Below are positions 1 through 64,000 of a stretch of DNA of 64,000 bases, in pieces. This stretch comes from Bacteroidia bacterium (GTDB lineage: Bacteria; Bacteroidota; Bacteroidia; NS11-12g; UBA9320), in NCBI GenBank assembly GCA_965216465.1, contig CBDCFW010000006.1:960001-1024000 (forward strand). Reading direction: 5' to 3'. Numbering within the stretch: position 1 is the stretch's first letter; each line of letters begins with the position of its first letter. The notes under the pieces are model-generated. The model made no database searches. It was given only the letters and a program-made list of their open reading frames with translations, and was not told the DNA's origin. Made by a program: the position numbers and the translations under genes.

Positions 1-1
1 T

Positions 2-109
2 TCTTCAATTAACCCTGTTGACGTTGAGAAGGCAGGAGAGAATCCATTTGTGGAAGACTACATAACGAAACCCATTACAGACGAAAATCTAACAAGAATA
101 CTCTCATAA
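2..109 (+). CDS. 3' end of a CheY-like receiver-domain protein (partial, runs in from window start)
   Basis: Frame 2 translates SSINPVDVEKAGENPFVEDYITKPITDENLTRILS*, with the receiver-type SS..P.D..KA and YI.KP motifs. Confidence 0.7.
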   Translation, partial: SSINPVDVEKAGENPFVEDYITKPITDENLTRILS

Positions 110-137
110 AAAAAAGGCCCCGAGTAGGGACCTTTTT
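108..137. terminator. Bidirectional intrinsic terminator
   Basis: A-tract, ggcccc-gagta-gggacc hairpin, T-tract, lying between convergent genes. Confidence 0.7.
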
Positions 138-140
138 GGG

Positions 141-911
141 TCATCTGATATAACGGTTCAACGCGTTTATACTACTACTAAATCCAAATCCTTGATTTAC
201 TATAAAGTAGTTCTCAGGATCGGTTGTATTATGATAAGCCATTTTGGCGATATCTAATTTCGATGATTCAAAATCCATTTCGTTCATAAGCACTAAAACT
301 TGACGACTGGTTATTGGGTTGTTTCGCACATATTGTCTTGCGATTGAGAGCCTTTCACTTTCGAAAGATGCTTGTCTAATCATGTTCTGAGCAACATTGA
401 AGTTTGACTGCCTGTTATAACGCGGACCACGGTTATCTCTGTAATCACGTTGGTAGTCATAATCTCTATAGTTTCTGTAATCTCTGTAATCACGTCTTTG
501 AGGTTGTCTAGGACGTTGTCTACGCATTGGTTGTATGCGGTCAACAACTAGTCTACCTCTTGGCGTAATTCGAGCAAACACAACGCTGTTTCTAGGAATA
601 TGTATTCTTCCTCTAAAAAACATCGTATTGTGCCGTGGGTGATTAAACTCATTACCTCTGTAGCGGTAATCTCTATGGTGTCGATGTCCACGATTGCCAC
701 GGTTACGAGCTTCTCTCACAGTTAGCAAATGATTGCCTGGTTGAATAAACTCAATGTTGAATTCACCTCCTCGTGAGAAGTATTGCTGGCCACCAATAAA
801 GGCAGTAGACCTAAATGTATTCGTAGTAAGATATAGTTTGGAGGCCTGCGCTTCCAACGCAGTTAAAGCAGTTAGTACTAAAATGGTTAAAAATGTAATT
901 GTTTTCTTCAT
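141..911 (-). CDS. Secreted DUF4476-like protein with Arg/Asp/Tyr-rich linker
   Basis: Signal peptide; C-terminal SFESERLSIARQ...FESSKLDIAKMAY..TTDPENYF.V...F.FSSS pattern recalled for DUF4476. Confidence 0.7.
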   Translation of the reverse strand: MKKTITFLTILVLTALTALEAQASKLYLTTNTFRSTAFIGGQQYFSRGGEFNIEFIQPGNHLLTVREARNRGNRGHRHHRDYRYRGNEFNHPRHNTMFFRGRIHIPRNSVVFARITPRGRLVVDRIQPMRRQRPRQPQRRDYRDYRNYRDYDYQRDYRDNRGPRYNRQSNFNVAQNMIRQASFESERLSIARQYVRNNPITSRQVLVLMNEMDFESSKLDIAKMAYHNTTDPENYFIVNQGFGFSSSINALNRYIR

Positions 912-1057
912 AATATAATCTCCTTTCTATTTCATTGATAGTAAGTCAATTAACGAGCCGAAAACAAAGCTGTTAAGTTAAAATCGTTGATAATCAACGA
1001 TTTGCACAATTGGCTAGCTGTAAAAACCTGCTTAAAAGTGTATACGAAAATCTACAA

Positions 1058-1082
1058 TTACTCTACAGTAACGGATCACTCT
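1058..1082. other. Left attachment junction carrying the displaced original glmS 3' end
   Basis: Minus strand of 1058-1072 reads GTT ACT GTA GAG TAA (V-T-V-E-stop), the same peptide end as glmS; element sequence ggatcact follows the GTAAC core. Confidence 0.9.
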
Positions 1083-1430
1083 CCAAAGATACCAACCTCC
1101 GAAGACCTATCGAACGGTAAGGGTTACTACCTCACGATGGTATTACAAGTATCCTCTCCCAACCTCTGGACTTCACCGTACAGTGACTACCAGTCAAAGT
1201 TGTTTGAGATCATTAAGACCAAACATGAGGACGAGGGATTGAACTTCGTTCAGATAAGTGATTGGTTGAACGAGAACCACTATAAAACTCCTCGGGGTAA
1301 GGTGTTCAAAGAGAACCATGTCTGGAGTATATACACCAAGAAGATGAGGAGTATCCAACGGTTCTCAAGGGAGAACAATACGGAGGTTCTATCGACTGGT
1401 GTTGATGTAGTCAACTACGTTCCTGATTAA
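1073..1430 (+). CDS. Detached 3' portion (118 aa) of the serine integrase gene; recombinase-like HTH domain
   Basis: In frame with the integrase across the circle junction (shown by ORF 12863-13333 on the minus strand); motif GLNFVQISDWLNENHYKTPRGKVF resembles the integrase recombinase domain. Confidence 0.75.
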
Positions 1431-1554
1431 CCCAACTGATAGGTCTTAGTCTGTTTTAAAAAACTGACGACATATATAGGGGGTTGGGGTTTGTGTTTCC
1501 TTTTACTGTTGTGATTAGTGGTATATATTGAGTAAACTATGGTTATATGTACCT

Positions 1555-2191
1555 CTATATTAGTTCTTTATGTAAGGATTTATATGTCTTCTTTACCTTA
1601 CTTATAGTAGTTTGAGATACTCCTAGTATCCTACTGATATCTTTGTAACTATACCTCTTATCTAGGTATTTAAGGATATCCTTTGACTTCTTACGTTCTA
1701 AGTATTGTTCTGGAGTATATGATGTTCCAACCCTTCGTCCTATGTATACCTCCGGATTGGTCATTTTTTTTTAATCTGATCCCCTCCAATTGTCTTTGAC
1801 GTATGGACTCCCTTTCAAAACTGTACATCACCGACAGGATGGACAATAATAGTTCACTGAACTTGTCTGGATTTCCTTCACTATCAAAGTTCCTGATGTT
1901 GGGATTACGACAGACCACCGTCACGTTGTTTTCAGTGAACAGTTTCCAGTTTGATAGTACATCGATGGTATTCCTCCCAAGACGATCAATTGAGTGAACC
2001 TCAAGGTGGGTTAGTTTACCCTCATCCATGAGTTTCTTTATCTCCTTCCCTTTCCCTCTTTCAAAGAGTGGAACGGAACCAGATATTACATCACAGAACA
2101 CGTAATCGAACCCTTTAAGGTTCTGTAACTGTCTTTTGTGGGTCTGACCTTCATCGGTACTGATACGGGAATAAAACACCTTCATATTCAC
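1555..2191 (-). pseudogene. Serine resolvase/invertase, frameshifted copy (or homopolymer sequencing error)
   Basis: Identical to 12103-12738 but split into 166 aa and 69 aa ORFs by one extra base in the T-run at 1764-1772. Confidence 0.8.
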
Positions 2192-2197
2192 TTCATT

Positions 2198-2316
2198 TTA
2201 TGGGGTAACGCTAATGTACCCTATTAATGGGGTATACGCACTAGTATTGGGGGTGTTTTTAGTACTCGTACGGGTACACCGTAAACTTGGAGTCGAATGG
2301 GTTACGCCAACCAAAT
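2198..2316. promoter_or_regulatory. Putative res site / resolvase operator (copy at ~11978-12096)
   Basis: Directly upstream of the resolvase: imperfect IR atggggta-N9-taccctat, repeated atggg(g)t..cgc units, near-palindrome gtactcgtacgggtac (2262-2277). Confidence 0.5.
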
Positions 2317-2515
2317 ATTGACCGGATGATCCTGGACTAGAGACTCCAGAATCCGTGATTTTACTGGGTGGTTATGTTCCGCCAACCAAATTGTCCCCCA
2401 GGGATCTCGTCCCGGGAGGGGTGGGAGGTGTATCCCCTATTATATAGGTGGGAAAGTAGGATATTAGAGAGTAGACCCTACCTTGAAAAAAATATTTCCC
2501 AATTTTTTCTGGAAA

Positions 2516-2989
2516 TTAGGGTCGGTTGTCAAGATAAAACTGATTGTATGTGTGTAGGAGACCTATTAGAGGGGAGGAGAAGTCAATCTGGTGGGATTTG
2601 TCGAATCCTAGTTCATTTCGGAGGAACTCTTCAAGGATGACTTTATCTTTTTGTTGTAGGTGGAAAACTGAACCTCCGTAATCAATTACATACCTGTCAG
2701 GAATTAAACTATTTTTAAATAATTTTAGTCCGTTATTCGAAGAGGTAACCCTCCTAAATTGTTCAATATTATATCGAAAATCCTCCGTATCCCCTTCTAT
2801 TTCTACGTTTTCATTAAAATTGATCGGATTCTCATCATTTTGAACCGTACGACAATTTTTACCCAAAAAACTTGTAACGGTGAGTCTTATAAAATCGGTC
2901 ATATTCAACCCTGTTTTTTGGAGGTAATTTTGGATTTGGACAAAGGTGTCTTCGTCCACCCTTATTCTAATTTGTTTCGTAAACTTCAT
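2516..2989 (-). CDS. Ribbon-helix-helix (CopG/MobC-like) DNA-binding protein, 157 aa
   Basis: ATG at 2989; N-terminus KQIRIRVDEDTFVQIQNYLQKTGLNMTDFIR fits the RHH pattern; divergent from the polymerase-like gene. Confidence 0.6.
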   Translation of the reverse strand: MKFTKQIRIRVDEDTFVQIQNYLQKTGLNMTDFIRLTVTSFLGKNCRTVQNDENPINFNENVEIEGDTEDFRYNIEQFRRVTSSNNGLKLFKNSLIPDRYVIDYGGSVFHLQQKDKVILEEFLRNELGFDKSHQIDFSSPLIGLLHTYNQFYLDNRP

Positions 2990-3054
2990 ATGATATAAGT
3001 ATCTACTTGTATCACAAAAGACAATATCCCACCTATTTATATTAAAATTGAACA

Positions 3055-4665
3055 GTGATGTTCGGACTAATTCCCTCACATATCGACACAGAAAGGTTGG
3101 TCCAAATTGAAGGATTGAGTAATACCCAAAAGAACAGGTTAAAAGAGGGTATGGACTACTTCCTATCACGAATTACGAAGGGGAACCACTCACTTCATAA
3201 TAACAAGGGTTACGAGATAATAAATGACAAGACCCTCTCAGGAATCATAGGAAAAGAAGAACGATTTTCACGATCCTCTCGTATAAAAAAGATATTATTA
3301 GATGAAGGTATCATTGAAACTAAGAATCACCGTTCAGGTCACTATTCCACTGGTTACAGGTTAACCGAAAAACATAATACAGGTATCCTGAAAAGGGTTG
3401 AGTACAGTAAACGAATAGAGAACAAAATCACCAAACTATTAAAAGAAGGTAGAAGAGAAGAGTTTGAAGAATTTGAAGTGGAGGACCGAAACGTAAACCA
3501 TCAGTATTTATATGATCAATTTGAAAAACATACCATAACTACAAGGACTGAGGTTGGTGAATTCATAAGGGAATTGGGAGTTGAGTTATTACCGAAATTT
3601 CAAAGGAAAAAGAAATTAAAAACAGAGAACTTGAAGTCTCTTTTTAATCATCTCGGTTATTTACTCTCAATGGTTGGATCAATAAATAACGGAGAATTTA
3701 ATCCGAGTACTTCACTATCTAATAATAGACTCAATTCATTATTAACCCGTTTCCCGAAAACACTCAGACCATTTTTACTGATCAATAATGATTCAATCGG
3801 GGAAGTTGATCTGGGAACTTCACAACCATTCATATTATCAACCATATTAGGGGAGGATTTTTTAACGGACAATCAACTGGGTTCTTACAACCTATCAACC
3901 ATATATCCGAAACTTAAAATTCAGATAGACAATGTAGGTGGTATGTCTCCATCCAATAAACCCGGAAATAATAATAAGGTACTATGTGTTTTTCTGGACG
4001 ATGAGAACTACGAGTCACTTTTATCCTTTTCAAATTTTGATTTTCAGGAAGACTTTTATGGACACATCGTATCAGAAGGTAGAATTCGAAATCCTGTCAA
4101 GTTTGGTAAAATTACTAGAGGAGATGTAAAGGGTAAAATAATGATACTCCTTTTTCACAATAATGAGTACCATAGGGAAGATGACCTTATAATACAATTG
4201 GTCAAATCTGTTTACAGTGGGTTGATTGAGTTTATTGAGAGGTTTATCCAAATTTTTGGAGGTAGTGAATTCTCCATACTACTTCAAAGAGTTGAGTCAT
4301 TTCTCGTTCTAGATTCTGTGAGTAGACAGATATTCAGAACTAACAACGACATTCCCATATTTACTATTCACGACTCTGTGATGACTACACGAAAATTTAT
4401 AGAACCCGTCAAGACAATTTTTGAAGATACCATTCAAGAAATAACTCAAAAAAATCCCAACGTCAAGATGACCGATTATACAGAAATTCCGCGAGTAACT
4501 AGTGAATTGGTAGAAGAAATAGAGTCCATAACAACAATTTCTTCTGAGAATATATACGAGAAGAAACGACGATGGATATTCTCCTCAAACATTAAAAAAG
4601 GGATTGACTTATTATTTCCAAAAGAGGATCGAACCGAATGGTATACTCTACTTGGGATTGAATAA
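3055..4665 (+). CDS. Family-A / T7-RNAP-superfamily polymerase-like protein (TV-Pol-like)
   Basis: Motif order R.....T..PK.LR, EVDLGTSQP (motif A), DFY, RGDVK...LF (motif B), LQRVES, FTIHDSV (motif C). Confidence 0.6.
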   Translation: MMFGLIPSHIDTERLVQIEGLSNTQKNRLKEGMDYFLSRITKGNHSLHNNKGYEIINDKTLSGIIGKEERFSRSSRIKKILLDEGIIETKNHRSGHYSTGYRLTEKHNTGILKRVEYSKRIENKITKLLKEGRREEFEEFEVEDRNVNHQYLYDQFEKHTITTRTEVGEFIRELGVELLPKFQRKKKLKTENLKSLFNHLGYLLSMVGSINNGEFNPSTSLSNNRLNSLLTRFPKTLRPFLLINNDSIGEVDLGTSQPFILSTILGEDFLTDNQLGSYNLSTIYPKLKIQIDNVGGMSPSNKPGNNNKVLCVFLDDENYESLLSFSNFDFQEDFYGHIVSEGRIRNPVKFGKITRGDVKGKIMILLFHNNEYHREDDLIIQLVKSVYSGLIEFIERFIQIFGGSEFSILLQRVESFLVLDSVSRQIFRTNNDIPIFTIHDSVMTTRKFIEPVKTIFEDTIQEITQKNPNVKMTDYTEIPRVTSELVEEIESITTISSENIYEKKRRWIFSSNIKKGIDLLFPKEDRTEWYTLLGIE

Positions 4666-4711
4666 GATTAACCCGCGTATTCGTAAGACTTTTTCATTAA
4701 CCTGAGAGGTT

Positions 4712-7669
4712 TCATTTATTTCCAATCTGTTTAACTACTTCCTTATACATAAAATCAACCAACATAGGGAACACCGTTTTTTTCATGACATTTCGGTAGA
4801 AATCCATTCTATCTCCATGATAATCCACCACTGTATCTTTGAATAGATTGTTGAAGTATTCCTTCTTTACATCCTCAGTGTTATTCCCATTGATGACCTT
4901 CATCAACTCATCGTTGGTATTCATTCGTTCTTGAATCTGTTCTAAGGTTACTCTGTCTTCTTCTCCTAAATTCTCACCAAACACCTGGTTGATCTTATCA
5001 ATGATATCCGATAGGAGAACTTTTTCGTCTTCACCTCTACCACCACCTGATTCACCTGAGATACCATAAACTTCACCTTGTTCTTCAACCAACGTAAGGT
5101 TTGTTTCTCCCATCATTTGAATACGGAGTGAATCTAAATCAACGGAATCTACAACCGATACTCTCTCAGACTCTCTCTTCGGTAGTTTCTTATTTAAGAA
5201 CCTCAGAAATACATATGATTTCTCCCATTTAACTTCTCCAAAAGATGAAATCTGAGAGATGTAAGAATACATTCTAATGAAAGATTGAATCTTGGATTTG
5301 AAATCATCCTGTTCATCCTCATTCAACCGTTCATTGTAGGTGTCTACTACAACATCAATGATGGGATGTAATCGTTCATCGGATTCTGAATTGGAGTAGA
5401 ACTCCTTACAGAATTCATCAATTTGATATTGGGTATAGAGACCGAATTGTTCGATTTCAAACAACATCTGGTACAACTTGTCGGGATCAGTTTCCTCGGT
5501 TAATATGGTTGAGGTATAATAAGGTTGAAACGATTCAATGATATCATCAGTTTCGTTTACAAAATCAAGAATAAAGGTATCCGTCTTTCCGGTCTTTGTT
5601 CGGTTCAACCTTGACAGGGTTTGAACACACTGGACGCCACTCAACTTCTTATCGATGTACATTGATTGTAGAAGTGGTTCATCAAACCCTGTTTGGAATT
5701 TATTGGACACAATGAGAATACGAAATCTCGGGTCTTTCAATCCATTAGGTATGGATGTGTTCACCAACCCATTTTCGGTATTTAATGAGGTTTCGGTGTT
5801 CTCCCTTCCATTGTGGGATATTGTTCCACTAAACCCAACTAAACAACTATAGGGTAGATTTCTATCCTTCATTTGTTTTACCATCTCTTCGTGGAAGAGT
5901 ACACAGTGTTTACGAGAACGAACTACCACCATCCCTCTACCTCTTCCGTTGATTTTTTTAGAGGTATTCCTAATGAAATGATCTAAGATGATGGATACCT
6001 TTTGACGAATGGTTTCGGAATGAGAGTCAACGTAGTTCACCAACTCTCTCTTCACCTTACTCTCAGGTACTTCTACATCTTCTTCAGAACTCTGAAGAAC
6101 CTTAAAGTATCGTTTGTAGGTGGTGTAATTCTGAAGAACATCTAAGGTAAACCCTTCGTGAATGGATTGTTTCATCGTGTAGTAATGGAAGGGTACGAAA
6201 TGACCGTCCTCATTCTTTCTACCAAAGAGTTCTAAGGTTTTGTTCTTCGGTGTCCCAGTGAACCCAAAGAACGAAATATGGTTTTGTTTACCACGAGATT
6301 CTATTTCTTTACGAATCAAATCTTCGTAATCTACTTCTTCCTCGTCTTCGTTTACAGAGAGTGATTTTTTTAAGTGTTTAGATGTTTCTCCCGTTTGTGA
6401 GGAGTGAACCTCATCAATCACTACTCCGAATGTATGTCCCTTCAGTTCTGAGATAACCTCAGAAACAAATGGGAACTTCTGAATGGTCGTAATGATGATA
6501 TCCTTTCCTTTCTCTAAGTACTCTCTCAATTGTTTAGAACCCAACTCAACTGGGTTCACAACCCCATCAGTTTGTTCTAATTTGGATACGGTGTTTTGAA
6601 GTTGTTTATCCAACACTTTTCTATCCGTAACCACCAAAATGGTGTCAAACATTCGTTTGGTATCCCCATCTTTTTGGTACAGAGAAGTGAGTGTATGTGA
6701 CAACCAACCTATCTCAAAACTTTTACCAGAACCAGTGGTATGTTGAATGAGGTAATTGTGACCAACTCCTTCTTCCTTAACCGTACTTCTGAGTTTACGG
6801 ATTACATCCAATTGGTGGTATCGAGGGAAGATCTGAACATCAAACTTTTTGGTAACTACCTTACCCTTCTTCGGATCCCATTCTCTATCTGATTCTTCAG
6901 AAATCAATACAAAGTTCTCGATGATATCCAATAAGGAATCAGGAGTTAAAATATCATTCCATAGGTACTCTGTACGGTAATCTCCTTCTACAATTGGGTT
7001 GGTAATTCCCTTGTTGTACGGAAGAAACTTTGTACCTAGTCCTCTGAGTTGAGTACTCATACTCACCTTATCGTTATCTACACAGAAGTGAACCAAACAC
7101 CGTTTGAACTTCAGTAGTGGTTCTTTCGGGTCTCTGTCCTTTTTGTATTGATTTTGTGAATGAAATATGTTTTGTCCAGTTAGTTGGTTCTTCAATTCCA
7201 TTGTAATTATGGGGATCCCGTTCAGGAAGATCACCATATCTATGGAGTTGTTGTTTCGTTTGGAGTAATGGAGTTGTCGAACAACTACAAAACGATTCTG
7301 AGAATAGAGTTGTTGGTGTTCTTCATTCAAAGAAGATTTGGGTTTGAAGTACACCAAATGGAAGTTACATCCTCTTGTTTCAATACCACCTCTCAGAGTA
7401 TCTATGATACCTCTTTGAGAAATGGTTCTATCAATGGTTTTTAGAATGTGGGAATCGGTAGAAGAATCAAACTGAGTGAAGAGTTTATCGTATTCCTCTT
7501 GTTGGGTGGATTTGATGAACTCTATTACATCTTCCTCAACCAAACAGAGTTCTTTATCATACTTAGATTCAAATTCATTAGAATGAGTAAATGAATGGTG
7601 ATACCCATTCTTGAGAAGTGATTTCTCAATCCATTCTTCAAATCGTAGTTCTGTGAATTTCTTACTCAT
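4712..7669 (-). CDS. hsdR: Type I restriction enzyme subunit R
   Basis: N-terminal D-x12-ELK nuclease motif, HTTGSGKS Walker A, DEVH Walker B, FTGTP, QTGFD, QTLSRLNR. Confidence 0.95.
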   Translation of the reverse strand: MSKKFTELRFEEWIEKSLLKNGYHHSFTHSNEFESKYDKELCLVEEDVIEFIKSTQQEEYDKLFTQFDSSTDSHILKTIDRTISQRGIIDTLRGGIETRGCNFHLVYFKPKSSLNEEHQQLYSQNRFVVVRQLHYSKRNNNSIDMVIFLNGIPIITMELKNQLTGQNIFHSQNQYKKDRDPKEPLLKFKRCLVHFCVDNDKVSMSTQLRGLGTKFLPYNKGITNPIVEGDYRTEYLWNDILTPDSLLDIIENFVLISEESDREWDPKKGKVVTKKFDVQIFPRYHQLDVIRKLRSTVKEEGVGHNYLIQHTTGSGKSFEIGWLSHTLTSLYQKDGDTKRMFDTILVVTDRKVLDKQLQNTVSKLEQTDGVVNPVELGSKQLREYLEKGKDIIITTIQKFPFVSEVISELKGHTFGVVIDEVHSSQTGETSKHLKKSLSVNEDEEEVDYEDLIRKEIESRGKQNHISFFGFTGTPKNKTLELFGRKNEDGHFVPFHYYTMKQSIHEGFTLDVLQNYTTYKRYFKVLQSSEEDVEVPESKVKRELVNYVDSHSETIRQKVSIILDHFIRNTSKKINGRGRGMVVVRSRKHCVLFHEEMVKQMKDRNLPYSCLVGFSGTISHNGRENTETSLNTENGLVNTSIPNGLKDPRFRILIVSNKFQTGFDEPLLQSMYIDKKLSGVQCVQTLSRLNRTKTGKTDTFILDFVNETDDIIESFQPYYTSTILTEETDPDKLYQMLFEIEQFGLYTQYQIDEFCKEFYSNSESDERLHPIIDVVVDTYNERLNEDEQDDFKSKIQSFIRMYSYISQISSFGEVKWEKSYVFLRFLNKKLPKRESERVSVVDSVDLDSLRIQMMGETNLTLVEEQGEVYGISGESGGGRGEDEKVLLSDIIDKINQVFGENLGEEDRVTLEQIQERMNTNDELMKVINGNNTEDVKKEYFNNLFKDTVVDYHGDRMDFYRNVMKKTVFPMLVDFMYKEVVKQIGNK

Positions 7670-8927
7670 CCGTAGTTACTTTTAGTTTACCTGTTACCAC
7701 CTCTGAGATAAGAGATTGACGATACTCTTTAAGGAGTTCCATCCTCTTTTCTTCAATGGATATGGTGTTATCTATTAATTGAGTTTGATCATCCAAATAA
7801 TCAACAATTTGTTGTTGTTCATTTAAACTCGGAAATGGGAGATACATACTTAAAAACTCAATTGACGGTAACCTCCATCTTCCAAGAGTAGAAACTCCTC
7901 GACCTAGTCCATAGAAGATTTTCCGGGTATAACATAATTGAAATATGTACAGATAATACTCGTTACAAACTCTGTCATTCGACTTTGTAAAAACTCGATA
8001 ATCAGGACTTGTAACCCCTAGTTGTTTTGACAAATCAACATATCCTGTAATTAAATCCATATGATTCATCACAAAATCATTTTCATAGACAAACTGATAT
8101 TTTGAATAGTCCATTGAGTGTTGTCCTTCGTTGTTCTCCAAATCCTTCACTTTAAGACCTCTTTGAGTTACGGAAAGAACATCATACCCTAATTCACCAC
8201 AAATTCGTTTGTTGATAGAAAAGAGTTGTTTGAGTTTTACAAAATCCCAATGATTGGGGATCCTCCCTATCCACTCCACACCACTATCCTTCATGTCTAC
8301 ATTAGGATTCAATCCTTTTGTAACTACTTCGTTGATCAGAGAGGTTTTTTTCTTTTTAAGTAGTTCAATCTTTCGTTGGGTTTTATCAATCAGTGAATCA
8401 ATGATTGAGGTTTTGGTGTCTAAAAAGGATACGATTTGTTGTTGTTCGGAGAGGGGTGGTAGAGGTAATTTAATGTTTCCGAAAACATCTTTTGTCAAGT
8501 GAGTCATTGTTGAACCGTGAGATTCATTTGAAAGTTCATCAATTACTCCTTGAATGACCCAATAATAGAATTTCCGAATCAATTTTTCATTAAGTTCAAC
8601 TTTGAATATGTGTTGATTTAGAACTCCAACATCTCTTTTCCATTCAAACAAACCAAGTGTGGTAGACCAACTAAAAAGATAATCACCTTTCTTAATGATA
8701 TATTTTGGATCTATTTCCCCATTGTAAAAATTTTCAGAACCTTTACCCTTTGTTAAGTTTTGTATTCGAATGATTAGTCTTCCTGAATCTCCCCAATCAG
8801 TTGGTTTGAATGGATATCCATTTATGTAATCACCAACATATTTCATTTTGGTACGATTCCAATGAGAGGGGATCTCACCAATCCAGTCAACTCCAGAATC
8901 TTTATATGACTCATACCTCTTCATCAT
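7662..8927 (-). CDS. hsdS: Type I R-M specificity subunit
   Basis: Duplicated KDSGV.WIG.IP.HW and P.L.EQQQIV.(F/Y)LD conserved regions flanking two TRDs. Confidence 0.95.
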   Translation of the reverse strand: MMKRYESYKDSGVDWIGEIPSHWNRTKMKYVGDYINGYPFKPTDWGDSGRLIIRIQNLTKGKGSENFYNGEIDPKYIIKKGDYLFSWSTTLGLFEWKRDVGVLNQHIFKVELNEKLIRKFYYWVIQGVIDELSNESHGSTMTHLTKDVFGNIKLPLPPLSEQQQIVSFLDTKTSIIDSLIDKTQRKIELLKKKKTSLINEVVTKGLNPNVDMKDSGVEWIGRIPNHWDFVKLKQLFSINKRICGELGYDVLSVTQRGLKVKDLENNEGQHSMDYSKYQFVYENDFVMNHMDLITGYVDLSKQLGVTSPDYRVFTKSNDRVCNEYYLYIFQLCYTRKIFYGLGRGVSTLGRWRLPSIEFLSMYLPFPSLNEQQQIVDYLDDQTQLIDNTISIEEKRMELLKEYRQSLISEVVTGKLKVTTDE

Positions 8928-10633
8928 TCAACAATCTGATTTAACAGGTTTTGAGATTCTTCTTCTAACTTCAACAAGTCATTGGTGATTTCCTGTGAAG
9001 AACGAAGTGGTTTGTACTTGTAGAAATATTTGGTGAAATTGATCTCGTACCCCACTTTACTCTTGTCAAAATCAATCCAAGATTCAGGTAAATGTGGTTC
9101 AACCTCTCTACTGAAATACTCTTCGATATCTTGATCCAATGGAACCCTTTCGTAATCTCTGAGTTTAGAATCAGGTTTAGGTGATCCATCTTTTTTACAT
9201 TCAATTTTCCCATTCTCTTTGAGAGGTTGTTCTATGGTAATCTTAGTATATCCAAAGAACTCATTGGGGTAAATCTTAGAGATTTTAGATTCTTCAAACC
9301 CATTGTATGTGTTTAAGATCTGTTGAGTTTGTTCTTCATCAATGTACTTACGTTTACTACCTAAACTCTTCTTCATTATTTTATGAAGAGAAGATCCATC
9401 AATCAGTTGAACCTTACCATTTCGATTGGTTTTCTTCTTATTGGTTACTATCCAGATATATGTAGAAATACCCGTATTAAAGAATAATGAATCGGGTAGA
9501 GATACAATACACTCTAACCAATCATTCTCAATGATCCATTTTCGGATTTCTGATTCACCACTTCCAGCATCTCCAGTAAAGAGGGGAGAACTGTTGAACA
9601 CTATTCCAATACGAGAACCTTCAGGTTTCATTTTAGAAATTAGGTGTTGAAGAAACAACAAGGATCCGTCAGATGTACGCGGAGTACCCACCGAAAATCT
9701 CCCCATTGAGTTTTTAGATTCTTCTTCAACATAACTCTTCTCTGATTTCCAACTGACTCCAAAGGGTGGATTGGTAATCATATAATCAAACTTTCTTCCC
9801 TCGTGTTGATCGTTTGATAGAGATGAACCCAATTTGATACGTTCAGGGTCTTCCCCTGTAATCAAGAAATCAGATTTACAAATAGAGAAGGTCTGTGGGT
9901 TTAGTTCTTGACCGTAGAGTTGGAACATTACATCAGATGAGATATTATCATTAACCCAATCCTTACCAATGGTTAACATTCCTCCTGTACCACAACAAGG
10001 GTCGTAAATTGAACGAATGATACCTTCACCCTTCAGGTTTTCATCATCACCACTAAACACCATTGAAACGAGAAGATTCACCACATCTCTTGGAGTGTAG
10101 TGTTCTCCACTTGTTTCGTTACTCATCTCGGAGAACTTACGAAGAAGTTCCTCAAAGATGGACCCCATTGTATGGTTATCTACTTTGTTGGGGTGTAAAT
10201 CAACCTCAGTAAACTTATCTATGAGGGAGTAGAGTTTCTTATTTTTAATGAGTTTCTCAACGGGTTTATCCAATTGGAAATTTTCCAATATCTGATGAAC
10301 GTTATCAGAATACCCATTCAGGTAGTTCGGGAAATTGATCCTCAATCCATTCGGGTCAGATTTCAAACGAGTTAAATCGTAGGGAGAATAGTTGAAGAAG
10401 TTTAATCCTGTTTTCTTTTTGATGATTGGAGTTGGGTCGTCAATACCACTTTGAAGAAGTTCATTGTATTGTTTTACCACTTCATCTTTATGAGGTTCAA
10501 TCAAACAATCCAGTCGTCGAAGTACAACGAATGGAAGGATCACATCTCCGTATTCGTGAGGTTTAAATAATCCTCTTAACTCATCGTCACAAACCCTCCA
10601 TATGAAGGATGATATTTCTTGGTAATTACTCAT
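8924..10633 (-). CDS. hsdM: Type I R-M N6-adenine methyltransferase subunit
   Basis: GEHYTPR, YDPCCGTGGM (motif I), GQELN, NPPF (motif IV), LFFNTGI. Confidence 0.95.
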   Translation of the reverse strand: MSNYQEISSFIWRVCDDELRGLFKPHEYGDVILPFVVLRRLDCLIEPHKDEVVKQYNELLQSGIDDPTPIIKKKTGLNFFNYSPYDLTRLKSDPNGLRINFPNYLNGYSDNVHQILENFQLDKPVEKLIKNKKLYSLIDKFTEVDLHPNKVDNHTMGSIFEELLRKFSEMSNETSGEHYTPRDVVNLLVSMVFSGDDENLKGEGIIRSIYDPCCGTGGMLTIGKDWVNDNISSDVMFQLYGQELNPQTFSICKSDFLITGEDPERIKLGSSLSNDQHEGRKFDYMITNPPFGVSWKSEKSYVEEESKNSMGRFSVGTPRTSDGSLLFLQHLISKMKPEGSRIGIVFNSSPLFTGDAGSGESEIRKWIIENDWLECIVSLPDSLFFNTGISTYIWIVTNKKKTNRNGKVQLIDGSSLHKIMKKSLGSKRKYIDEEQTQQILNTYNGFEESKISKIYPNEFFGYTKITIEQPLKENGKIECKKDGSPKPDSKLRDYERVPLDQDIEEYFSREVEPHLPESWIDFDKSKVGYEINFTKYFYKYKPLRSSQEITNDLLKLEEESQNLLNQIVE

Positions 10634-10639
10634 TTCAGG

Positions 10640-10849
10640 TCAATTTTCTTTCGGGTCGTCATAAATCAATTCCGAGGGTTTAACCCCTAGTATTTGAGAA
10701 ATACGATTTAATGTTTCAAGTGAAGGTTGTGATTTATTATTACACCACAGGTTTACACTTACTGGTGAAACACCTATTTTTATGGATAACCATTTCTGAC
10801 TTCGGTTTTGATTTTTCAAAACTTCTCTCAGATTATTAAGTTTTCTCAT
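10640..10849 (-). CDS. XRE-family HTH regulator, 69 aa, first gene of the hsdMSR operon
   Basis: ATG at 10849; LREVL...SQKWLS..IGVS..SVN.W.NNKSQPSLETL..IS..LGV...ELI. Confidence 0.85.
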   Translation of the reverse strand: MRKLNNLREVLKNQNRSQKWLSIKIGVSPVSVNLWCNNKSQPSLETLNRISQILGVKPSELIYDDPKEN

Positions 10850-10906
10850 TACGCCCAGAATCTTGGTCAAACTTAAACTAATTCTTAAAGATTTGGTAAT
10901 AAATCC

Positions 10907-10947
10907 TATTTTTGATTGAGAGAATTGGGACATTATTTGACCCAATT
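10907..10947 (+). promoter_or_regulatory. Putative -7 promoter element and operator upstream of the ART-like gene
   Basis: TATTTTTG (TAnnTTTG) at 10907-10914 followed by IR aattggg-N11-cccaatt at 10923-10947; no well spaced -33 element seen. Confidence 0.4.
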
Positions 10948-10963
10948 TCAAAGGGTATACATA

Positions 10964-11722
10964 ATGGAAGACGAGTTCTTACTTGATGAACTTAAAAACT
11001 ACATCGACTATTTCGAGGGGAGACCTTATGTCCATCATTTTCTTGTAGGGAATTCTTACGAAGTCAACATCAATGGTAAGAGTGTAAACAATTGTTTGAC
11101 AAACAATCAATATCTAGGGAAGAAAGAACTTTATGAGGAGTATTACTTGAATAGAGAATACGAAGAAGTTCTTTCGATGTTGGACAAACATAAGAGGATG
11201 GATTGGTTCATCCAACATCACGAAGAGATCTATGAAAAATCAAATAATGAAGACCAATATTATCAACTCCTAAGAGAGAATCTGGTTTACGTGGACAACC
11301 ATGAACCATACAGAAAGGAATACCCAAATTTGATCCATATAGGAAGTAATCCCCAATTGATGATGTTAGAGGATGAACGACTAAAATTGGATAAACTCCC
11401 TAATGAATTTGTTGTTTACAGAGGTGTTTCCTCAAACGAAAAAATAACGAAGAGAAACGTTCAAGGTTTACTCGGGAATTCATGGAGTCTCGACAGGGAG
11501 ATATCAATTTGGTTCTCCAAAAACCATTCGTCAAGACATCTAAATTCAAAGTATTTGGTTCTACTGACCTACCAAGTTTCAAAAACTGAGGTACTCGGGT
11601 ATTTTACGGACAGGAATGAAGAAGAAATGTTTTTAGACTACACTAGGATTGATATTGACAAAGTATCATTTGAAGAAATCCCGGAGAATTACCAGTTGAA
11701 AGTTTCCTTTGATAAAGGTTAA
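10964..11722 (+). CDS. Putative R-S-E clade ADP-ribosyltransferase, 252 aa
   Basis: VVYRG (Y-R-G 11417-11425), GNSWSLD (S-W-S 11480-11488), RNEEEMFL (11618-11626) in canonical ART order and spacing; no signal peptide. Confidence 0.7.
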   Translation: MEDEFLLDELKNYIDYFEGRPYVHHFLVGNSYEVNINGKSVNNCLTNNQYLGKKELYEEYYLNREYEEVLSMLDKHKRMDWFIQHHEEIYEKSNNEDQYYQLLRENLVYVDNHEPYRKEYPNLIHIGSNPQLMMLEDERLKLDKLPNEFVVYRGVSSNEKITKRNVQGLLGNSWSLDREISIWFSKNHSSRHLNSKYLVLLTYQVSKTEVLGYFTDRNEEEMFLDYTRIDIDKVSFEEIPENYQLKVSFDKG

Positions 11723-12102
11723 ATCTAATAGGTCTCCTACACACATACAATCAGTTTTATCTTGACAACCGACCCTAATTTCCAGAAAAAATTGGGAAAT
11801 ATTTTTTTCAAGGTAGGGTCTACTCTCTAATATCCTACTTTCCCACCTATATAATAGGGGATACACCTCCCACCCCTCCCGGGACGAGATCCCTGGGGGA
11901 CAATTTGGTTGGCGGAACATAACCACCCAGTAAAATCACGGATTCTGGAGTCTCTAGTCCAGGATCATCCGGTCAATATTTGGTTGGCGTAACCCATTCG
12001 ACTCCAAGTTTACGGTGTACCCGTACGAGTACTAAAAACACCCCCAATACTAGTGCGTATACCCCATTAATAGGGTACATTAGCGTTACCCCATAAAATG
12101 AA

Positions 12103-12738
12103 GTGAATATGAAGGTGTTTTATTCCCGTATCAGTACCGATGAAGGTCAGACCCACAAAAGACAGTTACAGAACCTTAAAGGGTTCGATTACGTGTTCTG
12201 TGATGTAATATCTGGTTCCGTTCCACTCTTTGAAAGAGGGAAAGGGAAGGAGATAAAGAAACTCATGGATGAGGGTAAACTAACCCACCTTGAGGTTCAC
12301 TCAATTGATCGTCTTGGGAGGAATACCATCGATGTACTATCAAACTGGAAACTGTTCACTGAAAACAACGTGACGGTGGTCTGTCGTAATCCCAACATCA
12401 GGAACTTTGATAGTGAAGGAAATCCAGACAAGTTCAGTGAACTATTATTGTCCATCCTGTCGGTGATGTACAGTTTTGAAAGGGAGTCCATACGTCAAAG
12501 ACAATTGGAGGGGATCAGATTAAAAAAAATGACCAATCCGGAGGTATACATAGGACGAAGGGTTGGAACATCATATACTCCAGAACAATACTTAGAACGT
12601 AAGAAGTCAAAGGATATCCTTAAATACCTAGATAAGAGGTATAGTTACAAAGATATCAGTAGGATACTAGGAGTATCTCAAACTACTATAAGTAAGGTAA
12701 AGAAGACATATAAATCCTTACATAAAGAACTAATATAG
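12103..12738 (+). CDS. Serine resolvase/invertase with C-terminal HTH (intact copy)
   Basis: YSRIST catalytic motif, SIDRLGRN, ERESIRQRQLEGI, C-terminal HTH YSYKDISRILGVSQTTI. Confidence 0.92.
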   Translation: MNMKVFYSRISTDEGQTHKRQLQNLKGFDYVFCDVISGSVPLFERGKGKEIKKLMDEGKLTHLEVHSIDRLGRNTIDVLSNWKLFTENNVTVVCRNPNIRNFDSEGNPDKFSELLLSILSVMYSFERESIRQRQLEGIRLKKMTNPEVYIGRRVGTSYTPEQYLERKKSKDILKYLDKRYSYKDISRILGVSQTTISKVKKTYKSLHKELI

Positions 12739-12862
12739 AGGTACATATAACCATAGTTTACTCAATATATACCACTAATCACAACAGTAAAAGGAAACAC
12801 AAACCCCAACCCCCTATATATGTCGTCAGTTTTTTAAAACAGACTAAGACCTATCAGTTGGG

Positions 12863-13448
12863 TTAATCAGGAACGTAGTTGACTACATCAACACCAGTCG
12901 ATAGAACCTCCGTATTGTTCTCCCTTGAGAACCGTTGGATACTCCTCATCTTCTTGGTGTATATACTCCAGACATGGTTCTCTTTGAACACCTTACCCCG
13001 AGGAGTTTTATAGTGGTTCTCGTTCAACCAATCACTTATCTGAACGAAGTTCAATCCCTCGTCCTCATGTTTGGTCTTAATGATCTCAAACAACTTTGAC
13101 TGGTAGTCACTGTACGGTGAAGTCCAGAGGTTGGGAGAGGATACTTGTAATACCATCGTGAGGTAGTAACCCTTACCGTTCGATAGGTCTTCGGAGGTTG
13201 GTATCTTTGGAGAGTGATCCGTTACAGTGGAGTAGAGCGAACGGGTCTGAAGTTGGTCCCCCAGTGTTTTCAATGGTTTGAGGACTGTTGAGTCTGGTGC
13301 GGAATTTGAATCTCCCCAAGTGGTTTTCGTCAAAAGTGGGATTTTAAGGTTGATTTTGAGGGTGTGAAGAAGGGTTTGAGAGTCGTGGTATAGAATGACC
13401 TTATCAAGAATGGAATCTAATACTGACCTTTTAAATTCAGGTGTAAGA
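12863..13448 (-). pseudogene. 5'-truncated integrase 3' end reading through an intact attP
   Basis: Translates ...TKTTWGDSNSAP...RSLYSTVT-DHSPKIPT...VPD*, i.e. integrase C-terminus fused to the left-end ORF; lacks the catalytic domain. Confidence 0.75.
13211..13235 (-). other. Intact attP (excised-circle junction), inverted
   Basis: Minus strand reads ctactccact-GTAAC-ggatcactct = element right arm + core + element left arm. Confidence 0.9.
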
Positions 13449-13506
13449 TTTTTCCAAAACGGTTCCGATATACACAGAATAATCTCTACTTTTTGGGATC
13501 ATTCAA

Positions 13507-15165
13507 ATGGAAACGTTACATATATTAATTCGTGTAAGTACACAAAGTCAAGAAGAAGATGGAACCAGTCTTCGAACCCAAAAACAACTTGGAATCGACC
13601 TATCTCGTAGGTTGAAAATGAAGTATCAAGTTCATAATGAAGGGGGAACTTCCTCCAGTAAAGATACCCTCGATAACAGACCTGTGATGTTGAATCTTTT
13701 GAGATTAATGGATGAAGGGATAGTCAAACACCTATTCGTTTATAATACTGATAGACTCTCAAGGGGGTATACCTGGTATATTATACGGAAGAAAATGGTT
13801 GACAATAACGTGATACTCTATTGTTCTACAGGAAGGTTCAATACCAGTGGGTCGATGGAGACATTGATTTTGGGAATATTATCAGAAATTTCTCAATACG
13901 ATAACAAGGTCAGAACCGAAAGATCACGTCTTGGGAAGTTGGAGAAGGTTAAACTCAATTATTATAGAGGAGGACCCCCAACATTTGGATACAAAATACA
14001 GAAAGGACAAAGGGGTTCAACACTAGAAATTGATGAATTCGAAGGTCAGATCGTTAGATCAGTGTTTAAAATGTACCATAAGGGTCACTCCGTCAAGGAG
14101 ATTAAACAGGTACTTGAGAAGGACGGAGTACGTACCCGGAGGGGTAATAAACATTGGTCATTAGGGTCACTTCAATTGATGTTGAGGAACGATACTTACA
14201 TTGGAATAGAGGAGTACCATGACAAGAAAAGTGGTGTTACGATACGAAGTGAAGTCCCTCCAATCATTCCAGTTAGGTTGTTTGAAGAGGTACAACAACG
14301 AAGAGTCAGAATTCTTACCCGTAAAGGTCAATTCAATCGGACAACACATGAGTATCTGTTTAGAGATTTTATGTATTGTCAGTGTGGATCTCCCATTGGA
14401 GGACGAATTAAACCGTCGAAATCAATCAGACAATTTTTCTGTACCCTTTCTGAAAGGAAATTTAACAAGTCAAAACCTACTTCTAAAACCTGTGAGATGA
14501 AACGATGTGTGAACATCGACAAAACAGAAGAGTTACTTTGGGATACCATTTATTCTCAACTGATTAAAACATCCGAAATGAGATTGATACTGAAAAAGAC
14601 AATCAAGGAAAACCCATCATTCTCATCAAGGGTCAGAAAACAGAAAGGGAAAATAAAAGACGAACTCAACCAAAAGGAGAAAGAATTAAAAAAGATTAGT
14701 GATGGAATCATCGACATTGAAAGAAGGAGAATTCTGAATGAATTTCAATCTGAAGACCTGTATAAAGGAATCAAAAAAGAGTTGGATAAGGAATACCGAA
14801 ATTGTCACATTCAAATTGAAAACCTAAAAAACTCTCTAAGATATTATGGGGAACAAGAGAACTGGTTCAAAACATTAGAACACTTATCAACCACCCTGAA
14901 ATCTACATCAATTCTTACACCTGAATTTAAAAGGTCAGTATTAGATTCCATTCTTGATAAGGTCATTCTATACCACGACTCTCAAACCCTTCTTCACACC
15001 CTCAAAATCAACCTTAAAATCCCACTTTTGACGAAAACCACTTGGGGAGATTCAAATTCCGCACCAGACTCAACAGTCCTCAAACCATTGAAAACACTGG
15101 GGGACCAACTTCAGACCCGTTCGCTCTACTCCACTGTAACTGATTTTGCAAGATTTCTAGGTTGA
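13507..15165 (+). CDS. Large serine recombinase (integrase), integrated-state form with host-derived tail
   Basis: IRVST catalytic Ser, DRLSR, GGPPTFGY, recombinase domain, Zn ribbon (YCQCG...FC...C), coiled coil; last residues FARFLG come from antisense glmS. Confidence 0.93.
   Translation: METLHILIRVSTQSQEEDGTSLRTQKQLGIDLSRRLKMKYQVHNEGGTSSSKDTLDNRPVMLNLLRLMDEGIVKHLFVYNTDRLSRGYTWYIIRKKMVDNNVILYCSTGRFNTSGSMETLILGILSEISQYDNKVRTERSRLGKLEKVKLNYYRGGPPTFGYKIQKGQRGSTLEIDEFEGQIVRSVFKMYHKGHSVKEIKQVLEKDGVRTRRGNKHWSLGSLQLMLRNDTYIGIEEYHDKKSGVTIRSEVPPIIPVRLFEEVQQRRVRILTRKGQFNRTTHEYLFRDFMYCQCGSPIGGRIKPSKSIRQFFCTLSERKFNKSKPTSKTCEMKRCVNIDKTEELLWDTIYSQLIKTSEMRLILKKTIKENPSFSSRVRKQKGKIKDELNQKEKELKKISDGIIDIERRRILNEFQSEDLYKGIKKELDKEYRNCHIQIENLKNSLRYYGEQENWFKTLEHLSTTLKSTSILTPEFKRSVLDSILDKVILYHDSQTLLHTLKINLKIPLLTKTTWGDSNSAPDSTVLKPLKTLGDQLQTRSLYSTVTDFARFLG
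14913..15140. repeat. Inverted repeat B, right copy (pairs with 13221-13448), 228 bp
   Basis: Reverse-complement identity from tcttacac (14913) to gtaac (15140). Confidence 0.9.
15126..15150. other. Right attachment junction; element restores glmS 3' end
   Basis: Minus strand TCA GTT ACA GTG GAG TAG; bases beyond the core are element-derived (they match the internal attP). Confidence 0.9.
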
Positions 15166-16970
15166 TCTACATTACAACCACGCATAACTGCAATGTAGTA
15201 CGAAAGAAGCTGAAGAGGAATAGTAGCCAAGATCGGGGTTAGGCAATCTTCTGTATCTGGAATTTCAATAACGTGATCTGCAACTTCTCGAACCTTAACG
15301 TCTCCTTCAGTAACAATTGCTATTATTTTACCTTTTCTTGCTTTAACCTCTTGAATATTGCTTAATACTTTCTCGTAGTAATTACGCTTAGTTGCAATAA
15401 CAACTACGGGCATTTCCTCATCAATTAATGCAATTGGGCCATGTTTCATTTCAGCAGCAGGATATCCTTCCGCGTGGATGTATGATATTTCCTTAAGTTT
15501 TAAGGCACCCTCAAGAGCAACAGGGAAATTATATCCTCTACCTAAGTAAAGGCAATTTGGAGCATCCATGTAGATGGAAGCAATCTCTTTACATTTATCG
15601 TGGCAGGACTCCAGTAATTCTTGAACTTTGGTTGGAATTGTATCAAGCTCAGCGAACATCTGACGTAGCCTATCTCGCGTTATTTTACCTCTAATGTCTG
15701 CAATACCCAATGCAAGTAGTGTAAGCACGGTTACTTGAGCGGTAAATGCTTTGGTTGAAGCTACACCAATTTCAGGTCCAGCATGAGTATAAGCTCCTGC
15801 ATGAGTAATTCTAGGAATGCTTGACCCCACAACATTGCAGATTCCGTATATGGTTGCTCCTTTTTCCTTAGCCATTTCAAGTGCTGCCAAGGTATCAGCA
15901 GTTTCACCACTTTGAGAGATTGCAATTACCAAGTCGTCTTCAGTAATAATTGGATTTCTATATCTGAATTCGGAAGCGTATTCTACTTCAACCGGAATTC
16001 TGCCAAACTCTTCAATGAGATATTCGCCAACAAGCCCAGCATGCCATGATGTGCCACAAGCTACAATGATGATACGGTCGAGGTTTCGAATTTTTGGAGC
16101 AAATTCTTCCAAACTTCTCATAGCAAATGTGAGACTGTTAGGATCAAATCTACCTCTCATAGAATCATATATAGACTTTGGTTGTTCAAAGATTTCTTTA
16201 AGCATGAAATGTTCGTACCCGCCTTTTTCCAGAGCATCTAAGCTGATTTCAAGTTCTTGTATAAAAGGAGATTTTGCAACATTGTCAATAGTCTTTAGTG
16301 TCATCTCACCATCGTGAATAGCCACAATTTCGTTATCGTCTAAGTAGGTTACCTTTTTAGTGTATTCAACTATAGGAGTTGCATCGCTAGCTAAAAAGAA
16401 TTCTCCTTCACGGTCGCTGATTCCAACTACCAAAGGACTTCCTTTTCGAGCAGCAATAAGCGTGTTAGGATCATTCTTGCTTAAGATAACAATGGCATAA
16501 GCACCAACTACTTCATTGAGGGCTAAACGAACTGCTTCTAACAAGTCAACACCTTCTTGTTCTTTTATTTCTTCAATTAAATGAGTAAGAACTTCAGTGT
16601 CAGTGTCACTTACAAACTCATGACCTCTATCAAGCAGTACTTTTTTAAGCGTATCGTAGTTCTCAATTATACCATTGTGAATAAGTGCAATGTCGCCACT
16701 CTGAGATAAATGAGGATGAGCATTAATGGTGTTAGGCTCACCATGAGTAGCCCAACGCGTGTGACCTATTCCTCGAGTTCCTTCAACATTTTTACCGGTA
16801 GTATTTTCTACAAGTTCAGAAACTTTTCCTTTGTTTTTATATACTCGAAGTGCTCCATTTAAAATGGCAATACCAGCACTGTCGTATCCACGATATTCTA
16901 ATCTTTGAAGACCCTTTACCAAAAAGTCATAGGCTTGGTCTGGTCCGTAGTAAGCAACGATTCCGCACAT
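15126..16970 (-). CDS. glmS: Glutamine--fructose-6-phosphate aminotransferase
   Basis: MCGIV N-terminus, GHTRWATHG, C-terminal PRNLAKSVTVE. Confidence 0.98.
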   Translation of the reverse strand: MCGIVAYYGPDQAYDFLVKGLQRLEYRGYDSAGIAILNGALRVYKNKGKVSELVENTTGKNVEGTRGIGHTRWATHGEPNTINAHPHLSQSGDIALIHNGIIENYDTLKKVLLDRGHEFVSDTDTEVLTHLIEEIKEQEGVDLLEAVRLALNEVVGAYAIVILSKNDPNTLIAARKGSPLVVGISDREGEFFLASDATPIVEYTKKVTYLDDNEIVAIHDGEMTLKTIDNVAKSPFIQELEISLDALEKGGYEHFMLKEIFEQPKSIYDSMRGRFDPNSLTFAMRSLEEFAPKIRNLDRIIIVACGTSWHAGLVGEYLIEEFGRIPVEVEYASEFRYRNPIITEDDLVIAISQSGETADTLAALEMAKEKGATIYGICNVVGSSIPRITHAGAYTHAGPEIGVASTKAFTAQVTVLTLLALGIADIRGKITRDRLRQMFAELDTIPTKVQELLESCHDKCKEIASIYMDAPNCLYLGRGYNFPVALEGALKLKEISYIHAEGYPAAEMKHGPIALIDEEMPVVVIATKRNYYEKVLSNIQEVKARKGKIIAIVTEGDVKVREVADHVIEIPDTEDCLTPILATIPLQLLSYYIAVMRGCNVDQPRNLAKSVTVE

Positions 16971-17066
16971 AGTTTAATAATTCTAGCAAATTTATTGATA
17001 ATAACGTGACGCTATTTCACATTATGATACAAGTGTAGTAAATAGTAGTTTATTTCGATGAACGGA

Positions 17067-18326
17067 CTAGAGTCCAAAGGCTTTTTTGATGTCGTTTACA
17101 CCATTCAGCTCTTCCCAAGGGAATAATTTTACCTTAACTTTTTTAGTCTTTCCCGAGCCATCTGTAAACTCTTTTTCTACTTCCTCAGTTTCTCTACCCA
17201 TGTGTCCGTAAGCAGCAGTTTCTGAGTAGATTGGAGTTCTTAACTTAAAGCGTTTTTCAATGAAGTAAGGACGCATATCGAATCGACTGATTTTAGAAAG
17301 TTTAGCCGCAATCTGTCCATCTGAAAGATCAACTTTTGATGTCCCGTATGTGTTCACATATAAACCAACTGGTTTTGCTACACCAATAGCATAAGCAACT
17401 TGAACAAGAGCTTCATCACATACTCCAGCCGCTACTAAGTTTTTAGCGATATGACGAGTAGCATATGCAGCACTTCGGTCAACTTTGCTCGGATCTTTTC
17501 CTGAGAATGCACCACCACCGTGGGCACCTTTACCTCCATAAGTATCTACGATAATCTTTCTGCCAGTAAGTCCAGTATCTCCATGTGGTCCACCAATTAC
17601 AAACACCCCTGTAGGGTTAATGTGGTATTTTATCTTATCGGTAAATAACTTCTGAATTGATTTAGGAAGCCTACGTTTAACACGAGGAATAAGGATTGAC
17701 ACCATGTCTTCCTTAATCTTCTTTAGCATTTTCGACTCTTTATCAAAGTCGTCATGTTGTGTCGATATTACAATGGCATCAATAGCAACTGGCTTGTTCT
17801 CATCATCGTACTTAATTGTAACTTGAGATTTTGAATCTGGTCGCAAGTACTTGATTTTTTTGTTTTCTCTGCGTAAAGCAGCCAACTCCTTAAGAATTAA
17901 GTGAGACAATTCCAAGGCAAGTGGCATGTACGAAGTGGTTTCGTTTGTAGCGTAACCAAACATCATACCCTGGTCTCCTGCTCCTTGGTCTTCTTTTTTC
18001 TTTCGTTCTACCCCTTGGTTTATGTCTGGAGATTGCTCGTGGATTGCAGAAAGTACTCCGCATGAGTTTCCATCGAACATGTACTCACCCTTGGTATAAC
18101 CAATTTTGTTGATTGTTTCTCTAGCTATCTTTTGTACGTCGAGATAGGTTTTTGATTTTACTTCTCCTGCAAGAACAACTTGACCTGTGGTTACCAGCGT
18201 TTCGCAAGCAACCTTACTATCTTTATCAAACGCCAAAAAATGATCAATTAGAGCATCTGAGATTTGATCTGCTACCTTGTCTGGATGTCCTTCAGAAACG
18301 GACTCTGATGTAAAAAAATATGCCAT
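17067..18326 (-). CDS. metK: S-adenosylmethionine synthetase
   Basis: [28 protein letters not shown]. Confidence 0.98.
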
Positions 18327-18406
18327 AGTATTTTAAAGCTGCAAATGTAATTATCTTGATTACATTGAGCAAAAAACAGTTTGCAGTGTCAATTAGCTCA
18401 GTTCTA

Positions 18407-19099
18407 TTACTTGATGTGCATTATAAAGCCCTCACCTCTAATGTTTTGAATGGAAATTTGCGAAGTATTTTCGAACCGCTTTCTAAGTTTGTTGATATAC
18501 ACGTCTAAGCTTCGCGAGGTAAAATAGTTTATATCATTCCAAACAGCCGATAAAATTACATCGCGATGAAGAAGCTTGTTTTGATACTCTAGAAGTTTAA
18601 TGAGTACGCTTGTTTCTTTTGGTGACAATACTTCAGATTCTCCATTTGGGTAGTTCAATTGGCGTATGTTAGGCTGCAAAGAGAATTGGTTAAAGTCATA
18701 TTTTTCGAGCGTTTTGCTCTGAGAATCACTATGTGCTCCTACAATAGCCTCGATTTTCAGTAATAAAATTTCTGGATCGAATGGTTTCGTGAGGTAGTCT
18801 ATCGCTCCCAATTGATAACCTTTTATGATATCCTCTTTGAGTGATTTGGCGGTGAGAAAAATAAAGGGCATGCTTAAATGAAGGTCTCCAATTTTAGAGG
18901 CGAGTGTAAATCCGTCCATATCGGGCATCATAACATCAAGAATACATAATGAATAGCTGTTTTTTCTTAAAAGGTTGTACCCAAGTTCGCCAGTTTGGGC
19001 CCATTCAACATCGTACTTGTTCATTTTAAGATAGTCTCTTAGCACCAAACCAAAGTTTGCATCATCTTCGACAAGTAATATGCTTATTGGTTTTTTCAT
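18407..19099 (-). CDS. OmpR/PhoB-family response regulator
   Basis: LLVEDD, LDVMMP, KPF, winged-helix RSLDVYINKLRK and RGEGF. Confidence 0.93.
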   Translation of the reverse strand: MKKPISILLVEDDANFGLVLRDYLKMNKYDVEWAQTGELGYNLLRKNSYSLCILDVMMPDMDGFTLASKIGDLHLSMPFIFLTAKSLKEDIIKGYQLGAIDYLTKPFDPEILLLKIEAIVGAHSDSQSKTLEKYDFNQFSLQPNIRQLNYPNGESEVLSPKETSVLIKLLEYQNKLLHRDVILSAVWNDINYFTSRSLDVYINKLRKRFENTSQISIQNIRGEGFIMHIK

Positions 19100-20583
19100 T
19101 TGGGTAGGTTGATCTTAAAAGTTGTTCCCTGATTTTGTTTGCTTGTGACATCAATTACTCCGCCGTGAGCTTCAACAATAAGCTTTACATAACTTAGGCC
19201 TACACCAGTTCCTTTTACAGAGTAAATGTTGTCTTTTTGTACGCGATAAAATTTGTCAAATATTTTGGAAAGGTCTTCTTTAGCAATGCCTTGACCGTTG
19301 TCTTTAATCATAAACTCAGTATCGCTTTCGTTTTGAGATACCTCAATCGAAATTTCAGGATCATTTTGCGAGTATTTAATCGCGTTATCGATCAAATTCA
19401 ACACAACATTTCTAAAATGCATTGCATCAATATGAACTAGAGCCGGGCCATTTGTATTTAAATTCAGTCGAACATTTTTGGCGTCTAATTTAGGTTTTAG
19501 TGATTCAACCAATTCTTTGCAAAAGTCTGTAAGATCAATAGGCTTTTTATTTAAAACAAATGAAGTGTTGTCGAGCTGAGCCAATTGAAGAATGTTTTCA
19601 ATGTAGCTCAACATACGTGTATTTTCTTCATTTATGATCTTCAAATAAGGACCTGAATCTTCAGGCGATGATCTTATATTCTCAACAGATAGAGCAATGG
19701 TTGCCAACGGTGTTTTGAGCTCATGAGACATGCTATTGATGAAATCATCGCGAGCTTCAGAAACCTTCTTTTGTTTTCGATATAACCCAAAGATGTAATA
19801 GAATAGGAGAGAAGCAGTAATTAGAAATACAATAGACAATATGAGCGGCAACAGAATTTTAGCAAGGATGGAAAGTCGTCGTTGAGGAATAGTAACCTGT
19901 AAACTGCCTGAGTTGGCATAAATATTATTCAAGAATAACGGTTTGGTATATACCTTTTGTGCGGCGTTGTAGTTCTCTGTTTTACGGAGAATGGAGTCAT
20001 TTCCTTGAGTAATGGCAAACTCAAAAGTGTCTGTTATGCCAAGTTTGTCTAATTGCTTACGAATGCTAGTTCCAAAATCAAACGAGTCTAAAAAGTCAGT
20101 GTTCAGTTCAAGTTCTTGATTTTTAATAATGTTTTGTACGTACTCAGTTACCCATTCTTTGTTTTGAATCGAATCGATAATGAAGGAATGATGGTCAGAT
20201 GAATCATCCGTTTCTATTATGATTTTTTGTTCGTATACCGTGTTGATTTCCCGGTGGTCATGAATGTTAATGTTGCTTTTCACCTTGCGGTTGATGTCAA
20301 GTGTAAACACGTGCAAAGAGTCTTTGAGGCTCGATTCTATATCTTCGGCAACTAGGTTTTTCTTTTTGCTAGCAAGTAACTCTTGAGATACTTGGTGTAA
20401 GGCAATTTGAATGTTCTTGTCGTAATTGATTTCAGATTGAATAAAAGCATTCCTCAGCATGTGAGTTTGTAGCCTAACAAGACCACCTAAGCATACAATA
20501 ATTGCACCAATTAATATGTAACTTCGACGTTTCAACAGTTTCAAAAGTAGTTTGCAACATTTATAAAATTGAAACTTTAACAC
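19096..20583 (-). CDS. Sensor histidine kinase (start uncertain, probably a few codons downstream)
   Basis: Two TM segments, SHELKTPL H-box, NLIDNAIKYS, DNGQGI, GTGVGL. Confidence 0.92.
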   Translation of the reverse strand: MLKFQFYKCCKLLLKLLKRRSYILIGAIIVCLGGLVRLQTHMLRNAFIQSEINYDKNIQIALHQVSQELLASKKKNLVAEDIESSLKDSLHVFTLDINRKVKSNINIHDHREINTVYEQKIIIETDDSSDHHSFIIDSIQNKEWVTEYVQNIIKNQELELNTDFLDSFDFGTSIRKQLDKLGITDTFEFAITQGNDSILRKTENYNAAQKVYTKPLFLNNIYANSGSLQVTIPQRRLSILAKILLPLILSIVFLITASLLFYYIFGLYRKQKKVSEARDDFINSMSHELKTPLATIALSVENIRSSPEDSGPYLKIINEENTRMLSYIENILQLAQLDNTSFVLNKKPIDLTDFCKELVESLKPKLDAKNVRLNLNTNGPALVHIDAMHFRNVVLNLIDNAIKYSQNDPEISIEVSQNESDTEFMIKDNGQGIAKEDLSKIFDKFYRVQKDNIYSVKGTGVGLSYVKLIVEAHGGVIDVTSKQNQGTTFKINLPK

Positions 20584-20614
20584 TTCGTTAACATACTTTA
20601 TAACTTCGTTGACA
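20577..20614. promoter_or_regulatory. Tandem direct repeats, probable response-regulator binding site
   Basis: ttaaca (20577), ttaaca (20588), ttataa (20598), ttgaca (20609): 10-11 bp period in the divergent intergenic region. Confidence 0.55.
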
Positions 20615-20664
20615 ATGTTGAGCTGAATGAATATGGAGCTTTGTTGTAATAAAAATCAATAATC

Positions 20665-21453
20665 ATGAAAAATTTAAAAGCAATACTTGTACTCTGGTGT
20701 CTATTAGGCATCATGATCGCTCAGGCTCAAACTGAAAAGGTTGAAAAATCTGAGTTTAGAATTAAACTCGTCGATGTAAAAGACGGCGAACGTGTCGAAA
20801 TAGATACTACTTTTTCAAGCGAAGAAGAAATGAAGGCATTCATGGAGTCGTTAGGAGTGAAGCACCATATGGGTGACATGGACATCGATGTAGATATCGA
20901 TTGGGAAAGTCGCCATAGCCAAGACTCTGCTAATGGTGAGCACAAAGTTTATAAGAAGCGAATTATGCATCACCACCACGACAATGTTGATATAGAAACT
21001 GTAAAAGGTGACGATATAGAAGAACTATTGAACCAACTTGATGCTGAAACGGCCGAAACCATCCGAAAGGAATTGGAGAAGAACGGAATTAACGAAGGAG
21101 AAGAAGAGATTAAAATGGTTTTTGTGGTTAAAAAGGTAAAGGTTGAAGAATTAACTGATGACGAGATTAGCCAAGCTAAAATTGAACCACAAAATAAGCT
21201 CGAAGTAAAGTCTTTTGATATTAGTCCTAATCCAGCTACTGACCATCTTACTATCAATATAAAGAGTGAGAGTGAAAAACCAGGGGTGCTCAGAATACTA
21301 AGTATGGAAGGAAAAGAACTTTATCAAACCGAGCTAAAAACATTGAATGCACAATATGAATTACCAATTAAGTCGCTTAAATCGGGCATGTACATTGTGC
21401 ATGTAAGCAGTGCAGATCAATCGATGTCAAAAAAGCTCATCATTCAGCAATAA
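20665..21453 (+). CDS. Secreted acidic/His-rich protein with T9SS type A C-terminal domain
   Basis: Signal peptide; ISPNPA...LKSGMYIV...KKLIIQ C-terminal signature. Confidence 0.85.
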   Translation: MKNLKAILVLWCLLGIMIAQAQTEKVEKSEFRIKLVDVKDGERVEIDTTFSSEEEMKAFMESLGVKHHMGDMDIDVDIDWESRHSQDSANGEHKVYKKRIMHHHHDNVDIETVKGDDIEELLNQLDAETAETIRKELEKNGINEGEEEIKMVFVVKKVKVEELTDDEISQAKIEPQNKLEVKSFDISPNPATDHLTINIKSESEKPGVLRILSMEGKELYQTELKTLNAQYELPIKSLKSGMYIVHVSSADQSMSKKLIIQQ

Positions 21454-21469
21454 TTGATCATCTGAATGT

Positions 21470-21494
21470 AAAAAAGGGCTTCGGCCCTTTTTTT
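21470..21494 (+). terminator. Intrinsic terminator
   Basis: aaaaaagggc-ttcg-gccc-ttttttt. Confidence 0.85.
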
Positions 21495-21562
21495 ATACTC
21501 TTTTAATCTACCAACCGTTTGTTAAAATAAGTTTTATTAGCTAACTTTGAGACCATACGTTT

Positions 21563-22150
21563 ATGGCAAAACCAAAAATAGATCGAAAAACACTGCTAAG
21601 GAACTCACTTTCAGTGTTTAAAGAAAAAGGTTACAATGGCACTTCAATGAATGACCTTGCTCAAGCAAATGGTCTGCTTAAGGGCAGTATCTATCATTAC
21701 ATTGAAGGCAAAGAAGCACTTATGCTTGAAGTACTCACCGCCCTTAAAGAACACTATATCAATAAAGTGTTTAGCAAAGCATATGACGAAATGCTAACAC
21801 CTTATGAAAGACTAAAAGAACTAGCTTCTCGAGCTGAGGAGATTTTTGTTTTTGAGGATGGGGGTGACTTTTTCGTAAACATCGGATTAGAAACAAAAAA
21901 GGTTGTTCCCGCATTTGGTGAAGTGATAGCAGAGTTTTTCGCTGAGTGGATTAAAACAATGAAGTACTTGTACGAATTTGTAGTTGATGAAGCCGAAGCC
22001 CAAGAAAAAGCAGAGGTGGTGGTTGCTGAAATTGAAGGTGCTGTTATCTTGATGCGCTTACTCGATGACGCAAACTACCTGCAACGAACAAATCAAAAAT
22101 TACTCAAGGAGTTCAAAACAATGTATCAGAAAAAGTTAGCAAGATTATGA
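21563..22150 (+). CDS. TetR/AcrR-family regulator heading the beta-oxidation operon
   Basis: F.EKGYNGTSMNDLA...GLLKGSIYHY...KE. Confidence 0.92.
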   Translation: MAKPKIDRKTLLRNSLSVFKEKGYNGTSMNDLAQANGLLKGSIYHYIEGKEALMLEVLTALKEHYINKVFSKAYDEMLTPYERLKELASRAEEIFVFEDGGDFFVNIGLETKKVVPAFGEVIAEFFAEWIKTMKYLYEFVVDEAEAQEKAEVVVAEIEGAVILMRLLDDANYLQRTNQKLLKEFKTMYQKKLARL

Positions 22151-24546
22151 GTAATAGCATAAGAAAAATAAAACACGTAACGGTCATAGGCTCTGGAATT
22201 ATGGGAAGCAGAATAGCTTGCCATTTTGCCAATATAGGTATGGATGTCTTGTTGCTTGATATCGTAACGCCAAACTTGTCAGACGACGATTTGAGCAAAC
22301 CCAATAAACGAAATGAATTGGTGAATGGAGCACTTAAGTCAGCATTAAAGTCAAATCCGAGTCCAATCTATTCTACGTCTTTTGTAACACGCATAAAAAC
22401 GGGAAATATCGAAGACGACCTTTCGAAGATTTCACGCAGCGATTGGATTGTCGAAGTTGTTGTTGAAAGGCTTGACATCAAGCAATCGCTGTTTGCCAAA
22501 ATTGAAGAATACAGAAAGCCAGGAAGTTTAATTACTACTAACACTTCAGGCATACCAATTGAGATGATGCTCGCTGGAAGAAGTGAAGATTTTAAAAAGC
22601 ATTTTTGTGGAACACACTTTTTCAATCCTCCCCGATACCTTAAACTGCTCGAGATTATTCCATCAAGTCAAACCAGTCAAGAGGTGGTTGACTTTTTAAT
22701 GCATTACGGAGAATTGTTCCTAGGAAAAACAACCGTAAAATGCAAAGACACTCCGGCGTTCATAGCAAATAGAATTGGAGTGTTCAGCATCATGGCCATT
22801 TTCAAAAAAATGGCCGAACATCAATTGACCATAGAAGATGTTGACCTGGTAACAGGGCCTGTATCTGGACGTCCAAAATCTGCAACTTTCCGAACCTGCG
22901 ACTTGGTAGGACTAGATACCTTGGTTAAGGTAGCTAAAGGGGTTGCACAAAATTGTCTAAAAGATGAAATGAAAGATTGGTATGAGATTCCAACCTTCCT
23001 AAATTCTATGCTTGAGAATAATTGGCTCGGCGACAAAACTGGTCAAGGGTTTTATAAAAAATCGAAAAACGCAGAGGGTAGCCGAGTAATCGAGGCACTC
23101 AACTTACAGGATCTTACTTATCATGAAAAGTCTAAACCCAGGTACGAAAGCATCGGAAAAGCTAAAAAAGCCAATCGCTTGAAGAGTAAGCTTGGAATTC
23201 TGTTTTCAGCTGATGACAAGCTTGGCCAGTTTTACCGCGATGTGACTACAGCAATTTTAGCCTATTCTGCCAATAGAATTCCTGAAATTGCTAATCACCT
23301 CTATCAAATTGATGATGCCCTCAGAGCAGGTTTCGGTTGGGATGTTGGTCCATTTGAAACTTGGGATTTGCTAGGTTTCGATACAGTTTATTCAACCATG
23401 AAAGCTGATGGTCACTCAATTCCACAGTGGGTAGAAGATTTCAAAGCAAAAGGGCACACCAGTTTCTATAAATCAGAACTGGGCAATCGGATGTTTTATA
23501 ACAGTGATTCGGGAGAGTTTGAAGTTGTTCCAGGAACTGAGTCATTTATACAGCTTGATAACTTAAGAAGCAACGACGCTGTTTATTCCAATAAAGAGGC
23601 AACACTTCACGATATCGGAGACGGTGTATTGTGCCTTGAGTTTCACTCGAAAATGAACGCTTTAGGAAGCGGCTCTTTAGCAGCAATCAACAAATCGATT
23701 GAAATTGCTGAGCAACAAGGATGGAAAGGACTGGTGATCGGAAATGATGCACCAAACTTTAGTGCAGGGGCAAATTTGGCTATGATGTTAATGCTCGCTA
23801 TTGAACAAGAATTTGACGAGCTGAACGTTGCCATAAACTACTTCCAAAAAACCGTTATGAGATTGAAGTATTCTTCTGTTCCTGTCGTGATTGCACCTCA
23901 CGGAATGACACTTGGAGGTGGATGTGAAATGACGCTCCATGCTGACAGTGCGGTTGCCGCAGCTGAAACATATATTGGCTTGGTTGAAGCAGGGGCAGGA
24001 CTTATTCCAGGAGGCGGAGGAACCAAAGAATTTGTTGTAAGAACAAGTGATAGTTTTTATACCGGAGACCCACAACTGCCCACACTGCAAGAAAGATTTA
24101 CAACAATAGCGACAGCCAAGGTGGCAACCTCAGCTTACGAAGCATTTGAAATTGGGGTTATGCATCACGATAAAGATGAAGTTGTTGTTAACGGAAACCG
24201 GGTTATAACTGAAGCAAAAAGAAAAGTGCTTGAACTGCATAACGATGGCTATGTTCAACTTCCTCAGCGTGATGATATACTCGTTCTTGGTAGAACAGCA
24301 TTAGGAACATTTTATGCTGGAATCGAGGCATTTGGTGTTAGCAATTATGCAAGTGAGCACGATCAAAAAATTGCTCGAAAACTAGCTTTTGTTATGGCTG
24401 GAGGAGATTTAACTCAACCAACTAAAGTCACTGAACAATACTTATTAAATTTAGAAAGAGAGGCGTTTCTTAGTTTACTCGGCGAACGAAAAACTTTAGA
24501 GCGAATTCAATACATATTAAAAACTGGTAAACCTTTGAGAAATTAA
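22147..24546 (+). CDS. 3-hydroxyacyl-CoA dehydrogenase / enoyl-CoA hydratase (FadN-type)
   Basis: GSGIMG Rossmann motif, HFFNPPRY, C-terminal crotonase fold (FSAGANL, GGGCE). Confidence 0.93.
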   Translation: MSNSIRKIKHVTVIGSGIMGSRIACHFANIGMDVLLLDIVTPNLSDDDLSKPNKRNELVNGALKSALKSNPSPIYSTSFVTRIKTGNIEDDLSKISRSDWIVEVVVERLDIKQSLFAKIEEYRKPGSLITTNTSGIPIEMMLAGRSEDFKKHFCGTHFFNPPRYLKLLEIIPSSQTSQEVVDFLMHYGELFLGKTTVKCKDTPAFIANRIGVFSIMAIFKKMAEHQLTIEDVDLVTGPVSGRPKSATFRTCDLVGLDTLVKVAKGVAQNCLKDEMKDWYEIPTFLNSMLENNWLGDKTGQGFYKKSKNAEGSRVIEALNLQDLTYHEKSKPRYESIGKAKKANRLKSKLGILFSADDKLGQFYRDVTTAILAYSANRIPEIANHLYQIDDALRAGFGWDVGPFETWDLLGFDTVYSTMKADGHSIPQWVEDFKAKGHTSFYKSELGNRMFYNSDSGEFEVVPGTESFIQLDNLRSNDAVYSNKEATLHDIGDGVLCLEFHSKMNALGSGSLAAINKSIEIAEQQGWKGLVIGNDAPNFSAGANLAMMLMLAIEQEFDELNVAINYFQKTVMRLKYSSVPVVIAPHGMTLGGGCEMTLHADSAVAAAETYIGLVEAGAGLIPGGGGTKEFVVRTSDSFYTGDPQLPTLQERFTTIATAKVATSAYEAFEIGVMHHDKDEVVVNGNRVITEAKRKVLELHNDGYVQLPQRDDILVLGRTALGTFYAGIEAFGVSNYASEHDQKIARKLAFVMAGGDLTQPTKVTEQYLLNLEREAFLSLLGERKTLERIQYILKTGKPLRN

Positions 24547-24547
24547 C

Positions 24548-25735
24548 ATGGAAGCATATTTAATAAATGGATATAGAACGGCCGTAGGAAAGGCTAATAG
24601 AGGAGGATTTAGATTTACATCGCCTGTTGATCTCGGTGCTGCAGTAATCGATTATCTGATCGAAAACACACCCGGTTTTGACCCAAGTGTTGTGGATGAT
24701 CTTATTGTAGGGAATGCAGTTCCCGAAGCGGAGCAAGGTTTACAAATGGCTCGCTGGGTAGGTATGCGAAGCAAGCTGCCAATGGATATTCCAGGTGTAA
24801 CGGTAAATCGATATTGCGGTAGTGGTGTAGAAACCATCACCATGGCTGTCGCAAAGATTAAAGCAGGTCTAGCAGATTGCATTATAGCAGGAGGAACTGA
24901 AAGTATGAGTTTGGTACCTACCGTAGGCTTTAAAACGGTGCCTAATTATGCCATAGCTAAAGATCACGGAGATTACTTTTTAGGCATGGGACTGACAGCT
25001 GAGGAGGTAGCTCTGAAATACAATGTTTCAAGAGAGGATCAAGACCAGTTTGCTTTAAACTCGCACCAGAAAGCAATTGCTGCAATCGAGGCGGGGAAGT
25101 TTAAATCTCAAATTGTACCGTTTGAAGTTGAACAAGTTGACTTCGATGCAAATACAAACAAAAGAGTGTCGTCTAAGTATACTGTAGATATTGACGAGGG
25201 ACCGAGAAGAGATACCAATTTAGAAGCTCTTGCAAAACTAAAACCTGCATTTAAGAATGGAGGAAGTGTTACTGCAGGTAACAGCTCTCAAACCAGCGAT
25301 GGGGCAAGCTTTGTGATTGTGATGAGCGAAAAATTGATGAATGAATTGGGCTTGACTCCCAAAGCGAGGTTAGTCAGTTCAGTTTCGGTTGGTGTTAATC
25401 CACGCTATATGGGAATCGGTCCTATGGAAGCCATTCCAAAAGCCTTGGATAGAGCCGGACTTAAACTTCAAGATATTGATCAAATTGAGTTAAACGAAGC
25501 GTTTGCTTCGCAAAGTTTGGCAGTTATTAGAGGGCTAGATATTGATCCAAGTTTAGTAAATGTAAACGGTGGAGCGATTAGTCTAGGGCATCCTTTAGGT
25601 TGTACTGGAGCGAAACTCACAGTACAAATTTTGGAAGAAATGAGACTTCGAAACCAGAAGTATGGTATGGTTACAGCATGCATTGGTGGGGGCCAAGGCA
25701 TTGCAGCGATATATGAAAATTTAGTTAACAGTTAA
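24548..25735 (+). CDS. fadA: Acetyl-CoA C-acyltransferase (thiolase)
   Basis: [28 protein letters not shown]. Confidence 0.93.
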
Positions 25736-25747
25736 AAGAAAGAAAAG

Positions 25748-27577
25748 ATGAGTGACAAAAGTTCAAAAGAGGGGTTAATTGAGGGGTTAAAAAAGCGTAA
25801 AATCAGAGGTTTAAAGGGGGGTGAATTTTTAATAGCCAACCAAGAAGCAGAATCCGTTTTTATTCCTGAAGAGGTAAGTGAGGAACAAACCATGTTTCGA
25901 GAAATGACGAGAGATTTTTTAGAGAAGGAAGTACAACCTTTAAGAGCTAAAATTGATAAACAACTTGAAAATCCAGATTTGATTCCAAAGTTAATGGAGC
26001 AAGCTGCTGAATTGGGGTTGTTAGGTGCGGCACTTCCACAGGAATATGGAGGAATGGAGGTTGATTTCAACACTGAAACCATCTTAAGTGAAGAGCTAGG
26101 CAAATCACAAAGTTTTAGCGTTGCTCTTGCGGCTCACACCGGAATTGGCACCTTACCTATTTTATATTATGGTACCGAAGAGCAAAAGAAAAAGTACCTA
26201 CCCGGCTTAGGAAGTGGAGCGTTGAAGGCAGCATATTGTCTAACCGAACCAGACAGTGGAAGCGATGCTCTTGCAGCAAAAACAAAAGCAGTTTTAGATG
26301 GGGATGAGTGGGTGTTAAACGGTCAAAAGATGTGGATCACCAATGCTGGATTTGCAGATATCTTTACCGTCTTCGCTCAAGTAGATGGTGAGCAATTCAC
26401 CGCATTTATTGTAGAGAAAGATACTCCTGGAATGACACTTGGCGACGAAGAAGTAAAGCTTGGAATTAAAGGTAGCAGTACACGACAGGTATTCTTGGAA
26501 GATGTTCGTATCCCCAAAAACAACTTATTAGGTGAAATAGGTAAAGGGCATAAAATAGCATTCAATGTACTTAATATTGGAAGATATAAGTTGGGTGCGA
26601 TGGTAATGGGAGGCTGTAAGAAAGCCATTGATGTGGCGGTAAACTATGCCAATGAACGCCACCAATTTAACCAGCCGATTTCAAGTTTTGGTGCTATTCA
26701 ACACAAGCTTGCCGAAATGGCAATTAAAACCTATGCTACTGATAGTGCCACCTATCGAATTTCTGATTTAATTCAAGATAAAATTAACGAGTTGGTTGCT
26801 CAAGGTGAATCAAAACCGCAGGCTAAACTTAAGGCGGCAGAAGAATACAATATTGAATGTGCTATTCTTAAAGTTCTAGGTTCTGAAACCTTGGATTATG
26901 TGGTAGACGAAGCAGTTCAAATATTTGGTGGAACGGGTTATTCGGAAGAGTATCCTGTGGCCAGCATGTATCGTGATTCTAGAATCAATAGAATCTTTGA
27001 AGGCACCAATGAAATAAATAGAATGTTGGCTGTTGGGCAAATGCTTAAAAAGGCCATGAAAGGCGAACTTGACTTAATGGGTCCTGCAATGAAAATACAG
27101 GATGAGTTGATGGAAATTCCTGATTTTGGTGATGATGGAGATGGTAGTGCATTGTATCAAGAAAAGAAATCGGTTCAGCAAGCTAAGAAAGCAATCTTAC
27201 TTGCTGCTGGAGCGGCCGCACAAAAGTTTATGCTAGAGCTAGAGAAACAGCAAGAGATTTTGATGAATTTGGCTGATATGGCAATTGATGTATTTACGGC
27301 TGAAAGCACCATTCTTAGAACCGAGAAATTAATTGGTTTAAAAGGTGAGGAAGCATCAAAGCTTCAAATCGCAATGACTAAGTGCTATGTCAACGACGCC
27401 ATGGAAAGAACGCATTTAGCAGGGAAGCATGCATTAGCTGCTTTTGCTGAAGACGACATGTTAATTATGATGCTGATGGGAGTAAAACGTTTTACTAAGT
27501 ACCCAATAACCAATACTATTGCATTAAGAAAAGAGGTTGCGGCTGCACTTATTGAAGCCAACGCTTATTGTTTTTAA
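25748..27577 (+). CDS. Acyl-CoA dehydrogenase
   Basis: YCLTEPDSGSDA, NGQKMWITN, KLGIKGSST, RIFEGTNEI. Confidence 0.95.
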   Translation: MSDKSSKEGLIEGLKKRKIRGLKGGEFLIANQEAESVFIPEEVSEEQTMFREMTRDFLEKEVQPLRAKIDKQLENPDLIPKLMEQAAELGLLGAALPQEYGGMEVDFNTETILSEELGKSQSFSVALAAHTGIGTLPILYYGTEEQKKKYLPGLGSGALKAAYCLTEPDSGSDALAAKTKAVLDGDEWVLNGQKMWITNAGFADIFTVFAQVDGEQFTAFIVEKDTPGMTLGDEEVKLGIKGSSTRQVFLEDVRIPKNNLLGEIGKGHKIAFNVLNIGRYKLGAMVMGGCKKAIDVAVNYANERHQFNQPISSFGAIQHKLAEMAIKTYATDSATYRISDLIQDKINELVAQGESKPQAKLKAAEEYNIECAILKVLGSETLDYVVDEAVQIFGGTGYSEEYPVASMYRDSRINRIFEGTNEINRMLAVGQMLKKAMKGELDLMGPAMKIQDELMEIPDFGDDGDGSALYQEKKSVQQAKKAILLAAGAAAQKFMLELEKQQEILMNLADMAIDVFTAESTILRTEKLIGLKGEEASKLQIAMTKCYVNDAMERTHLAGKHALAAFAEDDMLIMMLMGVKRFTKYPITNTIALRKEVAAALIEANAYCF

Positions 27578-27870
27578 TGGAAAAAGGACTAAGCATATTT
27601 CAGCGTTTAATTAGCTACACCATGTTTATTGCTGTGGTGGTAAAAATTCTGTCGTGCTTAATGACCCGTACATTTAAATCACATAAACAATTTCAGCAAT
27701 ATTGGTTTTTCTCTTTGGGAGGATTGATTGGAATCATAATCGCAATCATTTCGATAACGACTATTGGCAATTTAAACAATTGGATGCTTCTCTACGTCTG
27801 GTTTGGATTCTTTATTCTACTAGAAATTCTAGAACGCAACTTCGTTCTGAGCCAATATTTTGAGGCGTAG
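27577..27870 (+). CDS. Small membrane protein
   Basis: ATG overlaps the upstream stop (taatg); three hydrophobic segments. Confidence 0.55.
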   Translation: MEKGLSIFQRLISYTMFIAVVVKILSCLMTRTFKSHKQFQQYWFFSLGGLIGIIIAIISITTIGNLNNWMLLYVWFGFFILLEILERNFVLSQYFEA

Positions 27871-28030
27871 AAATGTATTTTATAATGACTACAAGCGTGT
27901 GACCGCTAACGAAACATACCCAAAATGTCGTTAAATGCCATAAACATTGTTAAATATGTGCCTTTTTAAGCCAATTTTATTGATTTTAATCTCTTTTGTT
28001 GCATTTATGGGTAGAAGGTTATAAAGTCTC

Positions 28031-28123
28031 TATCTTTGAAGTATTATTATAGTGCTCTTGGCTAAGCATTCCCTCATCTTTAAATTATTATAGTAGGGAT
28101 GCCTAACCTAGAGCTTTTTTTTT
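28031..28123 (+). promoter_or_regulatory. Promoter -7 element and long leader hairpin with U-tract upstream of the NYN gene
   Basis: TATCTTTG at 28031-28038; gctcttggctaagcattccct (28054-28074) pairs imperfectly with agggatgcctaacctagagc (28095-28114); T9 follows. Confidence 0.65.
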
Positions 28124-28125
28124 GC

Positions 28126-28788
28126 ATGAATAAGAAAACTGCAGTACTCGTTGATGGAGCATTCTTTCTAAAGCGTTATAAAACGATTAAAAGAATAAAA
28201 ATTCTAGACCCAACCCGGACCGCAATGGATATGTGGCAAATGTGCCTCAGTCATCTCAGTCAAGCCCAACGAAAAATGGATTTGTATAGGATTTTTTACT
28301 ATGACTGTTTGCCATATGAGAAAAAGCAACACAATCCAGTTTCAGGAAAGTCCATTGATTTCAAAAAGACAAAACAGCATGCATTTAGAATTGCCTTCTT
28401 TGAAGAACTAAAGAAAAAAAGGAAAATTGCATTGAGACTAGGGACTATTGATGAAGGTCACAAGTGGGTAATTAGTCCTTCTAAAACAAAAGAGCTTCTT
28501 AAAGGGATCATAGATGTACAAGATTTAACAGATGACGACGTCTCTTTTGACCTCAAACAGAAAAGAGTTGACATGAAAATTGGTCTCGATATTGCCACAA
28601 TCACATTGAAGAAGCAAGTAGATCAAATAGTCCTGGTTTCTGGTGACAGTGATTTTGTTCCTGCGGCTAAACTTGCTCGGAGAGAGGGTGTAGATTTTAT
28701 TTTAGATCCTATGTACAACTGGGTTAAACCTCACCTCTTTGAGCATATCGATGGGATGTCTACTCGAATTAAGTCAACACAGGCATAA
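28126..28788 (+). CDS. NYN-domain (LabA/DUF88, PIN-like) ribonuclease
   Basis: AVLVDG, RIFYYD, QKRVDMKIGLD, LVSGDSDFVPA..ARREG. Confidence 0.9.
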   Translation: MNKKTAVLVDGAFFLKRYKTIKRIKILDPTRTAMDMWQMCLSHLSQAQRKMDLYRIFYYDCLPYEKKQHNPVSGKSIDFKKTKQHAFRIAFFEELKKKRKIALRLGTIDEGHKWVISPSKTKELLKGIIDVQDLTDDDVSFDLKQKRVDMKIGLDIATITLKKQVDQIVLVSGDSDFVPAAKLARREGVDFILDPMYNWVKPHLFEHIDGMSTRIKSTQA

Positions 28789-28838
28789 GTTCCTCTTATG
28801 CCAATATTTTGAGGTGTAGGACGTTATCTTTGTGCAAC

Positions 28839-29918
28839 ATGAAAGCGACCTTTCTTACTCTGTTTTGTGGTTTTTTAAGCTACAGCTGTGTGGCCCAAAC
28901 AAACATCAACTTTAAAACAAATTTGGCATTTTTTGAAGATCGAATTTCAGATTTTAACGAGCTACTCTGGAATGCCGCTCTTGAAGGCAAAATTGATGCG
29001 TATGCCAACGACTCTTTTACTAGCAAGGCTTCAAATATGCAAATCTTAGATATGGCAGCGGATATTCATTCTATCGAGATTGAAAATGGATTAGAGAGAA
29101 TGCACACTGACAATGATTCGAACATTGGTCTTTTAGTCGAGAAAATAGAAATATCCAGTCTGGAAAAATTATATGACGAAATTGAGCTAGGTTTATGTTA
29201 TGAGATTGAGTTGAAGAACGGGTTTATAGGCTACACACTACAAGGTATTGCACTTCAGACAGACGTGGTTTTAGGAGAGGGAATTGAAGTAAGTTCATAC
29301 CCACTATTTTGGGTTAAGTTTGAAGATCTTAGCGTAGTTCTGAATGCAGACGAGATGAAGTTCTATTCAGCACTTTTTGCGGTTCGAGCATCTATCGGAG
29401 ACTTTATGGGGGCTTACAGTTCGAAAGAAGACACAATAAGTGATATTGCTGAAAATCTAGAATATACTCTCTTGGAAAAGGACAAACTGCATCAAAGTTT
29501 TGAGGTAAGGCATGATTCCATTATAGCAATGTACTACGCCAAGGTAATTCCCCATGCTTGTGCATTGCATTATGAAAACACTGGAGATTTTTTTAAGGAC
29601 GCAAGCCTTCTCAACGTGCATAAAAACTTGGATCTTGTCTTAACGTATGAGGAGGTGTATCCTGTGAGTAACCCAGACTTTCCTGAGGACCCTTATGATA
29701 TAGTAATGATGACCGTACGTCAAAAAATCGATATTCGAACTATTGATTCAGTCCAGTATTTTAAGCAAGATAAAAGACATATATTCAGTCTAACTATTCC
29801 GAATTTTTCTTCAGACGCAGCGGATATGATGTTTGTGAACTATGAAGATATAAAGCAATATATATCTTCAATGGATCAAGTATTGATCCGAAATCTAATC
29901 AGTGATCAATCTAATTAA
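28839..29918 (+). CDS. Exported hypothetical protein, weakly GldN/PorN-like
   Basis: Signal peptide; AALEGKIDAYANDSFT and GIAL...PLFWVKF recall GldN motifs. Confidence 0.45.
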   Translation: MKATFLTLFCGFLSYSCVAQTNINFKTNLAFFEDRISDFNELLWNAALEGKIDAYANDSFTSKASNMQILDMAADIHSIEIENGLERMHTDNDSNIGLLVEKIEISSLEKLYDEIELGLCYEIELKNGFIGYTLQGIALQTDVVLGEGIEVSSYPLFWVKFEDLSVVLNADEMKFYSALFAVRASIGDFMGAYSSKEDTISDIAENLEYTLLEKDKLHQSFEVRHDSIIAMYYAKVIPHACALHYENTGDFFKDASLLNVHKNLDLVLTYEEVYPVSNPDFPEDPYDIVMMTVRQKIDIRTIDSVQYFKQDKRHIFSLTIPNFSSDAADMMFVNYEDIKQYISSMDQVLIRNLISDQSN

Positions 29919-30582
29919 TCGACAACAATTCAATCTCAAAGATCAAAGTTGAATAAGGAGGGATTTTTGGTCCCATAGCACGACTGCCATAGGCCAAATC
30001 TTGTGGGATGTATAATATCCATTTTGATCCTACCGGCATCATTTGTAGCGCTTCGGTCCAACCCTTGATAACGCCAGTAACATTAAAGTTTAAGGGCTTC
30101 CCTTTTTCGTAGCTGCTATCAAATACCTTTCCATTCAGCAATGTACCGTGATAGTGGGTTGTTACATTCGATGTAAGTGTAGGAATAGGGCCATCTCCTT
30201 GGCGAATTACCTTGTATTGCAGCCCACTTGGAGTAACATGAACATCTTTATTTTTGGCATTCTCTGCTAAAAAATCAATTCCAACCTGAATTGCATCCTT
30301 TGCCGCTTCTTCTTGCTTTTTCTTAACAAAATTTTGAACAATCATGTTAGCGTTAGCCGCATCCATCATGGCGTGGTTCTCTATCATAACATCTTGTACT
30401 GCTTGCACAAACGCTTCAAAATTTAGACTGTCAATACCGCCAGATTTCATGCTGCTTGCTATGTTCATTCCGATGGCATATGAGACGCTGTCGACGTCAT
30501 TTTCTAGGTCAATATGAGTGTGCTGAGCTTGGAGTCCAAAGGCCGTTAATAATCCTATTAAAAGGAAAGTAAATTTTTTCAT
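29911..30582 (-). CDS. FKBP-type peptidyl-prolyl isomerase
   Basis: DSVSYAIG, SGLQYKV, HYHGTL..G.VFDSS, VIKGWTEAL, IPPYSTLIFEIEL. Confidence 0.95.
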   Translation of the reverse strand: MKKFTFLLIGLLTAFGLQAQHTHIDLENDVDSVSYAIGMNIASSMKSGGIDSLNFEAFVQAVQDVMIENHAMMDAANANMIVQNFVKKKQEEAAKDAIQVGIDFLAENAKNKDVHVTPSGLQYKVIRQGDGPIPTLTSNVTTHYHGTLLNGKVFDSSYEKGKPLNFNVTGVIKGWTEALQMMPVGSKWILYIPQDLAYGSRAMGPKIPPYSTLIFEIELLSIN

Positions 30583-30634
30583 CGCCCAAATATAACGTTG
30601 TTCGGTTAGGACTAGTATTTAGTTTCGATGAATA

Positions 30635-31705
30635 CTAATTTTCTACTCCTGAACTGATTGGTGTAGAATTTTCTAGAGTGAGAAACATTCTAGAATTGAA
30701 CTTTTGAATCACCCGTTGAATATTAGCCATAGAACCAAAGCAATGATCGAGCACCAAAGGAGTGTCGATGAAAGTATAAAAAGGATAGGGTGTTTCGGTA
30801 ATGTCTCCTTTGCTATCCAATAAATAAATTCCAGTGGTTTCTGGATCTCCTTCGCTGGCATAATACCGGCCAATTACGGCAAAATGAATAGCATCTCCTC
30901 GTTTTTGTACCTCTGCTATTTCAGCATCTTCAAGCACTTTGAAATTTGAAAATTTATAGTTCTCGCTTAACATTGAATCCAACTGATCATTAGATAATTT
31001 GCCTTCACACGTTCGATTGATAAAATACAAGGTATCATGCTGTAACGCAGACAAAGTAGGGTAGCATACATCGTATTTGTTGCTATAATCCCATCGCTTT
31101 CCCAGGTTAATATTTAAACCAAGCGAAAGGTTGTGAGGCTGGGCGTCGAGAACTCCACCAATTTCATCCTGATTTAGAAAGTAAGTGTATCCAATTTCTA
31201 AAGCAGACTTATCGTTCAGATTAAATCGGAAGGCAGTATAAACTCCGCTGGAAAAACGGTTATCCAATGTTTTAGTAATGTCTTCAAAATTGGGTCCTGC
31301 TGGATTTTTTAAGCCCAAAAAATTCGATGTTGCGTATAAGGTAAAACTAGGTTTGTAGCCAATAATAATGTTGCTGTAACCGAGTTTTTCTGATGTTAAA
31401 CCCAGTCCGAGAAGTAGGTTCACATTATCAGTATTGTATCGAAATGGATCCGACTCGTATCCGTATCGAGCGTAACCTAAACTGCTAAATATTTTGTATG
31501 GAGAATGGTGAAGATCAATGGTCGAAAACAAATCTAATTCGTAGCCAATAGCACCAAACTTATCTCCACTTGAAATTGTAGGAACGTTTAGCTTAGGTGT
31601 TAGACCGTAGCTAAATCGATCTTTCAAATCTCTGTGTTCATTATCTTGCCCCAAAGCACTGGTCAGCGTGAAACAAACCACAGCTATTAGCGGTAAAACT
31701 CTCAT
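30635..31705 (-). CDS. Exported hypothetical protein, N-terminal beta-barrel-like region
   Basis: Signal peptide; alternating aromatic/Gly beta-strand pattern in the first ~200 aa. Confidence 0.55.
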   Translation of the reverse strand: MRVLPLIAVVCFTLTSALGQDNEHRDLKDRFSYGLTPKLNVPTISSGDKFGAIGYELDLFSTIDLHHSPYKIFSSLGYARYGYESDPFRYNTDNVNLLLGLGLTSEKLGYSNIIIGYKPSFTLYATSNFLGLKNPAGPNFEDITKTLDNRFSSGVYTAFRFNLNDKSALEIGYTYFLNQDEIGGVLDAQPHNLSLGLNINLGKRWDYSNKYDVCYPTLSALQHDTLYFINRTCEGKLSNDQLDSMLSENYKFSNFKVLEDAEIAEVQKRGDAIHFAVIGRYYASEGDPETTGIYLLDSKGDITETPYPFYTFIDTPLVLDHCFGSMANIQRVIQKFNSRMFLTLENSTPISSGVEN

Positions 31706-31878
31706 CTTGCAAAGCTATTATATTGTGCAATTTATTACGCTTTGAAATTTGCTAATGTCAATATGGGTTAATAAATGACTTCCGTACTTGCAGTTCGGTA
31801 CAGAAATTCTAATTTTGTCGTGGATTTCTAATATAGAATTAGAGGGGAGGTGTTTTTAACAACTAATTGAAAATAATC

Positions 31879-32970
31879 ATGAGAAAGTATAACATAATTG
31901 GTGTTATGTCTGGAACTTCTATGGATGGTTTAGACATTGCTCACGTAACTCTTGAAGAGCTCGAGTTAGGCAAGTGGGATTACACCATAAACAAGGCTAC
32001 TACGGTTAGCTATGGAGAAAAATGGAGGCTTAGACTATCTAAACTTAGACATCAAAATTCGTTGGTATTTCACAAAACCGACAGATTCTATGGACAGTTT
32101 ATAGGCCAAGAGATAAAAAAGTTTTTAAATGAAAATAGCTTAGAGGCAGATTTAATTGCGTCTCACGGACACACGGTGTTTCATCAACCCGACAACAACA
32201 TTACTGTTCAAGTAGGAGATGGAAATAGCATCTATGCGTATACAGGAATTCCTACTGTTACAAACTTTAGAGCTTTGGATGTCGTTCTAGGTGGAGAAGG
32301 TGCACCACTTGTCGGAGTTGCTGACCAATACATGTTTGGTGAGTTTGATATGTGCCTTAACCTAGGTGGATTTGCCAATATCTCGACCAACATAAACGGC
32401 AATAGAATTGCATATGACGTTTGCCCTTGTAACATTGTTTTAAACAGAATTGCAAGAGAGTTCGATAAGGAGTATGATGAAGATGGAGCTATCGCAGAAA
32501 GAGGTAACATTGATTACGACTTACTATCTGACCTAAATAACATTGAGTATTATGAATATGAACCACCAAAGTCTCTTGGGCGGGAGTGGATTAGCTCAAA
32601 CTTCTGGCAAAATGTAAGAAGCAGTGTTGCTAAAAAAGAAGATAAAATGAAAACCCTTGTTGATCATATTGCTCAACAAATCGGAAATAACATTGAAGAC
32701 CTGTCAAGCGAAGATGCAAGTGGAAGACGTGTATTGGTTACTGGAGGAGGAGCATTCAACAAAACGTTGATATCGCACCTAAGAAGCCACACGGAAGCAG
32801 AAATTGTGGTGCCTGATGAAATGGTAGTAAACTACAAAGAAGCATTGGCATTTGCTCTGCTAGGAATGCTTCGGGTTCAAAATAAAATTAATGTATTATC
32901 AATCGCCACAGGTGCAACCAGCGACACGGTTTCTGGTTCTCTTTATGGCGACTTTTCTAAACTGAAATAA
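31879..32970 (+). CDS. anmK: Anhydro-N-acetylmuramic acid kinase
   Basis: GVMSGTSMDGLD, SHGHTVFHQP, GGEGAPLV, NLGGFAN, KEALAFA. Confidence 0.95.
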   Translation: MRKYNIIGVMSGTSMDGLDIAHVTLEELELGKWDYTINKATTVSYGEKWRLRLSKLRHQNSLVFHKTDRFYGQFIGQEIKKFLNENSLEADLIASHGHTVFHQPDNNITVQVGDGNSIYAYTGIPTVTNFRALDVVLGGEGAPLVGVADQYMFGEFDMCLNLGGFANISTNINGNRIAYDVCPCNIVLNRIAREFDKEYDEDGAIAERGNIDYDLLSDLNNIEYYEYEPPKSLGREWISSNFWQNVRSSVAKKEDKMKTLVDHIAQQIGNNIEDLSSEDASGRRVLVTGGGAFNKTLISHLRSHTEAEIVVPDEMVVNYKEALAFALLGMLRVQNKINVLSIATGATSDTVSGSLYGDFSKLK

Positions 32971-34214
32971 TGGAAAAACTCCTTAAAAAATTCGAAAACA
33001 AACAACCTGAAATTGTTTTTGAGTGGAAAGACTCAGAAACAGAAGCAGAAGGATGGGTTGTAATTAACTCTCTTCGTAATGGTGCTGCCGGAGGTGGTAC
33101 GAGAATGAGAAAAGGCTTAGATAAGCGAGAAGTTGAATCGCTTGCTAAAACAATGGAAATTAAATTTACTGTGGCAGGACCTGCTATAGGCGGAGCAAAA
33201 TCAGGAATTAATTTCGACCCCTCTGACCCACGTAAAGAAGGTGTACTAAGAAGATGGTACAAAGCTGTGGCTCCACTTCTTAGAAATTACTACGGAACTG
33301 GAGGTGATATGAATGTTGACCAATATGCTGAAGTTATCCCTTATACTTCTGACCTTGGTGTTCTTCACCCTCAGGAAGGAGTTGTAAACGGTTACTTCAC
33401 CGAATACTCGAAAGTTGATAAGCTTCAAGCAATTACCCGTTTACAGACTGGGGTTCTTTTACCGATTGTGGATGAAAGATTCACGCCAAATATTTCAAAG
33501 CGATATACCATATCAGATATGATCACAGGATGGGGAGTAACAGAAGCTATTCGTCATTACTATGATATCTGGGGAGGAATTCTTCCAGGAAAAAGAGCCA
33601 TTATTCAAGGATGGGGTAACGTTTCAGCAGCGGCGGCATTCTACCTTGCGAAGCATGGCGTTAAGATTATCGGAATTATCGATAGAGTTGGTGGAGTAAT
33701 CAACATGGAAGGTTATGGAGAAGCAGAGATAACTGAAATGTTCATCAACAGAAATGGAAATTCATTAAACCTAGAAGCTCTAGGTGATGCAGCCTTGAGT
33801 TTTGAAGAAGCCAACGAGAAGATTTGGAGCCTAGGTGCAGAGATTTTTGTTCCTGGTGCTGGATCACGTTTAGTTACAAAAGAACAAGTTGATCAACTCA
33901 TCGACGGTCAAGCAGAAGTTATTAGCTGTGGAGCAAATGTTCCGTTTGCTGACCAAGAAATCTTTATGGGACCAATTTCGATGTACGCTGACGACAACAT
34001 CGCAGTAATTCCAGATTTCGTAGCGAACTGCGGAATGGCAAGAACCTTTGGTTATCTTATGTCAGAAAATGCAGAAGTTGAAGACGTTTCGATTCTAAAA
34101 GATTCAACAGAAACTATTCATAGGCAAATGTTAAAACTACACCAGTTCAATCCTAAACATACAGGATTAAGTAAGAAAGCTCTTGAGCTAAGCTTAACAG
34201 AATTGGTTAAATAA
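32970..34214 (+). CDS. Glu/Leu/Phe/Val dehydrogenase family protein
   Basis: GGGTRM, GGAKSG, QGWGNV, GANVPF, IPDFVANCG. Confidence 0.9.
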   Translation: MEKLLKKFENKQPEIVFEWKDSETEAEGWVVINSLRNGAAGGGTRMRKGLDKREVESLAKTMEIKFTVAGPAIGGAKSGINFDPSDPRKEGVLRRWYKAVAPLLRNYYGTGGDMNVDQYAEVIPYTSDLGVLHPQEGVVNGYFTEYSKVDKLQAITRLQTGVLLPIVDERFTPNISKRYTISDMITGWGVTEAIRHYYDIWGGILPGKRAIIQGWGNVSAAAAFYLAKHGVKIIGIIDRVGGVINMEGYGEAEITEMFINRNGNSLNLEALGDAALSFEEANEKIWSLGAEIFVPGAGSRLVTKEQVDQLIDGQAEVISCGANVPFADQEIFMGPISMYADDNIAVIPDFVANCGMARTFGYLMSENAEVEDVSILKDSTETIHRQMLKLHQFNPKHTGLSKKALELSLTELVK

Positions 34215-34238
34215 TATTTCGAAAAATTAAATATTTAG

Positions 34239-34264
34239 AAGGGCGGCTTTGGTCGCCCTTTTTT
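34239..34264. terminator. Intrinsic terminator between convergent genes
   Basis: aagggcggc-tttg-gtcgccctt-tttt. Confidence 0.8.
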
Positions 34265-35222
34265 AGTAACCTATAATACTTTGGGTCTTGGCTCCGATTG
34301 GATGCTGATTTGCGGCCAAACGTGCATATTCCTTAGCCTGTTCGCTATCGCCTTTTCTTTCAGATGCTACTGCCAAATTGTGATATAATTTAGCCAGCTT
34401 TTTACGTTTCTTTTCGCGTTTAATTCCTTTAAGCCATTGTTCTTCGGCCTCATCCCAGTTGTCGTCTCGAACAAGAACAATACCTTTTTCAAGGAATGTA
34501 TTTCCTGAAATGTAGAGCTCACGAGTGGTGTAATAATTAATTGGAGAAACTTTTGCAGCATACATTCTTCCATATTTAGCTCCTAGGTTGTTCATTTCTC
34601 TTCTGAAATTGTTTTCAAGCAGTTGGGTTGCCGCCATTCTTGAAAGTGCTTCTCCTTCATAGAAATAATTGTCTGTGTACACTTCCTCATCCAAAACTCT
34701 CCCTGTTGCAACCTCATACAATCTCCACCCCATAGTGATGTCGATTGATCTCCGCCCAACGTAATAATCTACTTCTTTAAACACTCTATCGGCAATACGT
34801 TCTTTTCTGATTTCAATCGTGTAATTATCTCGAATTTGTTGATCCCACATCTCAAGCGAAATGGCTAACCCCGGATTGTTAGGCAAACCTTGAAGGTCAC
34901 CTGCGGTTAATGAGTCATGAAATCTGCCATTGGCACGTTGCATGTTAAACTGTCTAGTATAAGCACTAAAGTATCTTCGTCTTCTAATCTCAGATTGCAC
35001 ACCAGAAATTGCTCCATTTATCGCAAAAGGGGTATTTGGAATAACATAGCCATTCACATCTTGTTGTGTAATCGGCGGAGAAATACGGTTAAGTATTGCG
35101 ATTTGTTTATTCGTTTCTGGAAGAACCAGCTGAGTTTCAGAGGTGCCGGTTTGATACGAAACATTTTGTACTCCACAACCCATTATAAAAAATGGAAGTA
35201 GGGCTAATATCTTTTTTATCAT
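34263..35222 (-). CDS. Lipoprotein with C-terminal TPR (DUF6340-like)
   Basis: Lipobox IMGC; W.EAEEQW...YHNLAVASE..GD...A..YA TPR. Confidence 0.65.
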   Translation of the reverse strand: MIKKILALLPFFIMGCGVQNVSYQTGTSETQLVLPETNKQIAILNRISPPITQQDVNGYVIPNTPFAINGAISGVQSEIRRRRYFSAYTRQFNMQRANGRFHDSLTAGDLQGLPNNPGLAISLEMWDQQIRDNYTIEIRKERIADRVFKEVDYYVGRRSIDITMGWRLYEVATGRVLDEEVYTDNYFYEGEALSRMAATQLLENNFRREMNNLGAKYGRMYAAKVSPINYYTTRELYISGNTFLEKGIVLVRDDNWDEAEEQWLKGIKREKKRKKLAKLYHNLAVASERKGDSEQAKEYARLAANQHPIGAKTQSIIGY

Positions 35223-37237
35223 AAGTCTTTTAATTTAGTTTCAAGTTCATTCATTTCATCACGCAATCGAGCAGCCTCCATAAAGTCCATATCTTTTGCA
35301 GCTTGAAGCATTCGTTTTTTTGTAGCCTCGATCGCCTTTTTAATGCCATCCTTGCTCATCATTTCCACTATTGGATCAGCTGCAATGTTCATAGCCGATT
35401 CAGATTCATATGGGTTTGTTACTTTTTCAAGAGCAGATTTATCTCCGGTATTAAAGACTGATGTTTTATCACGTATAATGGTCTGAGGCACAATACCATG
35501 TTCTTCATTGTATTTGAGCTGAAGCATTCTTCGCCTTTCAGTTTCTTCAATCGTCACACGCATGCTTTCTGTGATTTTATCAGCATACATGATTACTTTG
35601 CCGTTTACATTTCTAGCTGCTCTACCAACCGTCTGAACCAAGCTTCTTTCACTTCTTAAAAAGCCTTCTTTATCGGCGTCTAAAATAGCAACCAAACTTA
35701 CTTCTGGTAAGTCTAGGCCTTCTCTTAAAAGGTTTACTCCGATAAGCACATCAATGTCTCCATGACGCAATCGATCGAGTATTTCAACCCGATCCAAAGT
35801 TTTAACCTCTGAGTGAATATAAGTAGATGAAATTCCCAAGTTTCGAACGTATTTGTCAAGCTCTTCAGCCATTCTTTTGGTTAGGGTTGTGACCAAGACG
35901 CGATCACCCATTTTAACACGTTCATCAATCTGTTCAAGAAGGTCGTCAACCTGAGTGCCACAAGGCTTCACTTCGATTATTGGGTCTAATAATCCTGTAG
36001 GACGGATAAGTTGCTCAACGATTACACCTTCACTTTCTTGAATTTCGTAATCGGCAGGAGTCGCACTTACATAAACCACTTGATTAGTAATTTCTGTGAA
36101 TTCTTCAAATTTTAATGGTCTGTTATCTAGGGCTGCTGATAATCTAAATCCATAGTCTACCAAGTTAATTTTTCGACTTCGATCACCACCATACATGGCT
36201 CTTACCTGTGGGATTGTAACATGACTTTCATCAACAATCATCAGGTAATCATCAGGAAAATAATCGAGCAGGCAAAATGGTCGCTGACCCGGTTTTCTGC
36301 CGTCCATATAGCGACTGTAATTTTCTATTCCACTGCAGTAACCCAATTCACGCATCATTTCCATATCAAATTCAGTACGTTCCTGAAGTCGTTTGGCTTC
36401 AAGATACTTTTGAACTTCTTTGAAATAATCGACTTGTTTAACCATATCGTCTTGAATCGATGATATCGCTTTCCTCAATCTCTCTTTTGGCGTTACGAAA
36501 AGTTGTGCAGGAAATATTGCAGCATGTTCTAAGGTTTCAATTCGCTTGCCAGACATTGGATCGATGAATTCCAACTCCTCAATTTCGTTACCAAAAAAAC
36601 TAACCCTTAAAGCAACGTCGTCGTAAGCAAGGTAAATATCAACCGTGTCACCTTTTACGCGAAATGTACCGCGTTTGAAGTCAGCAGTAGTTCTTGAATA
36701 GAGCGAGTCAACTAAAGCATATAGCAAGGTGTTTCGAGCTAAAATTTGTCCTCGTTCCAATCGAATGATACTGTTCTCATAGTCGCTAGGATTACCTGCA
36801 CCATAAATGCAAGAAACCGAAGCAACAACAATTACGTCTCGACGACCACTAAGCAAAGCTGAAGTGGTTTGCAGTCGCATCTTTTCAATTTCTTCATTGA
36901 TATTAAGATCCTTCTCGATGTACGTGTTGGTTGTTGGTATAAATGCCTCAGGCTGATAATAATCGTAATACGATACAAAGTACTGCACCGAATTTTCAGG
37001 AAAAAAGTGTTTAAACTCGCCATATAGCTGAGCTACCAAAGTTTTGTTGTGGCTCACAATGATGGTTGGTTTTTGAACCTGTTCTATCACGTTGGCCATC
37101 GTAAAAGTCTTGCCCGATCCCGTCACACCAAGAAGGGTTTGTGCAGGTATGCCTTCATTCACTCCAGAAACAAGTTGTTTTATCGCTTGAGGTTGATCAC
37201 CGGTTGGTTTAAATGGAGAATGGATTTTAAAAGGCAT
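35219..37237 (-). CDS. uvrB: Excinuclease ABC subunit B
   Basis: PTGDQPQAI, GVTGSGKT, YYDYYQPEA, DESH, C-terminal UVR domain. Confidence 0.98.
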   Translation of the reverse strand: MPFKIHSPFKPTGDQPQAIKQLVSGVNEGIPAQTLLGVTGSGKTFTMANVIEQVQKPTIIVSHNKTLVAQLYGEFKHFFPENSVQYFVSYYDYYQPEAFIPTTNTYIEKDLNINEEIEKMRLQTTSALLSGRRDVIVVASVSCIYGAGNPSDYENSIIRLERGQILARNTLLYALVDSLYSRTTADFKRGTFRVKGDTVDIYLAYDDVALRVSFFGNEIEELEFIDPMSGKRIETLEHAAIFPAQLFVTPKERLRKAISSIQDDMVKQVDYFKEVQKYLEAKRLQERTEFDMEMMRELGYCSGIENYSRYMDGRKPGQRPFCLLDYFPDDYLMIVDESHVTIPQVRAMYGGDRSRKINLVDYGFRLSAALDNRPLKFEEFTEITNQVVYVSATPADYEIQESEGVIVEQLIRPTGLLDPIIEVKPCGTQVDDLLEQIDERVKMGDRVLVTTLTKRMAEELDKYVRNLGISSTYIHSEVKTLDRVEILDRLRHGDIDVLIGVNLLREGLDLPEVSLVAILDADKEGFLRSERSLVQTVGRAARNVNGKVIMYADKITESMRVTIEETERRRMLQLKYNEEHGIVPQTIIRDKTSVFNTGDKSALEKVTNPYESESAMNIAADPIVEMMSKDGIKKAIEATKKRMLQAAKDMDFMEAARLRDEMNELETKLKDL

Positions 37238-37265
37238 CGAACAAAAGTATGCACTGAAATCGGAA

Positions 37266-37754
37266 TTAAGAATTGCCGAATGTTATCTTATCCAATTTAT
37301 TGGTTTCATTGAAAAGCATGCTGTACATTTTGCCTTTGAAGTTGATTTGAACCATATTTGATTGGTTGGGGAATGAATCTATCAATAAGGTATTTCCAAT
37401 TTCAATGTCTTTAAGCTTGCGGCGACACTTTATCGGTTTCAGGTGAACGATCGTTTCGCTGAAATTAACTTCAACAGTTGCAACACCAATACGCTGTTTT
37501 TTACCGTTGAATTTAATATCAAGGTTTTCGCTGATGTATAATAAAATTAGCAAGTCGTTAGTAGACGAATCAGATAGATGTACTTCTTCGTTCGCCCTCT
37601 CGCTTAACACGGCTTCTAAATGTTCTGTATCCGTTCGCCATTCTACTTCGAACTGTTTTTTATTCTCATCCAATGTCATAGTCATCCACGATGTGTGAAA
37701 GTCATGTTGAGGAGCCAATAGATAGATGAAAACTGCAATTATGTCCAATACCAC
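37266..37754 (-). CDS. DUF6702-like exported protein
   Basis: HDFHTS motif after a hydrophobic N-terminus; N.LL.D.FP.Q.NMV. Confidence 0.6.
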   Translation of the reverse strand: MVLDIIAVFIYLLAPQHDFHTSWMTMTLDENKKQFEVEWRTDTEHLEAVLSERANEEVHLSDSSTNDLLILLYISENLDIKFNGKKQRIGVATVEVNFSETIVHLKPIKCRRKLKDIEIGNTLLIDSFPNQSNMVQINFKGKMYSMLFNETNKLDKITFGNS

Positions 37755-37804
37755 TTTTCAAAATTAAGGATTTACCTTTCTTTGTTGACTTTATTTTTTA
37801 GCTC

Positions 37805-39979
37805 ATGAAGAAACCAACCTTAACCCTTCTCGCTTTAGCGGCATGTTTTCAACTGTCATTAGCCCAAAACACCAATCATAATAAGTTTAGGCAGCTTGGC
37901 CAAGAATTACCTACACCCAATGTGTATCGTACAGCTAGTGGTGCTCCTGGACATTTGTATTGGCAGCAGAAGGCTGATTATGTAATGAATATAGAGCTTG
38001 ATGATGAAAATCAGATTGTTAGAGGTACCGAAAATATTACCTATACCAATAATTCACCTGACCATCTTGAGTACCTATGGATTCAACTTGATCAAAACAT
38101 GAGAAATCCTGAGTCTCAGACTTACAAAATTCAAACCGGTAAAATCGACGATGGAATGAGTCTATACGAATACAAGAATTTATTTCATGAGTTTCCGGGT
38201 GGATTTAATATCGAGTATGTTCAAAAAGCTGATGGTTCAGATTTTGATATCGAAGTGAACCACACGATGATGTTGGTTAAATTGGAATCTCCACTCAAAC
38301 CAAGTGAGAAGATTGAGCTGAATATTAAATGGTGGTACAACATCAATAACCGTATGGAGATTGGCGGTAGAAGCGGCTATGAATACTTTGCTGAAGATGA
38401 GAACTATCTCTATACCATTGCACAATTCTTCCCAAGAATGGCGGTGTATAGTGATGTTGAAGGATGGCAAAATAAACAGTTTTTAGGGCGTGGAGAGTTT
38501 ACGCTACCTTTTGGGGACTACGATGTAAAATTAACTGTTCCGTCTGATATGATTGTAGGTGCTACTGGTGAAATTCAAAATAAGTCAGAAGTGCTAACGG
38601 CGACTCAAATTGAAAGACTAAAACAAGCCGAAACAGCAGATAAACCGGTTGTTATTGTAACGCAAGAAGAAGCTACTAAGAATGAGTCTTCTAGAAGTAA
38701 AGAAAATAAAACTTGGCATTTTAAAGCACAAAATGTCCGTGACTTTGGATGGTCTGCTTCTCGAAAATTTATTTGGGATGCTCAAGGTGTAAAGTTCGGA
38801 GATAGAACGGTAATGGCAATGTCGCTTTATCCTAAAGAAGGAAACCCGATGTGGGAGAAGTATAGCACAAAAGCAGTTGTTCTTACGCTTCAAACGTATT
38901 CTAAATTTACATTCGACTATCCATATCCCGTTGCATACTCCGTAAACGCTAAAAGTATAGGAATGGAGTATCCTATGATTTGTTTCAATGGAGGAAGAAC
39001 AAAAAAAGATGGTACTTTCTCAGATGACGTTAAATACAGAACAATTCTAGTGATTATTCACGAAGTGGGACACAACTTCTTTCCCATGATCATTAACTCT
39101 GATGAACGTCAATGGACGTGGATGGATGAAGGGCTAAACACCTTTTTGCAATATCAAACAGAAAAAGCATGGACGGATGAAACGGGTAAAGCATTCCCCA
39201 GTCAAAGAGGTCCAGCTCACAAGATTGTTCCATATATGTCAGGCGATAAGCGCTATATCTCGCCTATTATGACCAATTCAGAAAGCATTTATCAGTTCGG
39301 TAACAATGCCTATGGTAAACCATGTACAGGTTTAAATATTTTAAGAGAAACTATCATGGGGCCAGAACTTTTCGATTATGCATTTAAGACTTATGCAAAT
39401 CGCTGGATGTTCAAGCACCCTAGTCCTGCAGATTTCTTTAGAACAATGGAAGATGCAAGTGCGGTAGACCTTGATTGGTTTTGGAGGGGCTGGTTTTATA
39501 CTACAGATCATTGTGATATAGCAATGACCTCTGTTAAGGAGTACCGTATAAATCTGAATAGGCCTTCAGATAAAGCAAGTGCTAAAAAAGCCGAGAAGAT
39601 GGTCAAGAAACAGCATAAGAATGGAGAATTCGATCCAATCTTGCACAGCATCTATAACGCAAAGAATCCAGCAATGGCTTATGATAAAGTTAAGCAGTTT
39701 GTAATGGCAGATTCAAGAAAAAACAAGATGAGTGAAGATTCTTATTTCTATCAAATCGACTTGAAAAATCTTGGAGGACTAACCATGCCCGTAATCTTTA
39801 AACTAGATTATGCTGATGGCACTTCGGAAGAAATTCGAATTCCAGCTGAAATTTGGAAAATGGAAGATCAGGTAAGTAAGATTATCATAACAGATCAAGC
39901 AGTTAAGAAGATTACGCTAGATCCAAATCTTGAAACCGCAGACACCGATACAAGCAATAACATTTGGGAAAAGTCGTAA
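37805..39979 (+). CDS. M1-family metallo-aminopeptidase
   Basis: Signal peptide, GMEYP, HEVGH-x18-E (WMDEG). Confidence 0.93.
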   Translation: MKKPTLTLLALAACFQLSLAQNTNHNKFRQLGQELPTPNVYRTASGAPGHLYWQQKADYVMNIELDDENQIVRGTENITYTNNSPDHLEYLWIQLDQNMRNPESQTYKIQTGKIDDGMSLYEYKNLFHEFPGGFNIEYVQKADGSDFDIEVNHTMMLVKLESPLKPSEKIELNIKWWYNINNRMEIGGRSGYEYFAEDENYLYTIAQFFPRMAVYSDVEGWQNKQFLGRGEFTLPFGDYDVKLTVPSDMIVGATGEIQNKSEVLTATQIERLKQAETADKPVVIVTQEEATKNESSRSKENKTWHFKAQNVRDFGWSASRKFIWDAQGVKFGDRTVMAMSLYPKEGNPMWEKYSTKAVVLTLQTYSKFTFDYPYPVAYSVNAKSIGMEYPMICFNGGRTKKDGTFSDDVKYRTILVIIHEVGHNFFPMIINSDERQWTWMDEGLNTFLQYQTEKAWTDETGKAFPSQRGPAHKIVPYMSGDKRYISPIMTNSESIYQFGNNAYGKPCTGLNILRETIMGPELFDYAFKTYANRWMFKHPSPADFFRTMEDASAVDLDWFWRGWFYTTDHCDIAMTSVKEYRINLNRPSDKASAKKAEKMVKKQHKNGEFDPILHSIYNAKNPAMAYDKVKQFVMADSRKNKMSEDSYFYQIDLKNLGGLTMPVIFKLDYADGTSEEIRIPAEIWKMEDQVSKIIITDQAVKKITLDPNLETADTDTSNNIWEKS

Positions 39980-40051
39980 GCGACCACAGATTTAATTCTT
40001 TCGCCATTCTGGTGTAAAAATCATTGCATTTGAGCAATATATTTGTATCGA

Positions 40052-40915
40052 ATGAAACATTGGATTGCCGCTTTTAGGCTCAAAACACTTCCGCTTGCAT
40101 TAGGAGCTATCATAATTGGAAGTAGCTTGAATAAGCTTTCTTTTGAATTTGAAATATTTCTTTTTGCCTCGATAACTGCCATCTTACTCCAAATTTTAAG
40201 CAACTTGGCAAATGATTATGGCGACTTCAAAAAAGGAACAGACAAACACAGAAAAGACCGACAACTGGCAGGAGGAAACATTTCTCCTAGAGCCATGCTA
40301 ATCGCAATTGTAGTTTTTATATTGATGTGTTTGGCATCTGGTGTTTATCTTTTGCATTTATCATTTGACACGAATTGGAAACTGTGGTTCACTTTCTTAG
40401 GACTAGGCATCGCATCCATTTTTGCTGCCATTGGTTATACCGTCGGCAAAAAAGCCTATGGATATCATGGGTTAGGAGACCTATTTGTATTCCTTTTCTT
40501 TGGACTCCTTGGAGTGCTAGGAACAGCTTTTTTATTTGAGCCAGAAATAACCATGTACCAATGGTTTCCAGCCATTGCTTACGGGTGTTTGTGTGTTGGA
40601 GTGTTGAATGTAAACAACATGAGAGATTTGGATAAAGATGTCTTAACTAACAAAATAACCATCGCTGCGAAATTGGGTAAAAGTGGGGCATTCTTATACC
40701 AGCTTATTTTATTGGTTAGTGCTGCTCTTGCTTTCATAATTTATCACTTTGAAACGGGTTATATAAGCTTAGCTCCACTTGTTCTTATTGCTCTCGGATA
40801 TTTTCATCTAAGAGCCTTGCAAAAAGCTGAAACGGCCGACGAATACAACAAGCAATTGAAGACCTTGTCATTGGGTAGCTTAGCCGTTGCAATCATTTTT
40901 ATCATTCCAATCTAA
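40052..40915 (+). CDS. menA: 1,4-dihydroxy-2-naphthoate prenyltransferase
   Basis: RLKTLPL, NLANDYGD..KGTD, NNMRD..D....K.T; multi-TM. Confidence 0.93.
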   Translation: MKHWIAAFRLKTLPLALGAIIIGSSLNKLSFEFEIFLFASITAILLQILSNLANDYGDFKKGTDKHRKDRQLAGGNISPRAMLIAIVVFILMCLASGVYLLHLSFDTNWKLWFTFLGLGIASIFAAIGYTVGKKAYGYHGLGDLFVFLFFGLLGVLGTAFLFEPEITMYQWFPAIAYGCLCVGVLNVNNMRDLDKDVLTNKITIAAKLGKSGAFLYQLILLVSAALAFIIYHFETGYISLAPLVLIALGYFHLRALQKAETADEYNKQLKTLSLGSLAVAIIFIIPI

Positions 40916-40920
40916 ATAGC

Positions 40921-41940
40921 GTGTATCAATTTCAATTAGAAAAACACGAACTCGAGTTCATTATTCCAGCTAAAACATCGCGAAACGAGTTTCGAAAAAG
41001 GGATGTTTTTCGCATTGAAATTATTGACCCAATTACCGGAAAATCAGGCTTCGGAGAGGCAGCTCCTCTTGCACTTTTAAGTATTGATGACCGTGATGAT
41101 TATGAGCAGGTTTTAGAAGATCGATTGGCCAAATTCTGTGAAACGGGAAAGTTAGAACAGGTTGACCTGAATCAATTGCCAAGTATTCGCTTTGGATTAG
41201 AAACTGCACTGTTAAGCTTACGATCTGAAGATTCTGAAATCTTGTATAACACTCCATTCACTAGAGGAGACCAGGATATTCCAATTAATGGTTTGGTCTG
41301 GATGGATACGTGCGATAACATGTACGAATCTGCACTAAGTAAGATCGAGCAGGGTTATACAACAATTAAATTCAAGGTTGGAGCACAAGATTTTGACGAA
41401 GAGTGCAAAATGCTTGAAAGAATAAGAAAAGGCTTTTCTGCTTTTAAAATAACTTTAAGACTTGATGCCAATGGAGCTTTTAAACCCGATGAGGCTATTG
41501 AGCAATTAAATGAACTAAAACGATTTGAAATTCATAGCATTGAGCAACCTATAGCCAAAGATCAATGGGATACTATGGAAGAATTGTGTCACAAAAAGCC
41601 AATTGATATCGCTTTAGATGAAGAATTAATTGGGGTAGATGTTCATCGTTACGGATTTCAACTATTAAGACACCTCAAACCGCAGTACATCATTTTAAAA
41701 CCAAATTTGCTAGGTGGCCTTGTATTATCAGATCAATGGGTGCAACTCGCAAATAATGAGGGTGTTGGATGGTGGGCTACTTCTGCACTAGAGGGAAATA
41801 TTGGGCTAAATGCAATTGCCCAATGGGTGAGCCAATACCCCGTTGAAACACCTCAAGGATTAGGCACTGGAGCCTTGTTCAAGAATAATTTTCCGAGTCG
41901 ACTGCAACTAAACAGAGGGTTTATGCGTCTAAGTGTATAG
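40921..41940 (+). CDS. menC: o-succinylbenzoate synthase
   Basis: Enolase-superfamily KFKVG, RLDANG, IEQP, ALDEE, LKP; follows menA. Confidence 0.88.
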   Translation: MYQFQLEKHELEFIIPAKTSRNEFRKRDVFRIEIIDPITGKSGFGEAAPLALLSIDDRDDYEQVLEDRLAKFCETGKLEQVDLNQLPSIRFGLETALLSLRSEDSEILYNTPFTRGDQDIPINGLVWMDTCDNMYESALSKIEQGYTTIKFKVGAQDFDEECKMLERIRKGFSAFKITLRLDANGAFKPDEAIEQLNELKRFEIHSIEQPIAKDQWDTMEELCHKKPIDIALDEELIGVDVHRYGFQLLRHLKPQYIILKPNLLGGLVLSDQWVQLANNEGVGWWATSALEGNIGLNAIAQWVSQYPVETPQGLGTGALFKNNFPSRLQLNRGFMRLSV

Positions 41941-42051
41941 TAGTGTAATATAAGTGTACGAATTTGAAAACACTTTTATTGTCATATTTTGTTTTTTTTA
42001 TATAAATCTGACAATGGCACAATATTTTCACTACTTTTGTATATACATTAC

Positions 42052-42363
42052 GTGAAAAAGGTTTTTTACATAGCGTTCATTTTTGTTTTCGCCAGTTTAA
42101 TGGCGTTTGCGACTGGAGATACTGACCTCGGGCAGAATTATCCTAATCCTGCTAAGGAAAAAACTTACGTAAATGTTGAATTCACTTCTCCTCAGGCAAC
42201 CCTTACAATTTCTAATGTTTTAGGGAAAACGCTTGAGATCAAAACCTTAACAACTTCAGGAACATTTGAGCTGGATGTTACCAACTATCCTGAAGGTATT
42301 TACTTCTACACACTCGAAGCCGATGGTGAAAAGTTGACTAAGAAGATGACTGTTAAGAAGTAA
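42052..42363 (+). CDS. Small protein: signal peptide plus T9SS type A CTD only
   Basis: GTG start; QNYPNPA...NVLGK...YPEGIYFYTL...TKKMTVKK. Confidence 0.75.
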   Translation: MKKVFYIAFIFVFASLMAFATGDTDLGQNYPNPAKEKTYVNVEFTSPQATLTISNVLGKTLEIKTLTTSGTFELDVTNYPEGIYFYTLEADGEKLTKKMTVKK

Positions 42364-42406
42364 TTTTTTAATCCAAATTTTTTGAAATTGTCAAAGGGTG
42401 AATTCG

Positions 42407-43762
42407 TTACCCTAGAAGCATATTGCCTATCAGGAAGTAAAGAAAAAGTCCTAGTAGGTCATTACTTGTGGTGATAAATGGTCCTGTTGCAATTGCTGCA
42501 TCAATTTTTAATCGGTCAAGAATCAGAGGGACGATAGTTCCGACTATCGCGGCTAAAAGAATCACAGATAGCAGTGCTAAACTTACAGTAGCCATAATTT
42601 CTTTTGAGTTGCCAGAAACAAAGCCGTAGGATAAAAGTAGCATCGAACAAACCAATCCGTTTAATAAAGCAACAAATAGTTCTTTACTCAGCTTCGACCA
42701 GATCTTACCACTATCAATGGAGTTGTTTGCCAATCCCTGAACCATTATAGATGAAGATTGTACTCCTACATTTCCGGCCATCGCCATAATCAATGGCATA
42801 AATAAAGCAAGTTGTACATTTTTAGATAAATCTGCTTCAAAATTGCCAATTACCAACGAACTGGCAATTCCTCCGGCCAATCCAACAACTAGCCAAGGCA
42901 ATCGAGCACGTGTATTAAGCCAAACGCTGTCTGTACTTTCAACACTCTCAGAAATACCTGAAAGCATTTGGTAGTCTTTTTCAGCCTCGTCTTTTACATA
43001 ATCAAGAACGTCATCAAAAGTTATTATTCCGACCAATCGATTAAAGGCATCAACAATAGGCAATGTAACCAAATCGTATTTCTGCATGGTAGCAGCAACC
43101 TCTTCTCCTGATGCATAGGTGTTTTCATGAATAACGTTTTCGTTAAATATGGTCTCAACCTTTGTGCGCTCGTTAGAGAGCAAAATCTTTTTTAGCGAGA
43201 CCCAACCTACTAATTCGTCATAATCATCTACCACATAAGCGGCAAATACATTTGATACGTCTTCTGCTTGTTTTCTAATTTCGTCGGTACACTGTTTTAC
43301 GGTCCAGTCAAGCTTAACTTTTATAAGCTCTTTGGCCATCAATGCACCTGCTGTATTTTCAGGAAATTTCAGCAGCGAGGCGATATTCTTGCTATGCTCT
43401 TTATCGCTTATTTTTCGAAGAATTTCCTTGCTTTTAGACGATTCGATTGAATTCAAGATATCTGCTGCATCATCTGAATTCATAAGCAAAAAGAATGTAT
43501 TTGCAATGTCGTCGCTTGAATAGCCTCTAAGGAATTTAAGTTTTACCTCGGGTTCAAGCTCAATTAAAACATCCACTCTTTTTTGATCATCAAGAAGAGA
43601 AGCCAAGTAAACGGCTTGATCTAGATTGAGGTCATCAAAAATTTCGGCAATATCTTGAGGGAATAGCTTTTCCGCTATCTGCGTAAGCTCCTCACTTTCT
43701 TGAGATTCAATTAAACTAATTAATTCCTCTATAAACTCTTTGTTTACTTCAATTGCCGACAT
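42407..43762 (-). CDS. mgtE: Magnesium transporter
   Basis: TAGALM CBS pair, RLPWL, MAGNVGVQS, ATGPFITTSND. Confidence 0.95.
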   Translation of the reverse strand: MSAIEVNKEFIEELISLIESQESEELTQIAEKLFPQDIAEIFDDLNLDQAVYLASLLDDQKRVDVLIELEPEVKLKFLRGYSSDDIANTFFLLMNSDDAADILNSIESSKSKEILRKISDKEHSKNIASLLKFPENTAGALMAKELIKVKLDWTVKQCTDEIRKQAEDVSNVFAAYVVDDYDELVGWVSLKKILLSNERTKVETIFNENVIHENTYASGEEVAATMQKYDLVTLPIVDAFNRLVGIITFDDVLDYVKDEAEKDYQMLSGISESVESTDSVWLNTRARLPWLVVGLAGGIASSLVIGNFEADLSKNVQLALFMPLIMAMAGNVGVQSSSIMVQGLANNSIDSGKIWSKLSKELFVALLNGLVCSMLLLSYGFVSGNSKEIMATVSLALLSVILLAAIVGTIVPLILDRLKIDAAIATGPFITTSNDLLGLFLYFLIGNMLLG

Positions 43763-44513
43763 GCTCTTCTAAAAACAAACTTAGCTCTTCAAACTGAAGA
43801 TGGGTTAAATTTTCAGGTCGCAAGTTAGCAAATTGATGTTTATTAATGGTAGCCTTAGGAACAATACTTGATAAACTGTTAGACAATGTTTTACGACGCT
43901 GGCCAAAAGCGGTCTTTACAACCTTTTTAAGGAAGACGGGGTCACACTTCATTTGGTAATCAACGCGTTTTGCTTTTAAAACGATGCTGTTAACTTTTGG
44001 GGGAGGGTTAAAAGCTCCAGGAGGCAGAACCATCATTTTTTCAACCTTGTAGTAAAACGGAAGAAGAACACTCAAAATACCGTATGCTTTTTTGTCTTTG
44101 GGTTGGGCAAAAAGTCGCTCACCCATTTCAAGTTGAAACATTCCCACCCAATTCGGAATAAGCTCATGATACTCAATTATTTTGAATACAATTTGTGATG
44201 AAATATTGTACGGGAAATTTCCAATTAAACTGAATTGATTGGTGAAATAATGAGTCAAATCCACCTTTAAGAAGTCTGCTTTTATGAGTTCAATCCCTGC
44301 AAACTTTTGTTCTAAGAAATTTTGTGCTTCTGGATCAATTTCAACAGCTTTAAACGATTTAGCATTGTTGACCATAAATTGGGTAATGATTCCCATTCCA
44401 GGACCAATTTCGAGTACGTCAAGTTCTTTAATCTGACCTAAGCCGTCAACTATCTTCTGGGCGGTAGCATCACTGGTTAAAAAATGTTGTCCGAAGTGTT
44501 TCTTAGCTTTCAT
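43749..44513 (-). CDS. rsmA: 16S rRNA adenine dimethyltransferase
   Basis: KKHFGQHFL, LEIGPG.G, GNFPYNIS, F.PPPKV.S, FGQRRKTL. Confidence 0.96.
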   Translation of the reverse strand: MKAKKHFGQHFLTSDATAQKIVDGLGQIKELDVLEIGPGMGIITQFMVNNAKSFKAVEIDPEAQNFLEQKFAGIELIKADFLKVDLTHYFTNQFSLIGNFPYNISSQIVFKIIEYHELIPNWVGMFQLEMGERLFAQPKDKKAYGILSVLLPFYYKVEKMMVLPPGAFNPPPKVNSIVLKAKRVDYQMKCDPVFLKKVVKTAFGQRRKTLSNSLSSIVPKATINKHQFANLRPENLTHLQFEELSLFLEEHVGN

Positions 44514-45507
44514 GATTTATTTGCTCTTTTATCCAGGGAATTAGGCTGCGTTCACCGAGTATAATATTAGTGATTTTTATATGTTGGATTGCTTTTGCAC
44601 TAGAAAATTCTTTAATCTTAGTCCAGTCTTTTTCCGTACAAACCAAGGTACAGTTTTCAGCAAGCTTGACTAATGCTTCGATGTCCGAATTTGTGAATGC
44701 ATAGTGGTCAGGAAAAGATTTAAATCCTGCAAGGGAATAGTGTGCATTTAAATAGTGCTGAAATACCCCATTATTTGCCAAACCGCTAAATCCGTAAATA
44801 GGGCCATTAATATTCACATTGCTGTATTGAATTTGGCTGTAAAACGTTGGTTTGTCAAAAGATCTTTTATCCTTAAAGTGTTCCGGACACTTGGTGTATA
44901 TGAGTGCATCAGCGCGTTGTACTCCACGCCGAGATTCACGAAGATTCCCAACAGGAAGAATCCAATCGTTATAAAACGGTTTGCTATAAGGTGTTAGCAG
45001 AATTTGTAATGAAGGGCTTATTGAGCGGTGTTGAAAAGCATCGTCAAGAAGAATAAGGTTAATGTCAGGGTGTTCCGAAAGCATTTGCTTAACCCCGTCA
45101 ACACGATTTTCGCAAACAGCAACGAGAATATCATTGAATTTTGACTTGATCTGTAGCGGTTCATCGCCAGTTGCTGAGACGTTGTCGTTTGTCAAAACCC
45201 ATCTAAACCCTTTTGATTTTCTTCCATACCCACGGCTAAGAACAGCAATAGTGTATTCAGAGGTTAAATGACGAATTAAATATTCAATCATTGGGGTCTT
45301 GCCAGTTCCTCCAACAGATATATTGCCGACAGAAATTATAGGTACAGCAAATGGGGTTGATTTGAGTAATCCTATATCAAACAAAGTGTTTCGCACCGTA
45401 GTAATGGCCCAGTACAATATGGAAAATGGAAACAAAATGTATCTCAGAAGGCGGATCACTGGATGCAAAGAAATGGAATTGCTTGCGAGTTTGTCACTGA
45501 AACGCAC
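44503..45507 (-). CDS. lpxK: Tetraacyldisaccharide 4'-kinase (start uncertain)
   Basis: SVGNISVGGTGKTP, LSRGYGR, GDEP, LDDAFQH, TEKD. Confidence 0.95.
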   Translation of the reverse strand: MRFSDKLASNSISLHPVIRLLRYILFPFSILYWAITTVRNTLFDIGLLKSTPFAVPIISVGNISVGGTGKTPMIEYLIRHLTSEYTIAVLSRGYGRKSKGFRWVLTNDNVSATGDEPLQIKSKFNDILVAVCENRVDGVKQMLSEHPDINLILLDDAFQHRSISPSLQILLTPYSKPFYNDWILPVGNLRESRRGVQRADALIYTKCPEHFKDKRSFDKPTFYSQIQYSNVNINGPIYGFSGLANNGVFQHYLNAHYSLAGFKSFPDHYAFTNSDIEALVKLAENCTLVCTEKDWTKIKEFSSAKAIQHIKITNIILGERSLIPWIKEQINHES

Positions 45508-45527
45508 AATTATTCATAAAATTGCAT

Positions 45528-46625
45528 ATGCTGATAGCGGATCTAGTTAACCATCTTGAGACAATTGCACCACCAAGCTTACAGGAAAGTTATGATAACA
45601 GTGGACTAATAGTCGGTGACCCGAATACTTCTATTCAGGGAGTATTGATTGGGTTAGATTGCATTGAATCGACCATTGAAGAAGCCAAGCGAAAGAGTTG
45701 CAATGTGATTGTAGCGCATCATCCCATAGTTTTTAGCGGGTTGAAACGATTTAATGGCAGCGATTATGTCCAAAGAACAGTTCAACAGGCGATAAAAAAT
45801 GATATAGCAATTTACGCTATTCATACCAATTTAGATAATGTTTATCATAATGGAGTGAATCAGAAGATAGGCCAGATACTTTCACTCAACAACATGAGAA
45901 TTTTAGCTCCTAAGTCGGGGAATTTATTAAAGCTAGTGAGTTACGTTCCGGTAGACAAGAAGGCCGATGTTATGGATGCTTTGTTTGCAGCAGGAGCCGG
46001 GCACATTGGAAATTATTCTGAGTGTTCTTTTGCCGTTGAAGGTGAAGGAAGCTATAAAGGAAATGATTTGAGCAACCCGACAATGGGAGTAAAAGGACAA
46101 AGGCATTATGAGAAGGAAGCCAAAGTTGAGGTTATATTGAGAGACTATCAGAGATCAGCTGCGGTTAAGGCACTTATAGGTTCACATCCTTATGAGGAAG
46201 TAGCATACGAAATCTATCCGACATTAAATGGCGATAAAGAAATTGGAAGTGGACTGATTGGTGAACTTGAGAATGAACTGGATGCGAATGCATTTTTAAC
46301 TCATCTGAAGTCAAGAATGGAGTTAGATGTAATTAAGTATACACCGTTCAGCTCAAGCATAAAAAAGGTAGCCATTTGTGGAGGATCTGGCCAATTTTTA
46401 TTGAACAAAGCAAAGTCTGCAGGTGCAGATGCTTTTGTTACTTCCGACTTCAAATATCACCAGTATTTTGATGCAGAAAATGCAATAATGATATGCGACA
46501 TTGGTCATTACGAAAGTGAAAAATATACAATAGACCTTTTATATGATATTTTGACCAAAAAATTTAGTAATTTTGCCGTCCTTAAAACGGAGGGTACGAC
46601 CAACCCGGTAAAATATTTTCGATAA
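45528..46625 (+). CDS. Nif3-like dinuclear metal-centre protein
   Basis: QESYDNSGL, AHHP, HTNLD, GHYESE. Confidence 0.92.
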   Translation: MLIADLVNHLETIAPPSLQESYDNSGLIVGDPNTSIQGVLIGLDCIESTIEEAKRKSCNVIVAHHPIVFSGLKRFNGSDYVQRTVQQAIKNDIAIYAIHTNLDNVYHNGVNQKIGQILSLNNMRILAPKSGNLLKLVSYVPVDKKADVMDALFAAGAGHIGNYSECSFAVEGEGSYKGNDLSNPTMGVKGQRHYEKEAKVEVILRDYQRSAAVKALIGSHPYEEVAYEIYPTLNGDKEIGSGLIGELENELDANAFLTHLKSRMELDVIKYTPFSSSIKKVAICGGSGQFLLNKAKSAGADAFVTSDFKYHQYFDAENAIMICDIGHYESEKYTIDLLYDILTKKFSNFAVLKTEGTTNPVKYFR

Positions 46626-46627
46626 AA

Positions 46628-47416
46628 ATGGCAGTAAAAACAATCGCACAAAAATTAGAGCAGCTGTACAAGTTGCAAACTATTGATTCTAGACTAGACC
46701 AACTAAGAGCTGTTCGAGGAGAGCTTCCTATGGAGGTTGCAGATTTAGAAGATGAATTAGCTGGCTTAAATACAAGACTGTCAAACTTCAATACGGAGAT
46801 CGATCACTTTAATGAGCAAATCTTTGCAAACAAAGAGCAGATCAAAACTTCTAAGGAGCTAATTAAAAAGTACAACACACAGCTCAACAATGTAAAAAAC
46901 AACAGAGAGTTTGATGCATTGAATAAAGAAATTGAAATTCAAGAATTAACTATTCAGGCAGCTGAAAAGAAAATTGGCGAATTGCAAAAATCAATTGGTC
47001 TTAAAGATGAATTAATCAACGAAGTTCAAGGAAGACTTGATGAGCGTGAGAAAGATCTTGAAGACAAAAAGAAAGAGCTTGAAGAAATTACTGCAGAAAC
47101 TGAGAAAGAAGAAGCTCAGATTGGTGAAGAAAGAGCTAAAGCTACTAAAGGTGTTGAAGAAAAATTAATTAAAGCATATGACCGTATTAGAAATAACTTC
47201 AGAAACGGTATTGCCGTTGCTCCGATCTTAAGAGGAGCTTGCGGAGGTTGCTTTGCTAAGATTCCACCACAATTACAATCAGACATTAGACAATCTAAAA
47301 AAATTGTAATTTGCGAGGCATGCGGAAGAATCAATATTGATTCAAGAATGGCAGGCATTAAAGAAGATGTGGAAGAAGCACCAAAACCAAAAAGAAGAGC
47401 GGTTAGAAGAAAATAA
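46628..47416 (+). CDS. Coiled-coil protein with C4 zinc ribbon (CT398-like)
   Basis: LQTIDSRLD, long coiled coil, CGGC...CEACGRI. Confidence 0.9.
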   Translation: MAVKTIAQKLEQLYKLQTIDSRLDQLRAVRGELPMEVADLEDELAGLNTRLSNFNTEIDHFNEQIFANKEQIKTSKELIKKYNTQLNNVKNNREFDALNKEIEIQELTIQAAEKKIGELQKSIGLKDELINEVQGRLDEREKDLEDKKKELEEITAETEKEEAQIGEERAKATKGVEEKLIKAYDRIRNNFRNGIAVAPILRGACGGCFAKIPPQLQSDIRQSKKIVICEACGRINIDSRMAGIKEDVEEAPKPKRRAVRRK

Positions 47417-48899
47417 TTCGTCTCGCTTCTTAACAGGTTTACTTCTTATTCTGATTGCGAGTTTCTCATTCGGAGAAACCCACTTTACCTATAATCATCA
47501 GATTCTTGAAGCTCAGAGAATGAGCCAAGAGTTGCAATTATTTCCTGCAAGAGATTCGTTAAATACCTTGTTGCAAGAAGACGGGTCAAATGCCGCGATT
47601 TACTTTGTTCTTCACCAAAATTATTGGCTTGAGGCCTTTATATCTGAAGAAGATTCAGTTTATGACAACTACAAAGAGTTAAAAGCTAAAGTATTGGCTC
47701 AATTGGCTGAATTGCCTGATTCGGTGCCCTATAAAAAGTTTGCCCTATCTGAAGTGCATTTTTTTTCAGCCATGATTAAGGCCAAGTTTGGTGATATTTA
47801 CTCAGCTGCACGGGAAGTAAACAGTGCCCATAACCTGATTGAAGAGAATCATGAAAAATTTCCAAGCTTTATCCAAAACAATAAGTCAAGGGGCATTATT
47901 AAGGTGTACCTGAGTACGGTACCCGACAACTACGTTTGGGTAATTCGATTGTTAGGAATAGAAGGAAACTTAAGCGAAGGATTGGCCTTATTACACAATC
48001 TCTCAAACTACAAAGGAGAAGATGAAGAACTGAAGTTGTTGGCCAAAGAAACAGGTTATGTTTACTCATTTGCTTTATTTCATGTTGCTAAGCAATATGG
48101 GAATGCTTGGGCAGAAACACTAAAGGTTACAAAAGACTACCAAACCAATGGGATGAGCTGTTTTTTTAGAAGCAATATGGCTTTAAAGATGAATCGCAAT
48201 GAGACGGCTATCAAAGTGCTTCAGAGTAGACCCCAAGGTGAATCATATTATCCGTTTTACTTCCTTGATTATCTCTTAGGAGTTGCCAAGTTGAACAGAA
48301 TGGATGTTGACGCCATTAACTACCTGAATAAGTACGAACAGCACTTCAAAGGGAATAACTATGTAAAGAGCTGTTTGCAGAAACAGAGCTGGTACTACCT
48401 TCTAGCCGGAAATAAACAAGAGTACAAGCGTTACAAAAAAATGGTGCTGTCTTCGGGCATAAGTCTAAATGAAGATGATAAACAAGCACAGAATTTTAGC
48501 AAAAAGCCCGATCCAAATCGCAGTTTACTTAAAGCCCGATTATTGTTTGATGGGGGCTATTATAAAAAGGCGTTAGAAGCGATGAAGGATTTAAGTGCAA
48601 AGAGCTTCACTTCGCAAAATGAAAAAGCGGAATATTGTTACCGAAAGGGGAGGATATATGAGAAACTCGGTAAGCAAAAAGTTTCTCTCATGTTTTATGA
48701 AGCATGTACGTTAATAGCTAAAAACAGCAATGAATATTACGGAGCATATGCCTGTTTATATCTAGGCGATCACTACTTAAAAATTGATGATGACGAGAAT
48801 GCTAAATTGTACTACGAAAGAGCCTTGACTTACGAAAACAACAATGAGTACAAAGACTCTATTGAGCAGCGAGCAAAAGCTGGTCTTAAAAAAATCTGA
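47367..48899 (+). CDS. TPR-containing exported protein (start uncertain)
   Basis: Hydrophobic signal-like segment, helical repeats, KARLLFDGGYY. Confidence 0.75.
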   Translation: MWKKHQNQKEERLEENNSSRFLTGLLLILIASFSFGETHFTYNHQILEAQRMSQELQLFPARDSLNTLLQEDGSNAAIYFVLHQNYWLEAFISEEDSVYDNYKELKAKVLAQLAELPDSVPYKKFALSEVHFFSAMIKAKFGDIYSAAREVNSAHNLIEENHEKFPSFIQNNKSRGIIKVYLSTVPDNYVWVIRLLGIEGNLSEGLALLHNLSNYKGEDEELKLLAKETGYVYSFALFHVAKQYGNAWAETLKVTKDYQTNGMSCFFRSNMALKMNRNETAIKVLQSRPQGESYYPFYFLDYLLGVAKLNRMDVDAINYLNKYEQHFKGNNYVKSCLQKQSWYYLLAGNKQEYKRYKKMVLSSGISLNEDDKQAQNFSKKPDPNRSLLKARLLFDGGYYKKALEAMKDLSAKSFTSQNEKAEYCYRKGRIYEKLGKQKVSLMFYEACTLIAKNSNEYYGAYACLYLGDHYLKIDDDENAKLYYERALTYENNNEYKDSIEQRAKAGLKKI

Positions 48900-49133
48900 T
48901 TATTTGTTATTTGTGGCCTTAGGTTTGATCTGAGCCTGTTTTTCTTCCTTAAACTCAACAATAGCAACCTCGGTATCAAATTCTGCAGTGCAGGCTTTTA
49001 ATCCGCCAACTTCAAATGATTTGTTAGCCTTAGAAATAGAAGAAACAGGTCTTGCTTCTGAATCCTTTTTAGTGGTCTCAGCCAAAACAAATGTTCCGAT
49101 ACAGATTAGAATTAATGTATAAAAGATCTTCAT
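48900..49133 (-). CDS. Small exported hypothetical protein
   Basis: 77 aa ORF with signal-peptide-like N-terminus. Confidence 0.5.
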   Translation of the reverse strand: MKIFYTLILICIGTFVLAETTKKDSEARPVSSISKANKSFEVGGLKACTAEFDTEVAIVEFKEEKQAQIKPKATNNK

Positions 49134-49339
49134 CTCGTAAGTAATAAGTTCATTTTAGAATGTCAATTCACATGCCACGCTCCAAGGTAGTTCGTAAACA
49201 TCAACAAATCAGAGAGTTAATTGCAATCATTCGAAATGTATAGGTTCTTGCTTTTATCCCAAAATGGGAATATCAATCTAAATTTTATGGCTGAATTTGA
49301 ATGAAATCAGGCTATTTTTGCCGCCCAAATAGAATAATC

Positions 49340-50869
49340 ATGAGTAATAGACCAGTTAGAGTGAGATTTGCACCGAGTCCTACAGGGCCATTGCACATTG
49401 GTGGTGTAAGAACGGCTTTATACAACTACCTTTTCGCTAAGAAACATGGAGGTAAATTCTTGTTGAGAATTGAGGATACTGATCAAAAAAGATTTGTTGA
49501 AGGAGCAGAGGATTACATCATTGAGAGTTTAGAGTGGCTAGGTCTCGATTATGATGAAGGAGTAAAGAAAGAGGGGCCTTTTGGTCCATATAAGCAAAGT
49601 GAGAGAATGCATCTGTATGCAGACTATGCACACCAATTGGTTAAAGATGGTTTTGCATATTACGCTTTTGATACCGCTGAAGAACTGGATGAAATGCGTA
49701 AGAAACTTGAAGCAAACAATATGTCTTCAAAGTACGATTCAACTTCAAGAATGAGCATGAAGAATTCATTAACGCTTAGTGATGACGAGGTTAAACAGCG
49801 CATGGATGCCGGTGAACCATTCGTTATTAGAATTAAAATACCGCGTAATGAAGAGATTCGATTTCACGATGTTATACGCGGATGGATTGTTTTCAACTCG
49901 AGCCAGTTAGATGATAAAGTACTGCTTAAAACTGATGGTTTACCGACGTATCACCTAGCCAATATTGTAGATGATCATTTGATGGAAATTAGCCATGTAA
50001 TCCGAGGTGAAGAATGGTTGCCATCTGCACCGTTGCATGTAATGCTTTATAAATACCTGGGGTGGGAAGATACCATGCCTGAGTTTGCACATTTGCCATT
50101 ACTTCTAAAGCCAGATGGTAAAGGAAAGCTAAGCAAGCGAGATGGAGACCGATTAGGCTTTCCAGTATTTCCACTTGAATGGAATGATCCAAAGTCTGGA
50201 GAAGTTTCAAGCGGTTATCGTGAAGGTGGATACTTGCCAGATGCAGTAGTTAATATGTTAGCTTTATTAGGATGGCATCCGTCTGACAATACCGAAATGT
50301 TTAGTATCGAAGAGCTTATTGAGGCATTTAGCTTGGAGCGTGTATCTAAAAGTGGAGCTAAGTTCGATCAGGATAAGGCCAAATGGTTCAACCATCAGTA
50401 CTTGATGAAGGCCTCTAATGAATCAGTTTTGGAAATGATTTCTGGTGATTTTGAAGATAAACATAAAGCAAAATCAGACGATTATATTCTTCAGGTAATT
50501 GACCTATTGAAGGAGAAAGTGAGCTTTGCTTCTGACCTACTACCGGCAGCTGATTACTTCTTTAACGCACCTGCTTCATACGACGAAAAAGTTCAGCGTA
50601 AAAAGTGGAATGCGGATGTAAGTAATGACATTTCAGGATATATCGCTGAATTAGTTTCTAACAATATGCACGAAGCTCAAGCTATGGAAGATCACTTACA
50701 GGCTTATGCAGATGCTAAAGAGATAAACAAAGGAAGATTAATGCAACCGTTAAGATGGGTTGTTAGTGGCCAGGCTGGTGGTCCTCCAATTTTTGATATG
50801 TTGGCGTTAATCGGGCTTGATGAAATTGAGAGCAGATTGAAAATTGCTCAAGAGAAGTTTCCTGTATAG
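49340..50869 (+). CDS. gltX: Glutamate--tRNA ligase
   Basis: RFAPSPTG.LHIGG, LRIEDTD, KLSKR. Confidence 0.97.
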   Translation: MSNRPVRVRFAPSPTGPLHIGGVRTALYNYLFAKKHGGKFLLRIEDTDQKRFVEGAEDYIIESLEWLGLDYDEGVKKEGPFGPYKQSERMHLYADYAHQLVKDGFAYYAFDTAEELDEMRKKLEANNMSSKYDSTSRMSMKNSLTLSDDEVKQRMDAGEPFVIRIKIPRNEEIRFHDVIRGWIVFNSSQLDDKVLLKTDGLPTYHLANIVDDHLMEISHVIRGEEWLPSAPLHVMLYKYLGWEDTMPEFAHLPLLLKPDGKGKLSKRDGDRLGFPVFPLEWNDPKSGEVSSGYREGGYLPDAVVNMLALLGWHPSDNTEMFSIEELIEAFSLERVSKSGAKFDQDKAKWFNHQYLMKASNESVLEMISGDFEDKHKAKSDDYILQVIDLLKEKVSFASDLLPAADYFFNAPASYDEKVQRKKWNADVSNDISGYIAELVSNNMHEAQAMEDHLQAYADAKEINKGRLMQPLRWVVSGQAGGPPIFDMLALIGLDEIESRLKIAQEKFPV

Positions 50870-50872
50870 GAG

Positions 50873-51613
50873 CTAAACGAGACCGAGGTGCTCGCATGTT
50901 TTTTCACTGGCTATTTGTTCAGCGACTTTTTTAGATTTTCCTCGACCTGTGGCGATTTCTTCACCGTCGATATACACGCCAATCGTGTACATTTTTTGCT
51001 TGTTATTGCCGTTTTCTTCAAGCACCTTAAACTCGAGTTGTTTCTTTTCTTTTTGGGAGTATTGGTTGAGTAAACTCTTAAAGTTTTCGGTTACATCTTT
51101 AAGGTGTTCAAAATCAAGGTGAGGGATTACAATTTTGGTTTTAATAAATTTACGGGTGAACCGATAGCCTTTATCTAAGTAAATTGAGCCAATTAGCGCT
51201 TCTAAAGCGTTTCCAGATATTCCACGAAGAGCGGCTTTATTTTTACGCAATGAGCTATCAAAAACTAAATGTTCATGGATTCCCATGTCGTATGCAATTT
51301 GCGAAAGCTTTTTACGACTTACCGCTTTTGACCGCATTTCCGTCAGGAATCCTTCTCCTTGAAAAGGAAATTTTTTGAATAGTAACTCAGCAATGATTAA
51401 GTCAAGTACTGCGTCACCAAGATACTCAAGACGTTCATTATTGTGCTTCGCTTTAAAGCCCTTAATGCGCTGCGATGTAGAATTATGAAGGAAAGCTTGT
51501 TTATAGAGCTTTATATTGTTTGGACAGTATCCAAGTAACCGATATAAATTTCGATAAAGTTCTTTGTTACGGGAAAAGGAGCAATAGTAAAGTTTTGTGA
51601 TTCGCTTGATCAC
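50873..51613 (-). CDS. rnc: Ribonuclease III
   Basis: NERLEYLGDAVL signature, C-terminal dsRBD. Confidence 0.96.
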   Translation of the reverse strand: MIKRITKLYYCSFSRNKELYRNLYRLLGYCPNNIKLYKQAFLHNSTSQRIKGFKAKHNNERLEYLGDAVLDLIIAELLFKKFPFQGEGFLTEMRSKAVSRKKLSQIAYDMGIHEHLVFDSSLRKNKAALRGISGNALEALIGSIYLDKGYRFTRKFIKTKIVIPHLDFEHLKDVTENFKSLLNQYSQKEKKQLEFKVLEENGNNKQKMYTIGVYIDGEEIATGRGKSKKVAEQIASEKTCEHLGLV

Positions 51614-51616
51614 AAC

Positions 51617-52867
51617 CTATTTACACTTACCCATGATTACAGACACGTTATGACCGCCAAAACCAAAGGTATTGCTTAAAGCATAGTTAATATCCCGTTT
51701 TTGTGCTTTGTTAAATGTGAAGTTCAATTTTGGGTCGAATCCTTCATCATCTGTAAAGTGATTAATTGTTGGAGGAATTACCCCTCTGTTGAGAGCCATT
51801 AGACAAGCTAAAGCTTCAACTGCACCGGCAGCTCCTAGAAGGTGACCGGTCATTGATTTTGTGGAGCTAATATTGATGTCATATGCATGCTCTCCAAATA
51901 CTTCTTTGATAGCGATACTTTCGCTAACATCCCCAAGTGGGGTTGAAGTTCCATGAACATTTACATAATCAATATCTTCTGGAGAAAGTTGAGCGTCTTT
52001 AAGAGCAAGTTTCATTACATTTTTTGCTCCTAATCCTTCTGGATGTGGTGCTGTAATGTGGTGAGCATCGGCTGTTAAACCTCCACCGAAGATTTCACCA
52101 TAAATTTTTGCTCCTCTAGCCTTAGCGGTTTCATATTCTTCAAGAACAAGAGCTGCAGCTCCTTCACCAAGTACGAATCCATCTCTATCTTTATCGAATG
52201 GTCTTGATGCGGTTTGCGGATCGTCGTTTCTTTCAGATAGGGCCTTCATGCTGTTAAAACCACCAACAGCAGATGTTGTAACGCAGGCTTCAGAACCTCC
52301 TGTTACTACGGCCTTCGCCATTCCTAATCGGATATAGTTGAATGCATCAACGATGGCGTTATTGGAAGATGCACAGGCAGACACTGTTCCGAAGTTAGGA
52401 CCTCTAAATCCGTATTTGATAGAGATATAACCTGGAGCGATGTCACCGATCATCTTCGGTATAAAGAATGGATTAAACCTTGGGGTTCCGTCCCCCAAGG
52501 AATAATCTTTCATTTCTTTTTCTAGCGTGAATAGTCCCCCAATACCAGAACCCCAAATTACACCTACGTCTTCAGGTTGAAGACCAGCTTCTGTAATTCC
52601 AGAATCAAGTACTGCCTCATCGGCAACTACCATTGCATACTGAGTAAAAGGATCCATTTTACGGGCTTCCTTTCGATCTAGAAAATCTTTTACGTCAAAA
52701 CCTTTTACTTCACAAGCAAATCGGGTTTTGTGCTTTTCAGCATCAAAATGAGTAATAGGAGCAGCTCCGCTAACTCCATTTTCTAGGGCGTCCCAATACT
52801 CCTTGGCAGTATTGCCAATCGGAGTAAGAGCTCCAATACCAGTTACAACTACACGCTTTAATTGCAT
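51617..52867 (-). CDS. fabF: 3-oxoacyl-ACP synthase II
   Basis: RVVVTG.G, SACAS, HGTST..GD, KSMTGHLLGAAG, SNTFGFGGHN. Confidence 0.97.
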   Translation of the reverse strand: MQLKRVVVTGIGALTPIGNTAKEYWDALENGVSGAAPITHFDAEKHKTRFACEVKGFDVKDFLDRKEARKMDPFTQYAMVVADEAVLDSGITEAGLQPEDVGVIWGSGIGGLFTLEKEMKDYSLGDGTPRFNPFFIPKMIGDIAPGYISIKYGFRGPNFGTVSACASSNNAIVDAFNYIRLGMAKAVVTGGSEACVTTSAVGGFNSMKALSERNDDPQTASRPFDKDRDGFVLGEGAAALVLEEYETAKARGAKIYGEIFGGGLTADAHHITAPHPEGLGAKNVMKLALKDAQLSPEDIDYVNVHGTSTPLGDVSESIAIKEVFGEHAYDINISSTKSMTGHLLGAAGAVEALACLMALNRGVIPPTINHFTDDEGFDPKLNFTFNKAQKRDINYALSNTFGFGGHNVSVIMGKCK

Positions 52868-52876
52868 GGCTGTTAA

Positions 52877-53113
52877 TTATCCTACGTTACCAGTGATATA
52901 ATCAACTGCATCTCCTACAGTAGCAATTTTCTCAGCTTGCTCATCAGGAATTGCAATGTTAAATTCTTTTTCAAATTCCATGATTAGTTCTACTGTATCT
53001 AAAGAGTCAGCACCTAAATCATTTGTAAAGCTTGCATCAATTGTTACCTCAGATTCTTCTACACCAAGTTTGTCTACGATGATTGATGTTACTTTTTCAG
53101 CTATTTCAGACAT
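52877..53113 (-). CDS. acpP: Acyl carrier protein
   Basis: [12 protein letters not shown]. Confidence 0.98.
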
Positions 53114-53200
53114 ATTTAAATAATTTTTGTTAAGTGGTGCAAAGAACTATTTTTTAGTCAAAAAAGACAAAATTAATTTGCATTAAACTTATTCAATTAC

Positions 53201-53611
53201 ATGCAGTCTTTGTTCACTATAGAGGAATTAGCCTTAGAGGTACCCCCAATATTTGGGATATCGAGTGCACTAAAGGAAACAAAATTGGCCTACTTTCTTT
53301 TGTCGAACCCTGATTTGAGCGTTAAGCGAGTTGATGACGTTCAGAACTATGACAAAACAAGCTACCATGCAATTTATAGAATGACCTTCCTAGATGATGA
53401 TTATACATGTTTTTTAATCAAGAATAGAGGAAGCGATGGATACTTTTATAAGTCGTATAAAAACATCGATTATTTGTTATGTTCGGCCAGTGAAGAAGAA
53501 ATTAACAATGAAATAATTGAAATAGTGAGTGAACTTCGCGGTGTAAGTATTTGTTTTGCACTCAAAGAACCAAATCAAAACGAGATTCTAAATTTCAGTC
53601 AGCTTTTATGA
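53201..53611 (+). CDS. Conserved Bacteroidota protein (IPExxxVDY-like family)
   Basis: FGISS.LKE.KLAYFL and LIKN...IDYLL pattern; position between acpP and pyk. Confidence 0.55.
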   Translation: MQSLFTIEELALEVPPIFGISSALKETKLAYFLLSNPDLSVKRVDDVQNYDKTSYHAIYRMTFLDDDYTCFLIKNRGSDGYFYKSYKNIDYLLCSASEEEINNEIIEIVSELRGVSICFALKEPNQNEILNFSQLL

Positions 53612-55047
53612 AGAAGCACAATATTAATTACAGTAAAACGAAAATAGTAGCGACCATTGGGCCTGCAACTTCTAGCGTATCTAACCTTAAAGAATTAATT
53701 AAGGCAGGTGTGGATGTGTGCCGTATCAATTTTTCGCATGGAGACCTCGAAACTCATAAGCAGGTTGTTGAGAATATACGAGAAGCAAATAAAGCACTTG
53801 GTACAACGGTTGCCATTCTAGGCGACTTGCAAGGTCCAAAGCTTCGAATAGGAGAGGTAGAAAACAACTTAATGGTTCTTGAAGAAGGAAGTACAGTAAC
53901 ATTAACCACTCAAGCTACTATTAGTAAAGATGGTCTAATCTATGTAAAATATACGACCCTCGCTCGCGATGTAAAACTAGGGGAAAGGGTACTACTCGAT
54001 GATGGAAAACTTGAATTGGAGTTTACTAAACGAGTAGATAAGCATACGGTCGAAGCTAAGGTGATAAATGGTGGTAATTTGAGTTCGAATAAAGGATTTA
54101 ATCTTCCTTCGACAGCATTATCGATTGATAGTATTACCCCAAAAGATAAGAAAGACTTGATGTTTGCTATCGAGAATGAATTCGATTGGGTTGCTTTATC
54201 TTTTGTTAGAGATAAGAAAGATATTGACCAACTAAGAAGCATCCTAAATAAACATGAGAGCGATGCTCATATCGTGGCAAAAATTGAAAAACCGCAAGCA
54301 GTGCATAACATCGATTCTATAATTGAGGCAACAGATGCAATTATGGTTGCTCGCGGTGACTTAGGAGTTGAAATGCCAATGGAGCAAGTTCCGATGATTC
54401 AGAAGAAGATTGTAAACAAATGCATTGACGCGGCAACTCCCGTAATTATAGCCACCCAAATGATGGAAAGCATGATTACTTCGCCAACTCCAACACGAGC
54501 TGAGGCAAACGATGTTGCCAACGCTGTAATGGACGGAGCTGATGCTGTAATGCTAAGTGCTGAAACATCGATAGGGCAGTATCCCATAAAAACAGTTGAA
54601 GCAGTGCATAGAATCGTTGGAAGTACAGAATTGGGCTGGGATGTGTACTATCGTATCCAACAACCAAACGAAGATTCTCCGACCTTTTACTCAGACGAGA
54701 TTTGCTTTGCGACTGTAACCATGAGTAGAGCCATTAAAGCAAAGGCTATACTTTCAATGACGCAAACGGGATACACGGCGTATCAAATAGCGAGCGGACG
54801 ACCAAATTGCGATGTGTTTATTTTTACTTCAAATCGCAAGCTGCTATCTAGATTAAGCTTAGTTTGGAATGTTAGAGCGTATTACTACAATCGTAAAACG
54901 AACACAGATGATACGGTTAAAGATGTAATCGCTATTTTGAAAAACGAAAAACTTTTAGAGAAGGGAGATGTTGTAGTAAATACTGCGGCCATGCCTGTTA
55001 ACGAGAACAGGAAGACCAATACGATGAAAATTAGTAGAGTACGCTAA
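53608..55047 (+). CDS. pyk: Pyruvate kinase
   Basis: TKIVATIGPA, RINFSHG, DLQGPK.R, MVARGDLGVE, PTRAE. Confidence 0.97.
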   Translation: MKKHNINYSKTKIVATIGPATSSVSNLKELIKAGVDVCRINFSHGDLETHKQVVENIREANKALGTTVAILGDLQGPKLRIGEVENNLMVLEEGSTVTLTTQATISKDGLIYVKYTTLARDVKLGERVLLDDGKLELEFTKRVDKHTVEAKVINGGNLSSNKGFNLPSTALSIDSITPKDKKDLMFAIENEFDWVALSFVRDKKDIDQLRSILNKHESDAHIVAKIEKPQAVHNIDSIIEATDAIMVARGDLGVEMPMEQVPMIQKKIVNKCIDAATPVIIATQMMESMITSPTPTRAEANDVANAVMDGADAVMLSAETSIGQYPIKTVEAVHRIVGSTELGWDVYYRIQQPNEDSPTFYSDEICFATVTMSRAIKAKAILSMTQTGYTAYQIASGRPNCDVFIFTSNRKLLSRLSLVWNVRAYYYNRKTNTDDTVKDVIAILKNEKLLEKGDVVVNTAAMPVNENRKTNTMKISRVR

Positions 55048-55559
55048 TGGCAAACCCAAACGAAATAGTAAACAGAGTTGAACAAAGTGGAATCATCACT
55101 TTAGATTTGGAACAGTTGATTCCAGATCAAAAGATTATGCATCTTGATATAAAGGATCAGCTTTTTCAAGGCCTTCTGCTTCGGGAAAAAGACTTTAGAG
55201 CTTGGGTGAAGTCGCACGATTGGGCTCAATACGAGGCGGCGTATGTTGCTGTTTTTTGTTCATCAGATGCTATTGTGCCAACTTGGGCTTATATGTTAGT
55301 TGCAACGGCATTAACTAATTACACTGATCAAGTCTATTACACACATCCTGAGCATTTACTCGGATTAATTGCAGAACGTCAGTTATCTGGTATAAATCCA
55401 GAAGATTATACCGATAAGCGTGTGGTAATAAAAGGTTGTGGCGACCGAGAGGTAGACAATCAAGGATATGTAAAATTGACATCAATGCTGGTTCCTTTTG
55501 CTAAATCTGTAATGTTTGGTGAACCCTGTAGCACCGTACCGGTTTACAAAAAGAGATAA
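55047..55559 (+). CDS. DUF2480-family protein
   Basis: EIVNRV..S.IITLDL, LREKDFR, DAIVPTWAYML, FGEPCSTVPVYK. Confidence 0.85.
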   Translation: MANPNEIVNRVEQSGIITLDLEQLIPDQKIMHLDIKDQLFQGLLLREKDFRAWVKSHDWAQYEAAYVAVFCSSDAIVPTWAYMLVATALTNYTDQVYYTHPEHLLGLIAERQLSGINPEDYTDKRVVIKGCGDREVDNQGYVKLTSMLVPFAKSVMFGEPCSTVPVYKKR

Positions 55560-55587
55560 AAAAAATCCCACCATCGGCGGGATTTTT
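55558..55587. terminator. Bidirectional intrinsic terminator
   Basis: A-tract, atcccacc-atc-ggcgggat hairpin, T-tract between convergent genes. Confidence 0.75.
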
Positions 55588-55609
55588 AAGTTATAGTTAG
55601 TTTGTAGGT

Positions 55610-56188
55610 TTATTCACCAATTACTTCCAAAGCATCAAAGTCCATATTTCTTTCACCATCGATGTATTGCGTTACGAATGCATCATCAATCCCTAACGTC
55701 TTAATGTCGTTGCTGAATTGAACAGCATCCATTAGATTTTCAAAATATCCAATTACGTATCTTTTTGCACCATCAACTTCTTCAGCCTTTACAACTTTTA
55801 GCTTTTCATTAAAAGAAACAAGGTCTAAGTATTGATAGTATCCCATTTGAACTTGATAGATTGTGCCGTTAGGTACTTTAGCAGAAGGCATCGTCTCTAA
55901 AAGGTTGTTGTAACGGGCATTTAACTCATCAATTTTAGCAAGTAACTCGTTATTTGTTGCTTTGGCATCTTTCAATTCAGCTTTTAAGCGTTCAATCTCT
56001 GCTTCAAGATCATTGACTTCTGTTTTATGTCGGTCTAACATTTTTACCCATTTCTCTGGGTTTTTCTTATAGGTCTTTATTTCCTTTTTTAAGGCTTTAC
56101 GCTCTTGCTTTGAAAGAGTTTGTGCATCTACGAAGTTGAAATTTGCAGTGAATACCAAGGCTAAAATTGCCACAATTAATTTTCTCAT
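55610..56188 (-). CDS. Exported coiled-coil protein with SPOR-like C-terminus
   Basis: Signal peptide, heptad region, YQVQMG...Y.IG.F....A......K.LGI.DAFV. Confidence 0.65.
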   Translation of the reverse strand: MRKLIVAILALVFTANFNFVDAQTLSKQERKALKKEIKTYKKNPEKWVKMLDRHKTEVNDLEAEIERLKAELKDAKATNNELLAKIDELNARYNNLLETMPSAKVPNGTIYQVQMGYYQYLDLVSFNEKLKVVKAEEVDGAKRYVIGYFENLMDAVQFSNDIKTLGIDDAFVTQYIDGERNMDFDALEVIGE

Positions 56189-56288
56189 CTCTGATTGTAT
56201 CTATTTTGGCAACAAATCTAGAATTAAGCAAGCTTACTTTGAGGTTGACAATTGTTAATAACTAACTTTGCATACTTTTTTATATACA

Positions 56289-57692
56289 ATGGAATACAGA
56301 ATAGAAAAAGACAGTATTGGAGAGGTAAAAGTGCCTGCAGAAAGATACTGGGCTGCGCAAACCCAAAGGTCATTAGAAAACTTCAAAATTGGTAATCAGC
56401 GTATGCCAATTGAAATCATAAGAGCATTCGGAGTATTGAAAAAATGTGCTGCGATGACAAATCATGAATTAGGAGTGCTTGCAGAAGATAAGATGAAACT
56501 TATTTCAGCAGTTTGTGATGAAATTATTGAAGGTAAACTTGATGACGAATTTCCGTTGGTAATTTGGCAAACAGGAAGCGGTACCCAAAGCAACATGAAC
56601 GTAAATGAGGTAATCGCTAATCGCGGTCATGTATTAAACGGAGGGAAACTAAGTGATGCAGAAAAAGTATTACATCCTAACGATGATGTAAACAAATCGC
56701 AAAGTAGTAACGATACATTTCCAACAGCAATGACTATTGCCGTTTACAAACAAATGGTTGATTTTGCTATTCCAGGTCTACAAGTATTGAAAGATACCTT
56801 TAAGAAAAAGGCAAGGGACTTTAAGGATGTAGTTAAGATTGGAAGAACTCACTTTATGGATGCAACTCCATTAACGTTGGGTCAAGAATTCTCAGGTTAC
56901 AGAAGACAACTCGAATTAAGTATTAAAGCACTTGAAAAAGCTATGGATACGGCAACTGAGCTTGCACTTGGTGGCACAGCAGTAGGAACTGGCCTGAATA
57001 CACCAAAAGGATATTCTGAAATGGTTGCTGATAAGATAGCAAGAGAAATGGCAATGCCATTCAGAACAGCTGAAAACAAATTTGAAGCATTGGCTGCTCA
57101 CGACGCTATGGTTGAGCTTCATGGTGCTTTAAAGAGAGCTGCAGTGAGCTGCATGAAGATTGGAAACGATATTCGAATGCTGAGCTCTGGTCCTCGAAGT
57201 GGTATTGGTGAAATCATTATCCCAAGCAACGAACCAGGATCTTCTATTATGCCAGGTAAAGTAAACCCAACTCAAGCCGAAGCTCTAACCATGGTTTGTG
57301 CTCAAGTAATGGGTAATGATGTTGCAGTTTCAGTTGGAGGTAGTAATGGTCATTTTGAATTGAATGTATTTAAACCGATGATCGCAACCAACCTACTACA
57401 ATCAGCGAGAATATTAGGTCAAGCGTGTTTATCATTTAACAACAACTGTGTTGTTGGCATTGAACCAAATCACGCAGAGATTAAAAACAAATTGGATAAT
57501 TCGTTGATGTTGGTTACAGCTTTAAATACCCATATTGGTTATGACAAAGCCGCCAAAATTGCTAAGAAAGCATACAATGATAATTCTACTTTAAAGGCAG
57601 CTGCTCTTGAATTAGAGTACTTAACTGAAGAAGAATTTGATGCTTGGGTTAAACCAGAAGACATGTGTGGAGATACAGAATTAGGATTCTAA
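56289..57692 (+). CDS. fumC: Fumarate hydratase class II
   Basis: [31 protein letters not shown]. Confidence 0.97.
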
Positions 57693-57713
57693 TTTTTACA
57701 AACGAAATAAACC

Positions 57714-57744
57714 AAAAAAGGATCGCCTAGGCAATCCTTTTTTT
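57714..57744. terminator. Bidirectional intrinsic terminator
   Basis: aaaaaaggatcgcc-ta-ggcaatccttttttt between convergent fumC and fhs. Confidence 0.8.
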
Positions 57745-57765
57745 ATGAATAAAATTTTATAAAGT

Positions 57766-59433
57766 TTATGACAATCCGGTAATCGTACCGTTGTTGTCAA
57801 TGTCCATTCCTTCAGATGCAGGTACAGTAGGTAGACCTGGCATACGCATCATGTTGCCTAGAATAGGAATTAAGAATCCTGCTCCTGCAGCAATCTCAAA
57901 TTCTCTTACTGTAATTCTGAATCCTTCAGGTCTTCCAACTAACTTGTCGTTATCTGAGAATGATTTTTGTGTTTTCGCCATACAGATTGGTAGGTGGTTA
58001 AGCCCAAGTTTGTCAATTGTTCTCAACCCTCTTTTTGCTGCGGCTGCAAAATCCACCCCCTCTGCACCATAAATTTCGCGTGCAATAGTTTCGATTTTTT
58101 CAATAACAGAACTGTTCCAGTCGTACAATTTGTGAAAATCGCTTTTCCCACTTTCAACGGCATCAACAACGGCTTGAGCTAGATCTTGTGTGCCGTTTCC
58201 TCCTTCTGCCCATCCTTTGCTTAGAACAGCTTTAACGCCAATGGAAGCGCATTTTTCAATTAGCCAATCAATTTCTTCCTGGCTATCAGTATGGAAGTTG
58301 TTTACAGCAACAACCCGCTCCAAGCCAAATTTAGCCATGTTTTCTATATGCTTTTCAAGGTTTGCGAATCCTTTTTGAACACGCTCTAAGCTTGGGGTGT
58401 TGTATTCTTCTTTTGGTGACCCTCCGTGGTGACGAAGTGCTCTAATGGTTGCTACTATTACAACAGCTTTTGGTTTTAAGTTGCCATAACCGCATTTAAT
58501 ATCTAAGAATTTCTCAGCCCCTAAGTCTGCACCGAAACCAGCCTCGGTTACTACATAATCAGAAAGCGACATACCCATTTTAGTAGCGATAATGGTGTTC
58601 GTTCCTTGAGCGATGTTCGCAAATGGTCCACCGTGAATAATTGCCGGGTTATGCTCTAAAGTTTGCACCAAGTTTGGCTTGATTGCATCCTTCAATAAAA
58701 GCGTCATTGCATTTTCTGCGTTTAGATCTCTTGCATATACCGGTTTTCTATCGTAAGTATACCCAACAAAGATGTTTCCTAATTTTTCCTTAAGGTCAGC
58801 AATATCTTTTGCCATACATAAGATTGCCATAACTTCACTAGCAGCAGTGATATTGAATCCATCCTGTCTAGGAATTCCATTTGCAGTGCCCCCTAAACCA
58901 ATGGTAATGTCTCTTAATGCACGGTCGTTCATATCAATAACACGCTTCCATAGAATGGTACGCGGGTCAATATTCAAACTTCTTGTTTTGCTTTGAAGGT
59001 TGTTGTCGATCAATGCTGCAAGAAGGTTATTAGCTTTTTCAATCGCTCCAAAGTCTCCAGTAAAGTGAAGGTTGATATCTTCCATTGGAACAACTTGAGA
59101 ATGACCTCCTCCTGCTGCACCACCTTTAATACCAAAAACAGGTCCTAGTGATGGCTCTCTTAATACAACTAAAGATTGCTTTCCAATTTTGTTAAGACCT
59201 TCATTCAACCCGATTGATACAGTTGTTTTTCCTTCTCCTGCCGGAGTTGGAGTTAAAGCGGTTACAAGTACCAAATTGCTTTTAGCAATCTTGTCCTCAT
59301 TAATAAGTTCTAAAGGAAGCTTTGCCTTATACTTACCATACTGCTCAATGTCGTTTGATGAGATGTTTACTTTAGCAGCGATATCATTGATATGCTGCAT
59401 TTCGACTTGTTGTGCGATTTCTAAATCAGTCAT
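57766..59433 (-). CDS. fhs: Formate--tetrahydrofolate ligase
   Basis: TPTPAGEGKTT, GIKGGAAGGG, HGGPFANIA, TEAGFGADLG. Confidence 0.97.
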   Translation of the reverse strand: MTDLEIAQQVEMQHINDIAAKVNISSNDIEQYGKYKAKLPLELINEDKIAKSNLVLVTALTPTPAGEGKTTVSIGLNEGLNKIGKQSLVVLREPSLGPVFGIKGGAAGGGHSQVVPMEDINLHFTGDFGAIEKANNLLAALIDNNLQSKTRSLNIDPRTILWKRVIDMNDRALRDITIGLGGTANGIPRQDGFNITAASEVMAILCMAKDIADLKEKLGNIFVGYTYDRKPVYARDLNAENAMTLLLKDAIKPNLVQTLEHNPAIIHGGPFANIAQGTNTIIATKMGMSLSDYVVTEAGFGADLGAEKFLDIKCGYGNLKPKAVVIVATIRALRHHGGSPKEEYNTPSLERVQKGFANLEKHIENMAKFGLERVVAVNNFHTDSQEEIDWLIEKCASIGVKAVLSKGWAEGGNGTQDLAQAVVDAVESGKSDFHKLYDWNSSVIEKIETIAREIYGAEGVDFAAAAKRGLRTIDKLGLNHLPICMAKTQKSFSDNDKLVGRPEGFRITVREFEIAAGAGFLIPILGNMMRMPGLPTVPASEGMDIDNNGTITGLS

Positions 59434-59519
59434 AAAATTTCCAGTTGCGGGCGACGAATATAACCAAAGCGGTTATTTGACTGAAATTTTCGCGGCACAA
59501 TTTCTATATATTTGAACGG

Positions 59520-60219
59520 ATGCGAAAGAGTATATTCCTGATTGGCGTTTGGGCATTTATATCAGCTTGTAACTCCAATTCTTCTCTCAACCAAAAAAAC
59601 AATGGACGATAATAATGCAGATACCATTTCCTACCTTGCCTTGGGAGATAGCTATACTATTGGAACAGAAATAGCCTTTAGCGAAAACTACCCAAGTCAA
59701 ATTGCTCAGGCCCTTAAAGACAGCTTGAATGCAGAGGTTGACTTGAAAGTAATTGCACAAAATGCATGGAGGGCCGACGACCTAAAACGTGCCATTAAAA
59801 GAGCAACACTAAAAGACCAATATGATTTAGTGACTCTATTGATAGGAGTAAATAATCAATACCAAGGATGGGATGTTAAAGATTTTAAACCGGAGTTTTT
59901 AGATCTGCTTGATACAGCGATTCAGTTTGCCAATGGAAATAAAAGCAAGGTTTCGGTATTTTCTATTCCAAATTACGGAGTAACTCCTTTCGGTGCTGAG
60001 AAAAGAGAACAAATCACCTCAGAACTTCAAGTCTACAATCAGGCAATAGACAGTATGTGTCAGTTAATTGGTGTTGATTTTTATGATGTATTCGAGGTTT
60101 CACTTGAAGCGGAAAAAAACCCAGATTTTGTTGCCAAAGATGGATTGCATCCCACCAAGCAGCAATACGCTAAATGGGTAGAGCCTTACCTGAAGGCCAT
60201 CATACAAAAGGCTAAATAA
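59520..60219 (+). CDS. SGNH/GDSL hydrolase lipoprotein with an apparent +1 frameshift at A7 (59593-59599)
   Basis: ALGDSYT, IGVNN, DGLHP; a lipoprotein signal (MRKSIFLIGVWAFISAC) from ATG 59520 joins in frame if one A is removed. Confidence 0.8.
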
Positions 60220-61656
60220 TTACTTTACCTTCTTTTTCTTAATGTCGTAAGCTGCCTTTTTGTTTGACTTTTGATATACCTTCATTTGGCGTTCATTCAT
60301 GTCTTTGGAGGTTTCAATCTTTTTGCCATAAACCTGTACCAGTGAGTCTTGAGCCTCAAGTTCAGGAACTGCATCGTAATAAACCTTATTTTCTTGTAAA
60401 AAGTTCTCATTTGTTTGGTAATAATCATCTGCTCCATCAAAATCACGTTTGTCTACGGAGCGCATAGCCATTTCTTGCAGGTAGTTGCTGTAAAACAACG
60501 CATATTGTCCTTTCACTTCCTTATCAATATTTTCTGCAACAAGATTTACATCACTGGTTAGTTTGGCTGAAACGTTTCTACTTACTACTGCATCATTACC
60601 TCCTGAAGTAACATTTTTGAATGCCAGCTTGGTTGCAATTTCGTAGGTAGGAAGTGTGTTAAATCCTTCGAGAACGACCATAAGTGCCTTAGTGTTTTCT
60701 GAAGATAAATCGCCTAGGTTTACGAGCAAGGCATTATCAGATTGGGTAACACTTCTTTCGTAACCGTAAGTTTGTTTAACCTTTACTCCATTGGGGATAT
60801 CAATATGAAGCATCATGCCTTGAGCAACAACATTTAGCAAGCCATTCATTTCTTCTTCAAAAATGGTAGGTATTTGCGATGGATTTTCAATGAAGTAATA
60901 GTTTCCACTTCCAAACTCGGCCAGGTTCATCATGAGGTTTTCATTATAGTCAAGTCCAACCCCAAAAGTGGAAAGCGAGATGTCGTTGTCAAACTTCATA
61001 TTCTTAGCGATTTCTTGCAACTGGCTTTCGTCTGTGATTCCTTCATTTGCTAGGCCATCTGAGAGTAGAAGTACGCGGTTTACATATTCTTGGTTGTAAG
61101 TTGATTTAACTTCTTGATAGCCGTTTAATAGTCCACCGCTTAAATTAGTAGAACCATCCGCACCAATTCGATTAACCTTACTTCTCAACGCAGCTTTATC
61201 GGTTACCTTTCCAGAATGAACTACCGTCGTAGCTTGGTTGTCATAGGTGATAATTGAGACCAGATCTTCTGAAGTCAAATTATCAATAATAAAATTTGCC
61301 GCACGTCGCACGTAATCAATTTTGTCTCCTTTCATTGACCCGCTTTTATCAAGAACCAAGGCAAGGTTTAAGGGTGCTCTGGTAACATCAGGGTTTTGAT
61401 AAAAACCTGCTTGTATGTCGAGATACAGATAAGATTCTGCTGTGGTACTGGTATAATAAGCATTGTCTAATGTAGCCGAATACTGAATAAGCGAATCAGA
61501 CGAAACTGTAATTTCGTTGTCTCCAGATTTTGGCATTAAACTTTGATTGGTAGAGTTTCCTTCGGAAGCATTAATTGTACACGAAATCAGGAAAAAGGAG
61601 GTGGCAAATAGCGATAAACAGTTCATAGTTATTTTACAACGCATGAACGTTAGCAT
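60220..61656 (-). CDS. vWA-domain lipoprotein
   Basis: Lipobox LISC; MIDAS LDKSGSM, T (GSTNL), LLSDG.AN.G. Confidence 0.88.
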   Translation of the reverse strand: MLTFMRCKITMNCLSLFATSFFLISCTINASEGNSTNQSLMPKSGDNEITVSSDSLIQYSATLDNAYYTSTTAESYLYLDIQAGFYQNPDVTRAPLNLALVLDKSGSMKGDKIDYVRRAANFIIDNLTSEDLVSIITYDNQATTVVHSGKVTDKAALRSKVNRIGADGSTNLSGGLLNGYQEVKSTYNQEYVNRVLLLSDGLANEGITDESQLQEIAKNMKFDNDISLSTFGVGLDYNENLMMNLAEFGSGNYYFIENPSQIPTIFEEEMNGLLNVVAQGMMLHIDIPNGVKVKQTYGYERSVTQSDNALLVNLGDLSSENTKALMVVLEGFNTLPTYEIATKLAFKNVTSGGNDAVVSRNVSAKLTSDVNLVAENIDKEVKGQYALFYSNYLQEMAMRSVDKRDFDGADDYYQTNENFLQENKVYYDAVPELEAQDSLVQVYGKKIETSKDMNERQMKVYQKSNKKAAYDIKKKKVK

Positions 61657-61679
61657 AAAGTATCTTGAATTAACGTGGG

Positions 61680-64000
61680 CTATATTTTAACAAACCTACG
61701 GACTGCTCGTCCATGTTCATTCGACAGAATGATAAAGTATTCTCCGGGAAGCATCGATGAGGTGTTATAATTCCAGGTCGTTGTTTGCTGCCCAGCATCT
61801 AATGTAGAAGTATGAAGCACTTGTCCTGTGATATCTATAATGCTCAAGTTAAGTAAGCCTAAATCTTTTCCATTAATTCTCAATTCAATTGAATTTACAC
61901 TGGGGTTAGGAGAGACTTCCATACCTATGCGCTCTGACAGAGTTTGAACTGAGCGTGTGCTTGTGTCTTTTGGCAATGCTTTTGGGATTTCAACTTCCCA
62001 CAGTCCTCTTCCAAATGTTGCAGCAACGAGTGTTTTCTTACGTTTATCCACCTCAAGTTCAGATACAATGACCTTTGGTAATCCATTGTTCAATGATTTC
62101 CAAGATGTACTGTCTTTATGCATGTAAAATACGCCAAGATCGGTGCCGATAAAGACATATTCAGTTGAATCGTGATGATATTGAATACAGTTCACTGGGA
62201 TGTTAGGTAGGTCGTACGTGATATTAGTCCACGATTGGCCATAGTTAGTGGTATGGTATATCTTTTTGGTTGCATTAAAACCTGAAAATACTAACCAAGC
62301 TTCGTTCGGTTGTTGTTGATTGAGGTCGATGTACGAAGGATATAAATCTCTTGGAAGCGATGACGCCTGATTATTCCAAGTGTTTCCTCCATTTTGTGTT
62401 ATAAGAATTTGATTTTCCACATTTTGACTGTTGTAACCACGTTTACCGAGATACATAATCTCAGCTTCAGAATGTTCGACGTCTAACGCTGTTCCTGGCG
62501 CATTATTAAAGTTGGAGTGAACATCGTTCATATATGCGCTTGTGTAACTATAGACATTTCCGTAGGCTACAAAAATCTGCCCATCGGCTGCTACAAATGG
62601 TGTGGTCCATTCTCCAAATTCTCCTGATGGGGGAGTTATTACTCCTTCATAGTCAAACGAATTTGAGGCAGAGAAGAAGGCATAAATTCGCCCATTTTGT
62701 GAAGAGGTATACCGGTAAAAGGCCTCATCGTCGAAAACTGCTTCCATGCCATCTCCACCAGTAATATTGTAAAATGCTGATCCGGTATGAAATACAGTTG
62801 AATTGTCTTGCGCCCCAGCCATTATCCCGCTGTCTAGAGACTGATTTATTCCTAGTCGATAGAAAGAGGTTATGTTCATCCCCTTGCGATAATGTATCCA
62901 TTCGGTGTTCGTGAACCCTGCTTGCAGGCGATCAACGGTGTCGGTTATTATCTTGTGCGTACGTGAAATTCCTCCATCATGACATACAAAATAAGAGTTG
63001 TTGTCTGGGTGTTGAATAATTTGGTGAATGTCTGCATGAATACTCTTATGTTGATAGTTGAGTGCCCAATAAGACACGGGATCAAAAGAATTTCCGCCAT
63101 CTTTAGTTTGCCAAATATTTACACCTCCCACAGTTACTTTTAACTTATCGTTCTTATCTACTTCAAGTGCTAAGTCATAACGACCTTGGCCTCCGGGTTG
63201 TTGACTAAATCCCCAGTTTAATATGTTGTATTCGTATGTGTTGTCGAGCACTTTAGTAAATGATGTACCAGCATTGGTGGATTGATAAAATCCATAAAAC
63301 CCGCCATCTGTGTCACAAGCTAATGCATAAATGTAATTGTTATCAGAAGGTGCTACCGCAAGTTGAATACGCTGAACAGTTCCGGTTTTGGGGATTGTCG
63401 TTGTTACTTCGGTCCATGTAGCACCAAAATCAGTCGATTTCAAAATACCTGCTTCACCTATTCCATAGGTATGAACATAGCCGGTAGAGGCATAAAGAAT
63501 ACTATCACTATCTGGGTCGCGTTCAAGATCCCAAAATAATTTGCTGCTTGTTTCGGTCCAGGTTAGCCCTCCATTATTTGACCGGTATGCCCCGGTTTGA
63601 CCAACCGCAATTAAGGTATCAGGATTGTTCTTATGAATAAAAACTTTAGCCAAAAGTGAACCTTCAAAATCAGTTTGTTCAAAGGATAATCCCGTGGGTT
63701 GCCAAGTAGCTCCTCCATCCGTAGTCTTGTAAATGCCAAGACCGTAATGTGAGTTTCTTTTGCTTTCATTAGCTTGAAGGTTATGTCCGAGATAAGCATA
63801 GTCTCCTAAAGCAACATACATCGTATTCGGGTTATTTGGATGAATGCTGAGATACGAAGTTCTGAGAACAGGAAGTTTGTTTGAAATTGACGTCCAGCTT
63901 TCTCCTGCATTTGTTGTTTTCCAAACCCCACCTTGAGCCACACAAACAAACCAAGTGTTGCTATCATTCGGGTGAAATTGTACCGCGTTTATTCGACCCA
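61680..64000 (-). CDS. BNR/Asp-box beta-propeller protein with T9SS CTD (5' end outside window)
   Basis: Many (S/T).DGG.TW repeats; C-terminal VSPNPS...PGEYFI...RRFVKI. Confidence 0.88.
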   Translation of the reverse strand, partial: GRINAVQFHPNDSNTWFVCVAQGGVWKTTNAGESWTSISNKLPVLRTSYLSIHPNNPNTMYVALGDYAYLGHNLQANESKRNSHYGLGIYKTTDGGATWQPTGLSFEQTDFEGSLLAKVFIHKNNPDTLIAVGQTGAYRSNNGGLTWTETSSKLFWDLERDPDSDSILYASTGYVHTYGIGEAGILKSTDFGATWTEVTTTIPKTGTVQRIQLAVAPSDNNYIYALACDTDGGFYGFYQSTNAGTSFTKVLDNTYEYNILNWGFSQQPGGQGRYDLALEVDKNDKLKVTVGGVNIWQTKDGGNSFDPVSYWALNYQHKSIHADIHQIIQHPDNNSYFVCHDGGISRTHKIITDTVDRLQAGFTNTEWIHYRKGMNITSFYRLGINQSLDSGIMAGAQDNSTVFHTGSAFYNITGGDGMEAVFDDEAFYRYTSSQNGRIYAFFSASNSFDYEGVITPPSGEFGEWTTPFVAADGQIFVAYGNVYSYTSAYMNDVHSNFNNAPGTALDVEHSEAEIMYLGKRGYNSQNVENQILITQNGGNTWNNQASSLPRDLYPSYIDLNQQQPNEAWLVFSGFNATKKIYHTTNYGQSWTNITYDLPNIPVNCIQYHHDSTEYVFIGTDLGVFYMHKDSTSWKSLNNGLPKVIVSELEVDKRKKTLVAATFGRGLWEVEIPKALPKDTSTRSVQTLSERIGMEVSPNPSVNSIELRINGKDLGLLNLSIIDITGQVLHTSTLDAGQQTTTWNYNTSSMLPGEYFIILSNEHGRAVRRFVKI

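Follow-up and report, generated by a model that had tools for sequence, protein, structure and literature searches.

A serine integrase gene that contains its own attP and exchanges its C-terminal end on integration in a glmS-inserted island of Bacteroidia

In the 64,000-nucleotide stretch of DNA analyzed here (the window), the final codons of glmS are the insertion point of a 14,068-bp island that carries type I restriction-modification genes. The attP of the island lies inside the open reading frame of its integrase gene (int), and the C-terminus of the enzyme is replaced upon integration. This had been proposed in a first-pass annotation of the DNA, and both the junction sequences and the homologues agree with it. 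Integration through the attP located downstream cuts int: a protein of 552 aa remains, with a tail of 6 residues read from antisense glmS, while the exon for the C-terminal domain (CTD) is left at attL, 14 kb away. We are highly confident about the anatomy of the island and about the existence of a family-wide design with attP inside the ORF. That the arrangement acts as a built-in directionality or activity switch, a further idea of the same annotation, is plausible.

Layout of the island and the crossover site

The features of the island and its flanks are listed below (IR-A and IR-B are inverted repeats).

141..911, minus strand: host DUF4476 gene, left flank of the island (Pfam); it adjoins glmS in relatives
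1066..2570, strand not applicable: left arm of IR-A, about 1.5 kb (repeat search), with the CTD exon, the gene for the small serine recombinase and some 380 bp of its upstream sequence
1068..1072, plus strand: crossover core GTAAC of attL (sequence); the original antisense glmS V-T-V-E-stop codons lie immediately to its left
1071..1430, plus strand: CTD exon at the left end, 119 codons, TDHSPK...VPD and a stop, parted from int by integration
1555..2191, minus strand: left-hand gene for the small serine recombinase, with a frameshift at a T9 run (166 + 69 aa)
2571..11723, strand not applicable: cargo segment M, unique, 9.15 kb, with hsdR, hsdS, hsdM, an XRE regulator and further ORFs (Pfam)
4712-7669: hsdR, type I restriction-modification (Pfam)
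7662-8927: hsdS, type I restriction-modification (Pfam)
8924-10633: hsdM, type I restriction-modification (Pfam)
10640-10951: XRE regulator within cargo segment M (Pfam)
11724..13227, strand not applicable: right arm of IR-A, inverted (repeat search)
12103..12738, plus strand: intact small serine recombinase, 211 aa, resolvase domain and HTH (Pfam)
12863..13450, minus strand: spare inverted 3' end of int, comprising segment B, an intact attP, the linker and the CTD exon; 195 codons open
13217..13451, strand not applicable: left arm of IR-B, 235 bp, with 2 mismatches to the right arm (repeat search)
13221..13225, minus strand: internal, intact, inverted attP, core GTAAC (sequence and repeat search)
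13452..14909, plus strand: segment I, unique, with a 55-bp upstream region and int codons 1-467; the cassette between the arms of IR-B
13507..15165, plus strand: integrase ORF, short form, 552 aa, with resolvase, recombinase and zinc-ribbon/coiled-coil regions
14910..15144, strand not applicable: right arm of IR-B, which encodes the last helix and the beta-hairpin of DBD2 and half of the linker
15126..16970, minus strand: glmS, 614 aa, integration target, ending ...NLAKSVTVE and a stop (Pfam); it stays intact
15136..15140, plus strand: crossover core GTAAC of attR (sequence), with the V-T-V-E-stop codons that the island supplies for glmS

The site is empty in all seven same-genus loci that were fetched: attB is uninterrupted, glmS adjoins the DUF4476 gene, and its sequence combines the left half of attL with the right half of attR. 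The size of the insert is thereby fixed at 14,068 bp. No second copy of the island was found elsewhere in the genome. Because the island brings replacement V-T-V-E-stop codons, glmS remains whole after integration.

The 552-aa ORF passes through attR and ends ...YSTVTD-FARFLG, followed by a stop, on antisense glmS, exactly as first read; over its final 40 bases it runs antisense to the 3' end of glmS. When position 15140 is joined to position 1073, the frame is kept: codon 545 still encodes Thr, D-H-S-P-K come next, and the product has 544 + 119 = 663 aa. The joined form is also physically present in the window, on the minus strand at 12863..13450, where 195 codons are open. These three readings of the first-pass annotation were reproduced without change.

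By sequence, the crossover would fall at the codons for Tyr-Ser-Thr-Val, an antisense counterpart of the end of glmS. The same codons are found mid-way in a disordered linker of roughly 55 residues that joins the body of the large serine recombinase (LSR) to the CTD. The three junctions of the window (attL, attR and the inverted attP) have only GTAAC in common. Among metagenome loci, both of the attP type and of the attL type, a core TAY-TCN-ACN-GTN is detected, and the bases to its right vary. Together with the GTAAC of the window, the conservation of the core and the variability to its right point to a crossover at or beside the GT of the Val codon. The attP is therefore located in DNA that encodes a predicted linker, where the protein may tolerate what the site demands.

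Homologues, spare copy and a putatively invertible cassette

A protein search yielded 267 matches, and the 119 homologues listed were sorted by their C-terminal end. Among them, the short form is much commoner than the CTD form: 56 end with a glmS-antisense tail (YSTVT-D/L-F/L-A-K/R-...G), and 17 carry, after YSTV and a variable linker, a CTD of about 105 aa, which brings their full length to about 650-694 aa. The other 46 comprise sequences truncated at contig ends, distant enzymes of the conventional kind, and those with another target or from a sub-clade. The glmS-antisense tails carry 0, 11-12 or 34-37 extra residues, depending on the position of the stop in the antisense frame; such variation in length indicates that the tail of the short form is not itself under selection. 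In a sub-clade with different junction residues (..LLH..), short (556-579 aa) and long (663-664 aa) forms coexist, an observation that makes the attP-in-ORF design independent of glmS.

A metagenome scan with a 5-row alignment detected 79 loci. In all 19 loci where both parts are present, the part that precedes attP and the CTD lie in a single stop-free frame, with five linker lengths, and the open frame across attP can hardly be ascribed to chance. The read-through frame is therefore conserved among homologues: early stops before attP or loss of the distal frame, which the first-pass annotation had named as evidence against its reading, were not encountered. When the joined C-terminal part was searched against plasmid and phage collections, no match was found. 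Species-representative genomes that harbor the element were 6 of 66 in the family, 3 of 191 in the order and 3 of 401 in a phylum sample, with the source genome included in each figure; because the element is this rare, counts of its orientation states are tiny.

The internal copy at 12863-13448, which the first-pass annotation took as evidence of the joined frame, belongs to a nested inverted-repeat design that was absent from that reading. Two nested pairs of inverted repeats, IR-A and IR-B, were identified by a repeat search of the window, and the segments follow the order DUF4476, attL, arm A, cargo M, arm A', inverted attP, B', I, B, attR and glmS. The arms of IR-A are identical apart from the T9/T8 run. 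The promoter and codons 1-467 of int make up a 1.46-kb cassette between 235-bp inverted repeats. As read from the sequence, such nesting would make the 5' segment of int an invertible cassette, and the long form could be restored without excision. In its present orientation the cassette reads into glmS and yields the short form; after inversion it would continue into the spare copy instead and yield the 663-aa form. In turn, the excised circle would carry two 1.73-kb inverted repeats.

The 5' segment of int is surrounded by inverted repeats in the window and in at least five other lineages. One relative, an IMG/VR contig, encodes an integrase with 47% identity and contains int, an inverted B-attP-CTD, the small recombinase, and cargo enclosed by inverted arms that measure at least 1858 nt; the ends of this contig form a perfect palindrome, which was probably produced when the assembler walked through the same graph. 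Five metagenome contigs (L032, L037, L043, L055 and L065) start with 99-148 nt of inverted B, placed 33-55 bp upstream of the int start, and one genome (G542) has an inverted CTD upstream of int. Within an element, the copies of a repeat are essentially identical, while the elements themselves differ by 35-60% in protein sequence, a combination that argues for ongoing exchange between copies. No common motif was seen at the inner boundaries of the two repeat pairs.

Both orientations of the cassette are found when genomes and contigs are compared. Among the 79 metagenome loci, the cassette reads into B-attP-CTD, forming a full-length gene, in 8 contigs, and is divergent, as in the window, in 13. 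At the glmS junction it faces glmS in three genomes (G000, G002 and G542) and faces away in a fourth, G011, where an orphan B is left reading into antisense glmS. Because repeat B, with its 235 bp, exceeds assembly k-mers, contigs that display the other orientation could be mis-walks, and draft contigs such as that of G011 may be wrong walks through the repeat. Furthermore, the long forms detected in metagenomes may stem from excised circles alone, which hold both types of junction. For the source strain, the assembled contigs of Logan contain the orientation of the window only, and no flipped cassette was seen in them.

In most loci, the conserved neighbor of the CTD exon is a gene for a small serine recombinase, a feature that was also absent from the first-pass annotation. 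The best NCBIfam match of the 211-aa protein encoded in the window is the Mpi DNA-invertase family, with 47 bits, far below the cut-off of 272. A 10-nt consensus for invertase sites was also considered and was rejected: it has 10 matches in the window, with 10.1 expected, and none in the repeats, which is the level of chance.

The two integrase forms and the C-terminal domain

By its domains, the short form is a complete, canonical large serine recombinase. It contains a catalytic domain (PF00239, E 2.4e-13, residues 8-148), with an Arg-x-Ser motif that is R-V-S, invariant, in 36 family members; a DBD1 (PF07508, E 3.8e-17, residues 179-266); and a DBD2 zinc ribbon with four invariant Cys, in whose model long helices (337-466) lie between strands. 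PF13408 was not reported for the integrase of the window; for more distant relatives it is precomputed. The 552-aa form aligns with residues 35-463 of the 545 residues of the SPbeta integrase.

An AlphaFold model was obtained for a 667-aa family member that is 63% identical to the protein of the window, with a 36-row alignment and a mean pLDDT of 77. In this model, two strands at 483-506 close the canonical part of the protein. The segment 510-563, which contains the attP-encoded YSTV, is disordered (pLDDT about 30), and the CTD (565-661) is modeled as a strand, three helices and a strand, with pLDDT 82-93.

The first-pass annotation had recognized a second recombinase-like HTH in the extra C-terminal residues. 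A weak PF07508 match (E 0.0007-0.001, below the gathering score) and a generic HTH fold sustain that view. The Atlas neighbors of the CTD are small clusters of "recombinase fragments", with PF07508 in 53-66% of their members. A wide structural search returned generic HTH matches, including the DBD1 of the SPbeta and Bxb1 integrases, with Z 5.3-7.4, which is within the common range. Three comparisons were negative: a Foldseek search of the PDB found nothing similar to the CTD at E <= 0.001, a BLASTP comparison of the CTD with the DBD1 of the same integrase fell short of significance, and no similarity to known directionality factors was detected in NCBIfam. Directionality factors have no common signature, and the small ORFs of the island that lack an assignment may include one, although no separate gene of this kind was evident to the first-pass annotation.

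Complex prediction placed two strands of the CTD against the last strand of DBD2 (494-508), and additional contacts were made at the foot of the coiled coil, with helices 333-370 and 449-457. The ipSAE was 0.76, compared with 0.02 for the best of 3 controls; that mark is reached by 116 of 157 solved complexes and by 2 of 215 mismatched pairs. At least 85% of the contacts agreed between runs, and the partner pLDDT was at least 75; a custom alignment was used, and both chains derive from one polypeptide. Hence, the predicted docking place of the CTD is DBD2 together with the coiled-coil base, where directionality factors act: the factor of SPbeta binds this region (PMC11722253). Such a position speaks in favor of the directionality switch.

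Possible mechanisms, known systems and cargo

A tentative explanation can be assembled from these elements. The cassette might flip by homologous recombination or by the activity of the neighboring small recombinase, and flipping would toggle the integrated island between the short and the long integrase. If docked in cis, the CTD may alter the preferred pair of sites or determine whether the enzyme is active, and the arrangement of the DNA would perform some of the work otherwise left to a directionality factor. Two opposite logics can be envisaged:

(i). The CTD might keep the enzyme in integration mode. The short form would then be relaxed and able to excise, and a flip to the long form would lock the island.

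(ii). Alternatively, the short form might be inert or restricted to integration, thus locking the island, and a flip would restore a long form able to excise, perhaps with the participation of another factor.

The excised circle encodes only the long form, which must therefore be able, at least, to integrate; this counts against a pure reading of the CTD as an excision factor. Host promoters are unlikely to drive the orphan CTD exon at attL, as the host genes on its flanks run in the opposite direction. We consider the cassette toggle and the functional switch, taken together, a possibility that falls somewhat short of being probable. If anatomy, design, toggle and switch are blended into a single judgment, our opinion leans slightly in favor of the whole explanation. 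A more specific version seems doubtful: the small recombinase would flip the cassette between two fixed 3' ends, the integrase would be made with or without an RDF-like domain docked on the coiled-coil base, and the decision to stay or to leave would be set by DNA topology, with no separate factor involved.

Three other explanations were considered. Truncation of int could be a side effect of a compact, "suicidal" design, in which the short form has no activity or no relevance, a complete int survives thanks to the spare copy (by use of the other attP or by occasional recombination) and a separate factor sets direction. The tails of the short form, accidental and variable in length, fit this idea, and so does the fact that integration must be performed by the long form, the only one encoded by the circle; in addition, several ORFs of the island that lack a family match could include a directionality factor. 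A precedent can also be invoked, as archaeal integrases with att inside int are described as suicidal (PMC8371274). However, the short form retains every canonical LSR domain and is unlikely to be simply dead, and the domain that is removed is predicted to sit exactly at the region that controls directionality. On balance, we find the side-effect explanation unlikely, though deserving attention. An improbable alternative is that the inverted repeats serve the small recombinase, either for cargo inversion, for amplification in the style of the 2-micron plasmid or for resolution of the circle, and that the overlap with the 3' end of int is incidental. The position of the recombinase gene, inside the large repeat and after the CTD exon in most loci, is in line with this view, as is a best family match to a DNA invertase family; that match is, however, the one that falls far short of its cut-off (47 versus 272 bits). 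Furthermore, the repeat always spans attP and the 3' part of int, as a swap of the C-terminus would need, and in six lineages it ends 33-55 bp ahead of the start codon of int; cargo inversion between identical arms, on the other hand, would change nothing nearby.

An assembly artefact, in which reads from integrated and excised DNA were merged into a false inverted structure, might be suspected from the identity of the repeats and from the palindromic IMG/VR relative, itself probably a wrong walk in the same kind of graph. Yet a mixture of linear and circular molecules could not produce the inverted junctions 2570/2571, 11723/11724 and 13451/13452, and integrases that are 45-65% identical are found in the same layout in relatives. 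The source genome is assembled in 6 contigs. A separate assembly, that of Logan, covers the cargo, the right arm, attP, B and the 5' part of int in a contig that matches 6019..13936 without difference; another of its contigs ends exactly at the inner end of IR-A, and attL and the internal inverted junction are also confirmed. An artefact of this kind is thus extremely improbable.

The proposed toggle and switch have partial parallels in known systems. In the tail-fibre genes of the phages Mu (G segment with Gin) and P1 (C segment with Cin), inverted repeats in a coding region and a small serine recombinase alongside provide alternative C-termini. The island shares with these switches the coding-region inverted repeats, an adjoining small serine recombinase gene, here a candidate invertase, and the potential for alternative C-termini; in the island, however, the putatively invertible piece contains the promoter and the N-terminal part, the 3' ends are fixed, and the protein that would be switched is the element's own integrase. 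Mycobacteriophages with integration-dependent immunity carry attP in the repressor gene and use a tyrosine integrase. There, as in the island, integration cuts a gene at attP and changes the C-terminus of its product, but the gene is that of a repressor in the phages and that of the recombinase in the island.

The large serine integrases SPbeta SprA, phiC31, Bxb1, A118/LI and CcrAB have the same resolvase domain, DBD1 and zinc ribbon with coiled coil, and also use a short core that generates simple hybrid attL and attR sites, as in the island. To our knowledge, attP lies outside the integrase gene in the large serine integrases studied so far. The island differs from them in having attP within the ORF, an extra CTD, predicted to dock, that is lost on integration, and a spare inverted attP. 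No description of a serine integrase with attP inside its ORF was found in the full-text literature, a search scope from which subscription journals are largely absent. Serine integrases are major tools for genome engineering, and the control of their direction is an active structural question. In the family described here, recombination adds or removes a domain predicted to lie at the control point, and inversion could undo the change; such a natural family would lend itself to the study of direction control and might supply integrases that are self-limiting or switchable.

Fusion of an integrase to its directionality factor (RDF) has been engineered in the case of phiC31 Int-gp3 (PMC5737554). 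In this fusion and in SPbeta Int-RDF (PDB 9dxd), a domain of roughly 75-105 residues is fused C-terminally and lies on DBD2 and the coiled-coil base, and the same is predicted for the island. Unlike those fusions, that of the island occurs naturally, shows no sequence relationship to known RDFs, and is created and undone by recombination itself.

In the "suicidal" tyrosine integrases of SSV1 type, att lies in the integrase gene, integration splits the gene, and the design is exclusive to archaea according to a 2021 review (PMC8371274). Location of att inside the ORF is common to these integrases and to that of the island, but the former are tyrosine recombinases and the latter is a serine recombinase. 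In addition, integration disrupts the SSV1-type enzyme, whereas in the island the canonical enzyme persists, the loss is confined to an accessory domain, and a spare copy remains. Designs with att inside the integrase gene, called archaea-exclusive for tyrosine enzymes, thus exist in bacteria for serine enzymes.

The cargo found in relatives is related to restriction and defence throughout, and includes type I systems, type ISP together with GmrSD, type III systems and methylases. The family is one of defence-carrying islands at glmS. Its identification reveals islands at the end of this gene through which restriction and defence systems spread among freshwater and marine Bacteroidota. The contig of one metagenome locus, L030, has a length of 13.9 kb.

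Recombinase copies, border ORFs and cargo of the island

The inverted arms IR-A (1066..2570 and 11724..13227) each carry a small serine recombinase gene, and the sole difference between both gene copies is the length of a homopolymer run. This difference could be either a long-read homopolymer error or a genuine slip-strand difference. At both borders with the cargo region, a small ORF starts within the arm and extends into the cargo:

1764-1772, T9 run: small recombinase gene, left copy; frameshifted, 166 + 69 aa
12521-12528, T8 run: small recombinase gene, right copy; intact, 211 aa
2368-2640, + strand: small ORF, starting in one arm and extending into the cargo
11666-11926, − strand: small ORF, starting in the other arm and extending into the cargo

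The border ORFs have their N-terminal ~67 residues in common and different ends; no family match was found for them in Pfam or NCBIfam. The cargo itself (2571-11723 in the window) is of the restriction/defence kind, as in all other family members examined (metagenome loci L030, L033, L037, L039, L040 and L077). The types found across these members are type I R-M, type ISP with GmrSD, type III R-M, and orphan methylases accompanied by a DUF6291 protein.

The region upstream of the integrase gene

A dyad-like motif is conserved 35-55 bp 5' of the integrase start codon, both in the window (13470-13490) and in loci L030, L032, L034, L037 and L043. Its 6-bp half-sites are spaced by about 6 bp, and it is placed just within the putative invertible segment (13452..14909). 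The motif may act as an operator, or it may belong to the promoter.

Relatives with other junctions and arrangements

A sub-clade of integrase homologues has junction residues ..LLH.., unlike those of the window's integrase, and presumably uses a different attB. Both forms of the protein are present in it:

Long forms: P0063, P0068, P0070
Short forms: P0065-67, P0069, P0072, P0076, P0077

The protein homologue search also yielded P0120, a distant relative of 522 aa whose C-terminus, ...MVTVE, corresponds to the last residues of glmS in sense. This protein may target glmS in the opposite orientation, an arrangement in which both genes would keep their ends.

In locus L018 (G045:C4), an ORF resembling the C-terminal domain of the long integrase (37% identity) lies 58 bp after glmS on the same strand, an orientation opposite to the window's design. 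In four other loci (L048, L086, L093 and L094), the end of glmS lies 0.6-2.4 kb beyond the exon for this domain, and the stretch between them contains no integrase; these loci may be remnants or deleted elements. Locus L040 may represent two nested or tandem elements: its inverted small-recombinase arms are just 79% identical to each other, and 7931-9496 encodes a second large serine recombinase.
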